Part shown: piece by piece, positions 1-64,000 of the stretch
Layout: each line of letters begins with the position of its first letter
How positions within the stretch are numbered: the first letter of the stretch is position 1
Source: an uncultured Verrucomicrobiae bacterium
GTDB taxonomy: Bacteria; Verrucomicrobiota; Verrucomicrobiia; Chthoniobacterales; UBA10450
Assembly (NCBI GenBank): GCA_963815455.1
Contig: CAWFGO010000001.1
Coordinates: forward strand, 1,376,001 to 1,440,000
Direction: 5' to 3'
DNA length: 64,000 nucleotides
Translations under genes and position numbers: made by a program
Notes under the pieces: model-generated
Database searches by the model: none
Told to the model about the DNA's origin: nothing
The model's input: the letters and a program-made list of their open reading frames with translations, nothing else

Positions 1-584
1 TGCGTGGAGAACTCGACGTAGATCCGCTCGTCCTGGGTGCCCAGGAATTCGGCTTTGGAGACATCTTTCACTCGAAGCAGACGCGAGCGCGCCTCTTCCG
101 CGTAATCGCGCAATTCCCGGTGACTGAAACCGTCCGCCGTGAAGCCATAGATGATCCCGTAGGTGTCGCCGAATTCGTCGTTAAAAAACGGCCCGACGAT
201 TCCTTGCGGGAGCGTCTGCCGGATATCGCCGACTTTCTTGCGGACCTGATACCAAAGGTCCGGCACATCCTTCTTAGCGGTAGACTCGAGAAGATAGACA
301 AAGACGGTGGACGTCCCGGCGACGGTATAGCTCTTCAAATAGTAAAGATTGGGCGTGTCTTGCAGCTTCTTCTCGATGCGGTCGGTCACCTGCTGCATGG
401 TCTCGTCCTGGGTCGCGCCCGGCCAGAGCGTCACGACCACCATCGTTTTGACCGTGAATTCGGGGTCTTCATTGCGCCCCAAGTGGAGATACGCCGAGAC
501 CCCAGCCACCAGGCAGACGATCATGAAGTAGATGACGAGCGCCTTGTGGCGGATCGCCAATTCGGTCAGATTGACGCCTTTCAT
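1..584 (-). CDS. RND efflux transporter permease subunit (AcrB/AcrD/AcrF family), runs off the window edge
   Basis: Manual translation from ATG at 584: MKGVNLTELAIRHKALVIYFMIVCLVAGVSAYLHLGRNEDPEFTVKTMVVVTLWPGA...FNDEFGDTYG; start overlaps the stop of the upstream adaptor gene (TAATG). Confidence 0.92.
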   Translation of the reverse strand, partial: MKGVNLTELAIRHKALVIYFMIVCLVAGVSAYLHLGRNEDPEFTVKTMVVVTLWPGATQDETMQQVTDRIEKKLQDTPNLYYLKSYTVAGTSTVFVYLLESTAKKDVPDLWYQVRKKVGDIRQTLPQGIVGPFFNDEFGDTYGIIYGFTADGFSHRELRDYAEEARSRLLRVKDVSKAEFLGTQDERIYVEFST

Positions 585-1694
585 TATTCGCCTCCCAACA
601 GCTTTACGGTTTGACCGTCGTAGAGTTCCTGCACCCCGGCGGTCACCACCCTTTCGCCGGAATTCAGCCCGTCCGTCACGATGACAGAGTCCGGCGCATG
701 GCGCGCAATGACGATTTCCCGCCGGTGCACGCGCTGATCCTTTGCATCGACCACCCAGACCGCGGGCTTGCTTTCGATCATCGTCAGCGCTGAAGAAGGA
801 ATTTCGATCACCGAGTCGCCCTTCAATTTCAGGCGCCCGAGGACCGTCGCCCCCAGAAGCATTCCCGAGGGCGGATCGGTGAGTTCGACTTTGACCTGGT
901 AGTTGCGTGTTACCGGATCGGCCTGCGGCGATATTTCACGGACCTTGCCGTCCACCTTGATCTCTGGATGGTCCGCGAGCCAAACCTCACCTTGCGCACC
1001 TAACGAGAGGCCGTCGCGCATGGCCTGGGCGGGCACGTCGAAAACGGCATCGCGCCCGGTTTGCTGCGCCACCTGCAGGACCATCTTGCCCGCGGGCACG
1101 ACCTCGCCCACCTCGGCCCCTTTTTCCGTGATAACGCCGGCGGCATCGGACTTGAGTTCCGTGTAACTCAACTGTTCTTCGGCCGATTTCAGTTTGGCTT
1201 GCGCCGCATCCAACTGCGCTTGCGACGTCTTTAGCTGGCGCAAGGCGCTATCGTATTCATTGGGGGAGATAACCAACTCGGTAAGCAACTTCTTCTGACG
1301 CCGTTCAAATGCCTCCGATTGGTCCAGCGTGGCTCTCGCGGCGGCAACGTCGGCGTGCGCGGAGTCCCGGGCGTTTCGTTCGACTTCGGCATCCAGCAGC
1401 GCCACCGTCTGCCCGGCTTCGACCTTGTCGCCGACGCCCAGTTTTCTTTCGATGACTCCTCCCGGCGATCCGGAAGGCGAGATTGACCTCGTTGCGCGCG
1501 CGCAGATGGCCGGACACGACCTTTGGGTCCCCGACCTGACGTTTTTCAACAACGACCGAGCGGACCGGGCGGACCACCGGCGGCGGCTCGGTTTTCTTTT
1601 TGCATGCGCCCAATGCCAGAAGCGCGAGGGCCATTGGGATGGCAAGGCGTCCGAGGCCGAACAATGGGGGACAAATGGAATTCAGAATTTTCAT
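584..1694 (-). CDS. RND efflux periplasmic adaptor (MFP) lipoprotein, one frameshift near 1463
   Basis: N-terminus in ORF 1305..1694 (lipobox LALGAC, VRPVRSVVV, NLAFRIAG) continues in ORF 584..1645 (GVIERKLGVGDKV, YTELKSDAAGVIT, ADPVTRNYQVKV). Confidence 0.9.
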
Positions 1695-1852
1695 GAGCGT
1701 CTACAGGTTTCGGTTGTGTGGATGCGGATTTCCGCAAAGAGCAAAAAGCCGCAGTTCTGGAGCGTGCAGGAAACCCGTCGTGTCGCTGGCACGCAGCGGG
1801 TCGCGGGCGAGGCCCGGAAAAGGTGAATCGTCAGCGCCTTGGAGCATCGTTT

Positions 1853-2218
1853 TCATGTTTTTGCTCCAATTTTCGCGCCGGACCGAAATAGCTCGAGAGC
1901 TTGTGTCATCTGGCGTTTGTTTTGCTCGGTCAGCGGCCCGCTGCCGCTGCCGGGGATGACCCAGAAACCAAAGTCGTGGTCATGACAGTAGAAAACTTCG
2001 ATGTTTTGTTGCGGAACCGCATGGTAGAAGCTGGAGTGCGGATGGTCGGCCATTAGGCGCAGGAACTCCTCCCGCCAGGGATCACCGACGAACTCATCCT
2101 CATGCTCCTTCGCGATCTTCCTTAGTTCTTCGATGCTGATGCTTCGCAAAGACTCTAGGATGTGTTTTCGCCGCTCTTCATGGAGGGTTTCAATATTTAC
2201 GAATTCATCGAATGGCAT
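1853..2218 (-). CDS. Hypothetical protein, 121 aa
   Basis: Strong SD (AAAGGAGGT) upstream of ATG; protein-like composition. Confidence 0.75.
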   Translation of the reverse strand: MPFDEFVNIETLHEERRKHILESLRSISIEELRKIAKEHEDEFVGDPWREEFLRLMADHPHSSFYHAVPQQNIEVFYCHDHDFGFWVIPGSGSGPLTEQNKRQMTQALELFRSGAKIGAKT

Positions 2219-2233
2219 AACGACTACCTCCTT

Positions 2234-2434
2234 TCACGATTGGTTGCAGTAGGCACATTGGTTCGCATCAAGAGGGAGACGCGCGAGAACCAGACGCAGC
2301 TTGCGCTGCTCATATCCCGCAAGCGTTTGCGGCCCACTCTGCCATTGCGCCACTAGCTTGGCGGTTCGGCCTGGCTCGAGTCCTCGCGCGGAGCCTATCA
2401 TCCACGGAGTGCCCGGTTCAATTATTTTGTTCAT
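2234..2434 (-). CDS. Small hypothetical protein (MNKIIEPG...), paralog of 3032..3247
   Basis: SD-like AAGGAAG before ATG; shares AKL.xQWQxG.xT..G..Q.KL.L..A..P with 3032..3247. Confidence 0.6.
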   Translation of the reverse strand: MNKIIEPGTPWMIGSARGLEPGRTAKLVAQWQSGPQTLAGYEQRKLRLVLARLPLDANQCAYCNQS

Positions 2435-2444
2435 GACTTCCTTT

Positions 2445-2726
2445 CTATTGCTGAAGAAACGATGACTCGCGGAAGGCTGTTTGTGAAAGACCATGTTTCT
2501 TGTCTCGGTATGCCTGGCAGGCATGGTGCGCCTGTGCGCTTTGGAACTGTGACGTGTGTCTCAGTAGCTCTTCGAACCGGGACTCGTACGCATCGCAGAG
2601 GGGAGAATCGCCATTCGGTTGGACCCAATCCGGATGCTGTGCGCGGAGCGCATCGTGCATCTCGCGCTGAAGCTCGGCGTAGGCCGGAACTTCAGTCGCG
2701 GCAGTTGAGCAATGGACCGTGTTCAT
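2445..2726 (-). CDS. Small hypothetical protein (MNTVHCSTAATEVPAYAELQREMHDALRAQHPDWVQPNGDSPLCDAYESRF...)
   Basis: ORF packed 2 nt after the preceding stop; helical protein-like sequence. Confidence 0.65.
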   Translation of the reverse strand: MNTVHCSTAATEVPAYAELQREMHDALRAQHPDWVQPNGDSPLCDAYESRFEELLRHTSQFQSAQAHHACQAYRDKKHGLSQTAFRESSFLQQ

Positions 2727-2728
2727 CT

Positions 2729-2941
2729 TTAACCCCAGACGTTCTCGCGCGGCGGAGGCGGATTGAAGATCTGATTCCAACCGCGATCAGAGTTGAAGAT
2801 CGACATGTTGAGGACCAGCATCGGGTCGCCGGACCGCCTGGCGGCGACAGCCCGTTCAACCGAGGCGAGGCGCCGCAACGAAACAGGCACATGAACAGGC
2901 TGAGCGATATTACGGTGACTGGAATTTAACGTTTTAATGAT
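2729..2941 (-). CDS. Putative 70-aa protein with non-canonical ATC/ATT start
   Basis: SD AAAGGAGA 5 nt before ATC; open frame IIKTLNSSHRNIAQPVHV...FNSDRGWNQIFNPPPPRENVWG* ending 2 nt before next ATG. Confidence 0.45.
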   Translation of the reverse strand: MIKTLNSSHRNIAQPVHVPVSLRRLASVERAVAARRSGDPMLVLNMSIFNSDRGWNQIFNPPPPRENVWG

Positions 2942-3031
2942 GGTCGTCTCCTTTCGTTAGGCTCTCCGGCGTTGAAGCCGAACAGCCCGAGAACTAAAAT
3001 CCAAAAGATCGACGTCGTGATCATGTCCGTA

Positions 3032-3247
3032 TTACTGGTTAACTGTTAAAACTGCCGAGGCGGGAGAATGGGCGAACGTTAAATGCAGTTTCCACTGCGC
3101 TTGTCCCGACATCGTCTCAATCCCGCGCTGCCATTGGCCGATTAACTTCGCGCCCGCTGACAACTGACATGGGGCGGCCTGTTTGAGAACATCAGCAGCC
3201 ATCTCCCGATGGCTTGTCTTGGATGGATAAAAGTCTGTCGCATTCAT
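3032..3247 (-). CDS. Small hypothetical protein (MNATDFYP...), paralog of 2234..2434
   Basis: ATG directly downstream of 42-bp repeated element; similarity to 2234..2434. Confidence 0.6.
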   Translation of the reverse strand: MNATDFYPSKTSHREMAADVLKQAAPCQLSAGAKLIGQWQRGIETMSGQAQWKLHLTFAHSPASAVLTVNQ

Positions 3248-3258
3248 ATTATTCTCTG

Positions 3259-3300
3259 ACACCTCTATCTTCCGAGTTTGCTGACAGACATTTCAGGAAA
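3259..3300 (-). promoter_or_regulatory. Copy 1 of 42-bp promoter-like element
   Basis: 36/42 identical to 3605..3646; 11 nt upstream of ATGAAT start. Confidence 0.6.
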
Positions 3301-3389
3301 TCTTGCGATTTTGCTGAGCGACAGACGGCTATCGCTATAGGTAGGTTTCATCTCGTACGGCGCTACTGTTTTGGTTTTAAGTGTGGTGT

Positions 3390-3593
3390 TCATGGCCATC
3401 TCATTTCATTTCGTTGCTGGATAAAGGACAGTTCGTTCGCCGGTAAGCTCTTTTGAAAGACTTCGTTTCTTCCCTTGGCAAACCTGGAGAGCATGCTTCG
3501 TCGAACCCTAACGATCGTGCTTCGCCTGTTGAAAACACCGCCGTCCGCGGCGTTGCAGCTTGGTTCGTAATGGTAGGTGCAGGTAGGATTCAT
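3390..3593 (-). CDS. Small hypothetical protein (MNPTCTYHYEP...)
   Basis: ATG at the same 11-nt spacing from the 42-bp element as 3247. Confidence 0.45.
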   Translation of the reverse strand: MNPTCTYHYEPSCNAADGGVFNRRSTIVRVRRSMLSRFAKGRNEVFQKSLPANELSFIQQRNEMRWP

Positions 3594-3604
3594 ACTATTT
3601 TGTA

Positions 3605-3646
3605 ACACCTCTATTTCCCGAGTTTGGCGAATGACATTTCAGGAAA
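3605..3646 (-). promoter_or_regulatory. Copy 2 of 42-bp promoter-like element
   Basis: Minus strand TTTCCTGAAATGTC-N6-CAAACTCGGGAAATAGAGGTGT; 36/42 identical to copy 1. Confidence 0.6.
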
Positions 3647-3718
3647 CGTGAATTTTTTTGCGCGCTCCCGTTTCGCGCAGTTACGCGCGCGCACGAGAGC
3701 TCCGTAACGAGCAGCGCG

Positions 3719-3763
3719 CGTAGCAGCAGCGCATCGGGTCCAGACTTGGAAGTCTGCGCTACG
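3719..3763. repeat. REP-like palindrome after kinase stop
   Basis: Minus strand GTAGCGCAGACTTCCAAGTCTG hairpin with GTAG end; CGTAGC...GCTACG outer inverted repeat. Confidence 0.6.
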
Positions 3764-3765
3764 AC

Positions 3766-6564
3766 TTAGTAGCGAACCGGCGGCGGATTCTTCAGCAGTT
3801 CTTCAAACCTTGGGTCCTTGCGTAAAGGATCCCAGTAAGGTGAGTATCGAAGTTCGCCTGGGTGAATTCCGCCCGGCACTTCGAGCAGGTGCGGAAGCGC
3901 GTCAATCGCAGCATCGACTTCACCCAATTGTGCCAGAGCTTTTGCGCGAAAAGCTTCGGCGATTGGCTTGAGCAGAGCGTCGTTCTCGTACTCGGCAACA
4001 CCTAGCCTCGCCTGCCCGTGCGCATTTGCTTTGTCGCCGAGCCCGGCATACGCCGCGGCAAGCTCGAGCCTCGCTCCGAGAATCGGCGGAGCGGGGAGAA
4101 CACCCCCAGGCGCAACGTCCTGAATGACGCCCTCGAACGTGACACGCGCTTCCTCATTTCGGCCCGCCCAGAGCTGACAATATCCCTGAAGCACGAGGGC
4201 AAAGATGTCCTGGGTGTCGAGCGCTTGTCCAGGACCGGGAGAGGTTGTTGCCTTCTTAGCCCAGAAGATTGCTTCGTCGAAGTTACGTTCTAACAACGCC
4301 TGATCCACGCGATGTATAAGAACCGTTTTGTCGGTAGAATCCTTGGAGATACGGGCAAGCACTTTGGCGGCTTTATCTAACCGGCCTTCCTGTTGGTATT
4401 GCTCAGCCTTGAGTGCGATAACGAACTCATCCTTGGGCGAAATCTCCAGGGCGCGGTCATATGCAGCTTGTGCCTCTGCCGCTCGGCCTAACGGCCAAAA
4501 TATATCGTTGGCAACATTGGTCCAAAGCCGGGCATTGCGTGGGTCAAGCTCGATTGCCCGCGCCAGATGAGCTTCTGCTTTTCTCCAACGACCGAGGCGA
4601 CGCTCCGCGTAAGCCGTGTATTCGCTAACCAGCGCGCTATTGGGCAAACGTTTTTCAGCTTCGCGATAGGCTTCCAGCGCCGCCGCGGGATCGTCCAACA
4701 CTCGGTAGCGATACGTGCCTTGGGCCAGCCATGCTTCGCCCAGTTCTGGGGCCAGTGCGATCGCGCGATCTGCAGTCTCCTTAACTGCCGCCGCTGAATT
4801 CACGTTCGGATCGACGCCGTGGTAGTAGAGGAAACTCCGAACAACGCTGAGTCTGGCCCAGGCTAGGGCAAAATTCGGGTCGAGTTGGACGGCTTCCGCA
4901 TAAGTCTTGGCAGCGTCCTCAAAGGAGTTGCCACCGGGTTGACTTTGCTCGATACCAACGCCACGCAGATAAGCATTGTAAGAAGCCGTAATCGCCGTCG
5001 GACGTTGCGTGCTAATCCTTTGCACGAGCTTCGCATCCAGTTGCTGTGCGATCGAATTGGCTACGTCGGTTTCGACGGCAAAAACATCATCGAGCTTGCG
5101 GTCGTAACTGCTGGCCCAGAGGTGAGCGTTGGTGCGTGTGTCGATCAGCTGCACATTCACGCGGACCTTGTCGGCTGACCTTTGCAGCGATCCTTCTAAT
5201 ACTCTCCCGACGCTAAGTTGCCGACCGACGGTTCTTAGATCGACAGGTCTGCTCTGGTAGCTCTCCGTGGACGTGCGCGCGATGACCTTCAGGTCAGCCA
5301 GACCGGCGAGCTTGGTCAGAATTTCATCCTGAATACCGATCGCGAGAAATCGATCTTCTGCGTTGGAACTAAGATTTTCGAATGGAAGAACCGCGATTGC
5401 TCGATCCAGCCCGGAGGCCGATGCCCTACGTTGAAAGAGGAGATTGGCGAGAAAGAGGAAAGCGAGTGCAAGCGCGAGTCCTACTGAGACAAGAACGGCG
5501 CGTTTCCGCCGCCGGCGGGCAGCGGGCTCGAAACGGATATGACACCGGTGAATGCTTGTCAGCAACTCGCGCGCGGTTTGCGGTCGCTTTGCTGGATCGA
5601 CAGCTAACACTGACTTCAACAACGTCACGCATCCGAGCGGGATATGCACATTCTTCAGCTGCTTCAACGGAAGCGGCTCGGCTTGCTTTGCCCGAACTTC
5701 CTCGATCGAGCGGCCGGCGAAAGGCATTTGCCCGGTAAGGAGGTACCAAAAGGTCACGCCTAACGAGTAAACGTCAGAGCGTGTGTCGATCGGTTGCTGA
5801 CCCGATTCATCGAATTGCTCCGGACTAGCGAAGGCAGGAGTTCCGATGAAACCAGCTTGCGTTCGATAGGCCGTCTCGGTTTGTGCAGCGATCACTTTTG
5901 CGATGCCGTAATCGATTATCTTAACCAACAGCTGATCGCCTGCATGCGACTCGATCATCAAGTTCGATGGTTTTAGATCACGATGGATAACTCCACATTC
6001 CTCTCCGGCGGCCAGGCCGCGCGCCGTTTGTTCCACTACTTCAAGAGCGAGGCTCAAAGGAAGTGGCCCGTCGCGTTGCACTCGCCCTTCGAGCGTTTCA
6101 CCATGGACAAGCTCCATCGCATAAAAGCATTCCCCATCCTGCTCGCCGTAATACATGACTCGCGCAACATTTGGGTGATGAATCTGCGCGGCCGCCCGGG
6201 CTTCGCGCAGGAATCGGGCACGAGCAGCAGGATCTTCCGCCAACTTTCGACTGATGACTTTAAGAGCGACCGTTGAATTGAGAATGGTGTCGCGCGCGCG
6301 ATATGTAACCGCCATTGCCCCAGAGCCGAGTATGACCGGATAACCGTCAGGATTTACTTCGACCTCGAAATGAGCGTAGCGCAACGGACCGAGTCTGGCT
6401 TGATTGCCGTCGCTTGGCCGCTCGACTTCGTGATCCTCGGCCAGAAAGCCAAAGCTAACCAGGCAACGCACACATTCGCCATCAGGACCCGGGTGGGTGA
6501 TTGATCGTCCACAGCGCGCGCAAACTCCTGCGCCAATTCCTTGCTGAGGCGCTACGACATTCAT
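3766..6564 (-). CDS. Membrane Ser/Thr protein kinase with TolB-like N-terminal domain and TPR repeats
   Basis: GSGAMAVTY, VALK, HRDLKPSN, DYG, GTPAFASPE motifs; TM after RRRRKR; IAVLPFENLS module; TPR-like helices; N-terminal CxxC...CxxC. Confidence 0.95.
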   Translation of the reverse strand: MNVVAPQQGIGAGVCARCGRSITHPGPDGECVRCLVSFGFLAEDHEVERPSDGNQARLGPLRYAHFEVEVNPDGYPVILGSGAMAVTYRARDTILNSTVALKVISRKLAEDPAARARFLREARAAAQIHHPNVARVMYYGEQDGECFYAMELVHGETLEGRVQRDGPLPLSLALEVVEQTARGLAAGEECGVIHRDLKPSNLMIESHAGDQLLVKIIDYGIAKVIAAQTETAYRTQAGFIGTPAFASPEQFDESGQQPIDTRSDVYSLGVTFWYLLTGQMPFAGRSIEEVRAKQAEPLPLKQLKNVHIPLGCVTLLKSVLAVDPAKRPQTARELLTSIHRCHIRFEPAARRRRKRAVLVSVGLALALAFLFLANLLFQRRASASGLDRAIAVLPFENLSSNAEDRFLAIGIQDEILTKLAGLADLKVIARTSTESYQSRPVDLRTVGRQLSVGRVLEGSLQRSADKVRVNVQLIDTRTNAHLWASSYDRKLDDVFAVETDVANSIAQQLDAKLVQRISTQRPTAITASYNAYLRGVGIEQSQPGGNSFEDAAKTYAEAVQLDPNFALAWARLSVVRSFLYYHGVDPNVNSAAAVKETADRAIALAPELGEAWLAQGTYRYRVLDDPAAALEAYREAEKRLPNSALVSEYTAYAERRLGRWRKAEAHLARAIELDPRNARLWTNVANDIFWPLGRAAEAQAAYDRALEISPKDEFVIALKAEQYQQEGRLDKAAKVLARISKDSTDKTVLIHRVDQALLERNFDEAIFWAKKATTSPGPGQALDTQDIFALVLQGYCQLWAGRNEEARVTFEGVIQDVAPGGVLPAPPILGARLELAAAYAGLGDKANAHGQARLGVAEYENDALLKPIAEAFRAKALAQLGEVDAAIDALPHLLEVPGGIHPGELRYSPYWDPLRKDPRFEELLKNPPPVRY

Positions 6565-7322
6565 GCCGTGAGAATCCGGTAAACGTAATGCAGCTCGTCA
6601 TCGATGTCCTTCGGATCGGAAACCGTGCTCGCCACTTCGGCCCGCAAGGCATGCCGATAGGTTTGGCGCAATCGCGAAAGTGAGACTCGGAAATTCTCAA
6701 CCGACGTGCCGAGTCGTTTCGCCACTTCCTCCTGATTCGGCGCCGTCGCTGTTCCACCGGCCACGAACGGCCTTAGCTCATCGACCCACTCCCGTTTGCC
6801 CTCGGCGGCGAACCTGTCGCGCACGTTCTTCCACGCGCGTGTCACGACACTGGAAGCCCACGCCAGATCGTATGAGCTGACATCGCTCAAATGAGCAGTC
6901 GCGTTCATCGCAGCCTCGGCATCGATCAGTTGATCGTCAAACGACACAATCTGACGCCCGCCGCCTCGTTTCATCGCGCTCATGCGCTCACGCTGCTTGA
7001 GCAGGAAATTTTGCAACGAGCCGAGCAGAAAGGTGCGGAGCCGTCCCTTTTCGCGATCGGCGCGGCTCAATGTCTTCTGTTTGAGTAAATGCTCGAAGAA
7101 ACCCTGGACCAGGTCTTGCGCGTCGGCGGGGGAATAGCCGCGGCGCCGAATGAATGTGTAAAGCGGCGGCCAATACATTTCACTAAACACGGCGAGCGCT
7201 TTCCGCGCCGACTCATCAGCCTCGGCCCTGCCAGCCTGCAACACGACGGTCCAGTGCGTCGTCTGGAACGGCGCTCCACCTTCTTGCAGCGTGCCCGGGA
7301 TCGGTTTCGTAAAACTCCGCAA
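6561..7322 (-). CDS. ECF sigma-70 factor of the kinase-associated type
   Basis: FQTTHWTVV, YWPPLYTFIRRRG, DAQDLVQGFF, KGRLRTFLL, region 4 EEVAKRLGTSVENFRVSLSRLR; ATGA overlap with kinase; exact start uncertain. Confidence 0.92.
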   Translation of the reverse strand: MRSFTKPIPGTLQEGGAPFQTTHWTVVLQAGRAEADESARKALAVFSEMYWPPLYTFIRRRGYSPADAQDLVQGFFEHLLKQKTLSRADREKGRLRTFLLGSLQNFLLKQRERMSAMKRGGGRQIVSFDDQLIDAEAAMNATAHLSDVSSYDLAWASSVVTRAWKNVRDRFAAEGKREWVDELRPFVAGGTATAPNQEEVAKRLGTSVENFRVSLSRLRQTYRHALRAEVASTVSDPKDIDDELHYVYRILTA

Positions 7323-7879
7323 ACTATGAATAAACCGAGACGCTTTTGCGAGACAAAAGCAATCCGCTTGGCGCCTTCGGCTATTCCGGTTCAGGAGTTG
7401 GTCACCGTCTAAATGGATCTGCGGTCTAAACGTTGCTAATTTTCTTCGTCGATCTCAAGTTCGCTGCTGCGGCTTCTATCGCCATCAATTGCGGACTACT
7501 GGTGAATCCGCTCCAATGCGAGAGCGAAGAGCCGATCGCTGTTGCGTATGTGGCGTGACCGGTATTCGCGGATTTTATCTGGCAGTCTCTGTTTTGCGAC
7601 GGAGAAGACTGCCGTCTCAAGGCCATGCTCTCAAAATCCTTCGGCCGCGTCGCCCGAGATCGGAGCCAAGACTCAAAGCGGATCAATCCGCCGCCTCACC
7701 CGGCGTCAATCAGGGGCGCAGAGGTGCCCGCCTTGATGAATGGGCTTGCCTCTTCGAAGGGAATGCGGACAGTGCGCTACGGAATCCACACGTTGTGCCC
7801 GTTTTTGTCTGAGGGATACAAAAGGGGGATACAATGGCCGAAAAAAGTGAATGAGAATGGAAGGTTTTCCCTCGTAAAT

Positions 7880-7955
7880 GCCGGCATAGCTCAGTTGGTA
7901 GAGCAGCTGATTTGTAATCAGCAGGTCGTCGGTTCGAATCCGACTGCCGGCTCCA
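7880..7955 (+). tRNA. tRNA-Thr(TGT)
   Basis: GCCGGCA acceptor stem, AGCTCAGTTGGTAGAGC D-arm, anticodon loop TTTGTAA, GGTTCGAATCC T-arm, encoded CCA. Confidence 0.97.
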
Positions 7956-8016
7956 TTACAAGCCCTTTTCCATCAGTGGATTGCTGAGCAAAAGCGCTCG
8001 GCATCAGCGAAAATCA

Positions 8017-9960
8017 CTACCGCACATTAAGGATTCTGACTGGTGCGTGTTTGTGGTTCTTGCCCACTTTGTAATCTGTTCCAGGGACCAGAGTCAGGTT
8101 GGCTTTCTCAGGCCTCTCATTTATGCTGTCGGTCAGCGCGTGCAGGGTCACAGTGGCGGAGGCCTCACCGGCTGGAATCGTGATCTGACCGGGAGTTCCA
8201 CTTAGGGTGTAATCGACTCCTAACTGGGCATTGCCATTCATGGAGTATTGCACGGTCGCTGCTGCATGGTTAACCGGCGAAGCAGAGAAAGTGAAGGTAG
8301 CATCCTGACCTTCGCTAATGCTACTGGGCGACACTTGCACTGCGACTACTGGGGTTGCGCTGGGCCCAGCTGTCGGGGTCGGTGTGGGGGTGGGGGTCGG
8401 TGTTGGTGTTGGCGTCGGCGCAATAACCGTGATGGTTGTGCAACTATGCTGATTATCCACATCCGCGCAGGCCGTGCCCGACGAGGTGCCGGTCGAAGTA
8501 AAGGTCGAGCCGTCAGCGCCCGCCGTGACCGTGCCACTGGTCGGGAACATTGTGCCATTCGTCGCGCTGTAGGCGACGGGAATGTTGGGCAGCAGGCCCG
8601 GAACCGCGTCTGAGTTTGTCGTCATGTCCACGTCGAAAATGGACGAGCCCAATGCAGGGATGGGATCAGGCGTGGCCGCAACCAGGAGAACCATCCACGG
8701 ATTGAAGTCCACTGTCCCGGTGGCGCTGTCGCAGCCGGCAAAGCCCGGTCCAGCGTTGCAACCCCACCAATTGTTCTCGGCATTGAGGCTGTCGATTCCG
8801 CCGTTATTCACGCCACTCGTGTTGCCTGCGATCCTGTTGAAATGGACGTTCACGTTGACGTTTGACATACCCGCCGCGACCGCGAATGCCGCCGTCGTGT
8901 TGCCGGTAATGGTCGAACGAGTGACGGTCAAGTTTGGCGAGCCCATGGCCGGCCCGATGTCCTGGATGGCAATGCCGACACCGCCGGCGCTGATGACGTT
9001 GCCCGCATTGATCGTGACAACCGGATCATTCGCGCCGGTGAACATCGCGAGCGCGACGCCCGTACTGCAATCCGTGATCGTGTTGCTGTTGAGAATTGCC
9101 TGCGTCCCCGGGTCATCCCATACGCTCATGCCGGCCGAGTCTGAACCGTCACTCGAAGCCACTCCTCTGTTCCCTGAGATCTGGTTGTTGGAAATTGTGA
9201 AATTCCCGCCGTACTCAATATCAAAGGCGTAGTCCAGCCAGTTACCGGCGCCTTTGCCGGTGTAGGTATTGCCGCTCAAGGTGCCGGTGCCGGTGTCATC
9301 AACCAAAACACCGTACCGTCCCATGTTGTCGAAGGTGGAATTCGTTACGTCCACAACGCCTGAGCCGATCCTGACGCCACCGCCGCTGTAGGCGGGGCCG
9401 CTCGCTTCGTATTGGATATGGGTAAACTTGACGGAGTTGACGCTGCCGCTGCCGTTGTACCGCACCGCCTGGTAGGTCTTACGGCCGGTCCCATCCAGCA
9501 TTACATCACTTAAGTTAAAGATCACGCCGGGTTGGACCACGAACCAACCTTTGGCGTCGCCGACTGTACCCGTATCCTGGGCAGGCTGTATGATCGTGGT
9601 GACGTTATTCGCACCGATGATGCTGAGATTCTTATTTATCACGATCTGGCCAATTTCCAGGTACGTTCCTGCCGCTACCTGAACCGTTCCCTCAGCTGCG
9701 ACGCCATTTATGCCCTCCTGAACAGTGGCGAACGAGTCGCAGCCGAATTGTGTGGCTGGCCCCGAGCCGTCGGGATCTGTGCCAATTGGGGTTCCGGCCC
9801 ACATATAGTTAACGTAGACTGTGCTGGGCGCCGCCGTGCATACCGCTAGAGGCGTCGACGCGAACGGCCCGCGTGCCATTGTTGTGATTCCGCCGACGGT
9901 GAAAACCGTGGCAAAGAGAGCCACGAGACTTCGAATTGGTGTTTTATGAATATTCTTCAT
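8017..9960 (-). CDS. Secreted right-handed beta-helix repeat protein with PT linker and C-terminal Calx-beta-like domain
   Basis: Signal peptide; FATVQEGINGV...VAAGTYLE; N/G/T/I-rich repeats; AENNWWG; (PT)n; ISEG...GNAQLGVDY...GQITIPAG. Confidence 0.8.
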   Translation of the reverse strand: MKNIHKTPIRSLVALFATVFTVGGITTMARGPFASTPLAVCTAAPSTVYVNYMWAGTPIGTDPDGSGPATQFGCDSFATVQEGINGVAAEGTVQVAAGTYLEIGQIVINKNLSIIGANNVTTIIQPAQDTGTVGDAKGWFVVQPGVIFNLSDVMLDGTGRKTYQAVRYNGSGSVNSVKFTHIQYEASGPAYSGGGVRIGSGVVDVTNSTFDNMGRYGVLVDDTGTGTLSGNTYTGKGAGNWLDYAFDIEYGGNFTISNNQISGNRGVASSDGSDSAGMSVWDDPGTQAILNSNTITDCSTGVALAMFTGANDPVVTINAGNVISAGGVGIAIQDIGPAMGSPNLTVTRSTITGNTTAAFAVAAGMSNVNVNVHFNRIAGNTSGVNNGGIDSLNAENNWWGCNAGPGFAGCDSATGTVDFNPWMVLLVAATPDPIPALGSSIFDVDMTTNSDAVPGLLPNIPVAYSATNGTMFPTSGTVTAGADGSTFTSTGTSSGTACADVDNQHSCTTITVIAPTPTPTPTPTPTPTPTAGPSATPVVAVQVSPSSISEGQDATFTFSASPVNHAAATVQYSMNGNAQLGVDYTLSGTPGQITIPAGEASATVTLHALTDSINERPEKANLTLVPGTDYKVGKNHKHAPVRILNVR

Positions 9961-10199
9961 TTTCTTTATTCTTGTAGCTATTGAGGAGCGGCATTGATGC
10001 TCGACGGGCACCGGAGAATGCGCATTTTCGTTTGTGGAAAGTACGAGAGACTCGGGCGATCAGACGCCCGCAATCTCAGATCGCGCCAATTCGCTCCATG
10101 CGGTACCGCCCAGGTCGAGAGTACGAAATGAGCTACGGCGACCGGCTCGGGTCGCAAGTCACGCTACTGCAGACGTCGCCAGAGATCGGTGGTTAAAGA

Positions 10200-10601
10200 T
10201 CAAGAGCAAGGACCAACCTGCGCGAGAATTGTGCGCAGCTGGTGGAAGTCCACCGGCTTGGTGAGATGGAAATCGAAGCCAGCTTCCTTGCTTCGGCTGA
10301 TGTCCTCCTTCTTGTCCAATCCAGTAAGAGCTATGCCTTTGACCGGCTGTTTTCGTTTGGCCTGAGTGATCACCTCGTAGCCGTTTCCATCTGGCAAGTT
10401 AATGTCGCTCAAGACGACATCGAATTCCTTCGACTCGACAATCTCCAGCGCGCGGTGCGCGCCATCGGCCAATGAAATCTCGTGACCAAAATGATGGAGC
10501 AGGTGGCCCATTACTCGCAACGTGTCGGCGTGATCTTCGACCACCAAAATTCGCAAGCTCCTGCTCAGCGGAGGCAAAACTTCTGTTGGATCGTCGCTCA
10601 T
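10200..10601 (-). CDS. Single-domain response regulator (receiver)
   Basis: ILVVEDH, VVLSDINLPDGNG, ALTG, GFDFHLTKPVD. Confidence 0.9.
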   Translation of the reverse strand: MSDDPTEVLPPLSRSLRILVVEDHADTLRVMGHLLHHFGHEISLADGAHRALEIVESKEFDVVLSDINLPDGNGYEVITQAKRKQPVKGIALTGLDKKEDISRSKEAGFDFHLTKPVDFHQLRTILAQVGPCS

Positions 10602-10741
10602 TTTTTCAGAGCAAACACCGGAATGCGGCCCTGATCTAACGTGGTTGTTCCGTGAATCGGCAGAGGATTTGGTGGCCGGATAAATTGCCAAATCGAAATG
10701 ACCGCGCTCAAAGTAAGGAGCGCGCAAAGCACGGTTTCCAT
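10598..10741 (-). CDS. Small membrane protein, 47 aa
   Basis: METVLCALLTLSAVISIWQFIR hydrophobic segment; SD-like GAAG; ATGA overlap with next gene. Confidence 0.4.
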   Translation of the reverse strand: METVLCALLTLSAVISIWQFIRPPNPLPIHGTTTLDQGRIPVFALKK

Positions 10742-10998
10742 GATGCTTCGACCATTGTCTTTCGAACGAACCAAAAGCATATAGGTGGAGCGCATGACGT
10801 TCGAATGCAGCAAGTCCCTGGCCTTGTTCCATACGATGAGGATGCGGTAAATACGCATTGCAGGCTGCGGTAAACGCCTATTACCGCGGGGACCGTCGGG
10901 GCCATTTCGGCGGGCGTGCACGCGCTTTGCACACCATTAGTGATCGAAAGACTGATTGAGAAATGCAATCGGAACTACAAACGAGGAAAGTGATTCGG

Positions 10999-11542
10999 CT
11001 ACAACGGAACGGAGAGGCGGCTGCGCAATTCGTCGACTTCGAGCAAGGCTTTCTCCAGCTCTTTGACCCGATTGGCCAACGACTCCTGCAGATTGAGAAT
11101 GCGAAGGCCGACGTGGACGCGCGCAAGCAATTCGTCCTTATCGAACGGCTTCACCAGATAGTCATCCGCCCCGTTTTCAAGCCCTTCCACCAGACTTTCT
11201 TTGAAAGCACGCGCCGTAAGCAAAATGATGTGCGCCGGCTTACCAATCTCTCGAATGCGCCGGCAAACTTCCAAGCCATCCATCCCGGGCATCATCCAAT
11301 CGAGAATCACTACCGCCGGGCCCTGCTCGGCACGGATAGCTGCCATCGCTTCGTGCCCGTCCTGCGTCACGACACTTCGAAAACCCCATTTGCTCACGAG
11401 GGTCGAAATCACGTCGCGTGAGACCGGATCGTCTTCTGCGATGATGATTGGTATTGTGCCGATATCGCCTTCTGCGGAAGCCTGCGCCGCTCCGCTGCGC
11501 GATTCGATACCAGATCCCCACGACGGCGTGAATTTTATCCAT
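10999..11542 (-). CDS. Response regulator, PleD-like receiver with C-terminal coiled coil; start uncertain, possible 5' frameshift
   Basis: IIIAEDDPVSR (upstream of listed ORF), ILDWMMPGMDG, GADDYLVKPF. Confidence 0.85.
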
Positions 11543-11578
11543 TTGGGATCGGCTTGAAACGAGGTCCTGCCCGTAGCG

Positions 11579-12844
11579 CTAACGAATGACCAACGCGGGA
11601 TGACTCTGCGTTTGATTGTGCGCTGCCTGCAAACCTTCTTCCGCGTGAGTGCGGTCCGTGGTCGGAAGCAAGTGGGTCTTCTCTTTGAACAACCAGGTCA
11701 ACGCTTTGACCGCTAATTCGACCGAGAGGAATGGTTTCGCGATGAAATCGTTGCCGCCAGATAAACGCGATTGTGCCCGACTCTCGAAATCAGAATGGGC
11801 CGTGATGAAGACCACCGGCGTGGCGCAATTCGTGGCCATCTTCCGGATTTTGGCGCAAAGATCCAAGCCGCTTCGTCCCGGCATTTCGACGTCTAGAAAT
11901 ATGAGATCGAAATGACTTCTGGCGGCGAGATCTTCCGCTGCGATCGGGTCCTCCACGCTCGTCACGCACACGTTGGCTTTCTCGAGCGCAGCGCAGGTCG
12001 CCTCACGCGAAACAATTTCGTCGTCCACCACCAGAATCGCCGGCGTGTCCGGCGATTCTCTCTCAGATAACGATGCGCGATCGAACAGGAACGCCAATAA
12101 GTCCAATGCCTGCGCGAGAGTTCGGGTGACAGACGGAGAAATTTTTGCCGGCTTCGTGCAAATTTGAAAGAGAAGCGCCTCCAAGGCCGCGGCCAGTTGC
12201 GCGATTTTACCAAAGCCGGCAACGCCCGCCGCTCCGGCGAGCAAACGCGCTTGCCGGTACATTGCGCGAAGTTCGATTAAACGCAGGTTTTCGGTGCTGC
12301 CGTTAACGAACGCGTGATGGCCATTGCGCAGTTTCAGAATCTTGTAGGGGGTGTCGCCGAGAAAATCCGCGACCAGTTTGCTTTGGAATTCTTTCTCAAA
12401 CTCTGCCGAAGCGGTTGCCGGCGGCGGCGTGCTGTCGCCGGCCGGTTGACCTGCTGCGAACACATCGTGCACGATCCCCATCATTTGCCCCGGTGTGCAT
12501 TCCGCTCTTTTGATGCACCGAGTGGCACCTTCGGCTGAAGCAGCCTGCATCAGTCCCGGAGCATATGCATTCGTCAAAACAATGACGGGCAGAGTCTCCC
12601 CTCGAGGCTGGTTGCGAAGCGTTTTGAGAACTTCCACCCCGTTCATTCCAGGCAAGGACAAGTCGAGAATGACGAGATCGAATGACTGTTCCGCGAGTTT
12701 GTACAGGGCCATCTCGCCGTCGCTGGCCAGATCGACATCGTAGCGTTCGCTCTGAAATTTTCTCTGATAAATGTCGGCCACCGCGGCGTCGTCCTCGATG
12801 ATAAGCACCTTTCTTGGTTTAGTAGGATTAAAAATTCTCTTCAT
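11579..12844 (-). CDS. Multi-domain response regulator REC - HPt-like - REC
   Basis: VLIIEDD...LVILDLSLP; helical middle YRQARLLAGAAGVAGF; ILVVDD...LIFLDVEMP...FIAKP. Confidence 0.88.
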   Translation of the reverse strand: MKRIFNPTKPRKVLIIEDDAAVADIYQRKFQSERYDVDLASDGEMALYKLAEQSFDLVILDLSLPGMNGVEVLKTLRNQPRGETLPVIVLTNAYAPGLMQAASAEGATRCIKRAECTPGQMMGIVHDVFAAGQPAGDSTPPPATASAEFEKEFQSKLVADFLGDTPYKILKLRNGHHAFVNGSTENLRLIELRAMYRQARLLAGAAGVAGFGKIAQLAAALEALLFQICTKPAKISPSVTRTLAQALDLLAFLFDRASLSERESPDTPAILVVDDEIVSREATCAALEKANVCVTSVEDPIAAEDLAARSHFDLIFLDVEMPGRSGLDLCAKIRKMATNCATPVVFITAHSDFESRAQSRLSGGNDFIAKPFLSVELAVKALTWLFKEKTHLLPTTDRTHAEEGLQAAHNQTQSHPALVIR

Positions 12845-13335
12845 GGAATTATGAGTCTTGCACCAAGAATTTTTCGCGGATGCGAGGACGGTGTCTTCTC
12901 CACCAAATGATGAGCGATCTCGATCTTCAAGGCGTTCAGGGAAGATAGGATATCGGCGACGAAGCAGATCATGGCACCCAACACAAACAAAACGCTCAGT
13001 CCGAAGGTGAAAAGCACTGCCGTCTCCATCTTTGCTCCGGCGAAAACCAGAACGAACAGCAAGACAATCATCAAACAGCAAGCAAAAATGCTGGCGATAA
13101 TGAAGACAATCGAGGCGCGAAGCAATTTTGCTCGTCGAAAGAGTATGATCAATTGGTGAAGATCGCGGGTAGGGTGGGCTTGATCTTCATCCAGCGCTGA
13201 GACCAGGGCACGAGCGCGGTCGATTACGCGTCCCAGTCGGTTTGTAATGGAGAGCAGCAACAGACCAACGCCCGATATGATGGCAACGGGCGAGATCGAG
13301 AGCTGAAGGAGACGGGTAAAAGACTCAGTGTCCAC
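12841..13335 (-). CDS. DUF2721-like membrane protein
   Basis: LQLSISPVAIISGVGLLLLSITNRLGRVIDRAR signature, three hydrophobic segments; GTG start inferred. Confidence 0.8.
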   Translation of the reverse strand: MDTESFTRLLQLSISPVAIISGVGLLLLSITNRLGRVIDRARALVSALDEDQAHPTRDLHQLIILFRRAKLLRASIVFIIASIFACCLMIVLLFVLVFAGAKMETAVLFTFGLSVLFVLGAMICFVADILSSLNALKIEIAHHLVEKTPSSHPRKILGARLIIP

Positions 13336-13629
13336 GCGATGAATCGTCAGGCATTGAGTAGCCGTCAATATGCCTCGTGCCCGACGGAAACTACGGATTC
13401 GCCGCCGCGCCAACTACGCAGCGGTCGTATTCATCGCAGCAGGAACACGAGACTCCGCGTTCAATTTCGCGATTTCTTTCTGGAGACACTGCGGGCAGAA
13501 ACCATGGCTGAATCCCGATCCGGTTTGCTGCTCGATGTAGGTCTCGAACTGCTGCCCCCGGCTTTAATGGCGAGATTTCGAGCTCGAATGGCGTTGAAGA
13601 ACTGCGCTCTTAAAAATTTTCAACACGAG

Positions 13630-16600
13630 TCACTTGGATGTCGTCGCCCCGCTCAAAGCATCGCGCACAGTGGTAAGCAAACTTTGTTTATCGTAAGGCT
13701 TCGCCAGAAAACTGGAGACGGCCAACCCTTGCAGCTCTGAAACACGGACGTCTTCCTGGCCGGTCGAGGCGATGAAGGTCATGTCGGGCTTGATGTGTTT
13801 TATCGCGCGGATCAACGCCACGCCGTCCATGTACGGCATTGAGATGTCAGTCAGCACTGCGTCTATCGGTTGTTTCGCTTGTGCGATGATGGCCAGCGCC
13901 TCCGGTCCGTCTTTCGCGCAGACAGCATGGTAATTGTGTTGGTCCAGGATCATTTGCGTAGTGCGAAGAATCCCCGGCTCATCATCAACCACCAGAATTT
14001 GTTCGGCATGTCCATTCAACCGCTCGAACGCCAACTTCGACGGGCGAGCGACTGCGGCGGAGGCATCAGCCGGCAGGAAAACCTGAAAGGTAGTTCCACT
14101 TCCAATCTCGCTCTCGACCGAGATAAAGCCGCCATGGCTTTTTGCGATTCCCAGCGCTGTGGAAAGCCCGAGCCCAGTGCCCTTGCCAAGTTCTTTGGTT
14201 GTGAAAAACGGATCGAAGATTTTATTGATCACAGCGTGCGACATACCGCAGCCTGTATCGCTCACGCGCAACAGCACATACGAACCTGGTTTGGCACCGG
14301 GTGTCATGGAAGCATACTGCTCGTCCACCTCAAAGCTTTTGGCCTCAATTACAAGGGAGCCACCATTGGGCATGGCATCGCGGCCGTTGACGGAAAGATT
14401 TAACAATACTTGATGGAGTTGTGTGGGATCTCCCATGATTGGGCAGAGATCTTCCGGATAGCGACCGGTGATCGAGATTGCCTTAGGAAAAGTCTTCTGG
14501 GCGATCTCGGTAATCTCCTGAACGAGATGACCGGCATTGAGTAAGACGCGCTCTCCCTCGACTCCACGCGCGAAAGTGAGCACCTGCTTGACTATGCTGG
14601 CCCCGCGGCGCGCGCTTTCTTCGATCATGGAAACCAATGGGGCATTGTCTCTCTCCGGTCTGTTCTCACTCAGCATCTCGGAGCACATCAAAATCGGAGA
14701 AAGAATATTATTTAAATCATGGGCCACGCCGCTCGCGAGTGTTCCAATACTCTCGAGGCGTTGCGCACGGAGGAGCTGTATCTCGAGTTTTTTCTGTTCG
14801 GTGATGTCGGTGTTAATCCCGAGGATCGCGCGCGGAGAGCCGTCGTCATTTCGAATGAGGGTGATGCGAGCGTCGACAATTACTTCACGGCCATTCTTGG
14901 CCCGACGTTTTATCTCCCCGCGAAATTCGCTGCTCGTAACCAGCTGTTCTAGCAGCGCCTCGCGAGCGTTCGGCTCGGCGAAAATCAGTTCATGGATTGG
15001 TCGCCCCATAGCTTCGTCGGCGCTCCACCCATAAAGGGATTCTGCTCCTGCATTCCAGAAGGTCACTCGCTGATCGGAAAAATTCCGGATGATAATGGCG
15101 TCGTGGGCGCGGCCAATAATGTCAGCCTGCTCCCGCAGGCGCTCCTCTGTCCGCTTCCGCCCAGTGATGTCGTTGATCAGCACCACTCTCGCGCGTCGTC
15201 CGAGCCAGGTCAGGTCTTGCGAACTGATTTCCACATCAATCATCGTCCTGTCTTTCCGGCAATGTCGCCATTGGATCGGACTCTTCGCGTCGCCAGTTTT
15301 TCCCGACAGGTCATCCATCAGAGCGGGGATATCTTCAGTAGGGCGAATGTCCTTGATGGTCATTGCCAGAAATTCGTCTTGCGAATAGCCGTAGTGTCGG
15401 ACTGCGGCCGCGTTCACGGCCAGAAACGCAAGCGTTTCGAGATCGTAAACCCACATCGGGCTGGGATTGCTTTCAAATAAGGCTCGATACCGCTCTTCAC
15501 TTGCCCGCATCACCTCTTCCGCATTTTTGCGGTCGGTAATATCGCGCGAAACCGTGTGGAAGATGTCAACTTCTCCGTTGGCGGCTTTGCGGGCCAGCAA
15601 TGCCATCAAGATTGGGACCTCACTACCGTTCCGGTGCAGAAGCGCGCCCTCACCCTCCCATAAGCCGTCGCGTAGAGCCGCGGGCAAGATGACTTCGGCA
15701 ATTCGTTTGTTCATCCAGGCCGGATGCACATCGCTAATCTTGAGCTTGCCTAGGTCCTCGTGTTCCCCAATTCCGCACATCGTCCGTCCGTGCTTGTTGA
15801 TGTATTGGATTTGCGTGGTTCTACGATCGGCGAAGCCAATAAAGTCCGGGCTCGCCTCAACGATGGCAGCCAACCGATCGCGTTGCACTTCCGCCAGTTT
15901 GCGCTCGGTAATGTCGGTCCACACGCCCACCATTTCGACCGCTTGCCCGGTCCCATCGCGAATAATCTGACTCGTATCCTCGAGCCAGTGGTATGTCCCG
16001 TTTTTGTGGCGAAGACGATATTCCATGGAATAGCCGTCTTCTCCCTTGAGCGATTTGGCCAGGACGCTTACGACACGGTCGCGGTCGTCAGGATGTAAAC
16101 TCTCTAGCCACCAGTCGTATCGCGCGGATTCGGCGACGGTGAATCCGAGCATTCGTTGAATGTTTTCGCTGACAAAGACCGGAGTCGCGCGCTCGCCTTC
16201 GATACGCAGCGAGTAGATGACGGCCGGGGTATTGGCGAGTACCTGACGCAATTCTTCATTAAGCTTTCGAATTTCACTTTCCGCGCGTTTCCGCTTCGTA
16301 ATCTCGGTGCGAATCGCAACGTACTGGCGAGGTTTCCCATCCTTGTCCAGAAACGGAACAATGGTCGCATCGACCCAATAGAAGGAACCGTCCTTGGCTT
16401 TGTTTTTGATTTCACCTTTCCAAACTTTTCCGTGCGTGATGGTGGTCCAAAGGTCACGGATGAACTCCTTGGGATGATAGTCTGAGTTAATGATGCGATG
16501 GTCCTGACCCAACAACTCTTCGCGTGAATACTTGGAGATGGCGCAGAACTTGTCGTTGACGTAGGTGATTTTTCCCTGCGGGTCGGTGATAGCCACGATG

Positions 16601-17935
16601 GCGTGTTCATCCAGCGCGGCCTTCAAGTCGCAAATTTCTTTGAAGGAATCTTTTAGTTGATCTTCGGTTCTCTTGCGCTCGGTGATGTCCAGATACGTAC
16701 CGACCACGCCGGTGATCTCCCCCGTGAAACTGCGCGATGGGATCTTGCTTGTAAGAATCGTGACGATATTCCCTTCGGGCGTCGTCAGGGGTTCTTCGAT
16801 GAGAAGCTTGGAGCCTCCGCTCTCGATGACTTCGCGGTCATCGCCACGATACAGTTCCGCCTGATCACGCCAGCCCATCTGGTAATCATCTTTCCCGATG
16901 ACTTCCTTCGGATCGGCAAATCCGGCATCGCGCGCGAAGGCCATGTTACAGCCCAGGTAAACGAGATTCTTGTCTTTCCAGAATACCCGCGCGGGTATCG
17001 CATTAATTATACCTTCGATGATCTGCTGTGATGCACGCAGCGCCTCTTCCGCTCGCATTCGCTCGGTATTTTCCGCCTGCAACGATTCATTGATGTTTGC
17101 CAGTTCAGCGGTGCGCTCTCCGACTCGCACCTCCAGTCCCGCATGGGCCTGGCGGAGACTTTCCTCCGCCTCTGCGCGTTGCCGGAAGCTATCCAACAAT
17201 TGGGCGCGCCATCCTCGCACTCCGCGCGCTACCGAAATCCACGCCAGAAGCGATACTCCGCAGACAGCCAGAGCACCGATTAGTGAGAGCCAATCAATAA
17301 GTTGGTCGTCTCGCAAATGCTCATCAAATTCGCGCCTGATTTGGCCGGTGAATGACGCTATGCCTCCCGCGTAAATCTGTTTCTGGGTTTCATACTCGGG
17401 ACTGACCAACACAGCTTGCGCCTCCTCCTTGCGGCCGGCGCGAACCAACGCAAAGGCGCGGTTTTCCATTTCCACCAACCTGATATTCGCCGCGTTTGTC
17501 TTGGTCGGCGGCTTTGATGTTGGAGAAGTTGGTCTCAGTTTTTGTTGTTTCCTTGATTGCGGCATCTAGTTGCGGTTCGAAATGGCGATAACGCTCTTCC
17601 CACCGCGAATCTCCCATGGCCGCCGCCATGCGCGCGGACATCGTCAACACTTCATCCAGATGGGTGATGACGCCTCGGAGTTCCTCGACTCGCGACAGGC
17701 CTGTGAGCTCTTTCGCATCGCGACGCGCATCGAAGATAATCCAGCCAAACCCGGCGAAAGCCACGACCGTCAGGAGACAAGCAAGGGTTAGAAGCCCGAT
17801 CGGAAAACGGATGGCCGTTATCGCATCACCGCGGGCGACGTTTTGTTGGGATGACAATCGTTCTTTTTTCGAATGATCTCCCGCGGCGATAACCTTGGAG
17901 ACGTCGTGCGCCTTCGTTCTGGAGACAGATTTCAC
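13630..17935 (-). CDS. Membrane-bound multi-PAS hybrid histidine kinase, frameshift near 17505
   Basis: TM1 in ORF 17390..17935, TM2 + about six PAS + GVAHDLNN H-box + [13 protein letters not shown] + REC in ORF 13630..17565. Confidence 0.92.
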
Positions 17936-20900
17936 TTTGGCGTGGCTGCCAGAGCGTGGCGCAAAGTCTGGAGCAGTTTGCCGGTGTCGTAAGGTTTGGT
18001 CAGAAGACCAGCAATGCCTAGCGCTTCGAGCTCCGAGTCGTTCGCTCCTTCGCCTTGTCCAGTCGACGCGATGATTGAGACATCCGGCTTCATTTTCTTA
18101 AGCGCGCGGGCCAGGACCATGCCATCCATGAACGGCATGGAAAGGTCCGTGAGCACAAGGCGGATGGATTGCATCTGTTGCGCAAAAATGGCGAGGGCCT
18201 CCGGTCCGTCGCTGGCAGAAATCACGCGATAATTATTTTTCTCAAGAATCATTTTCGTGATGCGAGCGATGCTCTCCTCATCGTCCACAACGAGGATGAG
18301 TTCACCGTTCCCTTGAAGAGGCCCGAGTGGAGCTTTCGCCTTTTGAAGCTCCTCATCACTAGTCGCGGCGGGTAAGCACACCTTGAATGTGGTTCCCTCG
18401 CCGATCTCGCTGTAGACGGAAAGGAACCCGCCATGGCTTTTGACAATCCCCAACGCAGTTGAAAGTCCCAAGCCGGTGCCTTTGCCGACTGCCTTGGTCG
18501 TAAAAAAAGGATCGAAAATTCTGTCGACTGTGGCGCGGCACATTCCGGCACCTGTGTCGCTGACGTTAAACAAAACATGCGGGCCAACTGTCGCGTCCGG
18601 CACCATTGCCGCGTATCCGTCATCAACGTCGACATTCTCCGCCGCGACGACGAGCGAGCCACCATCGGGCATGGAATCGCGCGCGTTGACACAAAGATTG
18701 AGCAAGACCTGATGCAATTGGGTTGGATCCCCTTTAATCGACCAAAGATCTTCCGGGCAGCGGCTTTTGATTTCGATCGCTTTCGGAAACGTCTTTCGCG
18801 CGATGTCGACCACTTCCTCAATGAGATGACGGGGATTAAGGGTGACGCGTTGACCTTCGATCCCACGCGCGAAGGTCAAAACTTGTTTAACAATTCCCTC
18901 ACCCCGCCGCGCGCTCCCTGCGATCATGGAAATGAGTGGAGCCTGGCCTTCCTCCGTTTTCTCGTCGCCAAGCATCTCGGCACACATCAAGATCGGAGTC
19001 AAAACGTTGTTCAAGTCGTGGGCCACACCGCTGGCCAGGGTGCCGATGCTTTCCAGGCGCTGGGAGCGAAGCAACTGCACTTCCAGCTTTTTTTGCTCGG
19101 TGATGTCCGTGTTGATACTCACGACAGAACGCGGAATACCCTCCGGGTCCCGCACGATTGTGGACCGCGCATCGACAAGGAGCTCCCGGCCACCTTTAGT
19201 AATTTGCCTGAGCTCGCCGTGAAATTCCCCGGTAGAGATGAGAATTCTTAGCGGCCCTTCTCGGTCATTTAAATCCGCGTAGAGCAATTCAGCGGTTGGC
19301 TTGCCGATCGCTTCGTCCGCGCTCCAGCCGTATAAGCGCTCCGCCCCCTTGTTCCAAAGAATGATCCGCTGATCTTCGAAGTTGCGGATAATGATGGCGT
19401 CGTGAGCACGATCGATGATGTCCGCCTGCTCGCGTAAGCGCACTTCCGCGCTCTTTCGCTCGGTAACGTCGATTCCGGTGACGATTCGAGCGGCAGTTCC
19501 TTCCCACACAACCGGTCCCGAATAAACCTCCACCAGAATCACCGATCCATCTTTCTTCCTGTGTCGAAATTGGCCGCTGAAATGTGCCGGTGACCCTGAA
19601 GATGTGACTGACTTCATTAAGTCCGGCGCATCTTCGGCTCGACGCAAATCAGTCAGTGTCAATTTCACAAATTCTTTGCGCGAGTAACCGTATTGTTGAA
19701 TCGCCGCTTCGTTCACGGCCAAAATCTGCAGACTCTTCGCATCGAAAACCCACATCGAATTCGGATTGGTTTCGAAAAGCAGTCGATACTGCTCCGCCTG
19801 CAACTGTTGGCGCGCGTCGGCCACGAACTGTTCGGTAATATCCCTGAACGTGACAATGCTGCCGGTGATTTGGCCCCTTTCCTCCTTGATCGGGGCGGTG
19901 ACATAATCGACCCGAAAAGAACTCCCGTCCTTCCGCCAAAAGACATCATTGGTTACACGCTGGGTTGCCGGGGCACGCATATCTGCGTGAATCGAACGCG
20001 ATCCATTGGAAGAACTGCTCCCGTCACTCTTGCCGTGATGAATAATGGAATGGGCCGGCTTGCCCAGAAGTTCGTCGCTTGTCCACCCGAGCAAGTTCGC
20101 GCCTTTCGGGTTAATGAAATTTATGTTCCCGTCAGAATCGAGGCCATAAATCCCTTCGCCTGCGCAATTGAGAATTAATTTCGACTGACGCTGTAAGTCG
20201 TTAAGTGTTTTTTCGGCGCACTTCCGTTCGGTGATGTCTGTCCATACGCCCACCGCTTCCGTAGCCCGACCGTTGGATCCATGAATCATGCGATTATTGT
20301 CTTCAATCCAATGGTAGCTGCCGTCCTTGTGCCGGATCCGATATTCCATCGAGTAGCCATCTCCGGTCAGCGACTTAGCCAGAACATCCAGAACCCGCTC
20401 CCGATCTTCAGGATGCAGACTATCCAGCCACCATTCGTACCGGGTAGATTCCGCCACTCTAAACCCAAGGAGACGCTCGATATTATCGCTAACTACTACC
20501 GGCGTGATCGTTTGGCCGTCGATTTTCAGTCTGTAAATCACCGCCGGGCTATGGGCCAACAACTGGCGCAACTCCCTGTGCGCGATCTCCAGCTGCTCGT
20601 TTTTTTCCTCGAGCTTTGATACGAGCCGCTCACTGTATTCCTCCATCACGTCGGATTGGGGAATCGTGCCTATCGAACGGACGGTATGTTCTTTGCCCGT
20701 AACCCGATGCAGAGCGCCAATGATTTTCTCCGCCGGTGCTGGCTTGAGCAAGAACAGATCCGCTCCCACGTCGAAAGAGAGTCTCTCATCGCTCGGGGAA
20801 GTGTAGGTAGCTGTATAGTGGATAAACGGCACATGCTTGAACGCTTTGCGTTTTCTCACTTCAGAGCAGAGCCGATAGCCGTCCATTCTCGGCATTAGGA

Positions 20901-21054
20901 TGTCAGAGATAACGGCATCGGCGCCGTGCGATTCGAGAAGTTGCAATGCCTCTACGCCGTCGGCCGCGTCCGCCACTGTGTGGCCTTCGGCTTCCAGCGT
21001 AGCGTGCAGGAGCTTCAGGTTGATCGGCTGATCATCGACAATTAGGATGTTCAT
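17932..21054 (-). CDS. Cytoplasmic hybrid kinase REC-(PAS)4-HisKA-HATPase-REC
   Basis: N- and C-terminal receivers, [16 protein letters not shown]. Confidence 0.95.
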   Translation of the reverse strand: MNILIVDDQPINLKLLHATLEAEGHTVADAADGVEALQLLESHGADAVISDILMPRMDGYRLCSEVRKRKAFKHVPFIHYTATYTSPSDERLSFDVGADLFLLKPAPAEKIIGALHRVTGKEHTVRSIGTIPQSDVMEEYSERLVSKLEEKNEQLEIAHRELRQLLAHSPAVIYRLKIDGQTITPVVVSDNIERLLGFRVAESTRYEWWLDSLHPEDRERVLDVLAKSLTGDGYSMEYRIRHKDGSYHWIEDNNRMIHGSNGRATEAVGVWTDITERKCAEKTLNDLQRQSKLILNCAGEGIYGLDSDGNINFINPKGANLLGWTSDELLGKPAHSIIHHGKSDGSSSSNGSRSIHADMRAPATQRVTNDVFWRKDGSSFRVDYVTAPIKEERGQITGSIVTFRDITEQFVADARQQLQAEQYRLLFETNPNSMWVFDAKSLQILAVNEAAIQQYGYSRKEFVKLTLTDLRRAEDAPDLMKSVTSSGSPAHFSGQFRHRKKDGSVILVEVYSGPVVWEGTAARIVTGIDVTERKSAEVRLREQADIIDRAHDAIIIRNFEDQRIILWNKGAERLYGWSADEAIGKPTAELLYADLNDREGPLRILISTGEFHGELRQITKGGRELLVDARSTIVRDPEGIPRSVVSINTDITEQKKLEVQLLRSQRLESIGTLASGVAHDLNNVLTPILMCAEMLGDEKTEEGQAPLISMIAGSARRGEGIVKQVLTFARGIEGQRVTLNPRHLIEEVVDIARKTFPKAIEIKSRCPEDLWSIKGDPTQLHQVLLNLCVNARDSMPDGGSLVVAAENVDVDDGYAAMVPDATVGPHVLFNVSDTGAGMCRATVDRIFDPFFTTKAVGKGTGLGLSTALGIVKSHGGFLSVYSEIGEGTTFKVCLPAATSDEELQKAKAPLGPLQGNGELILVVDDEESIARITKMILEKNNYRVISASDGPEALAIFAQQMQSIRLVLTDLSMPFMDGMVLARALKKMKPDVSIIASTGQGEGANDSELEALGIAGLLTKPYDTGKLLQTLRHALAATPK

Positions 21055-21071
21055 GCGAGGCGAGACTTGGT

Positions 21072-21437
21072 TCAGGCTCTTGCCGCAGCGGTCGCGACTT
21101 GTTGCGGAAGTGTGCGTGTATCGACCGGCTTAAGAATGAACGCATCGCAGCCCGCGGCGAATGCTTCGGCCTCGGAGAAGATTTCCACTGCTGCAGTGAT
21201 GGCGACGATCGGAATCGCCTGCGTCTCCGGATCGTTCTTCAATATTCGCGCGAGATTGAGTCCGTCCATGCCCGGGAGTTTGAGGTCGAGCAAAATAACG
21301 TCGGGCTGATTAGCTTTAACTTCTTCCGCAGCCTGCTCGGCTGAGCCATTGCAATGGACGCGATGGCCGCTAAAGCTTAAGACCGCGCTCAGGAGCTTCA
21401 TGTCGGTAGGATCGTCTTCGACAAGGAGGATGTTCAT
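21072..21437 (-). CDS. Single-domain response regulator (DivK/CheY-like)
   Basis: ILLVEDD, ILLDLKLPGMDG, AGCDAFILKP. Confidence 0.93.
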   Translation of the reverse strand: MNILLVEDDPTDMKLLSAVLSFSGHRVHCNGSAEQAAEEVKANQPDVILLDLKLPGMDGLNLARILKNDPETQAIPIVAITAAVEIFSEAEAFAAGCDAFILKPVDTRTLPQQVATAAARA

Positions 21438-21835
21438 GGTGTGTTCGCTTTGGATTTGGCGGCGGTAGCCAGGATTTCTGCCACTTGGCCGGGAAACCTG
21501 CGGGTTTCAATGGGTTTGGTGATGTAGCTGTAACAACCCGCTTCACGCGCCTTATCTTCATCGCCTTTCATGGCGAAGGCGGTGAGCGCGACAATGGGAA
21601 TATGCTGATAGGAAGGATTGGCCTTGAGCAGGCGGGTTAGGGTCAGCCCATCCATCCCGGGCATTTGAATGTCCATTAGAATGAGGTCGGGTTGTGTGTG
21701 TTTGAGAACCTCCTGCGCTTCATCGGCGTCGCGGGCGCGAGCAATCGTATGGCCTTCACATTCCAGCACCTCCGCCGCGAGTTTCAGGTTCGTGGGGTTG
21801 TCGTCCACGATGAGAACCGTCGCTGATGGGCTCAT
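21434..21835 (-). CDS. Single-domain response regulator (DivK-like)
   Basis: VLIVDDNPTN, LILMDIQMPGMDG, ALTAFAMKGD, YITKPI. Confidence 0.93.
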   Translation of the reverse strand: MSPSATVLIVDDNPTNLKLAAEVLECEGHTIARARDADEAQEVLKHTQPDLILMDIQMPGMDGLTLTRLLKANPSYQHIPIVALTAFAMKGDEDKAREAGCYSYITKPIETRRFPGQVAEILATAAKSKANTP

Positions 21836-24099
21836 GCGATTTTCCTTTCGCTTACCCGCGGCAGAATCACGATAAAAGTGCTGCCTTTACCCGGTTCACT
21901 CTGCACTTCAATCGTGCCCTGCTGGAACTTCACGATCTTTTTCGTTAGCGCCAAGCCAAGGCCGGTGCCCTGATGGCTTCGGGCGAGGCCGGTATCGAGC
22001 TGCCGAAATTCGGTGAAAAGCTTGGCCAAATCCTCAGGCTCGATGCCGATGCCGGTGTCCTGGACTTGCAACCGCAAGTGCGTCTCGTCGCAGAGATCAG
22101 CGACGATATTCACGCGACCACCTTCGTCGGTGAATTTTACAGCGTTCGATAAGAGATTAAACAGGACTTGTTTCAGCTTCCGTCTGTCGAGCGTGACTTC
22201 ATCGGCCGAAGGGGCGATCTCGCTGTTAATTGCGACTTTTTTCTGTTGCGCCATCGGCCCAACGACTGAGCAGACTTCTTTGATGGCTTTGCCCACCGAG
22301 AACGCCTCCGGGCGCAGGTCCATTTTGCCCGCCTCGACTTTAGCGAGGTCGAGCACATCGTTAATGAGTTGAAGCAAATGCCGGCCACTATCGAAGATGT
22401 CGGTCACGTATTCCTTTTGCTTCGGCGTGAGCGTGCCCGTCTTTCCGTCAATTAGGAATTCGGAGAATCCAATAATTCCATTGAGCGGCGTGCGCAGCTC
22501 ATGACTCATATTGGCAAGAAACTCCGACTTCATTTGATCGGCCGATTCCGCCTGTTCTTTGGCTGATTGAAGTTCGATAGTGCGCTCGGCCACGCGCTGC
22601 TCGAGGCCAGCGTTCAGGCTGCGAATCTCCTCCTCGGCTCGCTTGCGTTCGGTGATATCGGTGCGAATGGCCACGTATTGCCGCGGTTTGCCATCTTCGC
22701 CGAGGAAAGGGAGGATGGTTGCGTCGACCCAATAGTTGGAGCCATCCTTCGCGCGGTTCTTAATCTCGCCATGCCAGACGTCGCCACGCGCAATCGTCGT
22801 CCACAGGTCGCGCATAAATTGCTTCGAGTGATAGCCCGAATTGATGATGCGGTGATCCTGGCCCAAGAGTTCTTCGCGAGAATATTTGGAGATCGTGCAG
22901 AACTTGTCGTTCACGTAGGTGATCTTTCCCTGCGGATTGGTCATCGCGACAATGGCGTGCTCGTCCAGCGCCGCCTTCAAGTCGCCGATTTCCTTGAACG
23001 AAGTTTTTAACTGATCTTCGGTTCGCTTGAGCTTGGTGATGTCGCGCGCCATTTTCGACACACCGATGATCGTGCCAGTAGCATCCTTGATTGGTGAGGC
23101 CGTGATCGAGACATTAATCATTTCCCCGCTCTTGGTTTGCCGCAACGATTCAAAGTGCACCACACTTTCACCACGCTTGATCTTCGCTAGAAGTTGATTC
23201 TCCTCATCCCGGAGGTCATTTGGAATCAGCCGCAAAATGGAGGTCCCCACCATTTCGCCGGCGGCATAGCCGAAGATTGTTTCAGCGCCTTTGTTCCAGC
23301 TCGTGACGATGCTGTTCAAATCTTTTCCAATGATCGCTTCATTCGAAGATTCTATAATCGCCGCCAGCCGGCTTGTGGCTCTTTCCGCCAGTTTGCGTTC
23401 GGTGATGTCGCGGACGTTACATTGGATGAGACGCTTTGTGCCCACGAGATAGGCGTTGCTGATGAACTCGACCTCCACCCGCCGCCCATCCTTCGTTTCC
23501 AAGGGCAGGCCTTCGCAACGAGGACGGTCTTCGCGTTGCAACTCGGCGAACGCCACTTTGGAAGCAGCGCTGCCTTTGAATGGACCGATCTCCCAGAGCT
23601 TTCTTCCCAGAAATTCTTCCTGCGAATAGCCGAGCAACTCTTTCATGACTGGATTGGCGTCGACCACCTGCCCGGTCTCGGCATCGAGAATGAGAATGCC
23701 GTCCTGCGCTGTTTCAAATAGCCGCCGATAACGAAGTTCGGAAGAGAGGATCGCCTCCACACTCCGAGCCTCAGCCTCTTCCGTTCTCATCTCCGCTTGC
23801 TCGGTCCGCGTTTTAGCCTGTTCTGTCCGCGTCTCGGCCTGTTCTGTCCGCGTCTCGGCTTTCTCCGTTCGCGTATTAGCTTGTTCGGTCCGCGTGTTGG
23901 CCTGCTCCGTCCGGGTATTGGCCTCGTCCGTCCGCGTATTGGCTTGGTCGACGCGCGTCTCAGCCTGCTCAATCAGCGTGTCCTGTCCGGGAACGTCTTG
24001 ATTCTCCTTTATTTTGTCCTCATCACCAACCACAGTTCGGCCCGGACCCTTGGCCGGCGATGACTTCGAGGGATTCTTATTAGTAAATATGGTGGACAC
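21832..24099 (-). CDS. PAS histidine kinase with N-terminal heptad-repeat coiled coil
   Basis: EQAxTRT repeats, three PAS, FLANMSHELRTPL, NAVKFT, GTGLGL. Confidence 0.95.
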   Translation of the reverse strand: MSTIFTNKNPSKSSPAKGPGRTVVGDEDKIKENQDVPGQDTLIEQAETRVDQANTRTDEANTRTEQANTRTEQANTRTEKAETRTEQAETRTEQAKTRTEQAEMRTEEAEARSVEAILSSELRYRRLFETAQDGILILDAETGQVVDANPVMKELLGYSQEEFLGRKLWEIGPFKGSAASKVAFAELQREDRPRCEGLPLETKDGRRVEVEFISNAYLVGTKRLIQCNVRDITERKLAERATSRLAAIIESSNEAIIGKDLNSIVTSWNKGAETIFGYAAGEMVGTSILRLIPNDLRDEENQLLAKIKRGESVVHFESLRQTKSGEMINVSITASPIKDATGTIIGVSKMARDITKLKRTEDQLKTSFKEIGDLKAALDEHAIVAMTNPQGKITYVNDKFCTISKYSREELLGQDHRIINSGYHSKQFMRDLWTTIARGDVWHGEIKNRAKDGSNYWVDATILPFLGEDGKPRQYVAIRTDITERKRAEEEIRSLNAGLEQRVAERTIELQSAKEQAESADQMKSEFLANMSHELRTPLNGIIGFSEFLIDGKTGTLTPKQKEYVTDIFDSGRHLLQLINDVLDLAKVEAGKMDLRPEAFSVGKAIKEVCSVVGPMAQQKKVAINSEIAPSADEVTLDRRKLKQVLFNLLSNAVKFTDEGGRVNIVADLCDETHLRLQVQDTGIGIEPEDLAKLFTEFRQLDTGLARSHQGTGLGLALTKKIVKFQQGTIEVQSEPGKGSTFIVILPRVSERKIA
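23761..23970 (-). repeat. Ten 21-bp coding tandem repeats (EQAxTRT)
   Basis: EQAETRV DQANTRT DEANTRT EQANTRT EQANTRT EKAETRT EQAETRT EQAKTRT EQAEMRT EEAEARS. Confidence 0.92.
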
Positions 24100-24337
24100 G
24101 GATACTTAAATGAATTGCGTTTTTCCCTATACGCGCCAGGGATCCACCTCCTTTGCGCTTGCTCCTTACTTGAGCAGCGGCCGTGCGCCGAGCGGGTGCG
24201 GATATTACGCATTTCTGCTACGAGAAAAGCCGCAACAGCGGACCGTAAATCCTCTCTTAGTATCGCCCAGGATGCGACCTAACCGATCGTTCAACGGAGG
24301 AAGGGATTGTCTTGTTAGGTAGAAACTGCTATCCGCG

Positions 24338-26191
24338 CTAAGCTCCCAGCTCAACTGCTCCCGCTAATTGAAGTCTCGCTGAGACATCCAATGCCGCTTT
24401 CGACTCTACGTTGGGAGCAATTTGTTGAAGCACATGCTGAAGTTGTTCGAAATTAATCGGTTTGACCAAGTGGGCCAGGAAACCTGCCTGCTGTGTCCTG
24501 GCGCGATCTTCCGCCATGCCGTATCCGCTAAGAGCAACGCCGCGCAGGCCATATTGCTTAGCCAAGTGCCGCATCAAATCGATCCCGCTCCCGTCCGGAA
24601 GCCCGAGATCGCTGATGACCAAATCAAACGAATTGGTGGACGCCAACAGAAGAGCCCCTTTCACCGTACAAGCGGTAAGCACATTATGGCCGTGCCGGCA
24701 AAGGAGACGCGCGAGCACCGACATCGTCGGCTCATGATCTTCAATCACGAGCAGGCGCAGATGCTGCGATTTGGTCGCACCGTTCTGAGAGCTCGCATTG
24801 TCCAACACCTGCGAACTTGGAAATGGTAACACCGTGGCAAGTTGGACGGTAAATAACGCTCCCAGCCCTGGGCCGGCGCTCTCGGCGCGAATGGTTCCGC
24901 CGTGCAACTCCATGATCGCTTTTGAAATCGATAACCCGAGCCCTAATCCACCGGGACCTTGAGGTCCTGGCGTATCTCCCTGTCCAAAGACGCGAAAAAT
25001 AACGGGCAACATCTGCGGATCGATCCCTGCGCCCGTGTCTTGCACCGTAACGGCGAATTGGCCCGGTGCGGGATTGGCGGTGCGCACGATGACTCGTCCA
25101 CCCGTCGGTGTAAACTTGATGGCGTTTTTCATTACATTCCAAAAGACCTGATGGAGTCGCGCCTCATCGCCACCGACATGGTGTTCGCTCGCCGTCAAAT
25201 CAAACTGCAAATGGATGGACTTCTGCCGCGCGTCGCTGCCTACGATCTGTTCGGTGTGTAAGAGCAATGAATGAACATCGACCGGTCCCGATTGGACCAG
25301 TTGAAACTTACCGTTAGCAATCCTGGTGTGATCGAGCAAGTCATCGATCAGTCGAGCTTCGAGCTCGACATTGCGCCGAATCATGGCCAGTTGTTCACGA
25401 AACTCCGGTTCGATTGCGCCTTCCTGTTCCAGAGCAGACACACATAGCAGCACCGGGGTCAGCGGCGTTCGCAACTCATGCGAGAGAGTGGCCAGGAAGT
25501 TGTCTTTGGCGCGGTTGGCCTGCTCGGCTTCTTCCCTGGCGCTCCGAGCCTCTGCGTGCACGAAAAGCGACTCCGTTACCATCCGCTCGCGTTCCGCGAC
25601 TTCGGTCTGTAATCTGACGTTAAGCTCTTCGAGCTCGCAAACCTTGTGGGCCAGTTTGTCGGTAACAACACGCAGATGACTGCTAGTAAACTCCGGCTCC
25701 GAAAACGGACCGCTCGCGCGGAATGGTGAGGCAAGCGCCTCCTCCACAACCTTGAGAACTTCTGCCGACTTGACCGGTTTGACAAAGATGTGGCGGACGC
25801 CACACGCTTTGGCGAGCTTCCGCGATTCTTCTTCGATGTAACTGGCTGTATAAAAAACTACCGTCGTATGCGCGATCTTGCGATCGAGGCGCAACTCGTC
25901 GCACGAATTCGTAGCCATCCATCTTCGGCATGAGAATGTCGACAATGACAAGGTCGGGATTTTCGATCGCGCACCATTTTTAGCGCTTGCGCGTCCGCTG
26001 TCCGCCTCGAGCAAGCGATGGCCGGAGTGCGCCAGCAGCGCAAAGAGAACTCGCCGTTCGATCGCCCAATCATCGACGATGAGAATTGTTCTTACCTTTG
26101 TCTTGGCGGGCGCTTCTTCGGCGCGGCCGTCGATGTTTCTTTTGTCGGAATTCCTTGGACAGGCTCTTTTCCTGGCGGGAAATTTTGTCAT
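24338..26191 (-). CDS. Hybrid kinase REC-HisKA-HATPase-REC; compensating frameshifts at ~25900-25995
   Basis: ILIVDD; AQALKMVR and ILMPKMDGYEFVR lie in alternative frames; LSHELRTPL; GGLGLGL; C-terminal REC. Confidence 0.88.
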   Translation of the reverse strand: MTKFPARKRACPRNSDKRNIDGRAEEAPAKTKVRTILIVDDWAIERRVLFALLAHSGHRLLEADSGRASAKNGARSKIPTLSLSTFSCRRWMATNSCDELRLDRKIAHTTVVFYTASYIEEESRKLAKACGVRHIFVKPVKSAEVLKVVEEALASPFRASGPFSEPEFTSSHLRVVTDKLAHKVCELEELNVRLQTEVAERERMVTESLFVHAEARSAREEAEQANRAKDNFLATLSHELRTPLTPVLLCVSALEQEGAIEPEFREQLAMIRRNVELEARLIDDLLDHTRIANGKFQLVQSGPVDVHSLLLHTEQIVGSDARQKSIHLQFDLTASEHHVGGDEARLHQVFWNVMKNAIKFTPTGGRVIVRTANPAPGQFAVTVQDTGAGIDPQMLPVIFRVFGQGDTPGPQGPGGLGLGLSISKAIMELHGGTIRAESAGPGLGALFTVQLATVLPFPSSQVLDNASSQNGATKSQHLRLLVIEDHEPTMSVLARLLCRHGHNVLTACTVKGALLLASTNSFDLVISDLGLPDGSGIDLMRHLAKQYGLRGVALSGYGMAEDRARTQQAGFLAHLVKPINFEQLQHVLQQIAPNVESKAALDVSARLQLAGAVELGA

Positions 26192-26412
26192 GCGGCATAA
26201 CCGAAAAAAGACGCAGTCGGCCGTTGAGGAAATACTGGCATCGTCGCCCGCAAGAATCACGGAGGATGCCAGCGATCGCGCGATTGAAGCGTCGACCTGA
26301 ATTGCGTATTCAAGTGAGGTGAGGAATTCGTTCTTACCTCACGGCTTGCGCTGATTTCAAGGGAAGAATCACTCAACCGGGCTCCCAGACTTGCGCGCAG
26401 TCAACGGGCGAT

Positions 26413-27119
26413 TTACTCACAGCTTGAATACGATTGCGCGTCCAAATCAGCCAGTCGGTTCAAGTCAGGCTCGACAATGTTATTGCGGATTGCGTAGCGA
26501 ACCAGTGCGGCGAGGGAGTCCAGGCCGAGCTTGCGCATGAGGGTTGCCCGGTGAGTTTCAGCCGTGCGGATGCTGATGCCCGAGGGAATTGGCGACCTCT
26601 TTGTTGCTCTCCACCTTGGCAAGGAGGCGCACCACTTCTCTTTCGCGTTCCGTCAAGGTATGTTCCTGCCCGTTTTGCTTTTTCCCTGAAGAAGAGGAGA
26701 GAAATTTTGCGAAAAGAATCTGCGAAATTGCGGGTGTGAAAAACGCCTTATGTTCGCTGAGCGATTTGATCGCCGCCACCAGATGCCGCCCGGCATCAGA
26801 TTTTTGGATATAGCTCTTCGCTCCGGCATCGAATAAGTTGCTCGATCATCTCCTCCGCGTGGTAGGCACTAAAGATCACGACTTCTGTATCTGGCAGGGC
26901 GCGCTTGATCTGGCGCAGAGCCTCCAGCCCGTCCAGCTCCGGCATGGTCAGATCCAAAACAACACTTCGGGCTTTAGTTTCTTGGCGGTCTCGACCACTT
27001 CCTCGCCGTTTGTGGCGGTGCCGCAGACTTGCCATCCAGGCTCATGCTCGATCAATGCCCGCACTCCCTTCCGCATTACCTCATGATCGTCGGCGACAAG
27101 AATTCTCAGTGGACGGCAT
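26413..27119 (-). CDS. NarL/LuxR-family response regulator, several frameshifts (errors or pseudogene)
   Basis: Fragments in different frames: LRILVADDHEVMRKG, VVLDLTMPELDG, LTEREREVVRLLA, ISIRTAETHRATLMRKL. Confidence 0.85.
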
Positions 27120-27120
27120 T

Positions 27121-29137
27121 TTATTTTTCCGCGGTCGTTGTGCAGCACGCGATCAATCGCGCGCAGCAATGTTTCCCGAGAATAAGGCTTGTTCAGAAAT
27201 CCCTGCACCCCGATCTCAGGCAACTCGCCCGGGTTGTAATCGCTATCCCGCGCGCCGGAGACAATGATCTTTGCCTTGGCGCCCATCTTGCGCAGCGTTC
27301 GCGCGAGCACCAGGCCACTCATGATCGGCATGACCACGTCGGTCAGCACCACATCGATCTTCTTCGATTGTCGCACAAAAAGGGCGAGGGCGGACGGACC
27401 GTCTTCCGCCACAAGAACTTTGTAGCCACTCTTGGAAAGAACGGCCATGGCTACCTCTCGAATTGCCGGTTCGTCATCCACAATGAGGATGGTTTCGCCG
27501 TGACCGGTCGGAACCTCCATTTGCGCCTTGGTCTCGTCAGCTTGAAAACGCCCGGCGAGGATGGCAGAAGAACACGGAAAGTCGTACTGTTGGCAGTACT
27601 GGAAACAGTAATGACTCCCCCATGACTCCTGACAATGCCAAGCGCGCTCGAAAGCCCGAGTCCGGTACCTTTGCCAGGTTCTTTTGTGGTAAAGAAAGGA
27701 TCGAAAATCTTGTCGACAAACTGCCGCGGAATTCCGGGGCCAGTATCGATGACGCTGATCAGGATGTGAGGGCCTGGCTTAACGCCTGGCCTCATCGACG
27801 GCGGATTGTTCGTCGACGTCGAAATTTTCGGCAGCCAGCAACAGAGTTCCCCCTTCGGGCATGGCATCGCGTGCATTGAGACACAGGTTGAGCAACACCT
27901 GGTGCAGTTGCGTTGGGTCCGCCTCCACCAGCCGCAGGTCCTCCGCGTAACTCGTCCGCACCTCTACCGTCTTCGGGAAAGTCTGTTTCGCGATCTTCGC
28001 GATTTCTTCGATGCAGGTGAATTGGTTGCAAAAGAACCCGGTCGCCGCGCGCACCCCGGCAAAGGCGAGGACCTGTCTGACGATATCGGCCCCGCGCTGC
28101 GCGGATGATTCGATAGCGTTCAGAAATTTCTCTTTCCTCCGGGGACGGGTCGCCGCGCAGCATTGGCGCCACCATCAAGATTGGCACCAGGACATTGTTC
28201 AGATCGTGGGCCACCCCGCTGGCCAACGTTCCAATGCTTTCCAAGCGTTGCGTGCGCAGCAAGTGCTTCTCTAACTTTTTCCGCTCTGTGATGTCGGTGT
28301 TGATCCCGAGCACCGCCTGCGGCGTGCCATTGTCGTCTCGAATGAGGGTCACGCGAGCATCGACCACCACTTCAGATCCATCTTTGGTGCGGTGCTTGAC
28401 GCTCACCATGGAATTCGCCGGTCGAAAGCAACTGTTCGATCTGCAACCGCCGTCGCTTGATTCGTCGTAAATCAACTCACCCAGCGGCCGCCCGATCGCT
28501 TCACTCGCCTCCAGCCGTAGAGACGCTCCGCGCCGCTGTTCCAAACGGTGACGACGATCACTGCCGAAATCGCGCATGATAATGGCGTCCTGGGCGCGCT
28601 CGATAATATCGGCTTGCTCACGCAAGCGTTGCTCAGTTCGCTTTCGCTCCGTAATGTCGGTCCACACCCCCACCATTTGTTGCGGTCTGCCCGCTGCGTC
28701 GCGCACGACACGGCTATTATCTTGCACCCAATGATAACTCCCATCCTTGTGCCGAATCCGGTATTCCATCGCATAGCCACCGGTCTCTGAACGCTTCGGT
28801 CAGCACGCCTAACGGCTCGATCACGATCCTCCGGATGCAAGCTCTCCAGCCACCACTCATATGGTCATCGACTCGGCCGCAGTGAATCCAAGTAAACGCT
28901 CAATATTTTCGCTCACCAGGATTGGAACGATGTTCTTCCCTCTATTCTAAGGACGTAAAGAACCGCCGGGGTGTGGGCGAGCAGATGGTGCAGCTGTTGA
29001 TGCGCAGCCCCGGGTTCGCCGGCATCTCGCCAACCCTTTGGGTTCCGAACTCCTCCCTCGAAGTCTGAGGAGCTGGCGCGATCAAGACTGGATCGCTGAG
29101 GTATCCTCTCTATCTCAATAGGAGGAGCGGCGCACAA
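27121..29137 (-). CDS. PAS hybrid histidine kinase, heavily frameshifted; ends approximate
   Basis: Fragments: [68 protein letters not shown]. Confidence 0.85.
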
Positions 29138-29184
29138 CTGGGGAGAAGCTAGTGTTCGTGTTTCGCGTACTCGTACAAGAATGA

Positions 29185-29246
29185 ACCGGAAAATCCTTAG
29201 CGCGCCATAAGGAAAATCCTCGGAACGAGTTAGGTAGAATTACCGA
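29185..29246. promoter_or_regulatory. Three 23-bp-spaced candidate operator sites
   Basis: GGAAAATCCT at 29188 and 29211, GTAGAATTAC at 29234; related sites at 24316 and 30012. Confidence 0.4.
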
Positions 29247-29267
29247 GCGCGACAAATCCCGATTTTT

Positions 29268-29930
29268 TCATTTAACGGGACCTTCTCCCGGCACCAGCCC
29301 GGCACGCATCGCGTAGCGAACTAAACCCGGCAGATCGCGGATACGCAATTTTCTCATTAGTTGCAAACGATGCGCGTCGACCGTTTTGCCGCTTAACCCG
29401 AGAGAAAATGCGATCTCTTTGGTACTATTGCCTTCAGCCATTAATTGCAGGATCTCGCGTTGTCTCGGCGTTAGGTTTTTCATGCCTCCATGGTTCCCGT
29501 CGATGCGCGCGAGATAATTTTCGATCGTCCGCCTGGAAATTTGCGGGCTAAAATACGTTTCTCCCTTCCTGACCGCGCGAATCGCCCGTTCCAAGTCAGC
29601 GAGCGACGCGTCTTTGATCAAATAACCCCGTGCCCCCGCCCGAAGAGCCTGCACGACATATTCTTCATTCGCGTACATGGAGAGGATAATGACTTGCGTG
29701 TTTGGAAACTCCTTGCGAATGCGGATACAGGCTTCCAAGCCGTTCAAACGCGGCATGGCCACATCCATTAACACCACGTCAGGCCGATGTTTTCTGAGCA
29801 TCTTGATGGCTTCACGGCCATCACCGCCTTCAGCTACGACCTTAAACGATGGAATTTTCTCCAGGAGCGAGCGAAAACCGGCGCGGACCAGCCGATGATC
29901 ATCGGCCAGGAGGATGCGCGTTTTTTTCAC
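29268..29930 (-). CDS. NarL/LuxR-family response regulator
   Basis: ILLADDH, VLMDVAMP, LTPRQREILQLMAEG HTH. Confidence 0.95.
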   Translation of the reverse strand: MKKTRILLADDHRLVRAGFRSLLEKIPSFKVVAEGGDGREAIKMLRKHRPDVVLMDVAMPRLNGLEACIRIRKEFPNTQVIILSMYANEEYVVQALRAGARGYLIKDASLADLERAIRAVRKGETYFSPQISRRTIENYLARIDGNHGGMKNLTPRQREILQLMAEGNSTKEIAFSLGLSGKTVDAHRLQLMRKLRIRDLPGLVRYAMRAGLVPGEGPVK

Positions 29931-30055
29931 GAGAGCCTGCCAAACTTAAACCGCTGAAATGCTTACAACTTTCACAAGAGGATAGTTGACCGCGCGGGTT
30001 GTCACCGGCAATAGGGAAAAACCTTACATCGGCGGTCTCCCACCCACCTGAATAT

Positions 30056-30709
30056 CTAGCGCTCGGCCGAGACCAATCCGCTGCGAATCGCATATCGTAC
30101 CAGGCCGGGAACGTCGTGGAGGTTCAATCGTTCCATTAATTGCAGTCGATGTGACTCGACCGTCTTAACGCTGATCTCCAGATCCGCGGCTACCTCTTTT
30201 GTGTTTTTTCCCTCGGCAATTAGTTGCAAAATCTCGCGTTGTCGCGAGGTCAGCTTTTCGAGCGGGCTGACTGGTCCGCCGACACGCTGCAAATAATCGT
30301 CGAGCACCGTGCGAGAAATGGAGGGGCTGAGATAAACCTTGCCTTGAATCACTGAATTGATGGCCAGCTTTAAATCAGTGGTCGCCGAATCCTTGAGCAG
30401 ATAACCGGCAGCCCCACTGCGCAGCGCCCGGATGACATATTCTTCATTCGCGTGCGCCGAAAGAATGATCACTTTCACCCCCGGGAAATCTTTCGTGATT
30501 CGCGGCAGCGCCTCTAACCCCCCCAGCCCGGTCATGGCGATATCCATCAAAACAAGATTTGGCAGTCTCGATTTCACCATTTCGACCGCTTCTCGCCCCG
30601 TGCTCGCTTCACCGACCACTTCGACATTTGGAATCTTCTCGATTAATGCCCGGATACCAGAACGGACGAGAATGTGATCGTCCGCGAGAAGCACACCGAT
30701 TGCATTCAT
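30056..30709 (-). CDS. NarL/LuxR-family response regulator, paralog of 29268..29930
   Basis: VLLADDH, VLMDIAM, LTSRQREILQLIAEG HTH. Confidence 0.95.
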   Translation of the reverse strand: MNAIGVLLADDHILVRSGIRALIEKIPNVEVVGEASTGREAVEMVKSRLPNLVLMDIAMTGLGGLEALPRITKDFPGVKVIILSAHANEEYVIRALRSGAAGYLLKDSATTDLKLAINSVIQGKVYLSPSISRTVLDDYLQRVGGPVSPLEKLTSRQREILQLIAEGKNTKEVAADLEISVKTVESHRLQLMERLNLHDVPGLVRYAIRSGLVSAER

Positions 30710-32949
30710 TCTTTGGAATGACGGCCCTGGCCATCGGGCCGGGATATCAACGGCAGAAATACTTCAAGTGTTGTTCCTTTGTTTGGCGACGAGATAATCT
30801 TGGCTTGCCCGCCGACCAGAGCGGCGCGCTCTCTCATTCCGATCAGACCAAGCTCCGCTGCTTGCCCTCGGACCAACTCGACATCGAAGCCGATGCCGTC
30901 ATCTCGAATGAAAAGCCTCAATTTCTCGTTCTCGCACCGAAGATCGACATCGATTTGCGTCGCATTCGCATGGCGCACCGCGTTGGTGATCCCTTCCTGC
31001 GCAATACGGAAACACGTCGTCTGGACTTCCGGATCGAGGTTCTCCGGCATATTCTCCGCCGAAAAACTCACTGCGACCGACGCGCGCCGTCCCTGTTCAT
31101 GAAGCAACGAACGGAGCGCGGGAACTAACCCCAAGTCGTCCAGCATCGAAGGGCGCAAATCCAATGAAATTTGTCGGACCTGGCCAAGCAAACGGTCGAG
31201 AATCGCCGTGGTTTCCTGCAGTCGCGCAACGGTGGCCCTATCCCCGTTAGCTATGACTGATTGCAGATTGAGTTTAGCCGCCGTCAGCGCCTGGCCAATC
31301 TCGTCGTGCAACTCCCGCGCAAGGTGACGACGTTCTTCCTCCTGAACTTTAAACAAGCGGCGCGAGAGAAACCGCAGTTGATGATTCGCCGTGTTCAGGG
31401 CTTCTTTCGCCTTCTTGCTTGCGGTCACTTCCACAGCGATAACACCGACCGCTTCCGGCTGGCCATGTCTCCCAACAATCGGGAACAGCGATTCCATCCA
31501 GTACCCGGTGACGCCTGGCTTCCGCGGCGTTTCGCCGTTCAGTTCGATGTCCAAAATCGGCTCTCCCGTGGCGAGTACCCGCTCGAGCAGCGGCGTGATT
31601 ACGGGGCTAAACGAGGGCAAGACTTCTTGAATCGTCCTGCCCAGATGTTCCTTCGCCGGCAGCCCATTCATGCCGGCCAGGGTATCGTTGATCTGAGCAT
31701 AGCGCAGTTTCTCATCAAGAATGCACAAGCCCGCCGTGGCGCCGGCGAAGAAGGAATTCAACCGTCGTTCTCGCAGCGCGACCTGGCGCTCCAGCTCCTT
31801 GCGCTCGGTAACGTCGCGGGCCACACAAAAAAACATCGGTTGTCCGGCAATTCGCACGCCCGTCGCGCACACCTCCACGTCGAAGACTGAGGAGTTATCT
31901 TTGCAACGGTGTCGCGTTTCAAAGACTACGCTTTTGTCAACTAGGGTGAGCAGGCTTTCTTGCAATTGTTTACGCGTCCATTGCGCATCCCAGTCTGCCA
32001 CGTTTAAGTTTTTCGCTTCCGACTCCGAATAACCGCGCCGGCGCAGAAAAGTGCCGTTCGCTTCCAGCAGATCACCTGTCTGGTTCAGGACGTAAATGGA
32101 ATCGCCCGATGTTTCCAGCAGGGTCTTGTAGCGAAGCGCTCGTTCGGCAAGGGCTTCTTCGACGCATTTTTGTTCAGTAATGTCGCGCGCGATAGTAGAT
32201 GCGCCGGCAATCTCTCCTTTGCTGTTCCTGGTCGGTGACACCGTTAGAGAGACGGAAATCTGCCTGCCGTCTTTGCGAAGGCGCGTGGTCTCGAAATGTT
32301 TAACGGGTTCGCCACGTTTGATCGACTCCAGGATCCTGTCGATTTCAGCGGCCTGTTCCGGTCGAGTCAGAATCGTGATCGGGCGGCCAATCGCCTCGGA
32401 GGCCGAGTAACCGTAAATCCTCTCTGCGGCCGCATTCCAGGAGACGATCACTCCATTCAGTGTCTTGCTGATAATGGCGTCATCGGAGGAATTGACGATC
32501 GCCGCCAACTCCGCATCTGCTCGCTCTGCTTTAAGACGCTCGGTGATATCAATACTCGCGCCGCCCACCATTTCGACAGCGCCAGTTGAGTCGAAGATTG
32601 GAAATTTGGTCACCAGTGAATGGCGAGCTTCACCATTCCGAAAATATGGCTCAACCATTTGCAGCGGTTTGCGGGTGGCGATGACAGTTTCGTCGTTACT
32701 GCGAAAGGTGGCGGCAATTTCCGCCGGCCAGAGATCGGCGTCTGTCTTACCCAGCCAGCCCGCCCGATACGGCTCCAATTGCGCGAGCAGGTGGTTGGTA
32801 AAGACATAGCGTCCCTCCAAGTCCTTCATCCATGCGTATCCCGACAAATGGTTCATGAAAGTCGCGAACCGCTGTTCGCTCTGCCGTAGCGTTTCTTCCA
32901 ATGAAGGCACGTTCGATTTACCGGGCAATGTCATCGCTGAGTGCGTCAC
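30706..32949 (-). CDS. Multi-PAS HisKA_3 (NarX/UhpB-type) histidine kinase
   Basis: EEERRHLARELHDEIGQ, LRPSMLDDLGL, QEGITNAVRHA, GLIGMRER; four PAS. Confidence 0.95.
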   Translation of the reverse strand: MTHSAMTLPGKSNVPSLEETLRQSEQRFATFMNHLSGYAWMKDLEGRYVFTNHLLAQLEPYRAGWLGKTDADLWPAEIAATFRSNDETVIATRKPLQMVEPYFRNGEARHSLVTKFPIFDSTGAVEMVGGASIDITERLKAERADAELAAIVNSSDDAIISKTLNGVIVSWNAAAERIYGYSASEAIGRPITILTRPEQAAEIDRILESIKRGEPVKHFETTRLRKDGRQISVSLTVSPTRNSKGEIAGASTIARDITEQKCVEEALAERALRYKTLLETSGDSIYVLNQTGDLLEANGTFLRRRGYSESEAKNLNVADWDAQWTRKQLQESLLTLVDKSVVFETRHRCKDNSSVFDVEVCATGVRIAGQPMFFCVARDVTERKELERQVALRERRLNSFFAGATAGLCILDEKLRYAQINDTLAGMNGLPAKEHLGRTIQEVLPSFSPVITPLLERVLATGEPILDIELNGETPRKPGVTGYWMESLFPIVGRHGQPEAVGVIAVEVTASKKAKEALNTANHQLRFLSRRLFKVQEEERRHLARELHDEIGQALTAAKLNLQSVIANGDRATVARLQETTAILDRLLGQVRQISLDLRPSMLDDLGLVPALRSLLHEQGRRASVAVSFSAENMPENLDPEVQTTCFRIAQEGITNAVRHANATQIDVDLRCENEKLRLFIRDDGIGFDVELVRGQAAELGLIGMRERAALVGGQAKIISSPNKGTTLEVFLPLISRPDGQGRHSKE

Positions 32950-33349
32950 TATCGTCTACGGCTTTTCTCAGCCGAAGTTCTCGAAAAACTTTAGGAATTT
33001 TGTTTGCCAAAAAATCAAGAAGGTTTGTCTCGTCGCGTCTGTTCCGGATCGGAGATGTCCATCTTGCGCAGCCGTCGCCAGTCCAGCCGGCGAAAGGAAG
33101 CAGTGCTGCGTCGCAGGTATAGAACTTCCCCAGCCGTCGCCCTTTTCGGCCCGGCGCCCCACCGCAGTTAGCTCCGTGGGACATATCTCCAGGTCCTGGA
33201 ACCGAAACCTAACCAGCCCGAGGCCCTTCCCGCAAGACAGTTTTTTTCGTCTCATCCCGTATTTCGTCATGATTGGATCAAAGCTCCGTACTTTGCGCAG
33301 CGACCATCGGTCCGTTCCTGGCTGGTTTGTTCAGTCCGCCGGATTTTGC

Positions 33350-33625
33350 ATGAACAAACAGGGTATCGACGATCTTCTCTCCGCCATCATCAGCAGCGGA
33401 GACGGCATCTCCGACCTGCTTTTTACACCGGGCAAGCCGCCGTTAGTCGAGTCATACGGCAGTTTGAACGAATTCTCGATCGAAACACCAACCGATCTGG
33501 CCCGAACCGACGCTCCCAAACTAATCCTGCTCGACCTCTTTTCTCCGGGAGGCGAAATTCGAGTGTCTCGTCGCATTTATTTATTTTATTCTCATTACAG
33601 GAGTGGCCGCACGGTCGGTAGGTGA
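33350..33625 (+). pseudogene. 5' remnant of a PilT/PilU-type ATPase gene
   Basis: MNKQGIDDLLSAIISSGDGISDLLFTPGKPPLVESYGSL resembles PilT N-terminus; similarity ends after ~48 aa, no Walker A. Confidence 0.6.
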
Positions 33626-33850
33626 AAATGATCCAGTTGGCGCTTTTACGGTGATTTGACTCGTCGTTCCTGTTGCTCGCGCTCCTAACGATTCGCGGAT
33701 GTCGCAACAACTAAAACCGGAGTGCCTGCCATCGGATTAGTCCTGCTCATTATGGTACAGCGTAGTGCATGCAGTAGACGGCTATCTGTGAGGGCAATTC
33801 TCAGATGGACGAGTGTAACGAGATACCTGAACTGCGACTCATGCTCGCGC

Positions 33851-34624
33851 CTATGCGGCGGGTTCCCCAACGCGAAGACTCATGCCCATGACCCGAAAGA
33901 TTCGGTCGCGTTTCTCCAGGTAAGCCGGCGAATCAAGATCCCGCGGCCGCGGAAGATCGACATCGACAATTTCCTGGATGGTCGCCGGCCGATTGCTCAT
34001 GACCAGAACGCGGTCCGCGAGCTGGATCGCTTCTTCAATGTCGTGGGTAACGAACAGGATTGTCTTCTTTTCGCTTTGCCAAATCCGCACCAGGTCGTTG
34101 CGCATTTTTAATCGGGTCATGAAATCGAGCGCGCCGAACGGTTCGTCCATGTAAATGATGTCCGGATTTGCGGCGAGAGCGCGGGCGATCTCGACCCGTT
34201 GACGCATGCCGCCGGATAGCTCTCTCGGATAAGCGTTCTCGAAACCGCGCAAGCCCACCATGTCGATGTAATGGGCTATGACGCGGTCGCGGTCGATTCG
34301 AGCGCGGTTGCGCAAACCGAATCCGACATTTTCATGCACGTTCAACCAAGGGAAAACGCCGTTCTCCTGGAAAACAAAAATCCGGCGCGGATCGGGACCG
34401 CGGACCGGCTCGCCTTCAACCGCCAGGTCGCCGGAGTTCGCCTTAAGAAATCCGGCCACAATATTGAGCAGCGTGGATTTGCCGCAACCGCTCGGCCCGA
34501 CGATGCAAACAAATTCCCCGTGGGCGACTTCAGCGCTCACGTTTTCAAGCACATCGATCTGTTCGCCAGGTTGTTTCCCCGGGAAACCAATAGAGACGTT
34601 CCGAATCGAGACCGCGGTTTTCAT
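33851..34624 (-). CDS. ABC transporter ATP-binding protein, NitT/TauT family
   Basis: GPSGCGKST, LSGGMRQR, MDEPFGALD, FVTHDIEEA. Confidence 0.95.
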   Translation of the reverse strand: MKTAVSIRNVSIGFPGKQPGEQIDVLENVSAEVAHGEFVCIVGPSGCGKSTLLNIVAGFLKANSGDLAVEGEPVRGPDPRRIFVFQENGVFPWLNVHENVGFGLRNRARIDRDRVIAHYIDMVGLRGFENAYPRELSGGMRQRVEIARALAANPDIIYMDEPFGALDFMTRLKMRNDLVRIWQSEKKTILFVTHDIEEAIQLADRVLVMSNRPATIQEIVDVDLPRPRDLDSPAYLEKRDRIFRVMGMSLRVGEPAA

Positions 34625-34629
34625 GAGGG

Positions 34630-34787
34630 AAATGACGAATAACGAATGACCCGCCCTCGCCAGGCTTCGGCGTGGCAGGCGAATGACGAAGAAACAACGA
34701 AGCACGAATTCATTTAAGAGTAGCTGCCAGTTTCGTTATTCGATTATTTGGATTTGTTTTGGCATTCGACATTCGGATTTCGTCGTT
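34630..34787. repeat. Heptamer-type intergenic repeats in inverted arrangement, carrying a 30-bp hairpin insert at 34651..34680
   Basis: GAAATGACGAATAACGAATGAC[CCGCCCTCGCCAGGCTTCGGCGTGGCAGGC]GAATGACGAA ... TTTCGTTATTCG...CATTCGACATTCGGATTTCGTC. Confidence 0.7.
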
Positions 34788-34798
34788 GCGAAGCGTTT

Positions 34799-35767
34799 TT
34801 AGCGCTTCGCGTAGCCCCAGCGCACTTCGTCGAATTTTTCCAATTGCCGGACAAGCAGATCGAGACCCAAACCGATAAAACCGATCATCACCATTCCTGC
34901 CACGACCAGGTCGTAACGCTTGCCGGCGTTGCGGGCATCGATAATCAGGTAACCGAGACCGCTATTGACCGCGATCATTTCCGCGGCAACCACGACCAGC
35001 CAGGCAACACCGAGGGCAATACGGATTCCGGTGATGATCTGGGGCAGACTCGCGCGAAAAATCACCTGACGAAAAAGTTCGGCGCCGCTCAGGCCAAAGT
35101 TTTGCGCCGCGCGCAAGTAGACCGGTTGCATGTTTTGCACTGCGGCAATGGCCGAGACCGTGATTGGAAAAACACTGGCGAGAAAGATCAGAAAAATCGG
35201 CGCGGCATCGTTCACGCCGAACCAGAGGATCGCGACTGGAATCCAGGCAATCGGTGAGATCGGGCGAAGAATTTGCAAGATCGGATTGAACGCCTGGAAC
35301 GCCCGGCTGTACCAACCAAGAACGAGTCCCGCCGGCACGCCGACCAGGACGGCGAGCGCGAATCCCCACGTCACGCGAAAGAGCGAGGCGACGATATATT
35401 TAACAAGCAAACCTTTTTGAAACAGCTCGACGATCCCGCGAAGGACTTCGCCCGGCGTTGGAAAGAGGACGCTGCCCGAAAGCCGCACCGCGATTCCCCA
35501 CAGCGTAAAAAACAGCGCCAGCATTCCGATCGGGCGAATGATCCGCCAGAATCGCGAATCGGGATTTTGAAGCGACGATGTCGATCGTCTCGCATCCTTC
35601 CGGGGAGGACAGGCCGCTGGCCTGTTCTTTTCGGCAGCCTGCCGGAAAGCCTGGGGGGCCGTGCCTACGTCTACCTCTGTGGAAAGGTCCTTCGATGCGT
35701 CCGGCAAACTGCCGGACGCCGCAGGCTGGCAGTCTGCGCTCCCCAGAGTGTCCGATTCCGCGCTCAT
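34799..35767 (-). CDS. ABC transporter permease, NitT/TauT family, with palindrome-derived N-terminal extension
   Basis: SLFRV, LRPISPIAWIP, AWLVVVAAEM, GLGYLI. Confidence 0.95.
   Translation of the reverse strand: MSAESDTLGSADCQPAASGSLPDASKDLSTEVDVGTAPQAFRQAAEKNRPAACPPRKDARRSTSSLQNPDSRFWRIIRPIGMLALFFTLWGIAVRLSGSVLFPTPGEVLRGIVELFQKGLLVKYIVASLFRVTWGFALAVLVGVPAGLVLGWYSRAFQAFNPILQILRPISPIAWIPVAILWFGVNDAAPIFLIFLASVFPITVSAIAAVQNMQPVYLRAAQNFGLSGAELFRQVIFRASLPQIITGIRIALGVAWLVVVAAEMIAVNSGLGYLIIDARNAGKRYDLVVAGMVMIGFIGLGLDLLVRQLEKFDEVRWGYAKR
35602..35744. repeat. REPIN/BIME-like composite palindrome, copy A (inside permease CDS)
   Basis: GGGGAGGACAGGCCGCTGGCCTGT ... GCAGGCTGGCAGTCTGCGCTCCCC; same ends as 49578..49711. 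Confidence 0.85.
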
Positions 35768-36801
35768 TTTTTTGGCTCCCAGTCGTAAGGCTGCACCGCG
35801 CTGTCGTCGGTTACAAACGAGGTGTCTGCGTAATCGTCGAAATGCGCGGTGCCGCTTAAAATGCCGGCGGCGCGTCCGAGTTTTTCAATTTCCTCGAAGT
35901 CCGGTTTACGCAGTATGAGGTTGGTGTACTTCACTCGATCAGGCGGTTTACTCAGCACGAAGGCCAGCAGTCGCGGATCCTGATTGTAATAATGATTGGC
36001 CACGAACTGCGCTGCTTCCATCCGGTGTTCCATGGTTTTGTCGATCCATTTGCCACTCTTGGCGATGCCGTCGACCAGGCGTTGCACTTCGTCGCGATGA
36101 TTCCTGATCATGTCCTCATGCACGGCGAGCACACACGAAATGAAATTTGGCCACACATCTTTCGTTAGCCAAAGCACGCGTCCGTAACCGTCCAATTCCG
36201 TCTGGGCCATGAACGGCTCGCCGCTCGAAATCGCGTCCACGGCCCTGGCGTAAAGCGCCGCCGGCATGTCGGGTGGCGGCATCTCAACAAGATCGACATC
36301 GCCCGGCGACATGCCTGCTTGCTCGAGCGCACGAAAAATCAGGAGGCGTTGATTGGAGAACCGGTTTGGCACCGCGATGCGTTTGCCCCGCAAATCCTGC
36401 ATCCGATAAATCTGCGAATCTTTGTGCACGACGACAGCGGAACCGTCGCGATGCCCGAGATAGACGATTTTGATCGGCACGCCTTGTTCGCGAAGCGCGA
36501 TCGCCATCGGAGCAAGAATGAACGTCGCCGGCGTATAGCCTGAGAGGTAGGCCTCTTTCAGTTCCGGCCAGCCATTGAACCGGACTGGATCGAAAAGGCT
36601 CTCACCAACGATCTGCTTGTTGATGAAATCGGTAACCGGGCAAGTGAGATGACACGTTACCGGAAGAAATCCGATTCGGATTTTATTGGAGGCAGTCGCG
36701 CGTTTCGGATCGAACAAATGCAGATTGAGCCAGGCATGAACGAGGGTGATTAGCGCCAGCCAGCCGATGGCGATGAGGATGAGAGTTTTGCGGAACGACA
36801 T
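35764..36801 (-). CDS. ABC transporter substrate-binding protein, NMT1/NrtA-like
   Basis: N-terminal TM, IRIGFLPVTCHL, LRGKRIAVP, MPPPDM, EPF, SCVLAV. Confidence 0.92.
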   Translation of the reverse strand: MSFRKTLILIAIGWLALITLVHAWLNLHLFDPKRATASNKIRIGFLPVTCHLTCPVTDFINKQIVGESLFDPVRFNGWPELKEAYLSGYTPATFILAPMAIALREQGVPIKIVYLGHRDGSAVVVHKDSQIYRMQDLRGKRIAVPNRFSNQRLLIFRALEQAGMSPGDVDLVEMPPPDMPAALYARAVDAISSGEPFMAQTELDGYGRVLWLTKDVWPNFISCVLAVHEDMIRNHRDEVQRLVDGIAKSGKWIDKTMEHRMEAAQFVANHYYNQDPRLLAFVLSKPPDRVKYTNLILRKPDFEEIEKLGRAAGILSGTAHFDDYADTSFVTDDSAVQPYDWEPKK

Positions 36802-36921
36802 GGAAACTGGGTGAGCAGTGTAGCCGCTTCGCCATCCGAAGCGAGACGGAGATGCAGCGCGGGGACGGCTGGCGCGTTTTCCCAAGGCGAGGAAACGCAT
36901 CCAAGGAAATCAACTGGCGAC

Positions 36922-37920
36922 TTATTTCTTATCCGGGTGCCGCAGATAAAGCGCATCGGCCGCCGATGTCGATGATAGCGAAATTAAAGCCGAGATACTC
37001 TGCGCCAAGGAAACCCGCATTCGATTCCGACGCGATTTTCGAGCGCAGACAGATCTTCCGGGTAGATTGACTACCGCCACTTCCGCGTTTGTGAGCGTAA
37101 AGCCGCCGATGCTTTAGTTCTTTCACATTGGCGCCGGTTCATCATTTGTGAACCTCCTCCAGAGCCAGTCGTCGGAAAAATGCGGGAGTGGGTCAAAGCG
37201 CAATGTCCGCCTTGAGCGGCGACTTGTTTATCAATAGAGCGTGGTGGACGAGCCGGTATCGAGAAGAAATCTCGTTGCATGCCCATTGAGAGAGCCTTCG
37301 ACATCAAAATGAGCCGTCGAGTTCAACCGAATGGGCACCCGGGTGAATCCTTTGCCCGCGAGAAAACTCGCCAGCTTTTGGCTGATACTACTGCTCGGGC
37401 CGTTCGGATTAACGTAGAGCATGTGCCGGGTGCAATCGATGATCATCCCAAATTTGTCCATCTCATGTAAACCAAGAAGCCCATTGCATGTGTTGGCAGG
37501 CGGCGATGTTGACTGGTAGTGTCCGGTTGATCCCGTATGCGTGCTCGACAGGAGGGCCGACTGGGCACATTCGTCAAGACACAGTTGCCCATGGCAATGC
37601 TCTTGACCTTGCTTTTGTCGTACCGCTCCCAGCGCGGCTAAATGCCCCGGCTACGGCGACTTCGTTTGCTCAACTTGAGCCCGAACGTGTCCTCATGCTG
37701 TTCTTGTCGATGAGCGTGAATCGGTGCGCCGGTGTCGATCATCAGCGCGGCCTTTTGATTGTTAATGGCAACCGGCGCGAACAAATGGTTGCCGAAAGCG
37801 CAGTTCGAGCTTGGCGCCGGCGAGTCCCTGGCCTGCCAGGAAACTGGTGAGCGTCTGCGACTGGGTTGAGAGCGGAGCGAGGGTCGCGATTAAAAGCGTC
37901 CAGACGAATAATCTTTTCAT
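36922..37920 (-). CDS. Secreted two-domain retropepsin-like aspartyl protease, many frameshifts; ends approximate
   Basis: Signal peptide MKRLFVWTLLIATLAPL; motifs MIDTGAP, GLLG, IIDC, FLLDTGSSTT, GFLGAEYL...AIIDIG in different frames. Confidence 0.75.
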
Positions 37921-37958
37921 GCCAGCAGGCTATCAAATACCCGATAACCAGTGCAAGC

Positions 37959-40190
37959 CTAGAGCAACTGATAAGGATCGACATCGACAGCGACTGCCAC
38001 GTCCTCTGGGAACGGCAATTTATCGAGCGTTTCGCGAATGAGCCGGCTCAGACGCATGATCGCTTCGCCGCGGATCAAAATGTGAAAACGAAATTGTCCC
38101 TGCAACTTTTCCAGCGGCGCGGGGGTCGGCTCGCCCAGGATGAATTCGTCCGGGAGCGTTTCTTTCAATCTGCGCTTTAATGTTTCGGCCGAAAATTTCG
38201 AGCGCGCTTCGTGGGCCGAGCGCACCGTGATCAGGATCGCGTGCTTGAACGGGGGAAAATCGCAACGTTCGCGAAATTCGAGCTCCTGCTGAAAGTAGCC
38301 GGCGAAATCGTGGTGCCGGGCAAACTGGATCGACGGCGAAAACGGCGTGTAGGTCTGGACAAATACTTCGCCCGGCGTGTCGCCGCGCCCGGCCCGGCCG
38401 GCCACTTGGGTGAGAAGCTGGAACGTTCTTTCACCGGCGCGAAAATCCGGCATATGCAGGGCGAGATCGGCATTGATGATGCCGACGAGCGTGACGTTCG
38501 GAAAATGCAGGCCTTTGGCGATCATCTGCGTGCCGACGAGAATGTCGATCTTGCCGCTTCGAAAACTTCGCAACGTCTCCCGATACGATTCCTTGCGCGT
38601 CATCGAGTCCGCATCCATGCGACGCACCACGGCCTTGGGGAAAATCTGGGAGACCGTGGCCTCAACTTTCTCCGTGCCGAAGCCGGCGTAGATCAGCGCG
38701 TCCTTGCCGCAAGCCGGACATTTTTTCGGCACCGCCGCGGTGTGTCCGCACAAATGACAGCTCAACCGGGCAAAATGGCGGTGGAATGTGAGCGCGACAC
38801 TGCAGTTCGGACAGTTGCGCGCTTCCCCGCAGTCGCTGCACAGCAGCGACGTGGAAAATCCGCGCCGATTCAAGAACAGAATCGTCTGCTCGCGTTTTTC
38901 CAAACGATCGGCCATGGCCGCGCGCAATTTGTCGGACAAAATGGCGATCGACTTTTGTTTGCGTCGTTCCTGGCGAAGATCGACAACGCGCATCAGCGGC
39001 ATTTGTTTGTCGTCGATTCGTTGGGTGAGCGTGGCCAGCCGATACTTGCCGGTGGTCGCGTTGTGATAACTCTCGAGCGACGGCGTAGCGCTTCCCAGAA
39101 CCACGACGCACTTCTCGATCTTCGCCCGAACCACCGCCACGTCCCGGGCGTGATAACGCGGCGCTTCCTCCTGTTTGTAGGTATTCTCATGCTCTTCATC
39201 GACCACGATGAGCCCGAGATTTTGTAGCGGCGCGAACACGGCGCTGCGCGGGCCAATGGCGATCCGGGCTCGGCCGGAATGAATCTTGTGCCATTCATCG
39301 TGGCGCTCGCCTTCGGACAAATGGCTGTGCAACACCGCAACGGCGTCCTGCGCATCGGCGAAGCGGCCCTTGAATCGCTCAACAGTTTGCGGCGTAAGCG
39401 AAATTTCCGGAACTAAAACAATCGCGGTGCGTCCCCGTTCCAACGTTGCCCGGATCGCTTGCAGATAGATTTCCGTTTTGCCGGAGCCGGTGACGCCATG
39501 AAGCAAAATCGGGTGGGCATTCTCGGGCGAATCGAGCGCTTCCCGAATTTCCTTCAGCGCGAGCGCCTGCTCTTCGTTCAAAACGAGGTTCGAGGTCTGC
39601 ATGAATTGCTCGTCGCCATGCGGATCGCGCACCACGGCTTCCTCGCGCAATTCGGCCAGACCACGTTTCACGAGTGCGCGCAGGGTTTGATTATCGAGCG
39701 ACGTCTTTCGCAGAAGCTCAGCCGCGGGAACAGGCGCCTCCAGTTGGGCGATGGCTTCCAAGAGTTCGGCCTGCCGCGGCGCGCGCTTCCGCAATTTCTC
39801 CAACTCTTCTTTGTCGATCTTGCGTCCGGGCTGAACAAACAATCGTTTCTTCCAGCCGACTTCCGCGCGCCGAATTACCTGGGGCAACAGACTGCGCATG
39901 ACCGTTTCGACCGGACAGCAATAATAAGAGCCGATCCATTTCGCCAGCTCGAGCAACGGCTCGCTCAAAATCGGGGCTTCGCCCACAACCGCTTCGATCG
40001 GTCGAATTCCTGCCGCTTCGCTTCGGTCGAGCGTGGCCACCACCGTCGCAAGCCCCGATTTATCGCGAAAGGGAACACGCACCCGCGAACCAACGCTGAC
40101 CCGCTCCGCCAGAATTTCCGGCACGGAATAATCCAGCTCGCGATGGATTGCGCGATCCATAATTACCCGGACGTAGCTTGGCTTGATCAT
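37959..40190 (-). CDS. priA: Primosomal protein N' (replication restart helicase)
   Basis: HGVTGSGKTEIY, VPEISLTPQ, VDEEH, NRRGFS, four CxxC, GTQMIAKGLHFP, QVAGRAGR, VDVDP. Confidence 0.98.
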   Translation of the reverse strand: MIKPSYVRVIMDRAIHRELDYSVPEILAERVSVGSRVRVPFRDKSGLATVVATLDRSEAAGIRPIEAVVGEAPILSEPLLELAKWIGSYYCCPVETVMRSLLPQVIRRAEVGWKKRLFVQPGRKIDKEELEKLRKRAPRQAELLEAIAQLEAPVPAAELLRKTSLDNQTLRALVKRGLAELREEAVVRDPHGDEQFMQTSNLVLNEEQALALKEIREALDSPENAHPILLHGVTGSGKTEIYLQAIRATLERGRTAIVLVPEISLTPQTVERFKGRFADAQDAVAVLHSHLSEGERHDEWHKIHSGRARIAIGPRSAVFAPLQNLGLIVVDEEHENTYKQEEAPRYHARDVAVVRAKIEKCVVVLGSATPSLESYHNATTGKYRLATLTQRIDDKQMPLMRVVDLRQERRKQKSIAILSDKLRAAMADRLEKREQTILFLNRRGFSTSLLCSDCGEARNCPNCSVALTFHRHFARLSCHLCGHTAAVPKKCPACGKDALIYAGFGTEKVEATVSQIFPKAVVRRMDADSMTRKESYRETLRSFRSGKIDILVGTQMIAKGLHFPNVTLVGIINADLALHMPDFRAGERTFQLLTQVAGRAGRGDTPGEVFVQTYTPFSPSIQFARHHDFAGYFQQELEFRERCDFPPFKHAILITVRSAHEARSKFSAETLKRRLKETLPDEFILGEPTPAPLEKLQGQFRFHILIRGEAIMRLSRLIRETLDKLPFPEDVAVAVDVDPYQLL

Positions 40191-40276
40191 GCAATTCTGC
40201 CCGTAATCGTGCTCGTGCACCTGCTCAAGATCGACTATTAGTCAATCGAGCACGAGCATGATCCGGAGCACGAATA

Positions 40277-40882
40277 ATGATTAGGTTTTTGTTCAAGTTG
40301 ATCCTGTGCGGGCTGCTCGCGCTTGGAGCGGGCTTTGCCTATATCGCGATTCAATCGGGCGATCCGGTTTACTCGGTCTTCGAATGGGTCAGCCCGGCCC
40401 GGTTTCGCCAATACGACAACCTGATCCGATCAATCGCGGCCGAAAATCAGCTCGATCCCATGCTGATAAAATCCGTCGTCTGGCGGGAGAGCCGATTCGA
40501 TCCGCAAAAATTCGGCAGCGCCGGCGAGCGTGGCCTGATGCAGGTCAGCGATAAGGCGGCCGACGAATGGGCCCGCGAAAATAAGATCGACAACTTCCGC
40601 GTGGAAGATCTGTTCGATGCGAAAACGAATCTCAGTGCCGGTGCGTGGTATTTGCGGCGCGCCTTCGATCACTGGCAGTATCAATCCGATCCGCTCCCAT
40701 TTGCCCTGGCCGAATACAATGCCGGAGCGAGTCGGGCTCAGCGCTGGGCCGGCGGCAGCGGAACCACGACGCCAATGCCGGCCCGAGATTTTGTCCGCAA
40801 CATCGATTTTCCCGGAACCCGCAAATACGTCGATTCGGTGATCGAGCGTTACCAATTTTACAAGCGGCGCGGGAGAATGTGA
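40277..40882 (+). CDS. Lytic transglycosylase (SLT domain)
   Basis: WRESRF, GLMQV, GAWYL, ALAEYNAG, TRKYV. Confidence 0.93.
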   Translation: MIRFLFKLILCGLLALGAGFAYIAIQSGDPVYSVFEWVSPARFRQYDNLIRSIAAENQLDPMLIKSVVWRESRFDPQKFGSAGERGLMQVSDKAADEWARENKIDNFRVEDLFDAKTNLSAGAWYLRRAFDHWQYQSDPLPFALAEYNAGASRAQRWAGGSGTTTPMPARDFVRNIDFPGTRKYVDSVIERYQFYKRRGRM

Positions 40883-40883
40883 A

Positions 40884-40931
40884 GTAGCACAGGCTTCCAG
40901 CTTGTGGGGCGGGCAGGCGTCTCGCCTGCCG
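40884..40931. repeat. REP-like double hairpin between convergent genes
   Basis: GTAGCACAGGCTTCCAGCTTGTG and GGCAGGCGTCTCGCCTGCC. Confidence 0.7.
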
Positions 40932-40933
40932 AA

Positions 40934-41821
40934 TCAGGAATATTTACCGCCGATCTCTGCGTTCAGCTTGATCACGTTTGTAAAGGACGGACCTATCGGC
41001 ACCTCAACGCCGCGTTGTTGCAGCGCCTCGATCACGCTTTCCGTGGGAATGTTTCCGATCAGCGAATCCTGCGCGAAGGGACAGCCGCCCAGACCGCCGA
41101 TGGCGGAATCGAACCGTCGGCAGCCGGCATCGTACGCCGCGAGAATTTTCCCCACGGCTTCGGCGCGCGTGCTGTGCAAATGCACGCCAATCTCACCGAT
41201 GTCGATCTTCGAGGACTGGACAACGCGCTTAATTAATTCAGGTCCGGCGAGGCCAACGGTATCGGCCAGGGAGATCGTTCGAATACCGTTCGCGGAAATT
41301 TTCTCAATTGCTCGGGTCAGTTCCGCTTCGCCCCAGGGGTCGCCGTAGGGATTGCCAAACGCCATCGAAACATAAACAACGATGGCGATGTTCGCGCGGT
41401 CGGCCTGCTTCTTGATCGCCTCCAAAACGCGAAAGTTATCTTCGAGCGATTGATTCTGATTACGGCGCAGAAACGTTTCCGAAATTGAGCAGGGATAACC
41501 GAGTGTTGAAACGCGCCCGGTGGCGATGGCGCGCTCGGCGCCTTTCTCGTTCACAACAATCCCAATAATCTCGACCGCGCCCTTTGTAGGGGAAGCTGAC
41601 AGCTTCCCTTCCGGCAGATCAAGCTGGGCCAGCACTTGTTCGCTATCCGCCATTTGCGGCACCGCCTTTGGCGAGACAAAGCTCACCGCATCGATGTGTT
41701 TAAATCCCGCACCGATGAGCCCGCGCAAATACTGGACTTTCAGCTCGGTCGGGATTTGTCGATGGAGTCCCTGCCAGGCATCGCGAGGGCATTCGATCAA
41801 TTTCACGGATTCGCCGGACAT
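40934..41821 (-). CDS. Hydroxymethylglutaryl-CoA lyase
   Basis: ECPRDAWQG, SFVSPKAVPQMAD, SLADTVG, GVHLH, GLGGCPFA. Confidence 0.93.
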   Translation of the reverse strand: MSGESVKLIECPRDAWQGLHRQIPTELKVQYLRGLIGAGFKHIDAVSFVSPKAVPQMADSEQVLAQLDLPEGKLSASPTKGAVEIIGIVVNEKGAERAIATGRVSTLGYPCSISETFLRRNQNQSLEDNFRVLEAIKKQADRANIAIVVYVSMAFGNPYGDPWGEAELTRAIEKISANGIRTISLADTVGLAGPELIKRVVQSSKIDIGEIGVHLHSTRAEAVGKILAAYDAGCRRFDSAIGGLGGCPFAQDSLIGNIPTESVIEALQQRGVEVPIGPSFTNVIKLNAEIGGKYS

Positions 41822-41875
41822 TTGGGCAACATGCGCGAAATGTGAAAAGCCGCGAATTTTCGGTAAAGGTGGACT

Positions 41876-43681
41876 GTGACCAAAGAGCAAATCGCTGGCG
41901 CGCTTCAGCAAATCGCGACGCTTTTGGAATTGAAGGATGAAAATCCGTTCAAGATTCGCGCCTATGCCAACGCCGCGCGTTCGATTGAAACTTTCGGCGG
42001 AAACCTCTCCGATTTGCAGGACGAGGAAGCGCTGGCCAAAATCCCGGGGATCGGCAAGGCGATCGCGGCCAAGATTGGCGAACTGGCCGCAACCGGCTCG
42101 CTAAAATATCTGGAGGAGCTTCGCGCGGATTTTCCGGCGGCGATTCTGGAATTGTTTTCCATCCCGGGGCTCGGCGCGAAGAAAATCAAAGCGCTTCATG
42201 AAAAGCTTCAGGTCAGCTCGATCGATCAGTTGCTGAAAGCATGCGAATCCGGCCGGGTGGCCGAGTTGCCTGGGTTTGGCGAAACCACCCAGCAAAAACT
42301 TTCCGATGCCATCGCCAAACGCACGGCGCACGCTGGCTCGTTTCAATTTGGCGAGGTTGCGGCCGAAGCGGAAACGCTGCGGACCGATCTGGCGGCGCAT
42401 CCCGACGCGCTGCATGTCGATGTTGCGGGAAGTTATCGACGCCGGAAGGAGATCGTGCGCGATCTCGACTTTATCGTGGCCACCAAAAAACCGGCTGCGA
42501 TCACGAAATTTTTTGCGGAGCATTCGCTGGTGGAATCGATCATTGCCCGGGGGCCCACGAAAACGAGCGTCCGCTTGCGATCCGGCATTCAGGCCGATCT
42601 CCGCGTGATTAGCGGAGCCGAGTATCCCTTTGCGCTCAATTATTTCACTGGCAGCAAGGAGCACAACATCGAAATGCGTAACCGCGCTCTCAAGCGCGGT
42701 TGGACATTGAACGAGTACCGGCTCGCTCCGTTGCCGCCCGATCCGAAAGTGCGAGCCGCACGGGCAGATAAAGCCGGAGGGGCGAAAAGCGGCGGACGGG
42801 AAGTCGGAAAATTAAAAATTCCAAAGATCCACGATGAAGCGGATCTCTATCGCGCGGTTAATCTCGATTTTGTTCCACCCGAGCTCCGCGAGAACTGTGG
42901 CGAGTTTGACGCCGCCGAAAAGCACGCGCTTCCGAAATTGATCGAGAAGGAAAATCTGCGCGGCACATTTCACTGCCATACCCTGGCCAGCGACGGGCAC
43001 GCTTCGTTGGAAGAAATGGCGGACGCAGCGCAGGAACTTGGCCTGGAATATTTGGGTATCGCCGATCACAGCCGCAGCTCGATTCAGGCGCACGGGATCG
43101 ACGAAGCGAAACTGCGAGCGCAGGTCGCCGCGATTCGCAAGCTCAACAAGAAATTCGATGGGTTTCGCCTATTCGCAGGGGTCGAGTGCGACATTCTGCG
43201 GGACGGCGCGCTCGATTTTCCGGATGAAGTTTTGGCGCTACTGGATTACGTCGTCGTTTCCGTTCATTCCGTTTTCAATCTGAGCGAAGCGGACATGACC
43301 AAGCGCGTAATTCGTGCCATAGAGAATCCATTCGTCACCATGCTGGCGCATCCGACCGGGCGATTGCTTTTGAAGCGCGAGGCGTATCAGATCGATATCC
43401 CGGCCGTTCTCGATGCAGCGGCGCGTACCGGCACATGGATCGAACTGAACGCGGCGCCCAAGCGGCTCGATCTCGACTGGCGCTGGTGGCCCCTGGCCAA
43501 ACAAAAAGGAGTCAAATGCGTGATCAATCCGGATGCTCATCGCACGGAGCGGTTACAGGATCTTTGGTACGGCATTGGCATTGCCCGAAAAGGCTGGTTA
43601 ACAAAAACGGATGTGGTGAACTGCCTGCCCCTGGCGAAGATCGAGAAGGCGCTGCGGGCGAAGCGGACAGCGATGATGTAG
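41876..43681 (+). CDS. polX: DNA polymerase X with PHP 3'-5' exonuclease domain
   Basis: ENPFKIRAY, GSYRR, DLD, YFTGSKEHN, HCHT.ASDG, ADHS, AHPTGR, NPDAH. Confidence 0.96.
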   Translation: MTKEQIAGALQQIATLLELKDENPFKIRAYANAARSIETFGGNLSDLQDEEALAKIPGIGKAIAAKIGELAATGSLKYLEELRADFPAAILELFSIPGLGAKKIKALHEKLQVSSIDQLLKACESGRVAELPGFGETTQQKLSDAIAKRTAHAGSFQFGEVAAEAETLRTDLAAHPDALHVDVAGSYRRRKEIVRDLDFIVATKKPAAITKFFAEHSLVESIIARGPTKTSVRLRSGIQADLRVISGAEYPFALNYFTGSKEHNIEMRNRALKRGWTLNEYRLAPLPPDPKVRAARADKAGGAKSGGREVGKLKIPKIHDEADLYRAVNLDFVPPELRENCGEFDAAEKHALPKLIEKENLRGTFHCHTLASDGHASLEEMADAAQELGLEYLGIADHSRSSIQAHGIDEAKLRAQVAAIRKLNKKFDGFRLFAGVECDILRDGALDFPDEVLALLDYVVVSVHSVFNLSEADMTKRVIRAIENPFVTMLAHPTGRLLLKREAYQIDIPAVLDAAARTGTWIELNAAPKRLDLDWRWWPLAKQKGVKCVINPDAHRTERLQDLWYGIGIARKGWLTKTDVVNCLPLAKIEKALRAKRTAMM

Positions 43682-43757
43682 CCGCCTCGCTGTGTCGAGG
43701 CGTATGCGTGGCATGGGCTTCCAGCCCATGTCCCATCGGCAGGATGCCGATGCTACG
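43677..43757. repeat. REP-like hairpin cluster; its GTAG supplies the polX stop codon
   Basis: TGTAGCCGCCTCGCTGTGTCGAGGCG; CATGGGCTTCCAGCCCATG; CATCGGCAGGATGCCGATG. Confidence 0.75.
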
Positions 43758-43760
43758 GTC

Positions 43761-45323
43761 TCACCCGCCCAGGCGGGTCTCGGCCAGATCGAGATCGCGC
43801 TGGATCCGGCGCAGCGCGTCGTCGTTTATGACCCGCTCATTGCGAAGGCGGATAATGGTCTGGCGCTCCACATCGAGCGCCCGTTGCTGAAGCCGTTGAA
43901 ATTGCGGAGTCGCGATCTCGCCCCGGCATTCCTCGGGCTTATCCGCGCACAACTCGAGTTGTTGCATCCGCTCGTCGTACTCCACGCGCAATCGTTGCAC
44001 GGCATCGACGGCGAATTCCCCCTTCACCGAGAGCTGTTCGATCAAAGCAATAGCGGCTTTGTTTGCTTCCACCCGCGCCGTTCGCTCCTCTTCATCGGTC
44101 GCACCGTCGCCGCGAATTCGTAGTTTTCGAATCACGAAGGGCAGGGTGAGTCCTTGAAACACCAGCGTAGTGAGAATGACGCAGAAGGTGAGAAACAAAA
44201 TGTAGTTCCGGCCGGGAAACGCGAACGGCAACGCGAATGCCGCTGCCAGCGAAACGACGCCACGCATGCCTGCCCAGGCCACCACAGCGACGCTCTGCCA
44301 TTCGGGGAACGGCTCGCGGGCCCGGATTTTCTTGCTGAGCAAGAACGGCAAATACCCGCCCGGAAACACCCAGGCAATTCGAACGAGCACAACTGCTGCG
44401 CTAACCAGCAGTGCATTCTCGATGGGCGAAAAGAGCGACTCGCGCTTCAGCGAGTGCAGGATTTCAGGCAGCTGCAATCCGATTGTGATGAACACAAAGC
44501 CGTTGATGAGAAACACCACGATCTCCCAGAACGCGAATGCCTGGAGACGATACCGCGCTTTCACGATGAGCGGCGAATGCCAGCCGAGATAAATCCCGGA
44601 CGTCACCACGGCAAGGACCCCGGAAACATGCAAGCGCTCTGCGGGCAGATAGGCCAGAAACGGTGTGAGCAACGAAACGGTAATTTGCACCGGCGGATCG
44701 TCCAAGTGCCGATGCACCCAGCGAATGGCCAGGCCGACCAGCCAGCCAAAGCCAATCCCGCCTGCCGCGACCCAAACAAAACGCAAGCCGGCCTGCCCTA
44801 ACGAGAAACTTCCAGTCACTACCGCGGCAACCGCAAATTGGAGCGCCACCAGCGCGGTCGCGTCGTTCACCAGGCTTTCCCCTTCCAAAATGATTTGGAT
44901 CCGATGCGGGACCGGGAGCCGCCGAATAATACTCGTCGCCGCGATCGCATCCGGCGGAGAAACAATCGCGCCCAGGGCAAAGGCCGAAGCCCACGGCAAC
45001 CACGGAATGAGCGAGTGCGCCACCCAGGCAACGACGACCATCGTGAACAAGACCAGACCGATCGCGAGCAGTAGAATCGAGCGCAAATTTCGCCGGAAAT
45101 CGCGCCAGGAGGTGAACAAAGCTGCTGGATAAAGAATTGGCGGCAAGAAGAAGAAGAAAACAATGTTCGGATCGAGTTTCACTCCCGGCAGGCGCGGAAT
45201 GAAACTCAAGACCAGGCCGACCAGGACGAGCACGACCGGATACGGCAGGGCAAGTTTCCGCGCGAACAGGACCGACGCCGAGACGATCGCGAAGAGAAGA
45301 ACGATGATTTCTGACTGGTGCAT
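43761..45323 (-). CDS. Na+/H+ antiporter, CPA1 family
   Basis: FLPPILY, AIVSPPDAIA, LEGESLVNDA, WAGMRGVVSLAAA. Confidence 0.95.
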   Translation of the reverse strand: MHQSEIIVLLFAIVSASVLFARKLALPYPVVLVLVGLVLSFIPRLPGVKLDPNIVFFFFLPPILYPAALFTSWRDFRRNLRSILLLAIGLVLFTMVVVAWVAHSLIPWLPWASAFALGAIVSPPDAIAATSIIRRLPVPHRIQIILEGESLVNDATALVALQFAVAAVVTGSFSLGQAGLRFVWVAAGGIGFGWLVGLAIRWVHRHLDDPPVQITVSLLTPFLAYLPAERLHVSGVLAVVTSGIYLGWHSPLIVKARYRLQAFAFWEIVVFLINGFVFITIGLQLPEILHSLKRESLFSPIENALLVSAAVVLVRIAWVFPGGYLPFLLSKKIRAREPFPEWQSVAVVAWAGMRGVVSLAAAFALPFAFPGRNYILFLTFCVILTTLVFQGLTLPFVIRKLRIRGDGATDEEERTARVEANKAAIALIEQLSVKGEFAVDAVQRLRVEYDERMQQLELCADKPEECRGEIATPQFQRLQQRALDVERQTIIRLRNERVINDDALRRIQRDLDLAETRLGG

Positions 45324-45343
45324 CGTTAATTCGAAAAGCAGTT

Positions 45344-45372
45344 AACCACGAATGAACACGAATTGACACGAA
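45344..45372 (+). repeat. Triple 10-bp-period repeat CACGAATnnA
   Basis: AACCACGAATGAACACGAATTGACACGAA; near-identical copy at 48228..48257. Confidence 0.8.
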
Positions 45373-45397
45373 AGGAATGCGTCCAAGACTTCCGCGC

Positions 45398-45472
45398 TGT
45401 AGCCGAGGGCGTTGACCTCGGCCGCTGCGGCGAGAATAACTCAAATAGCCGCGGTCAGCGGCCGCGGCTACA
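45398..45472. repeat. REP doublet TGTAGCCG...CGGCTACA
   Basis: Inverted ends with internal hairpins CCGAGG..CCTCGG and GCCGCGG..CCGCGGC. Confidence 0.8.
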
Positions 45473-45828
45473 GCTTTGGCCTTCGCCCGGTTTGCCTGTA
45501 GTTCCGCTAGATGTTTCTCGGACCAGCGGCAAAGCCCCTGCAGCGGCTCGATCAATGTCCGACCGAGCCGGGTCAGGGAATACTCCACTTTCGGCGGCAC
45601 GACCGGATACACTTTGCGTTCGACGAGACCGTCACGCTCGAGACTGCGCAACGTCTGCGTCAGCATTTTTTGCGAAATGCCGCCGATCTCCCGCTGCAGC
45701 TCGGCGTAACGCATCGTGCCGCCGGCCAGAATTTGAATCACCAACGCCGTCCATTTGTCTGCGATCCGATCCAGCACGAGGCGGGAAGGACACTGCGGCT
45801 CTAGAACAGAAGGCGGAGATTTGCCCAT
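45468..45828 (-). CDS. HxlR-family winged-helix transcriptional regulator; 3' end uncertain
   Basis: CPSRLVLDRIADKWT, GISQKMLTQTLRSLERDGLV, VPPKVEYSLT; no in-frame stop until 44464 as given. Confidence 0.9.
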
Positions 45829-46005
45829 GGCCCTTCCTATCTTAAGTCCAACTGGCACGCAACATCCCAATTGGTGCGTATAGGCAAGATCGACATGTAG
45901 TTGACGCTCGATTCGGTTGATCCGAAATTCGAGAAATGCCAACCATGACTTTCCCAAACGAAGAGCCTGTGGCTCTCGATTTTCTATCGCCGGCCCGCAG
46001 GTAAG

Positions 46006-46069
46006 TGTAGGGGCGGGAGTGTCGCCCGCAAATTCGAATATTCTCGCGGCCGGCAAGGCCGCCTCTACA
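46006..46069. repeat. REP doublet TGTAGGGGCG...CGCCTCTACA
   Basis: Inverted ends and two internal hairpins. Confidence 0.8.
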
Positions 46070-46085
46070 GTAAAACCAGCGTGCA

Positions 46086-46205
46086 ATGAAGGTTCTCATC
46101 ATAGGTTCGGGCGGCCGCGAACATCCGCCACCGCGAGGCTACGGCGGGACAGGCGCGCTGGCTTTGAAATTGAAGGATCGGCAAGGGGCGATCGAATTTT
46201 TTGCC
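46086..46205 (+). pseudogene. Degenerate duplicate of the purD 5' end with a 30-bp insert
   Basis: MKVLIIGSGGREH[PPPRGYGGTG]ALALKLK vs purD VKILVIGSGGREHALAWKLK; DNA similarity continues to GATCGAATTTTTTGC. Confidence 0.88.
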
Positions 46206-46247
46206 GGACAATGTGCTCTTGCCTGGCACTCCTAAAGCTTGCAGAAT

Positions 46248-46715
46248 ATGAGCATGCCGGTATTTGACGAACTCCCGTTGGAGCGCGCCTCCGAACGCGC
46301 ACTGCGGAACGAGTGGCAGCGGCTGGAGCGCTATTTGGAGCACCATAAACTGTCGCCGTTAGAGGGCTGGAAGCGTATCTATGAAGAATGGCGAGCGGCC
46401 TATGAATATTTTCGGGCGATAGAACAGCAGACACTTTATGCCCCGACCGAGGATGAGAATCCAATCACGCCAGATGCTGAATCCCTTCATTTTCACGGCA
46501 AGCTGCTGCGCCTCCTCCTCGAATCCGGGGAGGACTGGTTCAATTTCTTGATGACTCTAACGCTCGATGAATCTGAAGAGATGGAGCGGATGGAGTACAA
46601 TTCTCGCCTCTACACGCTTCTGGATGCCTTGAAGGAGTCCTTGATTCTTTGGCACTCGGCGGAACCGGCCAGCGGCCGGGATATCAGACGGCTTTTTTCA
46701 AACGCTGCCGGATAA
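46248..46715 (+). CDS. Hypothetical acidic helical protein, ~155 aa
   Basis: Clean ORF, E/L/R-rich, no recognised motif. Confidence 0.75.
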   Translation: MSMPVFDELPLERASERALRNEWQRLERYLEHHKLSPLEGWKRIYEEWRAAYEYFRAIEQQTLYAPTEDENPITPDAESLHFHGKLLRLLLESGEDWFNFLMTLTLDESEEMERMEYNSRLYTLLDALKESLILWHSAEPASGRDIRRLFSNAAG

Positions 46716-46724
46716 GAACGGCGC

Positions 46725-46958
46725 GTGTCACTCGGTCCTAAATTAGAGGAAATCTTCGCGGCGTGGTACGAGTTTGACCACGCGCCAGACGAACAAACGA
46801 AGGGGTTGCGCCGTGCGCACAGAGACACGCTGATTCGTTCTGCCTTGCTCCCTCATGATCTGAGAATTATCGATTTCTTGCGCACGTATCGCGACGATTA
46901 TAGAAAATGGATCATCGATTCGAAGCTGGATGCGCGGTTTCGAAGACGGCGATACTAG
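46725..46958 (+). CDS. Hypothetical protein, 77 aa, basic C-terminus
   Basis: GTG start 9 nt after previous stop; ends 15 nt before purD. Confidence 0.65.
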   Translation: MSLGPKLEEIFAAWYEFDHAPDEQTKGLRRAHRDTLIRSALLPHDLRIIDFLRTYRDDYRKWIIDSKLDARFRRRRY

Positions 46959-46973
46959 TGAATTGCTTATGCT

Positions 46974-48249
46974 GTGAAGATTCTTGTAATCGGAAGCGGT
47001 GGCCGCGAGCATGCGCTGGCTTGGAAATTGAAACAATCGGCACGCGTCGATCGGAATTTTTTGCGCGCCCGGCAATGCGGGAACGGCGTTGATCGGCGAC
47101 AACGTTGAAATCAAGGTTAGCGACCTGCCTGCGCTGGTTCGGTTTGCGAAAGAGAACAATGTCGACCTGACGGTGGTCGGGCCGGACGATCCGCTGGCGG
47201 CTGGGATTGTCGATCTTTTCACTGCTGAGAAACTGCGCGTGTTCGGGCCTACCAAATCGGCTGCGCGGCTCGAGTCGTCGAAGATTTTCGCCAAGGAGCT
47301 GATGCGTGCGCAAAACATTCCGACTGCGCAGGCGGGAACGTTTTCAAATAGCGACGACGCGCTGCGATATTGCGAGCGACTTCAGTTTCCGGTGGTGATC
47401 AAGGCGGACGGCCTCGCACTCGGCAAGGGTGTGATCATTGCGTCCGACGCCGCGGCGGCAGGATCGACAATCGATGAGATGATGAATCAAGGACGGTTTG
47501 GCGAAGCGGGCCGGAATATTGTGATCGAGGAATTTTTGCGCGGTTCGGAGTGTTCATTGCACGCGTTGGTCGATGGTGGGAATTATCTGATGCTGGAAAC
47601 GGCTCGCGATCACAAACGCGCTTTTGATGGCGACAAGGGCCCGAACACCGGCGGTATGGGCGCGTTTAGTCCGGCTAATAATTGGAGCGCCGAACTTCAA
47701 AAGCAGTTCGATCAGAAAATTATGCGCCCGCTGCTCGATGGGTTGCGCGAACAGGGAATCGCATTTCGCGGGCTGCTTTTTCCGGGGCTCATGATCACCG
47801 ACACCGGCGCGCGCGTGCTTGAATTCAATTGCCGGTTTGGCGATCCGGAGACGCAGGCCATTTTGCCGAGAATGAAATCGGATTTGCTGCCGCTGCTCGA
47901 AGCGACGATCGACAAGAAGATCGACAAGTGCGCAATCGAATGGGACCCGCGCCCGTCGGTCACGGTCGTGCTCGCTTCGGGTGGTTACCCGGACAAATAC
48001 GAAACGGGCAAACCGATCTCGGGCCTGGATGAAGCGGCAAAGCTTGATGACGTCCAAATCTTTCACGCCGGAACGCGGCGCGCGAATGGCGGCATTGTGA
48101 CTGCCGGCGGGCGAGTGCTTGCGGTCACGGCGTTAGGATCGACAATCGACGCGGCTCGGACTCGGGCATACGAAGCGGCTTCACAAATTCATTTCGAGGG
48201 TTGTCGTTTCCGGCGCGATATTGCTGCAACCACGAATGTACACGAATAG
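46974..48249 (+). CDS. purD: Phosphoribosylamine--glycine ligase, one extra base near 47053
   Basis: GSGGREHAL; APGNAG; LESSKIFAK; KADGLALGKGV; DHKR..DGDKGPNTGGMG; EFNCRFGDPETQ. Confidence 0.97.
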
Positions 48250-48257
48250 ACACGAAT
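48228..48257 (+). repeat. Triple 10-bp-period repeat overlapping the purD stop
   Basis: AACCACGAATGTACACGAATAGACACGAAT. Confidence 0.8.
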
Positions 48258-48293
48258 TTGGGAGCGTGCGGACATTGTGCCCGAGGCGTGCGT

Positions 48294-48369
48294 TGTAGCG
48301 TCCGCTGTCCCCATCGGATTGTGCGTAATCGCCGGGCGCGTTGATGCGCTGAGGACAGCGCACGCTACA
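48294..48369. repeat. REP doublet TGTAGCGT...ACGCTACA
   Basis: TGTAGCGTCCGCTGTCC ... GGACAGCGCACGCTACA inverted repeat. Confidence 0.8.
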
Positions 48370-48427
48370 GCCAAAAGAGGATCGGCCGATTGAGCGAATG
48401 TGAAATGCGGGTAAGATCGACTTGGCG

Positions 48428-49558
48428 ATGTTCCGCTCCACCTGGCCGGCGTTGATCGGCGTCTTGATAACGGCGAGTAGCTTCGCGCAATCGCCTTCTC
48501 CGCCTCCGGCGTCGCCGAATCGGCCGCCCACGCCCACGAAATCGAGCCCGCCCCCTGCGCCGTCGCCCTCGGCCACGCCGACGACGAACGAACTGATTAA
48601 CTTGTTAAGCCAGACTGATCTTCAGGCAATCATCGCGCTGTTGAAGAGCAATTTCACAAACCCGGAGGCGCTTGGCGAAGTGGAATTGAATCGCGCAACG
48701 GTCCAGGGCTTGATCGATCGGCTGTCGCGCGGCGTAATGCTTTTGCCGGGCCCGAAAAGCGTGCAGTCAGAACCGGCGGCGCCGTTCTACAGCGAAATCA
48801 TGGAGGGACACATCGGTTACTTGCGCCTTGGCACGCTTAACGCCGCCAATCTTCAGTCGATGGACAAGGCTCTCGCCACGTTTGCTTCCAAGAAAGTGGA
48901 CGCGCTTATTGTCGATCTTCGCGCCAGTGGACCGGCTAACGATTTCCCAGTAGCGGCTGATTTTGCGAAACGTTTCTGCCCGAAAGGCAAACCGCTCTTT
49001 GGATTACGTAAACCGGCAGCGCGGCAGAATCGCGTCTTCACATCCGACCGTGATCCGACGTTTCAAGGCTTGATCACGATATTAACTGATGGTGAGACCG
49101 CTGGCGGGGCCGAAGCGCTGGCCGGCGCGCTGCGGACCTACGACAAAGCGATGATTATCGGCCAGCCGACCGCCGGTCGCGCGGTTGAGTATTCGGACCT
49201 GCCTTTGCCGAGCGGCGCAATCTTGCGCGTGGCGGTGGCCGAAGCGGCGTTGCCGCAGGGCCAGGCGTTGTTTCCCGGCGGCATAAAGCCGGATTTGCCG
49301 GTGGAGATGTCGATGGTGGACAAGCGGCAGATTTTTCAACGAAGCGCCGAAAAGGGAATGGGACAATTCGTTTACGAAACAGAACGGCCGCACATGAACG
49401 AGGCCGCGCTTCTCGCGGGGACAAACCCTGAGGTGGATGCGGCCGAGGCAGCACAACGGCGTCGCGAGCGGGGTCCGGAGAAACCGGCCATGCATGACGT
49501 GGTATTGCAACGCGCGCTCGATCTGGTCACCTCGCTCGAGATTTACGAGAAGCGGTAG
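48428..49558 (+). CDS. Secreted S41 (CtpA-like) peptidase homolog, probably inactive
   Basis: Signal peptide, Pro-rich linker, IGYLRL, LIVDLR, ETAGGAEALAGAL, IIGQPTAGR, GIKPD, LQRALDL. Confidence 0.85.
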   Translation: MFRSTWPALIGVLITASSFAQSPSPPPASPNRPPTPTKSSPPPAPSPSATPTTNELINLLSQTDLQAIIALLKSNFTNPEALGEVELNRATVQGLIDRLSRGVMLLPGPKSVQSEPAAPFYSEIMEGHIGYLRLGTLNAANLQSMDKALATFASKKVDALIVDLRASGPANDFPVAADFAKRFCPKGKPLFGLRKPAARQNRVFTSDRDPTFQGLITILTDGETAGGAEALAGALRTYDKAMIIGQPTAGRAVEYSDLPLPSGAILRVAVAEAALPQGQALFPGGIKPDLPVEMSMVDKRQIFQRSAEKGMGQFVYETERPHMNEAALLAGTNPEVDAAEAAQRRRERGPEKPAMHDVVLQRALDLVTSLEIYEKR

Positions 49559-49577
49559 TTGCGCGTAATCGGCTTTC

Positions 49578-49711
49578 GGGGAGCACAGGCCGCTGGCCTG
49601 TAGTTCGCGGCAGCTTGCCGCGAACATGTTGCGCGAACTCGAGTCGTTGGCATTGCGTAAATGCATTCGGCGCAGCGGCCGAATGCTGCAGGCTGGTAGC
49701 CTGCGCTCCCC
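49578..49711. repeat. REPIN/BIME-like composite palindrome, copy B (intergenic)
   Basis: GGGGAGCACAGGCCGCTGGCCTGT ... GCAGGCTGGTAGCCTGCGCTCCCC with four hairpins. Confidence 0.88.
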
Positions 49712-49720
49712 AGAATCGTG

Positions 49721-50416
49721 TTATGCCGCCTTCGGCATTAATGCCAGCACGCGCGCTTTTTTCGCGCCGTAGTCCAGAGAGCGAAAAACGCGGATCTCTT
49801 CGAGGCGGCGCATTCCGTTTAGGGTGTCGAGATAACGCGTGTAGCTCGAAGCGAGCTCGGTCGTTTCGAGATAGCGGCCGCGCAAATTGGCGTCGCGAAA
49901 TGCATCCGGGCAACTTCTGGCGAAGAGATGAAAGCGCAGCCAGCGGCGATCGGTTCTTGAAACGCGCTGCGTTTTACGGAAGAAGGCGACGAACAACAAC
50001 AGCACGAGATAGGTGTCCACCTGGGCCTGAAGCTCGAGGTTGCGTGCAAAATCTTCGGAAGCGATTTCGCGCGCGCCGCTCTTAAATTGAAGCGCGGCAT
50101 GAAGCGCGTGATTGATCTCTTCCACGAACATGATCAGGGAGCGAATATTGCGATCGGTCAGACCGGCCCGCGGATCATGACGCTCGAGCTGTTCGATTAA
50201 CCAGCGCGAATAATAAATCCCGACGTAAAGCCGGTCGCCGGTCCGGCGGAGAAAAGTGCGAGCCAGCTCGCTGAGCTCGCGAGCGGATCGTCCGGCGAGG
50301 ATCGACAACTGCGCGGAACGGTGCCGATCGATCAGGCAATCTTCGAGATTGATTCCAACCTGCGCGTAAGTGCGCTCGAACAACTTCTGGATTTGGCTGA
50401 ACAGGGTCTCGTTCAT
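49721..50416 (-). CDS. Hypothetical protein, 231 aa
   Basis: Clean ORF; EEINH and LELQAQVD motifs; ATGA overlap with upstream gene. Confidence 0.85.
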   Translation of the reverse strand: MNETLFSQIQKLFERTYAQVGINLEDCLIDRHRSAQLSILAGRSARELSELARTFLRRTGDRLYVGIYYSRWLIEQLERHDPRAGLTDRNIRSLIMFVEEINHALHAALQFKSGAREIASEDFARNLELQAQVDTYLVLLLFVAFFRKTQRVSRTDRRWLRFHLFARSCPDAFRDANLRGRYLETTELASSYTRYLDTLNGMRRLEEIRVFRSLDYGAKKARVLALMPKAA

Positions 50417-51105
50417 AGCAGGATCGAACCGGCTCCGGCGTCATCAAGCGAAAGGAGGCGATCGGAAAGCTCATTGAGAGCGAGCCGCACATCGTGGAAC
50501 CGGCCCGCCAATCCTTCGAACACGTCATCGAGTTCGCAGCGACGCGCGGTGGCGTGCGAGGCGACAAGTTGATAGTTAGTGCGGCCGACTTGTTCGTAGA
50601 ATTCGATGTCGGGCGCACCGCGCATGCTGCGGCGTTGGGTGTTCTCGTGAAAAATACCGCTAACGAATAGTGAGTAGTTTCCGGCATGAGCACGAAGCAG
50701 AAAGGCCTGCTCCGGCGTCGCTCGTTCCAGCGCGATGAGCATGTCGGAAATATATTGCCGGCCGCGATTCTCCTCGTTGTCCGGCGCGACCAGCCGATTG
50801 GCACGCGAAAATGTCTCCAAAAGTGAGCCGACGTAATCGGACAGTTTGCGATCGGCGATTCCGGCCTGTCGCAAAACATGCCGGGCCAGCACGTAGAAAT
50901 AAAATTGCGAAGAAATCCGCAGCTGTCCCGGGTTCGACAGGATCGCTTCCATCAAACCCGGATGATCGAGCACGGAATCGCGCGTTTCCGCGTCGCTGAG
51001 AAGATCGACAAGGGAAACGTGATCGGTCTTGGAACGGGCGAGGGTGCGGACGATAAAATCGAAATCCGTAGCGGTGAACCGCTCCCGACAATTCGCCCTA
51101 ATCAT
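50413..51105 (-). CDS. Hypothetical protein, 230 aa
   Basis: Clean ORF with SD AGAGGA; GNYSLFVSGIF, FYEQVGRTNY motifs. Confidence 0.85.
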   Translation of the reverse strand: MIRANCRERFTATDFDFIVRTLARSKTDHVSLVDLLSDAETRDSVLDHPGLMEAILSNPGQLRISSQFYFYVLARHVLRQAGIADRKLSDYVGSLLETFSRANRLVAPDNEENRGRQYISDMLIALERATPEQAFLLRAHAGNYSLFVSGIFHENTQRRSMRGAPDIEFYEQVGRTNYQLVASHATARRCELDDVFEGLAGRFHDVRLALNELSDRLLSLDDAGAGSILL

Positions 51106-51202
51106 CGCGTCCTCTTTTATACGATACCGACGAGACTGGAAGCAAGCTTGTTCGATGCCATGCGCGATTTGCGCCCGAGGCGCCGCCGGCTTTGGTTTGG
51201 AT

Positions 51203-51616
51203 ATGCGCAGCCCGATTCGCTTCCTCGCCTTCGTCCTGCCTTTTGCTTTCTGGTTCGGTTCGACGGCCTCGGCACTGACGCTGAATCTTCCTTACGGAAC
51301 GCTCACGCCCGGGTTTGGGATCAAAACGCGCGTGGGAACATTTGATCACGCCGTGCTCTACTCACCCTCTCCCGTCGTGCCGCCAGGCACGATACCGCCT
51401 CGTTTCCACGGACGCGGTGTTTTCATTCTCGATCTTAATACCGCCCGAGGAACCGTGAACGCAGCCCGCGTTTTCAAAAGCACAGGCAACCAACAGGTCG
51501 ATGCCGCCTTGGTCGTGGAATTGCAAAAATGGCGTGTGCGACCGCGAATGATCTACAAGTTGTACGTGCCGGTGACCGTCACGACTCCCGGGAAATTCGT
51601 CTTCGGGACGCCCTAG
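51203..51616 (+). CDS. Secreted TonB C-terminal-like protein
   Basis: Signal peptide; GRGVFILDLN..GTV...VFKSTGNQQVDAALV..LQKWRVRP. Confidence 0.7.
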   Translation: MRSPIRFLAFVLPFAFWFGSTASALTLNLPYGTLTPGFGIKTRVGTFDHAVLYSPSPVVPPGTIPPRFHGRGVFILDLNTARGTVNAARVFKSTGNQQVDAALVVELQKWRVRPRMIYKLYVPVTVTTPGKFVFGTP

Positions 51617-51626
51617 CCGAACTTGG

Positions 51627-54600
51627 CTAATTCGTTTTCGCCGGATTTCGATCCGGATAGGGCGGAATCGGCGGCAGGTCGTAACGCTTGGTCTTCAGCT
51701 CGTCCTGGATTTCCTGGATCCCGCGGTCGAGCTGCTGATCTTCGCCGCGGAATTCCTTGGCCGGATCGTTATCGACCACGATATCGGGATCGACGCCGTG
51801 GCCTTCGATGATCCAGCCTTTGCCCTCTTTCGAATAAGGCGCGAACTCCGGCTTGAAAAGATTTCCGCCGTCGGTGAGCGGCAATGGATTGCGAATGCCG
51901 ACTACGCCACCCCACGTGCGCTTGCCAATTAGTTTGCCCAGGCCTAACGATTTAAACCGGAACGGAAAAATGTCGCCGTCGGACGCCGAGAACTCGTCGA
52001 TCAACGTGACCATCGGACCGGTGAAGGTCTGCGATGGATCGGTTTGAGGCGCGCTGTTACGCGCCATCTCGATCATAACCAGCGCGCGCCGGAGTCGCTC
52101 GATCACGAGCGGCGAGACGAATCCGCCGCCATTGCCGCGCACATCGACGATGAGCCCTTTCTTGCGAATCTGCGGGAAATAATGCTTGGTAAACTCGTTC
52201 AGGCCGGACTGTCCCATATCGGGGATGTGAATGTAGCCGACTTCGCCACCGGTTTTCTTCGTGACTTCATCGAGGTTCTTTTGCACCCAGGCCAGATAAT
52301 AAAGCGGCGCTTCATCGGCCGTGGGCACGACGGTAATATCGCGCGCGCCGGCGTCGGCCGGCTTGGAATTGACTCGCAGAATAACCTGCTTGCCGGCGGT
52401 ACCGATAAGCGCGTCGTAAAGATTCGGCATACCGGAAACGGGCGTGCCGTTAATGGCGAGAAGATAATCGCCTTCCTTCACATTCAGGCCGATTTCCCGA
52501 AGCGGCGAGCGCGTATCCTTGTCCCAATTTTCTCCGGGCAAAATCCGGTCGATCCGGTAGGCGCGCGTGGCCGGGTCGCGCGAAAGTTCCGCGCCGAGAA
52601 GTCCGAGTTTGATCCGCGGGGTCTCCGGGCGTTCGCCGCCGGCGACGTAAGCGTGGCCATTATTCAACTCGCCGATCAGTTCGCCGACGAGATAAGTGAG
52701 ATCGTTGCGGTGATTCACGAACGGAAGGAGCGCGGCGTATTTGTCGCGCGTCGCTTTCCAATCGACCCCGTTCATGTTCGGCGCGTAAAAGAAATCGCGC
52801 ATCTGGCGCCAGCATTCGAAATAGATCTGATTCCATTCGGCGTGACGGTCGAGGCGCATGTCGAGGCCGGCCAGCTTGAGCTTGTAATCTTTTCCGCTCT
52901 TCTCGTCCTTGATCTCGATCTTGTCCTTGGGCAGATCGATCACGGCGTAATCCTTCTTGATCTTGACCAGCATCTTTTTGCCGTCGCGGGTGATTTCATA
53001 ACCGTTCACGTCGCCGTGCACGGTCTCTTTGCGATCTTCCAGACTGTAGGAACAGAGATGATATTTCCTGTCGCGACCGTCATCCTCATCGTCGTTGTCC
53101 TTCTCGTCGGCCAGGGTGTGACGAAGATAAAAGATCCGGCCGTCCACCAGTCGGAGATTGCTGTATTCGGCAGACTCAATGTCGAGCGCGGCGAGGCGGT
53201 CCTGAATGCCGTCGATGTCGATCTTGGTTGGCGTTGGCTTCTTATCTTTCGCGTCTTTTGATTCGCCCTTCTTGTCGCTCGATTTTTTATCCTCCGATTT
53301 TTTGTCGTCCTTTGATTTCTCCTCGTCCTTTTTCTTATCGCCTTTTCCCACTTCGTCGCTGCGCGGAGCGAGGGGCGACTCGGTTTCCTTGGCCAGCGTG
53401 ATCAGATAAACGCGGTCCAGATCGCGGTAAACGTTGGAGAAATCGGTCTGGCCAAAGATCGGCTTGAAATCGCGGCTCGAGGTCAAAAGAAGATATTTGC
53501 CATCATCGCTGAAAGTGGTGTTGCTGGCCGAATACCAGCTATCGGTCACGGCCACGGTCTTCTTGTTCGCTAGCGAATAGAGGTACGCCTTCTCGCCGTC
53601 GTTCTCCTCCGGTCGGGACCAGGCGATCCATTGGCTGTCGGGTGACCAATCGTAGCTGCGAATCTCGCCGAACTTGTCCTGATCGACTTCGGTCACGGCT
53701 TTGCTGGCGACATCGACATAGCGCAAACGCTGCAAACGATCGCTCCAAAGCAGCTTCTTAGAATCGGGAGACCAGATCGCTTGATAATAATATGTGTCGG
53801 CTCCCTTTGTGATTTGTTGTGGCTCGCCTTTGCCATCCTGCGACCGCACATAAAGCTCGTTCTCGCCGGTGGCGTCGGAATTGTAGGCGATCCATTTGCC
53901 GTCGGGCGACCAGACTGCGTCGCGCTCGTGGGCGTTGGATGTTCTGGTTAAATTGCGCGGCGTGCCGTCCCGTCCCGGCACGGAGTAAAGGTCGCCCCGG
54001 GCCACGACGATGACGCGTTGCCCGTCCGGAGCCGGAGTTACCGACTCGATATGTTTGGATGCATCGACCATCGAAGGACGCCCCGACGCGAAATCTTCCT
54101 TGATCTCGATCGGTACCGGCGTCGCCTGTCCTGTGCTCAAGTCGTAGCGCCAGACATAGCCGGCCTGTTCGAACACGACTGCGTCTTTGCCGATCGACGG
54201 AAACTTAATGTCGAAATCCTTGAACTGCGTAAGCTGTTTCGTGTTTTGGCCGTTCAAGTCGATCGAGAAAAGGTTCATTCGGCCATCCCGATCGGAGAGG
54301 AAATAGATCAGGTTGTCGGGACCCCACATTGGGCAAATGTCCTGCGCGGGGTTGTTGGTCAGGCTCTTCGTTTCACCGGTCTTGAAATCGTGGAGCCAGA
54401 CGTCGTCGGCCATGCCGCCGCGATAATGCTTCCAGGTGCGGAATTCCCGGAAGACCCGGTTATAAACCATCTTGGAATCGTCCGGCGAAAACGAAACGAA
54501 TCCGCCGCGCGGCACGGGCAACTGCTGTGGCAATTCGGTATCGAGGCCGACGGTGTAAAGCTGACCGATGAAGGAATCGAACGATTTTTTCCGGGTGCGG

Positions 54601-55031
54601 AAAACAACGAGCGGCTTGGTGTTTTCCCACGTCATCACGATATTGTTAGGCCCCATCCGGTCGGAAATGTCGTCCCGGCCGAGGGTTGCGGTGATGGTCA
54701 AGCGCTTTGGCTCGCCACCGTCGCCAGGCATCACATAGACTTCGGTATTGCCATCGTAATGCGAGGTAAAGGCGAGCTGTTTCCCGTCCGGCGAAAAATG
54801 AGGGAACGAAGCGTATCCGGGCCCGCTCGTTAGACGCCGCGCGATGCCACCCTCTTTGGCGACGGTGTAAAGTTCCCCGGCGTAGCAGAAAACGATCTGA
54901 TTGCCGTTCGTGGTCGGGAAACGAAGCAGGCGGGTGGTGTCGGGCAATTTTTGGTCCGCGCCTTGGCTGATCGACAATAGACCGGATGCAACAACAAGAA
55001 GCGAAAGGAAGAATCGAAAATGGATGCTCAT
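51627..55031 (-). CDS. Tricorn protease homolog (S41, beta-propellers + PDZ)
   Basis: LLRFP, WSPD repeats, GELNNGHAY, GYIHIPDM, DVRGNGGG, FSASDGD, GKRTWGG, EGHGVDPD. Confidence 0.96.
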   Translation of the reverse strand: MSIHFRFFLSLLVVASGLLSISQGADQKLPDTTRLLRFPTTNGNQIVFCYAGELYTVAKEGGIARRLTSGPGYASFPHFSPDGKQLAFTSHYDGNTEVYVMPGDGGEPKRLTITATLGRDDISDRMGPNNIVMTWENTKPLVVFRTRKKSFDSFIGQLYTVGLDTELPQQLPVPRGGFVSFSPDDSKMVYNRVFREFRTWKHYRGGMADDVWLHDFKTGETKSLTNNPAQDICPMWGPDNLIYFLSDRDGRMNLFSIDLNGQNTKQLTQFKDFDIKFPSIGKDAVVFEQAGYVWRYDLSTGQATPVPIEIKEDFASGRPSMVDASKHIESVTPAPDGQRVIVVARGDLYSVPGRDGTPRNLTRTSNAHERDAVWSPDGKWIAYNSDATGENELYVRSQDGKGEPQQITKGADTYYYQAIWSPDSKKLLWSDRLQRLRYVDVASKAVTEVDQDKFGEIRSYDWSPDSQWIAWSRPEENDGEKAYLYSLANKKTVAVTDSWYSASNTTFSDDGKYLLLTSSRDFKPIFGQTDFSNVYRDLDRVYLITLAKETESPLAPRSDEVGKGDKKKDEEKSKDDKKSEDKKSSDKKGESKDAKDKKPTPTKIDIDGIQDRLAALDIESAEYSNLRLVDGRIFYLRHTLADEKDNDDEDDGRDRKYHLCSYSLEDRKETVHGDVNGYEITRDGKKMLVKIKKDYAVIDLPKDKIEIKDEKSGKDYKLKLAGLDMRLDRHAEWNQIYFECWRQMRDFFYAPNMNGVDWKATRDKYAALLPFVNHRNDLTYLVGELIGELNNGHAYVAGGERPETPRIKLGLLGAELSRDPATRAYRIDRILPGENWDKDTRSPLREIGLNVKEGDYLLAINGTPVSGMPNLYDALIGTAGKQVILRVNSKPADAGARDITVVPTADEAPLYYLAWVQKNLDEVTKKTGGEVGYIHIPDMGQSGLNEFTKHYFPQIRKKGLIVDVRGNGGGFVSPLVIERLRRALVMIEMARNSAPQTDPSQTFTGPMVTLIDEFSASDGDIFPFRFKSLGLGKLIGKRTWGGVVGIRNPLPLTDGGNLFKPEFAPYSKEGKGWIIEGHGVDPDIVVDNDPAKEFRGEDQQLDRGIQEIQDELKTKRYDLPPIPPYPDRNPAKTN

Positions 55032-55219
55032 AGAAGTAAGGAGAGTGAAAGTCATCACACTGCCGTCGAATAAATCGGATGCAACTTTGATTTCATTCCA
55101 AGGCAGGCGGGCAGACGTTTACCAAGTTTAAAGACGCCGCCGGGCGCCGATTTTGGCTATTTTGTCTAGTTACTCATTAGCAATCCTGCGAGTTGCGGGC
55201 ACAAAACAGGAGGTTGTTA

Positions 55220-55462
55220 CTACCAGAGGCGCTTTTTCGCGAATGCGTGGCCTGACCCAGATTTGAGATAACGCTCAAAGGCTTCTGCCTTAGCTTGGTC
55301 GGCGAACGCAATATATGTCGTCAGTTTCCAAGGCCTGAACTTTGAAGAGTGGAAGGATTTTCCCGCGTTGTGCTCTCGGAGCCGTTTTTTGAGATCAGTG
55401 GTCATTCCCACATAACGTTCGCCTTCCTTAATGAGACTCTCAATTAGGTAAACGTAATACAT
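55220..55462 (-). CDS. Stand-alone GIY-YIG nuclease family protein, 80 aa
   Basis: YVYLIES...YVGMTTDLKKRLREHNAG...RPW...AEAFERYLKSGSG; SD GAAGGAGGG. Confidence 0.93.
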   Translation of the reverse strand: MYYVYLIESLIKEGERYVGMTTDLKKRLREHNAGKSFHSSKFRPWKLTTYIAFADQAKAEAFERYLKSGSGHAFAKKRLW

Positions 55463-55539
55463 CGTAGTCCCTCCTTCGCTGAAGCTTCGGAGGGTAATAA
55501 TATACTTGACCGACCGCTTCATTGGCATATTCTGCTCGC

Positions 55540-56534
55540 ATGAACGCACCCGAAACTTTGCTCGAAGCAGTCTCGTATTTCAGCAATCCAGAGAACGCTT
55601 TCCAGTTCTTTGTCGGCATTCGCTGGCCGCGTGGAGTGCGTTGTCCGCGCTGCGGTTCTGATAAGGTGACGTTCCTCGCAAACGCGAAGGTGTGGAAATG
55701 CAAAACTCCGCACCCAAAGCAAAAGTTTTCGGCAAAGGTCGGAACGATCTTTGAAGATTCGCCGATTGGCCTGGAGAAATGGCTTCCCGCAATGTGGCTC
55801 GCCGCTAACTGCAAGAACGGAATCAGTTCTTACGAGTTGCACCGCGCGATTGGCGTAACGCAAAAGACCGCTTGGTTCATGTTGCAGCGGATTCGGCTGG
55901 CAATGCAGGACGACTCTATCGAGAAAATGAAAGGCCGTGTTGAAGCCGATGAAACTTTCATCGGCGGACTGGCTCGGAACATTCACAAGAATAAGCGCAA
56001 AGTTCGTGGAACAGGTGGAATCGGTAAGGAACTGCCGTGATTGGACTCTTGGAACGCAATTCGCCGAATCAATCCTCTCGGGCGTTCGTTGCAAGGTTAT
56101 TGAGAACGTGCGCCGTCATCATGTCGATTCGCTGAGGTGCGCGAGAATGTCGAAAAGGGGACGGATAGTTTTCACGGATGCTCTGGATTCCTACAACCAG
56201 CTTTCGGGTGAATACGTCCACAACGTAATCAATCACGCTGAGTGCTATGCCAAAGGACACGTCCACACTAACGGGCTTGAAAACTTTTGGTCGCTCCTGA
56301 AACGCGCGCTGAAAGGAACCTATGTAAACGTTGAGCCTTTTCATTTGTTCGGGTATCTCGATGAACAAGCGTTTCGGTTTAACGAGCGCAAAGACGACGA
56401 CCAAGGGCGATTTGTTAAGGCGCTCGGCGGCGTTGTGTGGAAAAACTTTGAAATATGCCAAGCTCATCGCGGCAGAGGGTGGTGATGGCATTCAATTTCC
56501 GAGACGTGGCAAACGGCATAGCAGCATTTCATGA
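55540..56534 (+). CDS. IS1595-family (ISXO2-like) DDE transposase, frameshifted
   Basis: RWPRGVRCPRCGS zinc ribbon, GTIFEDS, GISSYELHR.IGVTQKTAWFM, VEADETFIGG, FTDA, HTNGLENFWSLLKR, YLDEQAFRFN over several frames. Confidence 0.93.
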
Positions 56535-56639
56535 TCTATGCGCAGCGCGACTAGCAATGATAACTCCGATAAAGATGCCGAAAAACAATCCGACCGCGCC
56601 GAAGACAGCGCAAAGAAAACGACTAGCGGCCGAAGTAAT

Positions 56640-57446
56640 ATGAGCGGCTTCATATCGTTTCTGTTCAGCGCGATCGTGTTCGTCATTACATTTGGGTTCG
56701 TTCTCGGATACATGTTCAAAGGTACTTACCAAGGTTACGTCGCTAGCATGTACTGGGGATTCGCAGCATATGTCGCCGCTGGCGTCGCTATCTTTTCGGG
56801 GTTTCATTATTTCGTCCTTGCGCCGTCCAAGGCAAATACGCCGCGATTGTCCTTCTCCGTTGCACAGGAACTTGCGATTACGAGTCAAAAATATGACAGT
56901 CCATCGTTCTGGTTTGGATTCGAGAACGGAACCCAAATGTATTTGTCGCCTGTTAGTGATGTCATGTACGTCCGATTGACTAACGGACTGGAATCTAAGC
57001 CACTTCTCATTGATTCCTATTTCCTTGAGGTTCGCGTTTCTGGCAAGCCGTGGAAGTACGCTACCCGTTTTCGGCAGCGCGATATTGAGCGAGGGAAAAT
57101 ATTCTCGACTTTTCTTCAAAACGGTCCCGCTAACTCTGTGGAAGTGACGGAAACGGTTCCACAATTCGAGCAAGTTATTAGAGAGAAAAACATTGGGGCT
57201 GGCGAAACTGTCAGAGGATTGATTTTTGTCGAACGCCCAGCGGGTTACGACGCCCACCCCGACGCCCGCCAGTGGCGACTTACGATTCGGGACGTGAATG
57301 GCGCAGAGGGGAATGCAGTAATAACACGATCTACTATGCCGCGCGGGGACGACTCTATTACTGAGCTTTATTTCAAGCCTGGCAAACGAACCGATATTAC
57401 TGGAATGACCTTCATTCTTTACAGCAAAACAGGTCGTTATCGTTAG
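56640..57446 (+). CDS. IS passenger: hypothetical protein with two N-terminal TM helices and a soluble domain (alternative start 56538)
   Basis: Two hydrophobic segments then ~200-aa beta-rich-looking domain; visibly more AT-rich than flanks. Confidence 0.8.
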   Translation: MSGFISFLFSAIVFVITFGFVLGYMFKGTYQGYVASMYWGFAAYVAAGVAIFSGFHYFVLAPSKANTPRLSFSVAQELAITSQKYDSPSFWFGFENGTQMYLSPVSDVMYVRLTNGLESKPLLIDSYFLEVRVSGKPWKYATRFRQRDIERGKIFSTFLQNGPANSVEVTETVPQFEQVIREKNIGAGETVRGLIFVERPAGYDAHPDARQWRLTIRDVNGAEGNAVITRSTMPRGDDSITELYFKPGKRTDITGMTFILYSKTGRYR

Positions 57447-57470
57447 AGACGAACCGCATAAACAAGTGAC

Positions 57471-57641
57471 ATGAAGAACACTGAAACACGCGAGGAAACG
57501 CTTGCGCGATTGGCTGAGGATTCCAGCGAAGGAAAGACATCGGCCAAACGATTCGAGGCCCTGGTTAGGCGGGTAGCGAAAACGCCAACGCCAGCAGTAA
57601 GAGCCAAGGAATCGGACACATCGGAAGCAGCGAGCGAATAG
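57471..57641 (+). CDS. IS passenger: small 56-aa ORF
   Basis: Manual translation MKNTETREETLARLAEDSSEGKTSAKRFEALVRRVAKTPTPAVRAKESDTSEAASE*. Confidence 0.55.
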   Translation: MKNTETREETLARLAEDSSEGKTSAKRFEALVRRVAKTPTPAVRAKESDTSEAASE

Positions 57642-57817
57642 ACCTTTCGCCCTGTCACGGCGGCAGCGGCACAATAGGCCAACCGCACGGTCGGTCAAGT
57701 ATATTATTACCCTTCGGAGGGCGTCCTGCTTCCCGCAATCGTGCATCGCTTTCCTGCCGAGCGCACTGTGGTTCGAAGCCGGCGCCAGTTCTGCGAAGCG
57801 CGTAGCGCGAAGCAGGA

Positions 57818-57904
57818 CGGAAGGGGTGGGATTCGAACCCACGGTGGGTTACCCCACGCTCGATTTCGAGTCGAGTGCCTTAAACCGGACTCAGCCACCC
57901 TTCC
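57818..57904 (-). tRNA. tRNA-Ser(CGA), CCA not encoded
   Basis: GGAAGGG acceptor, CTCGA-CTCGAAA-TCGAG anticodon arm, long variable arm GTGGGGTAACCCAC, GGTTCGAATCC. Confidence 0.97.
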
Positions 57905-58094
57905 AAATTTGGCAAAGAAGAAAGCGCCCAACGATCCGAGCCGGACGGGCGGTTAACGTCCAACATCCAAGGCCCAATGCAAACGCCATTTGCCCATGCG
58001 ACGGCAGGATGCTCATCCGTTTCATCCGCGTAATCCGCGGTCTGCCTGAGCCCCAAAAAATGTTACAATTTTTGTCTTGCCGCGTTTGCCCTTT

Positions 58095-58142
58095 CCACTG
58101 CATATTGTGCGTCCGCCCGGGAGGCTCCGCTATTACTTGTTG
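58095..58142 (+). promoter_or_regulatory. Candidate NrdR box(es)
   Basis: CCACTGCATATTGTGC resembles acaCwAtATaTwGtgt; weaker match CCGCTATTACTTGTTG 32 bp downstream; upstream of an RNR gene. Confidence 0.5.
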
Positions 58143-58232
58143 TTCACCGGTATTTCCGACTGTTCACAGGTTATTAGCGTCGCTGTTCACCGGTATTGAC
58201 AACAATTAACAACCTGAACCCCCCTCCCAATC

Positions 58233-61200
58233 ATGATTCAACTCAAACCAGGAATTGCGCCGGCATCGCTCAACAAACCCCGAAAATCGACCGATCGCCG
58301 CAAACAACGGAGCCAAAAAAAGAAAAATCCGGGCTTGCATTTTCAGCGTGTTTTTAGCGACCCGGCGGTGTCGCCATTCGATCAAATCGAATGGGAGCGT
58401 CGCACGGCGGAGATCGGCGACGACGGCGGCAAAGTCATTTTCAAGCAGGAAAATGTCGAAGTTCCGAAGAGTTGGACGGCTCTGGCTACGAAGATCGCGG
58501 TCTCGAAATATTTTTACGGCGACATCAGTCACGGCACCGACCCGAGCAAGAATGGCCGGGAAACTTCGGTGCGCCAACTGATTCAGCGGGTGACGCGAAC
58601 GATCGCGGATTGGGGAATTGCCGATGGCTACTTTGCCGATACGGAATCGGCGGACACGTTTTACAACGAGCTGACCTGGCTGTGCCTGAATCAGTTCGGG
58701 GCCTTCAATTCGCCGGTCTGGTTCAATGTCGGTCTTTATCATGAGTACGGAGTGGGCCGGAACGCCGGAGCGGGCAATTACTTTTACAACCGAGAGAGCG
58801 GCCAAGCGGAGCGCGCGGCCACTCAGTACGAATACCCCCAGGGCAGCGCCTGTTTCATCCAAAGTGTTAACGACACGATGGAAGACATCATGCGACTTGC
58901 CACGAGCGAAGCAATGCTCTTCAAGTACGGCAGCGGCACCGGCAGCGATCTTTCCACCTTAAGATCGACCAGGGAAAAATTGAGTGGTGGTGGGAAACCG
59001 AGCGGGCCGCTGTCGTTCCTGAAAGTTTACGATCAGGTGGCCAACGTGGTGAAGAGCGGCGGCAAAACGCGACGCGCGGCCAAGATGAACACGCTCAAGG
59101 ATTGGCACCCCGACATCGAGGAGTTCATCGATGCGAAACAGAAGGAAGAGAAAAAAGCGTGGGCGCTAATCGAGAGCGGTTACGACGGCAGTTACAACGG
59201 CGACGCCTACGGGTCGGTCATGTATCAGAACGAAAACCTGAGCGTCCGGGTGAGCGACGAGTTCATGGAAGCCGCTCTGGAAGGCCGCGAATGGTGGACG
59301 CGCCGCGTCACTGACGGTCAACCGTGCGAGAAAAAGGAGGCGCGCGCGTTGCTCCGCAAAATCGCCGAGGGCACCTACGTCTGCGGTGATCCCGGGATGC
59401 AGTTCGACACCACGATTCACAAATGGCACACCTGCAAGGGGACGGACCGGCAAAATTCAACGAATCCGTGTTCGGAATATCTTTTTCTCGATGACACCGC
59501 GTGCAACCTGGCCTCGCTCAATTTGATGAAATTCAAGGACGAAGACGGCGCGTTCGATGTGAAGCGATTCAAGTCGGCGGTGCGGGTGTTCATTACGGCG
59601 CAGGAGATCATCGTCGATAACGCCAGTTATCCGATCAAAGAGATCGCCGAGAACTCGCACATTTTCCGCACCCTCGGGCTTGGTTACGCCAATCTCGGGT
59701 CGCTCATCATGAGTTACGGTTATGGATACGACAGCGTCGAAGGCCGGGCGATCTGCGGCGCGATCACGTCGATCATGACCGGCGAAGCCTACGAGCAAAG
59801 CGCGCGAATGGCGCGAGCCATGGGGCCGTTCCCCGGTTATCGCGACGCGCGTTGCAGCGGCGTGTCCAAGCCGGTCTCGAAGAACAACGTCGCGGCGATG
59901 CAGGAAGTGATCGATCTCCACCGTTGCGCGGTGAACGAAATCCCGGACACCGAGGAATTCGGATATTTGAAACAGGAGGCGAAGGAGGTCTGGAACAGCG
60001 CAGCCGAGCTGGGCAAACGCTACGGTTATCGCAACGCCCAGGTCACGGTGCTCGCGCCTACCGGCACGATCAGTTTCCTGATGGATTGCGACACTACCGG
60101 GATCGAGCCCGACATCGCGCTGGTGAAATACAAACTGCTCGCCGGCGGCGGCATGTTGAAAATCGTTAACCAAACGGTCAAACTTGCGCTGGAAAAACTC
60201 GGTTACAATTCCGAGGAGGTCGAACGGATCATCGCGCATATCGACGCCTTCGACACCATCGAGGACGTGACCGATACCGACGGTTCGAATATTTCGTCAG
60301 GGCTGAAACCGGAACATCTCTCCATTTTCGATTGCGCGTTCAAGCCGTTTAAGGGCGAGCGCAGTCTTAATTACATGGCGCATCTGCGGATGATGGCCGC
60401 GGCTCAACCGTTCCTGAGCGGCGCCATTTCGAAGACGGTGAACCTGCCGGAAGCGGCCACCGTCGATGAAATCATGAACGCTTACGTCGAAGGCTGGCGG
60501 CTCGGGCTGAAATCGGTCGCCATGTATCGCGACGCCTCCAAGCGGTCCGCGCCGTTGAACACGCGCAAGACGAAAGACATGGGCGGCGCCGATGCTGACG
60601 CCGCTGGCGCGGATGTCATGGTCGAACCCGCTGAGCTTCAGCAGCGCATCCTCGAGCTCGAAGAAGAATTGTCGATGTTGCGCGGCAAACTGGACCGACC
60701 GTTGCGGCATCGGATGCCCGACACCCGGATGTCGTTAACGCACAAGTTCGAGATCGCCGGACACGAAGGCTACATCACCGTCGGTCTCTACGAGGATGGA
60801 ATGCCGGGCGAGTTATTCATTCAGATGTCGAAGGAAGGCAGCACCATCGGCGGGCTCATGGACACAATCGGCACGCTGACCTCGGTCTCGTTGCAGTACG
60901 GCGTGCCATTGGAGAACCTGGTGAAGAAATTCGCCTATCAACGGTTCGAGCCGAGCGGGTTCACCAAAAATCCCGATATTCGCAGCGCCACCAGCATCAC
61001 CGATTACGTATTTCGCTGGCTCGGTTGCCAGTTCATCAAAGGGTACAAGGAAGCGACCTCGCCCAACCGCGGTCAGCCGGAACTGCCGATGAAAGAAATC
61101 GCCGAGATCGAAAAGAAGGCTGTTAACCGTCCCGTGCCCGATCTCTCTCGGACCGGCGAAAAAGAGCTGATCGACGTGATCACCAGCGACCACTCCCCGC

Positions 61201-61391
61201 ATGACGGCTCACCCCAATTTAAGGCCAGCTCCCCCGAAAGCATTCGGGGCAGCCACGCCGAGCGAGTCAAAGAAGCGCTCGGCAACATGTTCATGGACAT
61301 CACGTGCTCGGTCTGCGGCAGCACCAAAGTCATCCGCGCCGGCGCCTGCGGCGTCTGTACCGAATGCGGCACTAGCCAAGGCTGCAGCTAA
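58233..61391 (+). CDS. nrdJ: Class II (B12-dependent) ribonucleotide reductase with C-terminal TSCPD-like domain
   Basis: FNSPVWFN, SACFI, GGKTRRAAKM, NPCSE, CNLASLNL, APTGTISF, SGAISKTVN, GHEGYITVG, terminal CxxC pairs. Confidence 0.97.
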   Translation: MIQLKPGIAPASLNKPRKSTDRRKQRSQKKKNPGLHFQRVFSDPAVSPFDQIEWERRTAEIGDDGGKVIFKQENVEVPKSWTALATKIAVSKYFYGDISHGTDPSKNGRETSVRQLIQRVTRTIADWGIADGYFADTESADTFYNELTWLCLNQFGAFNSPVWFNVGLYHEYGVGRNAGAGNYFYNRESGQAERAATQYEYPQGSACFIQSVNDTMEDIMRLATSEAMLFKYGSGTGSDLSTLRSTREKLSGGGKPSGPLSFLKVYDQVANVVKSGGKTRRAAKMNTLKDWHPDIEEFIDAKQKEEKKAWALIESGYDGSYNGDAYGSVMYQNENLSVRVSDEFMEAALEGREWWTRRVTDGQPCEKKEARALLRKIAEGTYVCGDPGMQFDTTIHKWHTCKGTDRQNSTNPCSEYLFLDDTACNLASLNLMKFKDEDGAFDVKRFKSAVRVFITAQEIIVDNASYPIKEIAENSHIFRTLGLGYANLGSLIMSYGYGYDSVEGRAICGAITSIMTGEAYEQSARMARAMGPFPGYRDARCSGVSKPVSKNNVAAMQEVIDLHRCAVNEIPDTEEFGYLKQEAKEVWNSAAELGKRYGYRNAQVTVLAPTGTISFLMDCDTTGIEPDIALVKYKLLAGGGMLKIVNQTVKLALEKLGYNSEEVERIIAHIDAFDTIEDVTDTDGSNISSGLKPEHLSIFDCAFKPFKGERSLNYMAHLRMMAAAQPFLSGAISKTVNLPEAATVDEIMNAYVEGWRLGLKSVAMYRDASKRSAPLNTRKTKDMGGADADAAGADVMVEPAELQQRILELEEELSMLRGKLDRPLRHRMPDTRMSLTHKFEIAGHEGYITVGLYEDGMPGELFIQMSKEGSTIGGLMDTIGTLTSVSLQYGVPLENLVKKFAYQRFEPSGFTKNPDIRSATSITDYVFRWLGCQFIKGYKEATSPNRGQPELPMKEIAEIEKKAVNRPVPDLSRTGEKELIDVITSDHSPHDGSPQFKASSPESIRGSHAERVKEALGNMFMDITCSVCGSTKVIRAGACGVCTECGTSQGCS

Positions 61392-61505
61392 GACGGATCC
61401 TAGTCGTCTTTGATTCGCTCGTATTGGACAGGCGCGCTCTGCTCGCTACAATGGCTGCCTCGCCGTTTCGGCTTTGAAGCTTTTCAGGATCGGCGGCCAA
61501 TTCTT

Positions 61506-63287
61506 ATGACTGAGACGGAAGCGCAACGGCAAAAGGAGATTCAACAGGCGGAGGAGCTGCTTTTTAGCGGGCCGCAGGCGGTGGGGTTTGCCAAGGGGCT
61601 TTTCCAGGGGCATTTCGTGTCCGACTGGGTGATGCCGTATCCGCGGATTGCGTCGTCGGAACAACCGGAGATTGATCGGACGCTGGCTGAGCTGCGGGAT
61701 TTTCTCGATAAGAATCTTGATCCGGCGGAGATCGATCGCATCGCGGATATTCCGCGGAGCGTGATCGACGGACTGGGGCGCGTGGGTGTGCTCGGGGCGA
61801 CGGCGCCGAAAGAAATTGGCGGTCACGGGTTTTCGCAGTTGGCTAACTGCAAGATCCTTGAGGAGATCGGGACCCGGTGTGCATCGACATCGGTATTTGT
61901 TAACGCGCATCATTCGATCGGCATCCGGGCATTGCTGTTGTTTGGGACGGACGAACAAAAACGGCGTTGGCTCCCGAAACTGGTCACTGGTGAACAGCTC
62001 GCGGCCTTTGCCCTGACCGAACCCGAGGCGGGTTCGGATGCCGGCAACGTGCAAATGACGGCAACGCCGAGCGCGGATGGCTCGCACTTTGTTTTGAACG
62101 GCGAGAAGCGTTACATCACCAACGCGGCGATCGCGCAGGTGCTTACGGTCATGGCGCGAACGCCGGTGCCGGGCTCGGACAAGACTGCGATCACGGCGTT
62201 TCTGGTCACGCCGGACATGCCGGGATTCAACATGATCGAAGGCCGGATGCCGAAGCTCGGGATTCGCGGGACGGCGACGGCGCGGTTCGAATTGCGCGAT
62301 GTGAAAGTGCCAAAGGAGAACGTTCTCGGGAAACTGGGCAAAGGCCTGAAGGTCGCGCTGACGGTGCTCGATTTCGGTCGGACCACTTTTGGCGCGTGCT
62401 GCACTGGGAGCGCGAAGACGTGTTTGAAGCTCGCGGTCGAGCACGCGAACACGCGAAAACAGTTCAATAAGACGCTGGGCAACTTTCATTTGGTCAAAAA
62501 GAAAATCGCCAAGATGGCGGCGGACGCCTACGCGATGGAAGCAATGACCACGATGACGGCGGGGTTCATCGATCGCGGTCTGGAAGATTACATGATGGAA
62601 ACGGCGATGTTGAAGGTGTTCACGACCGAGCGGCTGTGGGAAATCATCAACGAGACGTTCCAGATCCACGGCGGCTCGGCGTATTTTAACGATTCACCGC
62701 TCGAGCGGATGTTGCGGGACGCGCGGATCAATCAGATCGGCGAAGGGAGCAACGAGGTGCTCACGTCGTTCGTCGCACTGGTCGGAATGCGTGGGCCGGG
62801 CATGGAGTTCAAGGAAATTTACGACACGATGTTGAAACCGACGCGCGAAGGCGGGATTGGCAAGGCGTGGACGGCGGGGATGAATCGATTAGGAGCGAGC
62901 ATTCGCACGCCCGACGTGCCGGTGCAGAGCGAGCAGCTCAAATCCCGGGCGGGACAACTGGGCAGGTTGATTTGGCGTTTCAATTTTGCCGTGAACAAAT
63001 CGCTGATCGCGTATCGGGAACCGATTCTCGATATGCAGCTGGTCCAGGAACGAATCGCCAACACGGCCATGGATCTTTTTGCATCGACATGCGTGTTGAG
63101 CCGTTGGGAATCCGAGCTGCAATCGGCGCGTCGCAATGGCCAATCGGCGCCATCGGAGCACAAGGCGGCGGATCTTTTCCTTCGCCAATCGTTCAGGCGA
63201 ATTCGCGGTTTCCTCGACGGCCTAAGTCAGAACGACGACAAAGCCGTGCTGGACACGGCTGATTCGGTGCTGGGGAAATCTCATTAG
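61506..63287 (+). CDS. Acyl-CoA dehydrogenase (ACAD9/VLCAD-like, extended C-terminus)
   Basis: AFALTEPEAGSD, LNGEKRYITN, KLGIRG, RKQF, QIHGG, RDARINQIGEGSNEV. Confidence 0.95.
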   Translation: MTETEAQRQKEIQQAEELLFSGPQAVGFAKGLFQGHFVSDWVMPYPRIASSEQPEIDRTLAELRDFLDKNLDPAEIDRIADIPRSVIDGLGRVGVLGATAPKEIGGHGFSQLANCKILEEIGTRCASTSVFVNAHHSIGIRALLLFGTDEQKRRWLPKLVTGEQLAAFALTEPEAGSDAGNVQMTATPSADGSHFVLNGEKRYITNAAIAQVLTVMARTPVPGSDKTAITAFLVTPDMPGFNMIEGRMPKLGIRGTATARFELRDVKVPKENVLGKLGKGLKVALTVLDFGRTTFGACCTGSAKTCLKLAVEHANTRKQFNKTLGNFHLVKKKIAKMAADAYAMEAMTTMTAGFIDRGLEDYMMETAMLKVFTTERLWEIINETFQIHGGSAYFNDSPLERMLRDARINQIGEGSNEVLTSFVALVGMRGPGMEFKEIYDTMLKPTREGGIGKAWTAGMNRLGASIRTPDVPVQSEQLKSRAGQLGRLIWRFNFAVNKSLIAYREPILDMQLVQERIANTAMDLFASTCVLSRWESELQSARRNGQSAPSEHKAADLFLRQSFRRIRGFLDGLSQNDDKAVLDTADSVLGKSH

Positions 63288-63437
63288 CGTGGTGGATCGC
63301 GATCTCCGAGCGCGATGCTAACCCACCCGGCGCAAGCCGGACATTTAGCGCCTGAGGCGCTGTGTTTTCCCAACGCGCCCGGAGGTCGCGTTCCACCGGC
63401 CCAAAAGCTGGCCCGGTTTTAGCTGCAAAGGTGGGGC

Positions 63438-64000
63438 ATGTACCTCACCACCCTCAAAGCAAAGGCGGCTAATTTTGTCCATCTTAGCAGGAAGTCCGAA
63501 TGTTCTTCCTGGGAAAATTTCGTGCTGGAAGTTTGTCCGGCCGGGAGACATGTGCTGCAGATCGGGAACGGTCACGCTCGAATCGTTGGCGATCTTAAAC
63601 GCAACTTCTGCCACGTTACGGAGCGCGTTTTCGCGGAGAGCTCTCGGCCGACAGGATCGACATCGGCCGCGTCCGCATTACCGGAGAACGTGGCGTGGTT
63701 CGATCGAATCCTCTTGCTGGATCTAGTCGAGCAGTTGCCTGATCCCGAAACTTTCATGGAGACACTGCGCGAGAAAATGGCGCGGTGCGGATCGGAGGTA
63801 ATCGTTACAGCATCGAATGCCCGGTCTCGGACCGCGCGATTTGTGAGCACACTTTTCAAATGTAGTTCCAATCGCAACGGAAACGGAACTTCCAGAGTCG
63901 GACGCCGACATTCTTTCACCTTCAAGTCTTTGTGTCTATTGCTGGAGCGGGCCGGCTACGAGATTTTGGAAGCGCGAGGCGTTTCGGCGCCGCGTCCATC
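63438..64000 (+). CDS. Class I SAM methyltransferase-like protein, divergent, runs off the window edge
   Basis: Manual translation: RHVLQIGNGH, FDRILLLDLVEQLPDPETF, VIVTASN, FTFKSLCLLLERAGYEI. Confidence 0.6.
   Translation, partial: MYLTTLKAKAANFVHLSRKSECSSWENFVLEVCPAGRHVLQIGNGHARIVGDLKRNFCHVTERVFAESSRPTGSTSAASALPENVAWFDRILLLDLVEQLPDPETFMETLREKMARCGSEVIVTASNARSRTARFVSTLFKCSSNRNGNGTSRVGRRHSFTFKSLCLLLERAGYEILEARGVSAPRP

Follow-up and report, generated by a model that had tools for sequence, protein, structure and literature searches.

Structure-specific nucleases of the SLX1, HIGLE and UPF0213 type cut branched DNA. Integrative elements that target tRNA genes use tRNA 3' ends, and in GIY-YIG homing endonucleases such as SegB the nuclease gene is itself the selfish driver. 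The closest published system to the locus described here is Ssn/NTS. Ssn GIY-YIG proteins cut single-stranded DNA (ssDNA) beside their own hairpin repeats without binding RNA (SsnA and the NTS/SRM repeats; Chenal et al. 2025, PMC11893778; CDD cd10448), and an IS200/REP-like mobile origin was raised by the Ssn authors themselves (PMC11893778). The terms 'tRNA' and 'tmRNA' appear 0 times in the main text of that paper (PMC11893778), and in the literature searched we found no paper on GIY-YIG cassettes at tRNA ends.

The window, i.e. the whole stretch of 64,000 nucleotides that was analysed, contains such a cassette, a unit of about 0.4 kb that consists of a hairpin leader and an 80-aa GIY-YIG gene (Table 1). 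Across its homologues this unit has a fixed left junction and a patchy spread; some copies lack the gene, the two hairpins, which lie on opposite strands, covary, and the active site is intact and SLX1-like. In our view the unit, which here sits directly on the 3' end of tRNA-Ser, is rather probably a minimal selfish element. Its nuclease would nick the element's own ssDNA hairpin and join it behind a host CA, which is predicted to belong most often to the CCA at the end of a tRNA or tmRNA gene.

Table 1. Features of the tRNA-Ser/GIY-YIG locus, in window coordinates.
Feature	Position	Strand	Basis or content	Remark
tRNA-Ser(CGA)	57818..57904	minus	Rfam RF00005, 56 bits; ARAGORN	host gene and predicted target
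Hairpin H1	57788..57818	plus	sequence; stem-GAA-GC-loop-GC-GAA-stem	
Helix P1, 5' arm	57805..57819	minus	inverted repeat; predicted folds	
Helix P1, 3' arm	57722..57736	minus	inverted repeat	
H2 stump, tRNA side	57712..57721	minus		holds IS target duplication copy 57712-57719
IS1595-family insertion sequence	55493..57711	plus	2,219 bp	unrelated intruder
Hairpin H2	55469..55494	minus	CCCTCC-GAA-GC-TTCA-GC-GAA-GGAGGG on coding strand	
GIY-YIG nuclease gene	55220..55462	minus	Y5, Y17, R27, H31, E63	stand-alone, intact, 80 aa
Decayed second H1 copy	55181..55211	minus		just past the GIY-YIG stop codon

A preliminary description of this DNA had proposed that deletion of the insertion sequence (IS) and one target duplication leaves tRNA-Ser, a spacer of ~130 nt and the 80-aa gene. 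This was confirmed, the distance from the discriminator base to the ATG being 128 nt (125 from the ARAGORN end). The tRNA gene ends on its discriminator G and encodes no CCA; ARAGORN places its bounds at 57815-57905, at variance with Rfam, because three leader bases are counted as CCA. H1 and the tRNA transcript lie on opposite strands, and the outermost pair of H1 takes in the last base of the tRNA. The 14/15 inverted repeat that had been reported to overlap the tRNA 3' end is indeed present, as helix P1. Its 5' arm includes the last two bases of the tRNA and also overlaps the 5' arm of H1, and P1 and H1 are mutually exclusive. The 3' arm adjoins H2 with zero spacer and terminates in CG, as tRNA-Ser itself does; in homologues that end in CCA this terminus is TG. 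As had been stated, the second hairpin carries the Shine-Dalgarno sequence: GGAGG lies inside H2, 7 nt ahead of the ATG at 55462. By local alignment, the decayed H1 copy past the gene matches the H1 of four close homologues with shuffle p-values of 0.0005-0.007 and the window's own H1 with a p-value of 0.012. Such a second H1 was found at 5/61 loci, a minority.

The intruding element satisfies the criteria of the IS1595 family, with a Zn-ribbon and DDE ISXO2-like transposase (assigned by Pfam and NCBIfam; frameshifted, 55540-56040 and 55937-56485), terminal inverted repeats that begin GGTAATAATATACTTGACCGACCG, and an exact target duplication of 8 bp, CTTCGGAG, at 55485-55492 (within H2) and 57712-57719; flank lengths of 4-11 nt were tried, and the duplication was exact at 8 only. 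Its passenger ORFs span 56538-57446 (302 aa) and 57471-57641 (56 aa), and its terminal repeat recurs in 24/150 family genomes. The IS was rejected as a component of the system or a hairpin-targeting partner, the full leader being present, by eye, at 0/20 of the insertion flanks listed. One of these 20 flanks (L336) resembles the duplication in the window. Since the final two bases of H2 beside the gene are rebuilt from the IS end, the gene retains H2, severed from the tRNA and H1. The copy in this genome, split by IS1595, can therefore probably no longer move as a unit.

The full motif stem-GNA-GC-loop-GC-GNA-stem is far above chance in leaders: it was found on the coding strand in 72/82 leaders compared to 1/295 control segments, and on the other strand in 67/82 compared to 2/295. 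Where both hairpins were present, the opposite-strand hairpin was the upstream one in 61/61 leaders. The two opposed hairpins of the preliminary description thus exist, whereas the bare CTTCGC-N-GCTTCG string by which it had defined them did not clearly exceed, as a repeat family, its reversed control in five genomes. Covariation of the leader, a check proposed at the outset, was observed at 8/18 pairs, which vary on both sides; 95.6% of cells were paired vs 34-47% when the alignment was slid. In 28 aligned leaders, both sides of the H1 outer stem change at 5/7 pairs and H2 covaries likewise. P1 is fully paired or has one mismatch in 50/61 leaders. GTAG, GTGG or CGTC tags at the hairpin foot were rejected, as they occur in 1-2/61 leaders per test and those of the window are without conservation.

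The predicted RNA minimum free energy fold retains the cloverleaf together with P1 and H2, and GGAGG is paired throughout. This fits a host-serving nuclease that is co-transcribed with the tRNA and controlled by an RNA leader, in which P1 masks the CCA and H2 the ribosome-binding site, so that tRNA 3' processing or stress would activate a small nuclease for repair, RNA cutting or defence. Tandem G.A pairs are stable in RNA too. That purifying selection is strong and copy number low, as described below, points the same way, as does the constant placement of the gene downstream of the tRNA on its strand. We nevertheless consider such a host role unlikely; one argument against it is that the strand with the GNA loops of H1 is not the transcribed one. 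On the GNA-bearing strand of each hairpin, mismatches are mostly G.T and not A.C, in H1 by 30:1 (27/30 of these G.T pairs stem from related sequences and fall at a single position) and in H2 by 6:1. With the GNA loops and G.T pairs of H1 opposite the transcript, we lean to a DNA-level role for the leader, which had alternatively been proposed to be a conserved ncRNA. Leader folding energies are about equal for either strand, as RNA or as DNA. Rfam 15 holds no model for the leader: in the window region and at 16 intact loci, tRNA and tmRNA alone reached the gathering score.

Among homologous loci, a tRNA or tmRNA gene lies upstream on the same strand, ending within <=400 nt, at 57/80 (54/72 when only loci with enough upstream DNA are counted), so that the tRNA adjacency expected in the preliminary description was recovered. 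The cassette occurs in several bacterial phyla and, where a tRNA is upstream, is always downstream of it on the same strand. The hosts comprise 18 anticodons and tmRNA; this range of 18-19 different tRNAs, together with many non-tRNA sites, argues against the host-serving RNA leader. At 50/52 scored junctions the sequence reads CCA, 3 or 6 nt and TNCGC with zero spacer, H1 beginning directly at the CCA, and the two exceptions are CCA-less tRNA genes. In a separate metagenome set the junction followed CA in 89/93 parsable cases, and in 45/48 without an ARAGORN-called tRNA, figures biased towards CA junctions since the set was selected by the leader's middle with a search pattern that includes the TG arm. 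Three distinct CA positions are used within one host stretch of ~120 bp (L001, L002 and L257, matched by eye), which means that the CA is host-coded. Targeting is restricted neither to tRNA-Ser nor strictly to tRNA; the common feature is a junction after CA. A mature tRNA as primer seems less likely, as CCA-less genes keep a CCA-less junction (the window, L005, L194 and L289).

tRNA 3' ends are general integration hotspots, and at two loci (L036, L038) 21-22 nt of the tRNA end are repeated past the gene. These observations would suit leftovers of integrative elements, or a terminator-like repeat, with the nuclease as a passenger. This explanation is largely refuted, and we regard it as very improbable: the ~0.4-kb unit has no integrase or transposase, the 50/52 junctions have zero spacer, the conserved three-part covarying leader is bound to one nuclease group, and no T-run follows either hairpin in the leaders listed.

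The distribution of the cassette is patchy. Gene or leader was present at 0/27 tRNA-Ser(CGA) loci of relatives, which are empty sites of the kind that the preliminary description had suggested looking for, and a genome of the same genus (G001) has the reductase-tRNA-tricorn order with the cassette absent. A gene vertically inherited in synteny in all relatives, with no tRNA adjacency, was not encountered. In the genus of Bradyrhizobium G041, 30 tRNA-Tyr loci comprised 5 with leader and gene, 16 with the leader only and 9 with neither. The five filled loci fall into two subfamilies, which share 57-59% and 69-74% identity with the query, and at four filled sites the sequence past the stop codon corresponds to the end of a gene-less leader from another subfamily. 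Two findings are at odds with a host-serving nuclease, namely the 27 empty loci and the fact that the same tRNA can carry leaders that lack the gene and belong to other subfamilies. The protein tree, built on 80 columns and with half of its inner branches poorly supported, requires at least 25 tRNA changes and at least 12 phylum changes. Of the tRNA-linked selfish unit put forward in the preliminary description, the adjacency, covarying leader, empty sites and gene-less copies have held up.

The 3.6 Mb genome contains one full leader, 6 perfect GNA hairpins and 14 model matches at E<=0.1; one full leader and 6 perfect hairpins rule out a high-copy REP family here. No close second copy of the nuclease gene was found in this genome. 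Significant flank duplications were detected at 5/61 loci (4 ending at the junction) vs 2/59 controls, and in the metagenome set at 2/36 (1/36 ending at the junction); target-site duplication was rejected as a general rule and kept as a minority event. The 'significant' duplication at one locus (L062) is a GC-rich false positive. Searches of 50,697 phage records and 72,556 plasmid records returned no match. The low copy number, prolonged residence at a single site, rare flank duplications and lack of a phage or plasmid vehicle in these searches count against a selfish element.

The 80-aa ORF matches GIY-YIG (PF01541) with an E-value of 9e-16 and 58 bits against a cut-off of 22.6, and its Tyr, Tyr, Arg, His, Glu core and its fold place it in this superfamily. 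It is a single domain; most homologues have 78-90 aa. Y17, R27 and E63 are conserved in 74/74 homologues, and median dN/dS was 0.05-0.10 across three clades, which indicates that the catalytic residues are under purifying selection. The AlphaFold model (pLDDT 94) has HIGLE, UPF0213 and Slx1 as top folds (best matches, by sequence or fold, 1zg2, E 6e-6, and 7wme, 6sei and 7cq3, TM 0.73-0.75 over the query), and the active site is intact and SLX1-like. The closest tested enzymes are the Ssn nucleases and, by fold, SLX1, rather than the homing endonucleases or Penelope elements named in the preliminary description. Synonymous divergence is ~1 among the Bradyrhizobium tRNA-Tyr copies and among Nitrospira tRNA-Ala copies; combined with the strong purifying selection, this fits long vertical residence or a host benefit equally well. 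The open frame is shorter than 70 aa in 7/113 gene copies, some of which may reflect start-codon offsets, and this also speaks against a host-serving nuclease.

SsnA reduces integration of NTS-bearing DNA in Neisseria (PMC11893778). By analogy, nuclease and leader could form an ssDNA restriction pair that cuts incoming or exposed hairpin ssDNA, guarding tRNA ends as integration hotspots or modulating gene transfer, and that spreads only via host recombination or another enzyme. This would accommodate long residence at one site and an 80-aa GIY-YIG protein with no evident strand-joining catalytic feature. On its own, however, it does not account for a junction that falls after CA, exact to the base, at numerous sites with no relation to each other, or for the P1 arm that matches the last two bases of the host, and we think it distinctly improbable.

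For the minimal selfish element that we favour, the following route can be envisaged. In ssDNA, be it the lagging strand, a transcription bubble or DNA entering the cell, H2 would form on the coding strand and H1 on the strand opposite to that of the tRNA. Much as SsnA binds NTS, the nuclease would bind the hairpin with its GNA/GNA bulges, and it would cut at the foot of H1. The freed end with TG (CG here) could then pair with CA in a new target, where host recombination and repair would fix it, giving the base-exact left junction. The right end would be resolved loosely by microhomology, at or soon after the stop codon, overwriting older residents or occasionally duplicating the flank. The tRNA promoter would drive transcription, and H2, hiding the ribosome-binding site, would damp translation. 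A bolder version, to which we give somewhat less than even weight, is that this is a new class of autonomous mobile element, the smallest of all: an SLX1-like nuclease of 80 residues whose hairpin leader uses both strands and which would retarget itself to the universal 3' end of any tRNA or tmRNA gene by a match of just two bases, without transposase, integrase or reverse transcriptase. Its subfamilies would overwrite each other at one tRNA end, and sister clades would use other motifs and targets.

If the favoured reading is right, thousands of 'hypothetical GIY-YIG' genes (profile matches at E<=1e-10 form 3,961 clusters at 50% identity, counted regardless of leader) and unexplained hairpins behind tRNAs would be explained alike, by a tiny selfish element that inserts without the help of a transposase or an integrase. 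The mobility idea for Ssn nucleases would become directly testable, because the junction here predicts the cut site to the base, and the candidate sequence-specific nucleases of ssDNA would gain a second group, one that recognises a different motif. Hairpin leaders also distort the calling of tRNA 3' ends and start codons.

Compared with tRNA-targeting integrative elements, the unit lacks an integrase and a general att duplication (4/61 and 1/36 at the junction), and unlike free-standing GIY-YIG homing endonucleases its protein has no DNA-binding extension. SLX1, HIGLE and UPF0213 proteins are its best sequence and fold matches, at ~28% identity; the window protein is without extra domains, and its gene goes with a hairpin in cis and with the end of a tRNA gene, whereas theirs is a core repair gene. 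The proposed parallel with REP/REPIN (BIME)-RAYT systems (PMC6006769, PMC3733652) holds as an analogy: an inverted doublet of bulged hairpins (in the same order in 61/61 leaders here), one enzyme gene with gene-less copies (leader-only at 16/30 sites) and proposed action on ssDNA. It fails in that RAYT (TnpA-REP) is an HUH-Tyr enzyme and ours a GIY-YIG enzyme, no GTAG, GTGG or CGTC guide is conserved (1-2/61), and copies number a handful anchored at tRNA ends vs hundreds.

As for Ssn, the published degenerate SRM pattern was found within 300 nt at 0/80 loci and nowhere around the window gene; it also missed the GTCATC-type repeats that flank paralogues of ~100 aa, which form a separate long branch in the protein tree and which we read as Ssn-like. 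Elsewhere in this genome the pattern has 20 matches. The genome's own Ssn-like paralogue, a proxy for SsnA, is 32% identical to the window protein (E 4e-4). Both systems pair a small single-domain GIY-YIG protein (<150 aa) with its own oriented imperfect hairpin over a wide range of phyla, and their catalytic Tyr, Tyr and Glu have the same spacing (Y6/Y17/E64 in SsnA, Y5/Y17/E63 here). The window protein differs in its length (80 aa vs 94 aa for SsnA), in a GNA/GNA-bulged doublet upstream of the gene where Ssn repeats lie on both sides, and in its low copy number and fixed junction at a tRNA CCA or CA.

The preliminary description had proposed that a tRNA-Ser in the window is followed by an IS with its duplication, a structured leader and a GIY-YIG gene, and all of these parts were indeed present in the sequence. 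Once the IS and one duplication copy are taken out, the tRNA and the nuclease ORF are 128 nt apart, and the 14/15 inverted repeat was recovered by an inverted-repeat search (entry I22). The tRNA gene, like that of several relatives, encodes no CCA, and the first base of the leader directly follows its end. This copy of the cassette is interrupted by an ordinary IS, whose insertion point lies inside H2, one of the two leader hairpins, and whose terminal bases by chance restore H2 beside the nuclease gene. The IS transposase is broken in two by a frameshift, which may be an assembly error. The passenger ORF of the IS (302 aa) has hydrophobic N-terminal segments; Pfam and NCBIfam searches with it gave nothing above cut-off. 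A decayed copy of the other hairpin, H1, was found 3′ of the nuclease stop codon (p 0.0005-0.007 against H1 of four homologues, p 0.012 against its own H1).

Features in the window and, by contig (C1, C3, C5), elsewhere in its genome
Feature	Location	Strand	Basis or remark
IS1595-family element	window 55493-57711		domains and exact 8-bp duplication
IS transposase	window 55540-56485
IS passenger ORF	window 56538-57446
tRNA-Ser(CGA)	window 57904-57818	minus	Rfam
GIY-YIG ORF, 80 aa	window 55462-55220	minus	intact
Second small GIY-YIG gene (L140)	C5:75580-75945
tRNA-Pro/tRNA-Asn-linked GIY-YIG clade	C3:553334, C3:491245	minus	also L128, L133, L135
GTCATC-flanked GIY-YIG gene	C3:443690		also L130, L136
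GIY-YIG-like ORF	C1:174046 onward
tRNA-Ala/tRNA-Ser repeat	C1:411976, C3:564177, C5:219725		also L095, L105
Tandem tRNA 3′-half repeats	C3:462731

A homologue scan with one genome per species yielded 124 relatives; the analysis used the 80 best. A tRNA or tmRNA on the same strand ended within 400 nt upstream at 57 of these 80 loci, and at 54 of the 72 with at least 450 nt of upstream sequence; 18 anticodons and tmRNA were represented. Kin are not independent in these or any other of our locus, tRNA and phylum counts. By record titles, the loci belong to Verrucomicrobiota, Pseudomonadota, Nitrospirota, Acidobacteriota and other phyla; the nearest homologues (78-84% identity) are mostly from Verrucomicrobiota and mostly at non-tRNA sites. 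The protein tree (106 rows; 7 of 113 were left out for open frames below 70 aa) required at least 25 switches between tRNA labels and 12 between phyla, a raw minimum over non-independent kin. This tree has only 80 columns and lacks resolution in half of its inner branches; its rows L118 and L136, like the IS flank L325, come from unpublished genomes (G003, G008, G015). At two loci with record titles Verrucomicrobia and Aliarcobacter (L064, L065), nuclease and leader are near-identical, owing either to a recent transfer or to misbinning.

Within the nuclease, Y17, R27 and E63 were conserved in all 74 homologues compared, Y5 in 70 and H31 in 72. The structure, predicted with confidence (pLDDT 94), best matched the solved structures of HIGLE, UPF0213 BH0048 and Slx1. 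The nuclease profile matched 3,961 clusters at E<=1e-10 among 1.84 billion, and the phage and plasmid collections searched contained no match.

The leader has three fixed parts. In H1 a GNA/GNA internal loop lies on the strand complementary to the transcript; in H2, which includes the ribosome-binding site, this motif is on the coding strand. A half copy situated between the two hairpins and abutting H2 is able to pair perfectly with the 5′ arm of H1, forming helix P1. Of 82 scored leaders (L112 and the rebuilt copy of the window besides the 80 loci), 72 had the GNA hairpin motif on the coding strand and 67 on the opposite one, as compared with 1 and 2 of 295 control segments; the 61 with both hairpins all showed an identical order. 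When 28 leaders were aligned, both partners varied in 8 of 18 pairs and pairing was kept in 95.6% of cells, versus 34-47% in slid controls; two of five covariation measures were not above shuffles. P1 is fully paired or has one mismatch in 50 of 61 leaders, with at least six fully complementary variants, and its last two bases track the last two of the host (TG for CA, and CG for the window's CG). The exception is L005, where the change is uncompensated. No Rfam family matched the leader in the window or at intact loci. Folding energies failed to separate the strands, or RNA from DNA. Since G.T outnumber A.C mismatches (30:1 and 6:1, mostly at one position in related sequences), the comparison favours formation of each hairpin on its GNA strand.

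The hairpin started directly at CCA in 50 of 52 tRNA junctions, which include 3-nt and 6-nt subtypes. Scanning metagenomes with a 24-nt piece from the middle of the leader gave at least 122 stretches (115 distinct among those listed). CA preceded 89 of 93 parsable junctions in the listed stretches, namely 44 of 45 at tRNAs called by ARAGORN and 45 of 48 elsewhere, several of the latter being visibly tRNA ends that these calls missed; the 24-nt search piece is biased towards CA because it contains the TG arm. The nuclease gene followed in 64 of the 102 listed stretches with enough DNA. A host origin of the CA is supported by the tRNA cases and by a single host stretch in which three different CA positions serve as junctions (L001, L002 and L257, matched by eye). 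One non-tRNA site recurs at L003, L006 and L029 and at metagenome loci such as L211, L238 and L256; there, by eye, the junction coincides with the apparent start of a divergent gene, whose ATG the element abuts.

The search for empty sites in 40 relatives returned loci for 29, with tRNA-Ser(CGA) in 27, next to the same ribonucleotide reductase in 15. Neither nuclease gene (tblastn) nor leader (by eye) was present at any of the 27, or of the 24 outside the unpublished genomes. In G001, a genome of the same genus, the window's order of reductase, tRNA and tricorn protease is kept and the cassette is absent; homology restarts ~60 nt past the nuclease stop, and the right boundary is therefore only bracketed. 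Of 56 matching tRNA-Tyr loci in the genus of a Bradyrhizobium genome (G041), the 30 best were read: 5 had leader and gene (two subfamilies), 16 the leader only and 9 neither. At L018, L021, L035 and L060 the post-stop bases correspond to the end of a gene-less leader from another subfamily; this suggests overwriting of older copies by newer ones at the same tRNA end. Flank duplications are a minority event, significant in 5 of 61 loci (one false) versus 2 of 59 controls, and in 2 of 36 metagenome loci; those of L002 (119 bp), L007 (57), L036 (22) and L038 (21) stop precisely where the junction lies. The leader model gave a hit at E<=0.001 in 10 of 40 relatives.

We consider it fairly probable that the cassette is a selfish element acting on DNA. 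In single-stranded DNA the GNA-bulged hairpin would be recognised by the nuclease, which would introduce a nick at the base of H1. Two bases of the end released in this way would pair with a host CA exposed beside the folded acceptor stem of a tRNA gene, and host repair would complete the joining, leaving the right end loose. SsnA, the GIY-YIG nuclease of the Neisseria NTS repeats, offers a precedent: it cleaves single-stranded DNA within a few bases of its hairpin, acts on just one of the strands and leaves RNA alone (PMC11893778). A restriction role of the Ssn type, with no mobility of its own, seems quite improbable. Against a selfish element speaks its low copy number: the leader model found one full copy plus weak single hairpins in the window's genome, which has 6 perfect hairpins in all. 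So do long residence under purifying selection (three clades with median dN/dS of 0.10, 0.05 and 0.07 and synonymous divergence close to 1) and the absence of duplication as a rule and of any known vehicle. A nuclease serving the host, co-transcribed with the tRNA and governed by an RNA switch, is an unlikely explanation.

Other GIY-YIG genes and tRNA-end repeats were also noted. The second small gene in the window's genome, 48% identical, lies behind tmRNA; its leader is related but rearranged, and leaders of this type stand behind tRNA-Gly, -Met and -Ala in relatives (L113, L115, L116, L118-L120, L137-L139). Another clade lies ~25-30 nt behind tRNA-Pro or tRNA-Asn without a hairpin leader; the tRNA 3′ half is often repeated after the gene, sometimes in tandem, and the copy at C3:491245 has an internal stop. 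Directly after a tRNA-Met is a GIY-YIG-like ORF, seen by eye below the tblastn threshold. A different repeat behind tRNA-Ala and tRNA-Ser genes comprises ~100 nt resembling a degenerate tRNA copy and ends in a duplicated tRNA 3′ end, and tRNA 3′-half repeats stand in tandem behind a tRNA-Val. Small GIY-YIG genes apparently lie, by eye, inside integron-integrase-like genes (L125-L127, L129, L131), some with a short ACGT-bounded hairpin; that of L129 seems to split the integrase region around what we take to be the catalytic His/Tyr motifs. A ~100-aa GIY-YIG gene with GTCATC-type hairpin repeats on both sides occupies the same site in three genomes. Its layout is Ssn-like, and the published degenerate repeat pattern (SRM) did not match these repeats.

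The cassette is real, widespread and sharply defined. A literature search, with most subscription journals outside its scope, found no description of GIY-YIG cassettes at tRNA ends; the homologue lists supplementing PMC11893778 could include this nuclease clade, and membership in the cd10448 clade was gauged by proxy only. Ssn/NTS resembles the cassette in its mode of action, as proposed here, but its defining SRM repeats were not found at the cassette loci, a result with a weak control. REPIN/RAYT, the REP hairpin repeats with their enzyme, are alike in layout, but their defining HUH enzyme is absent from the cassette, and their guide tetranucleotide (PMC3733652, PMC6006769) is not conserved in cassette leaders. 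The cassette belongs to the small GIY-YIG-plus-hairpin kind, and its new trait is the targeting of tRNA ends and CA.
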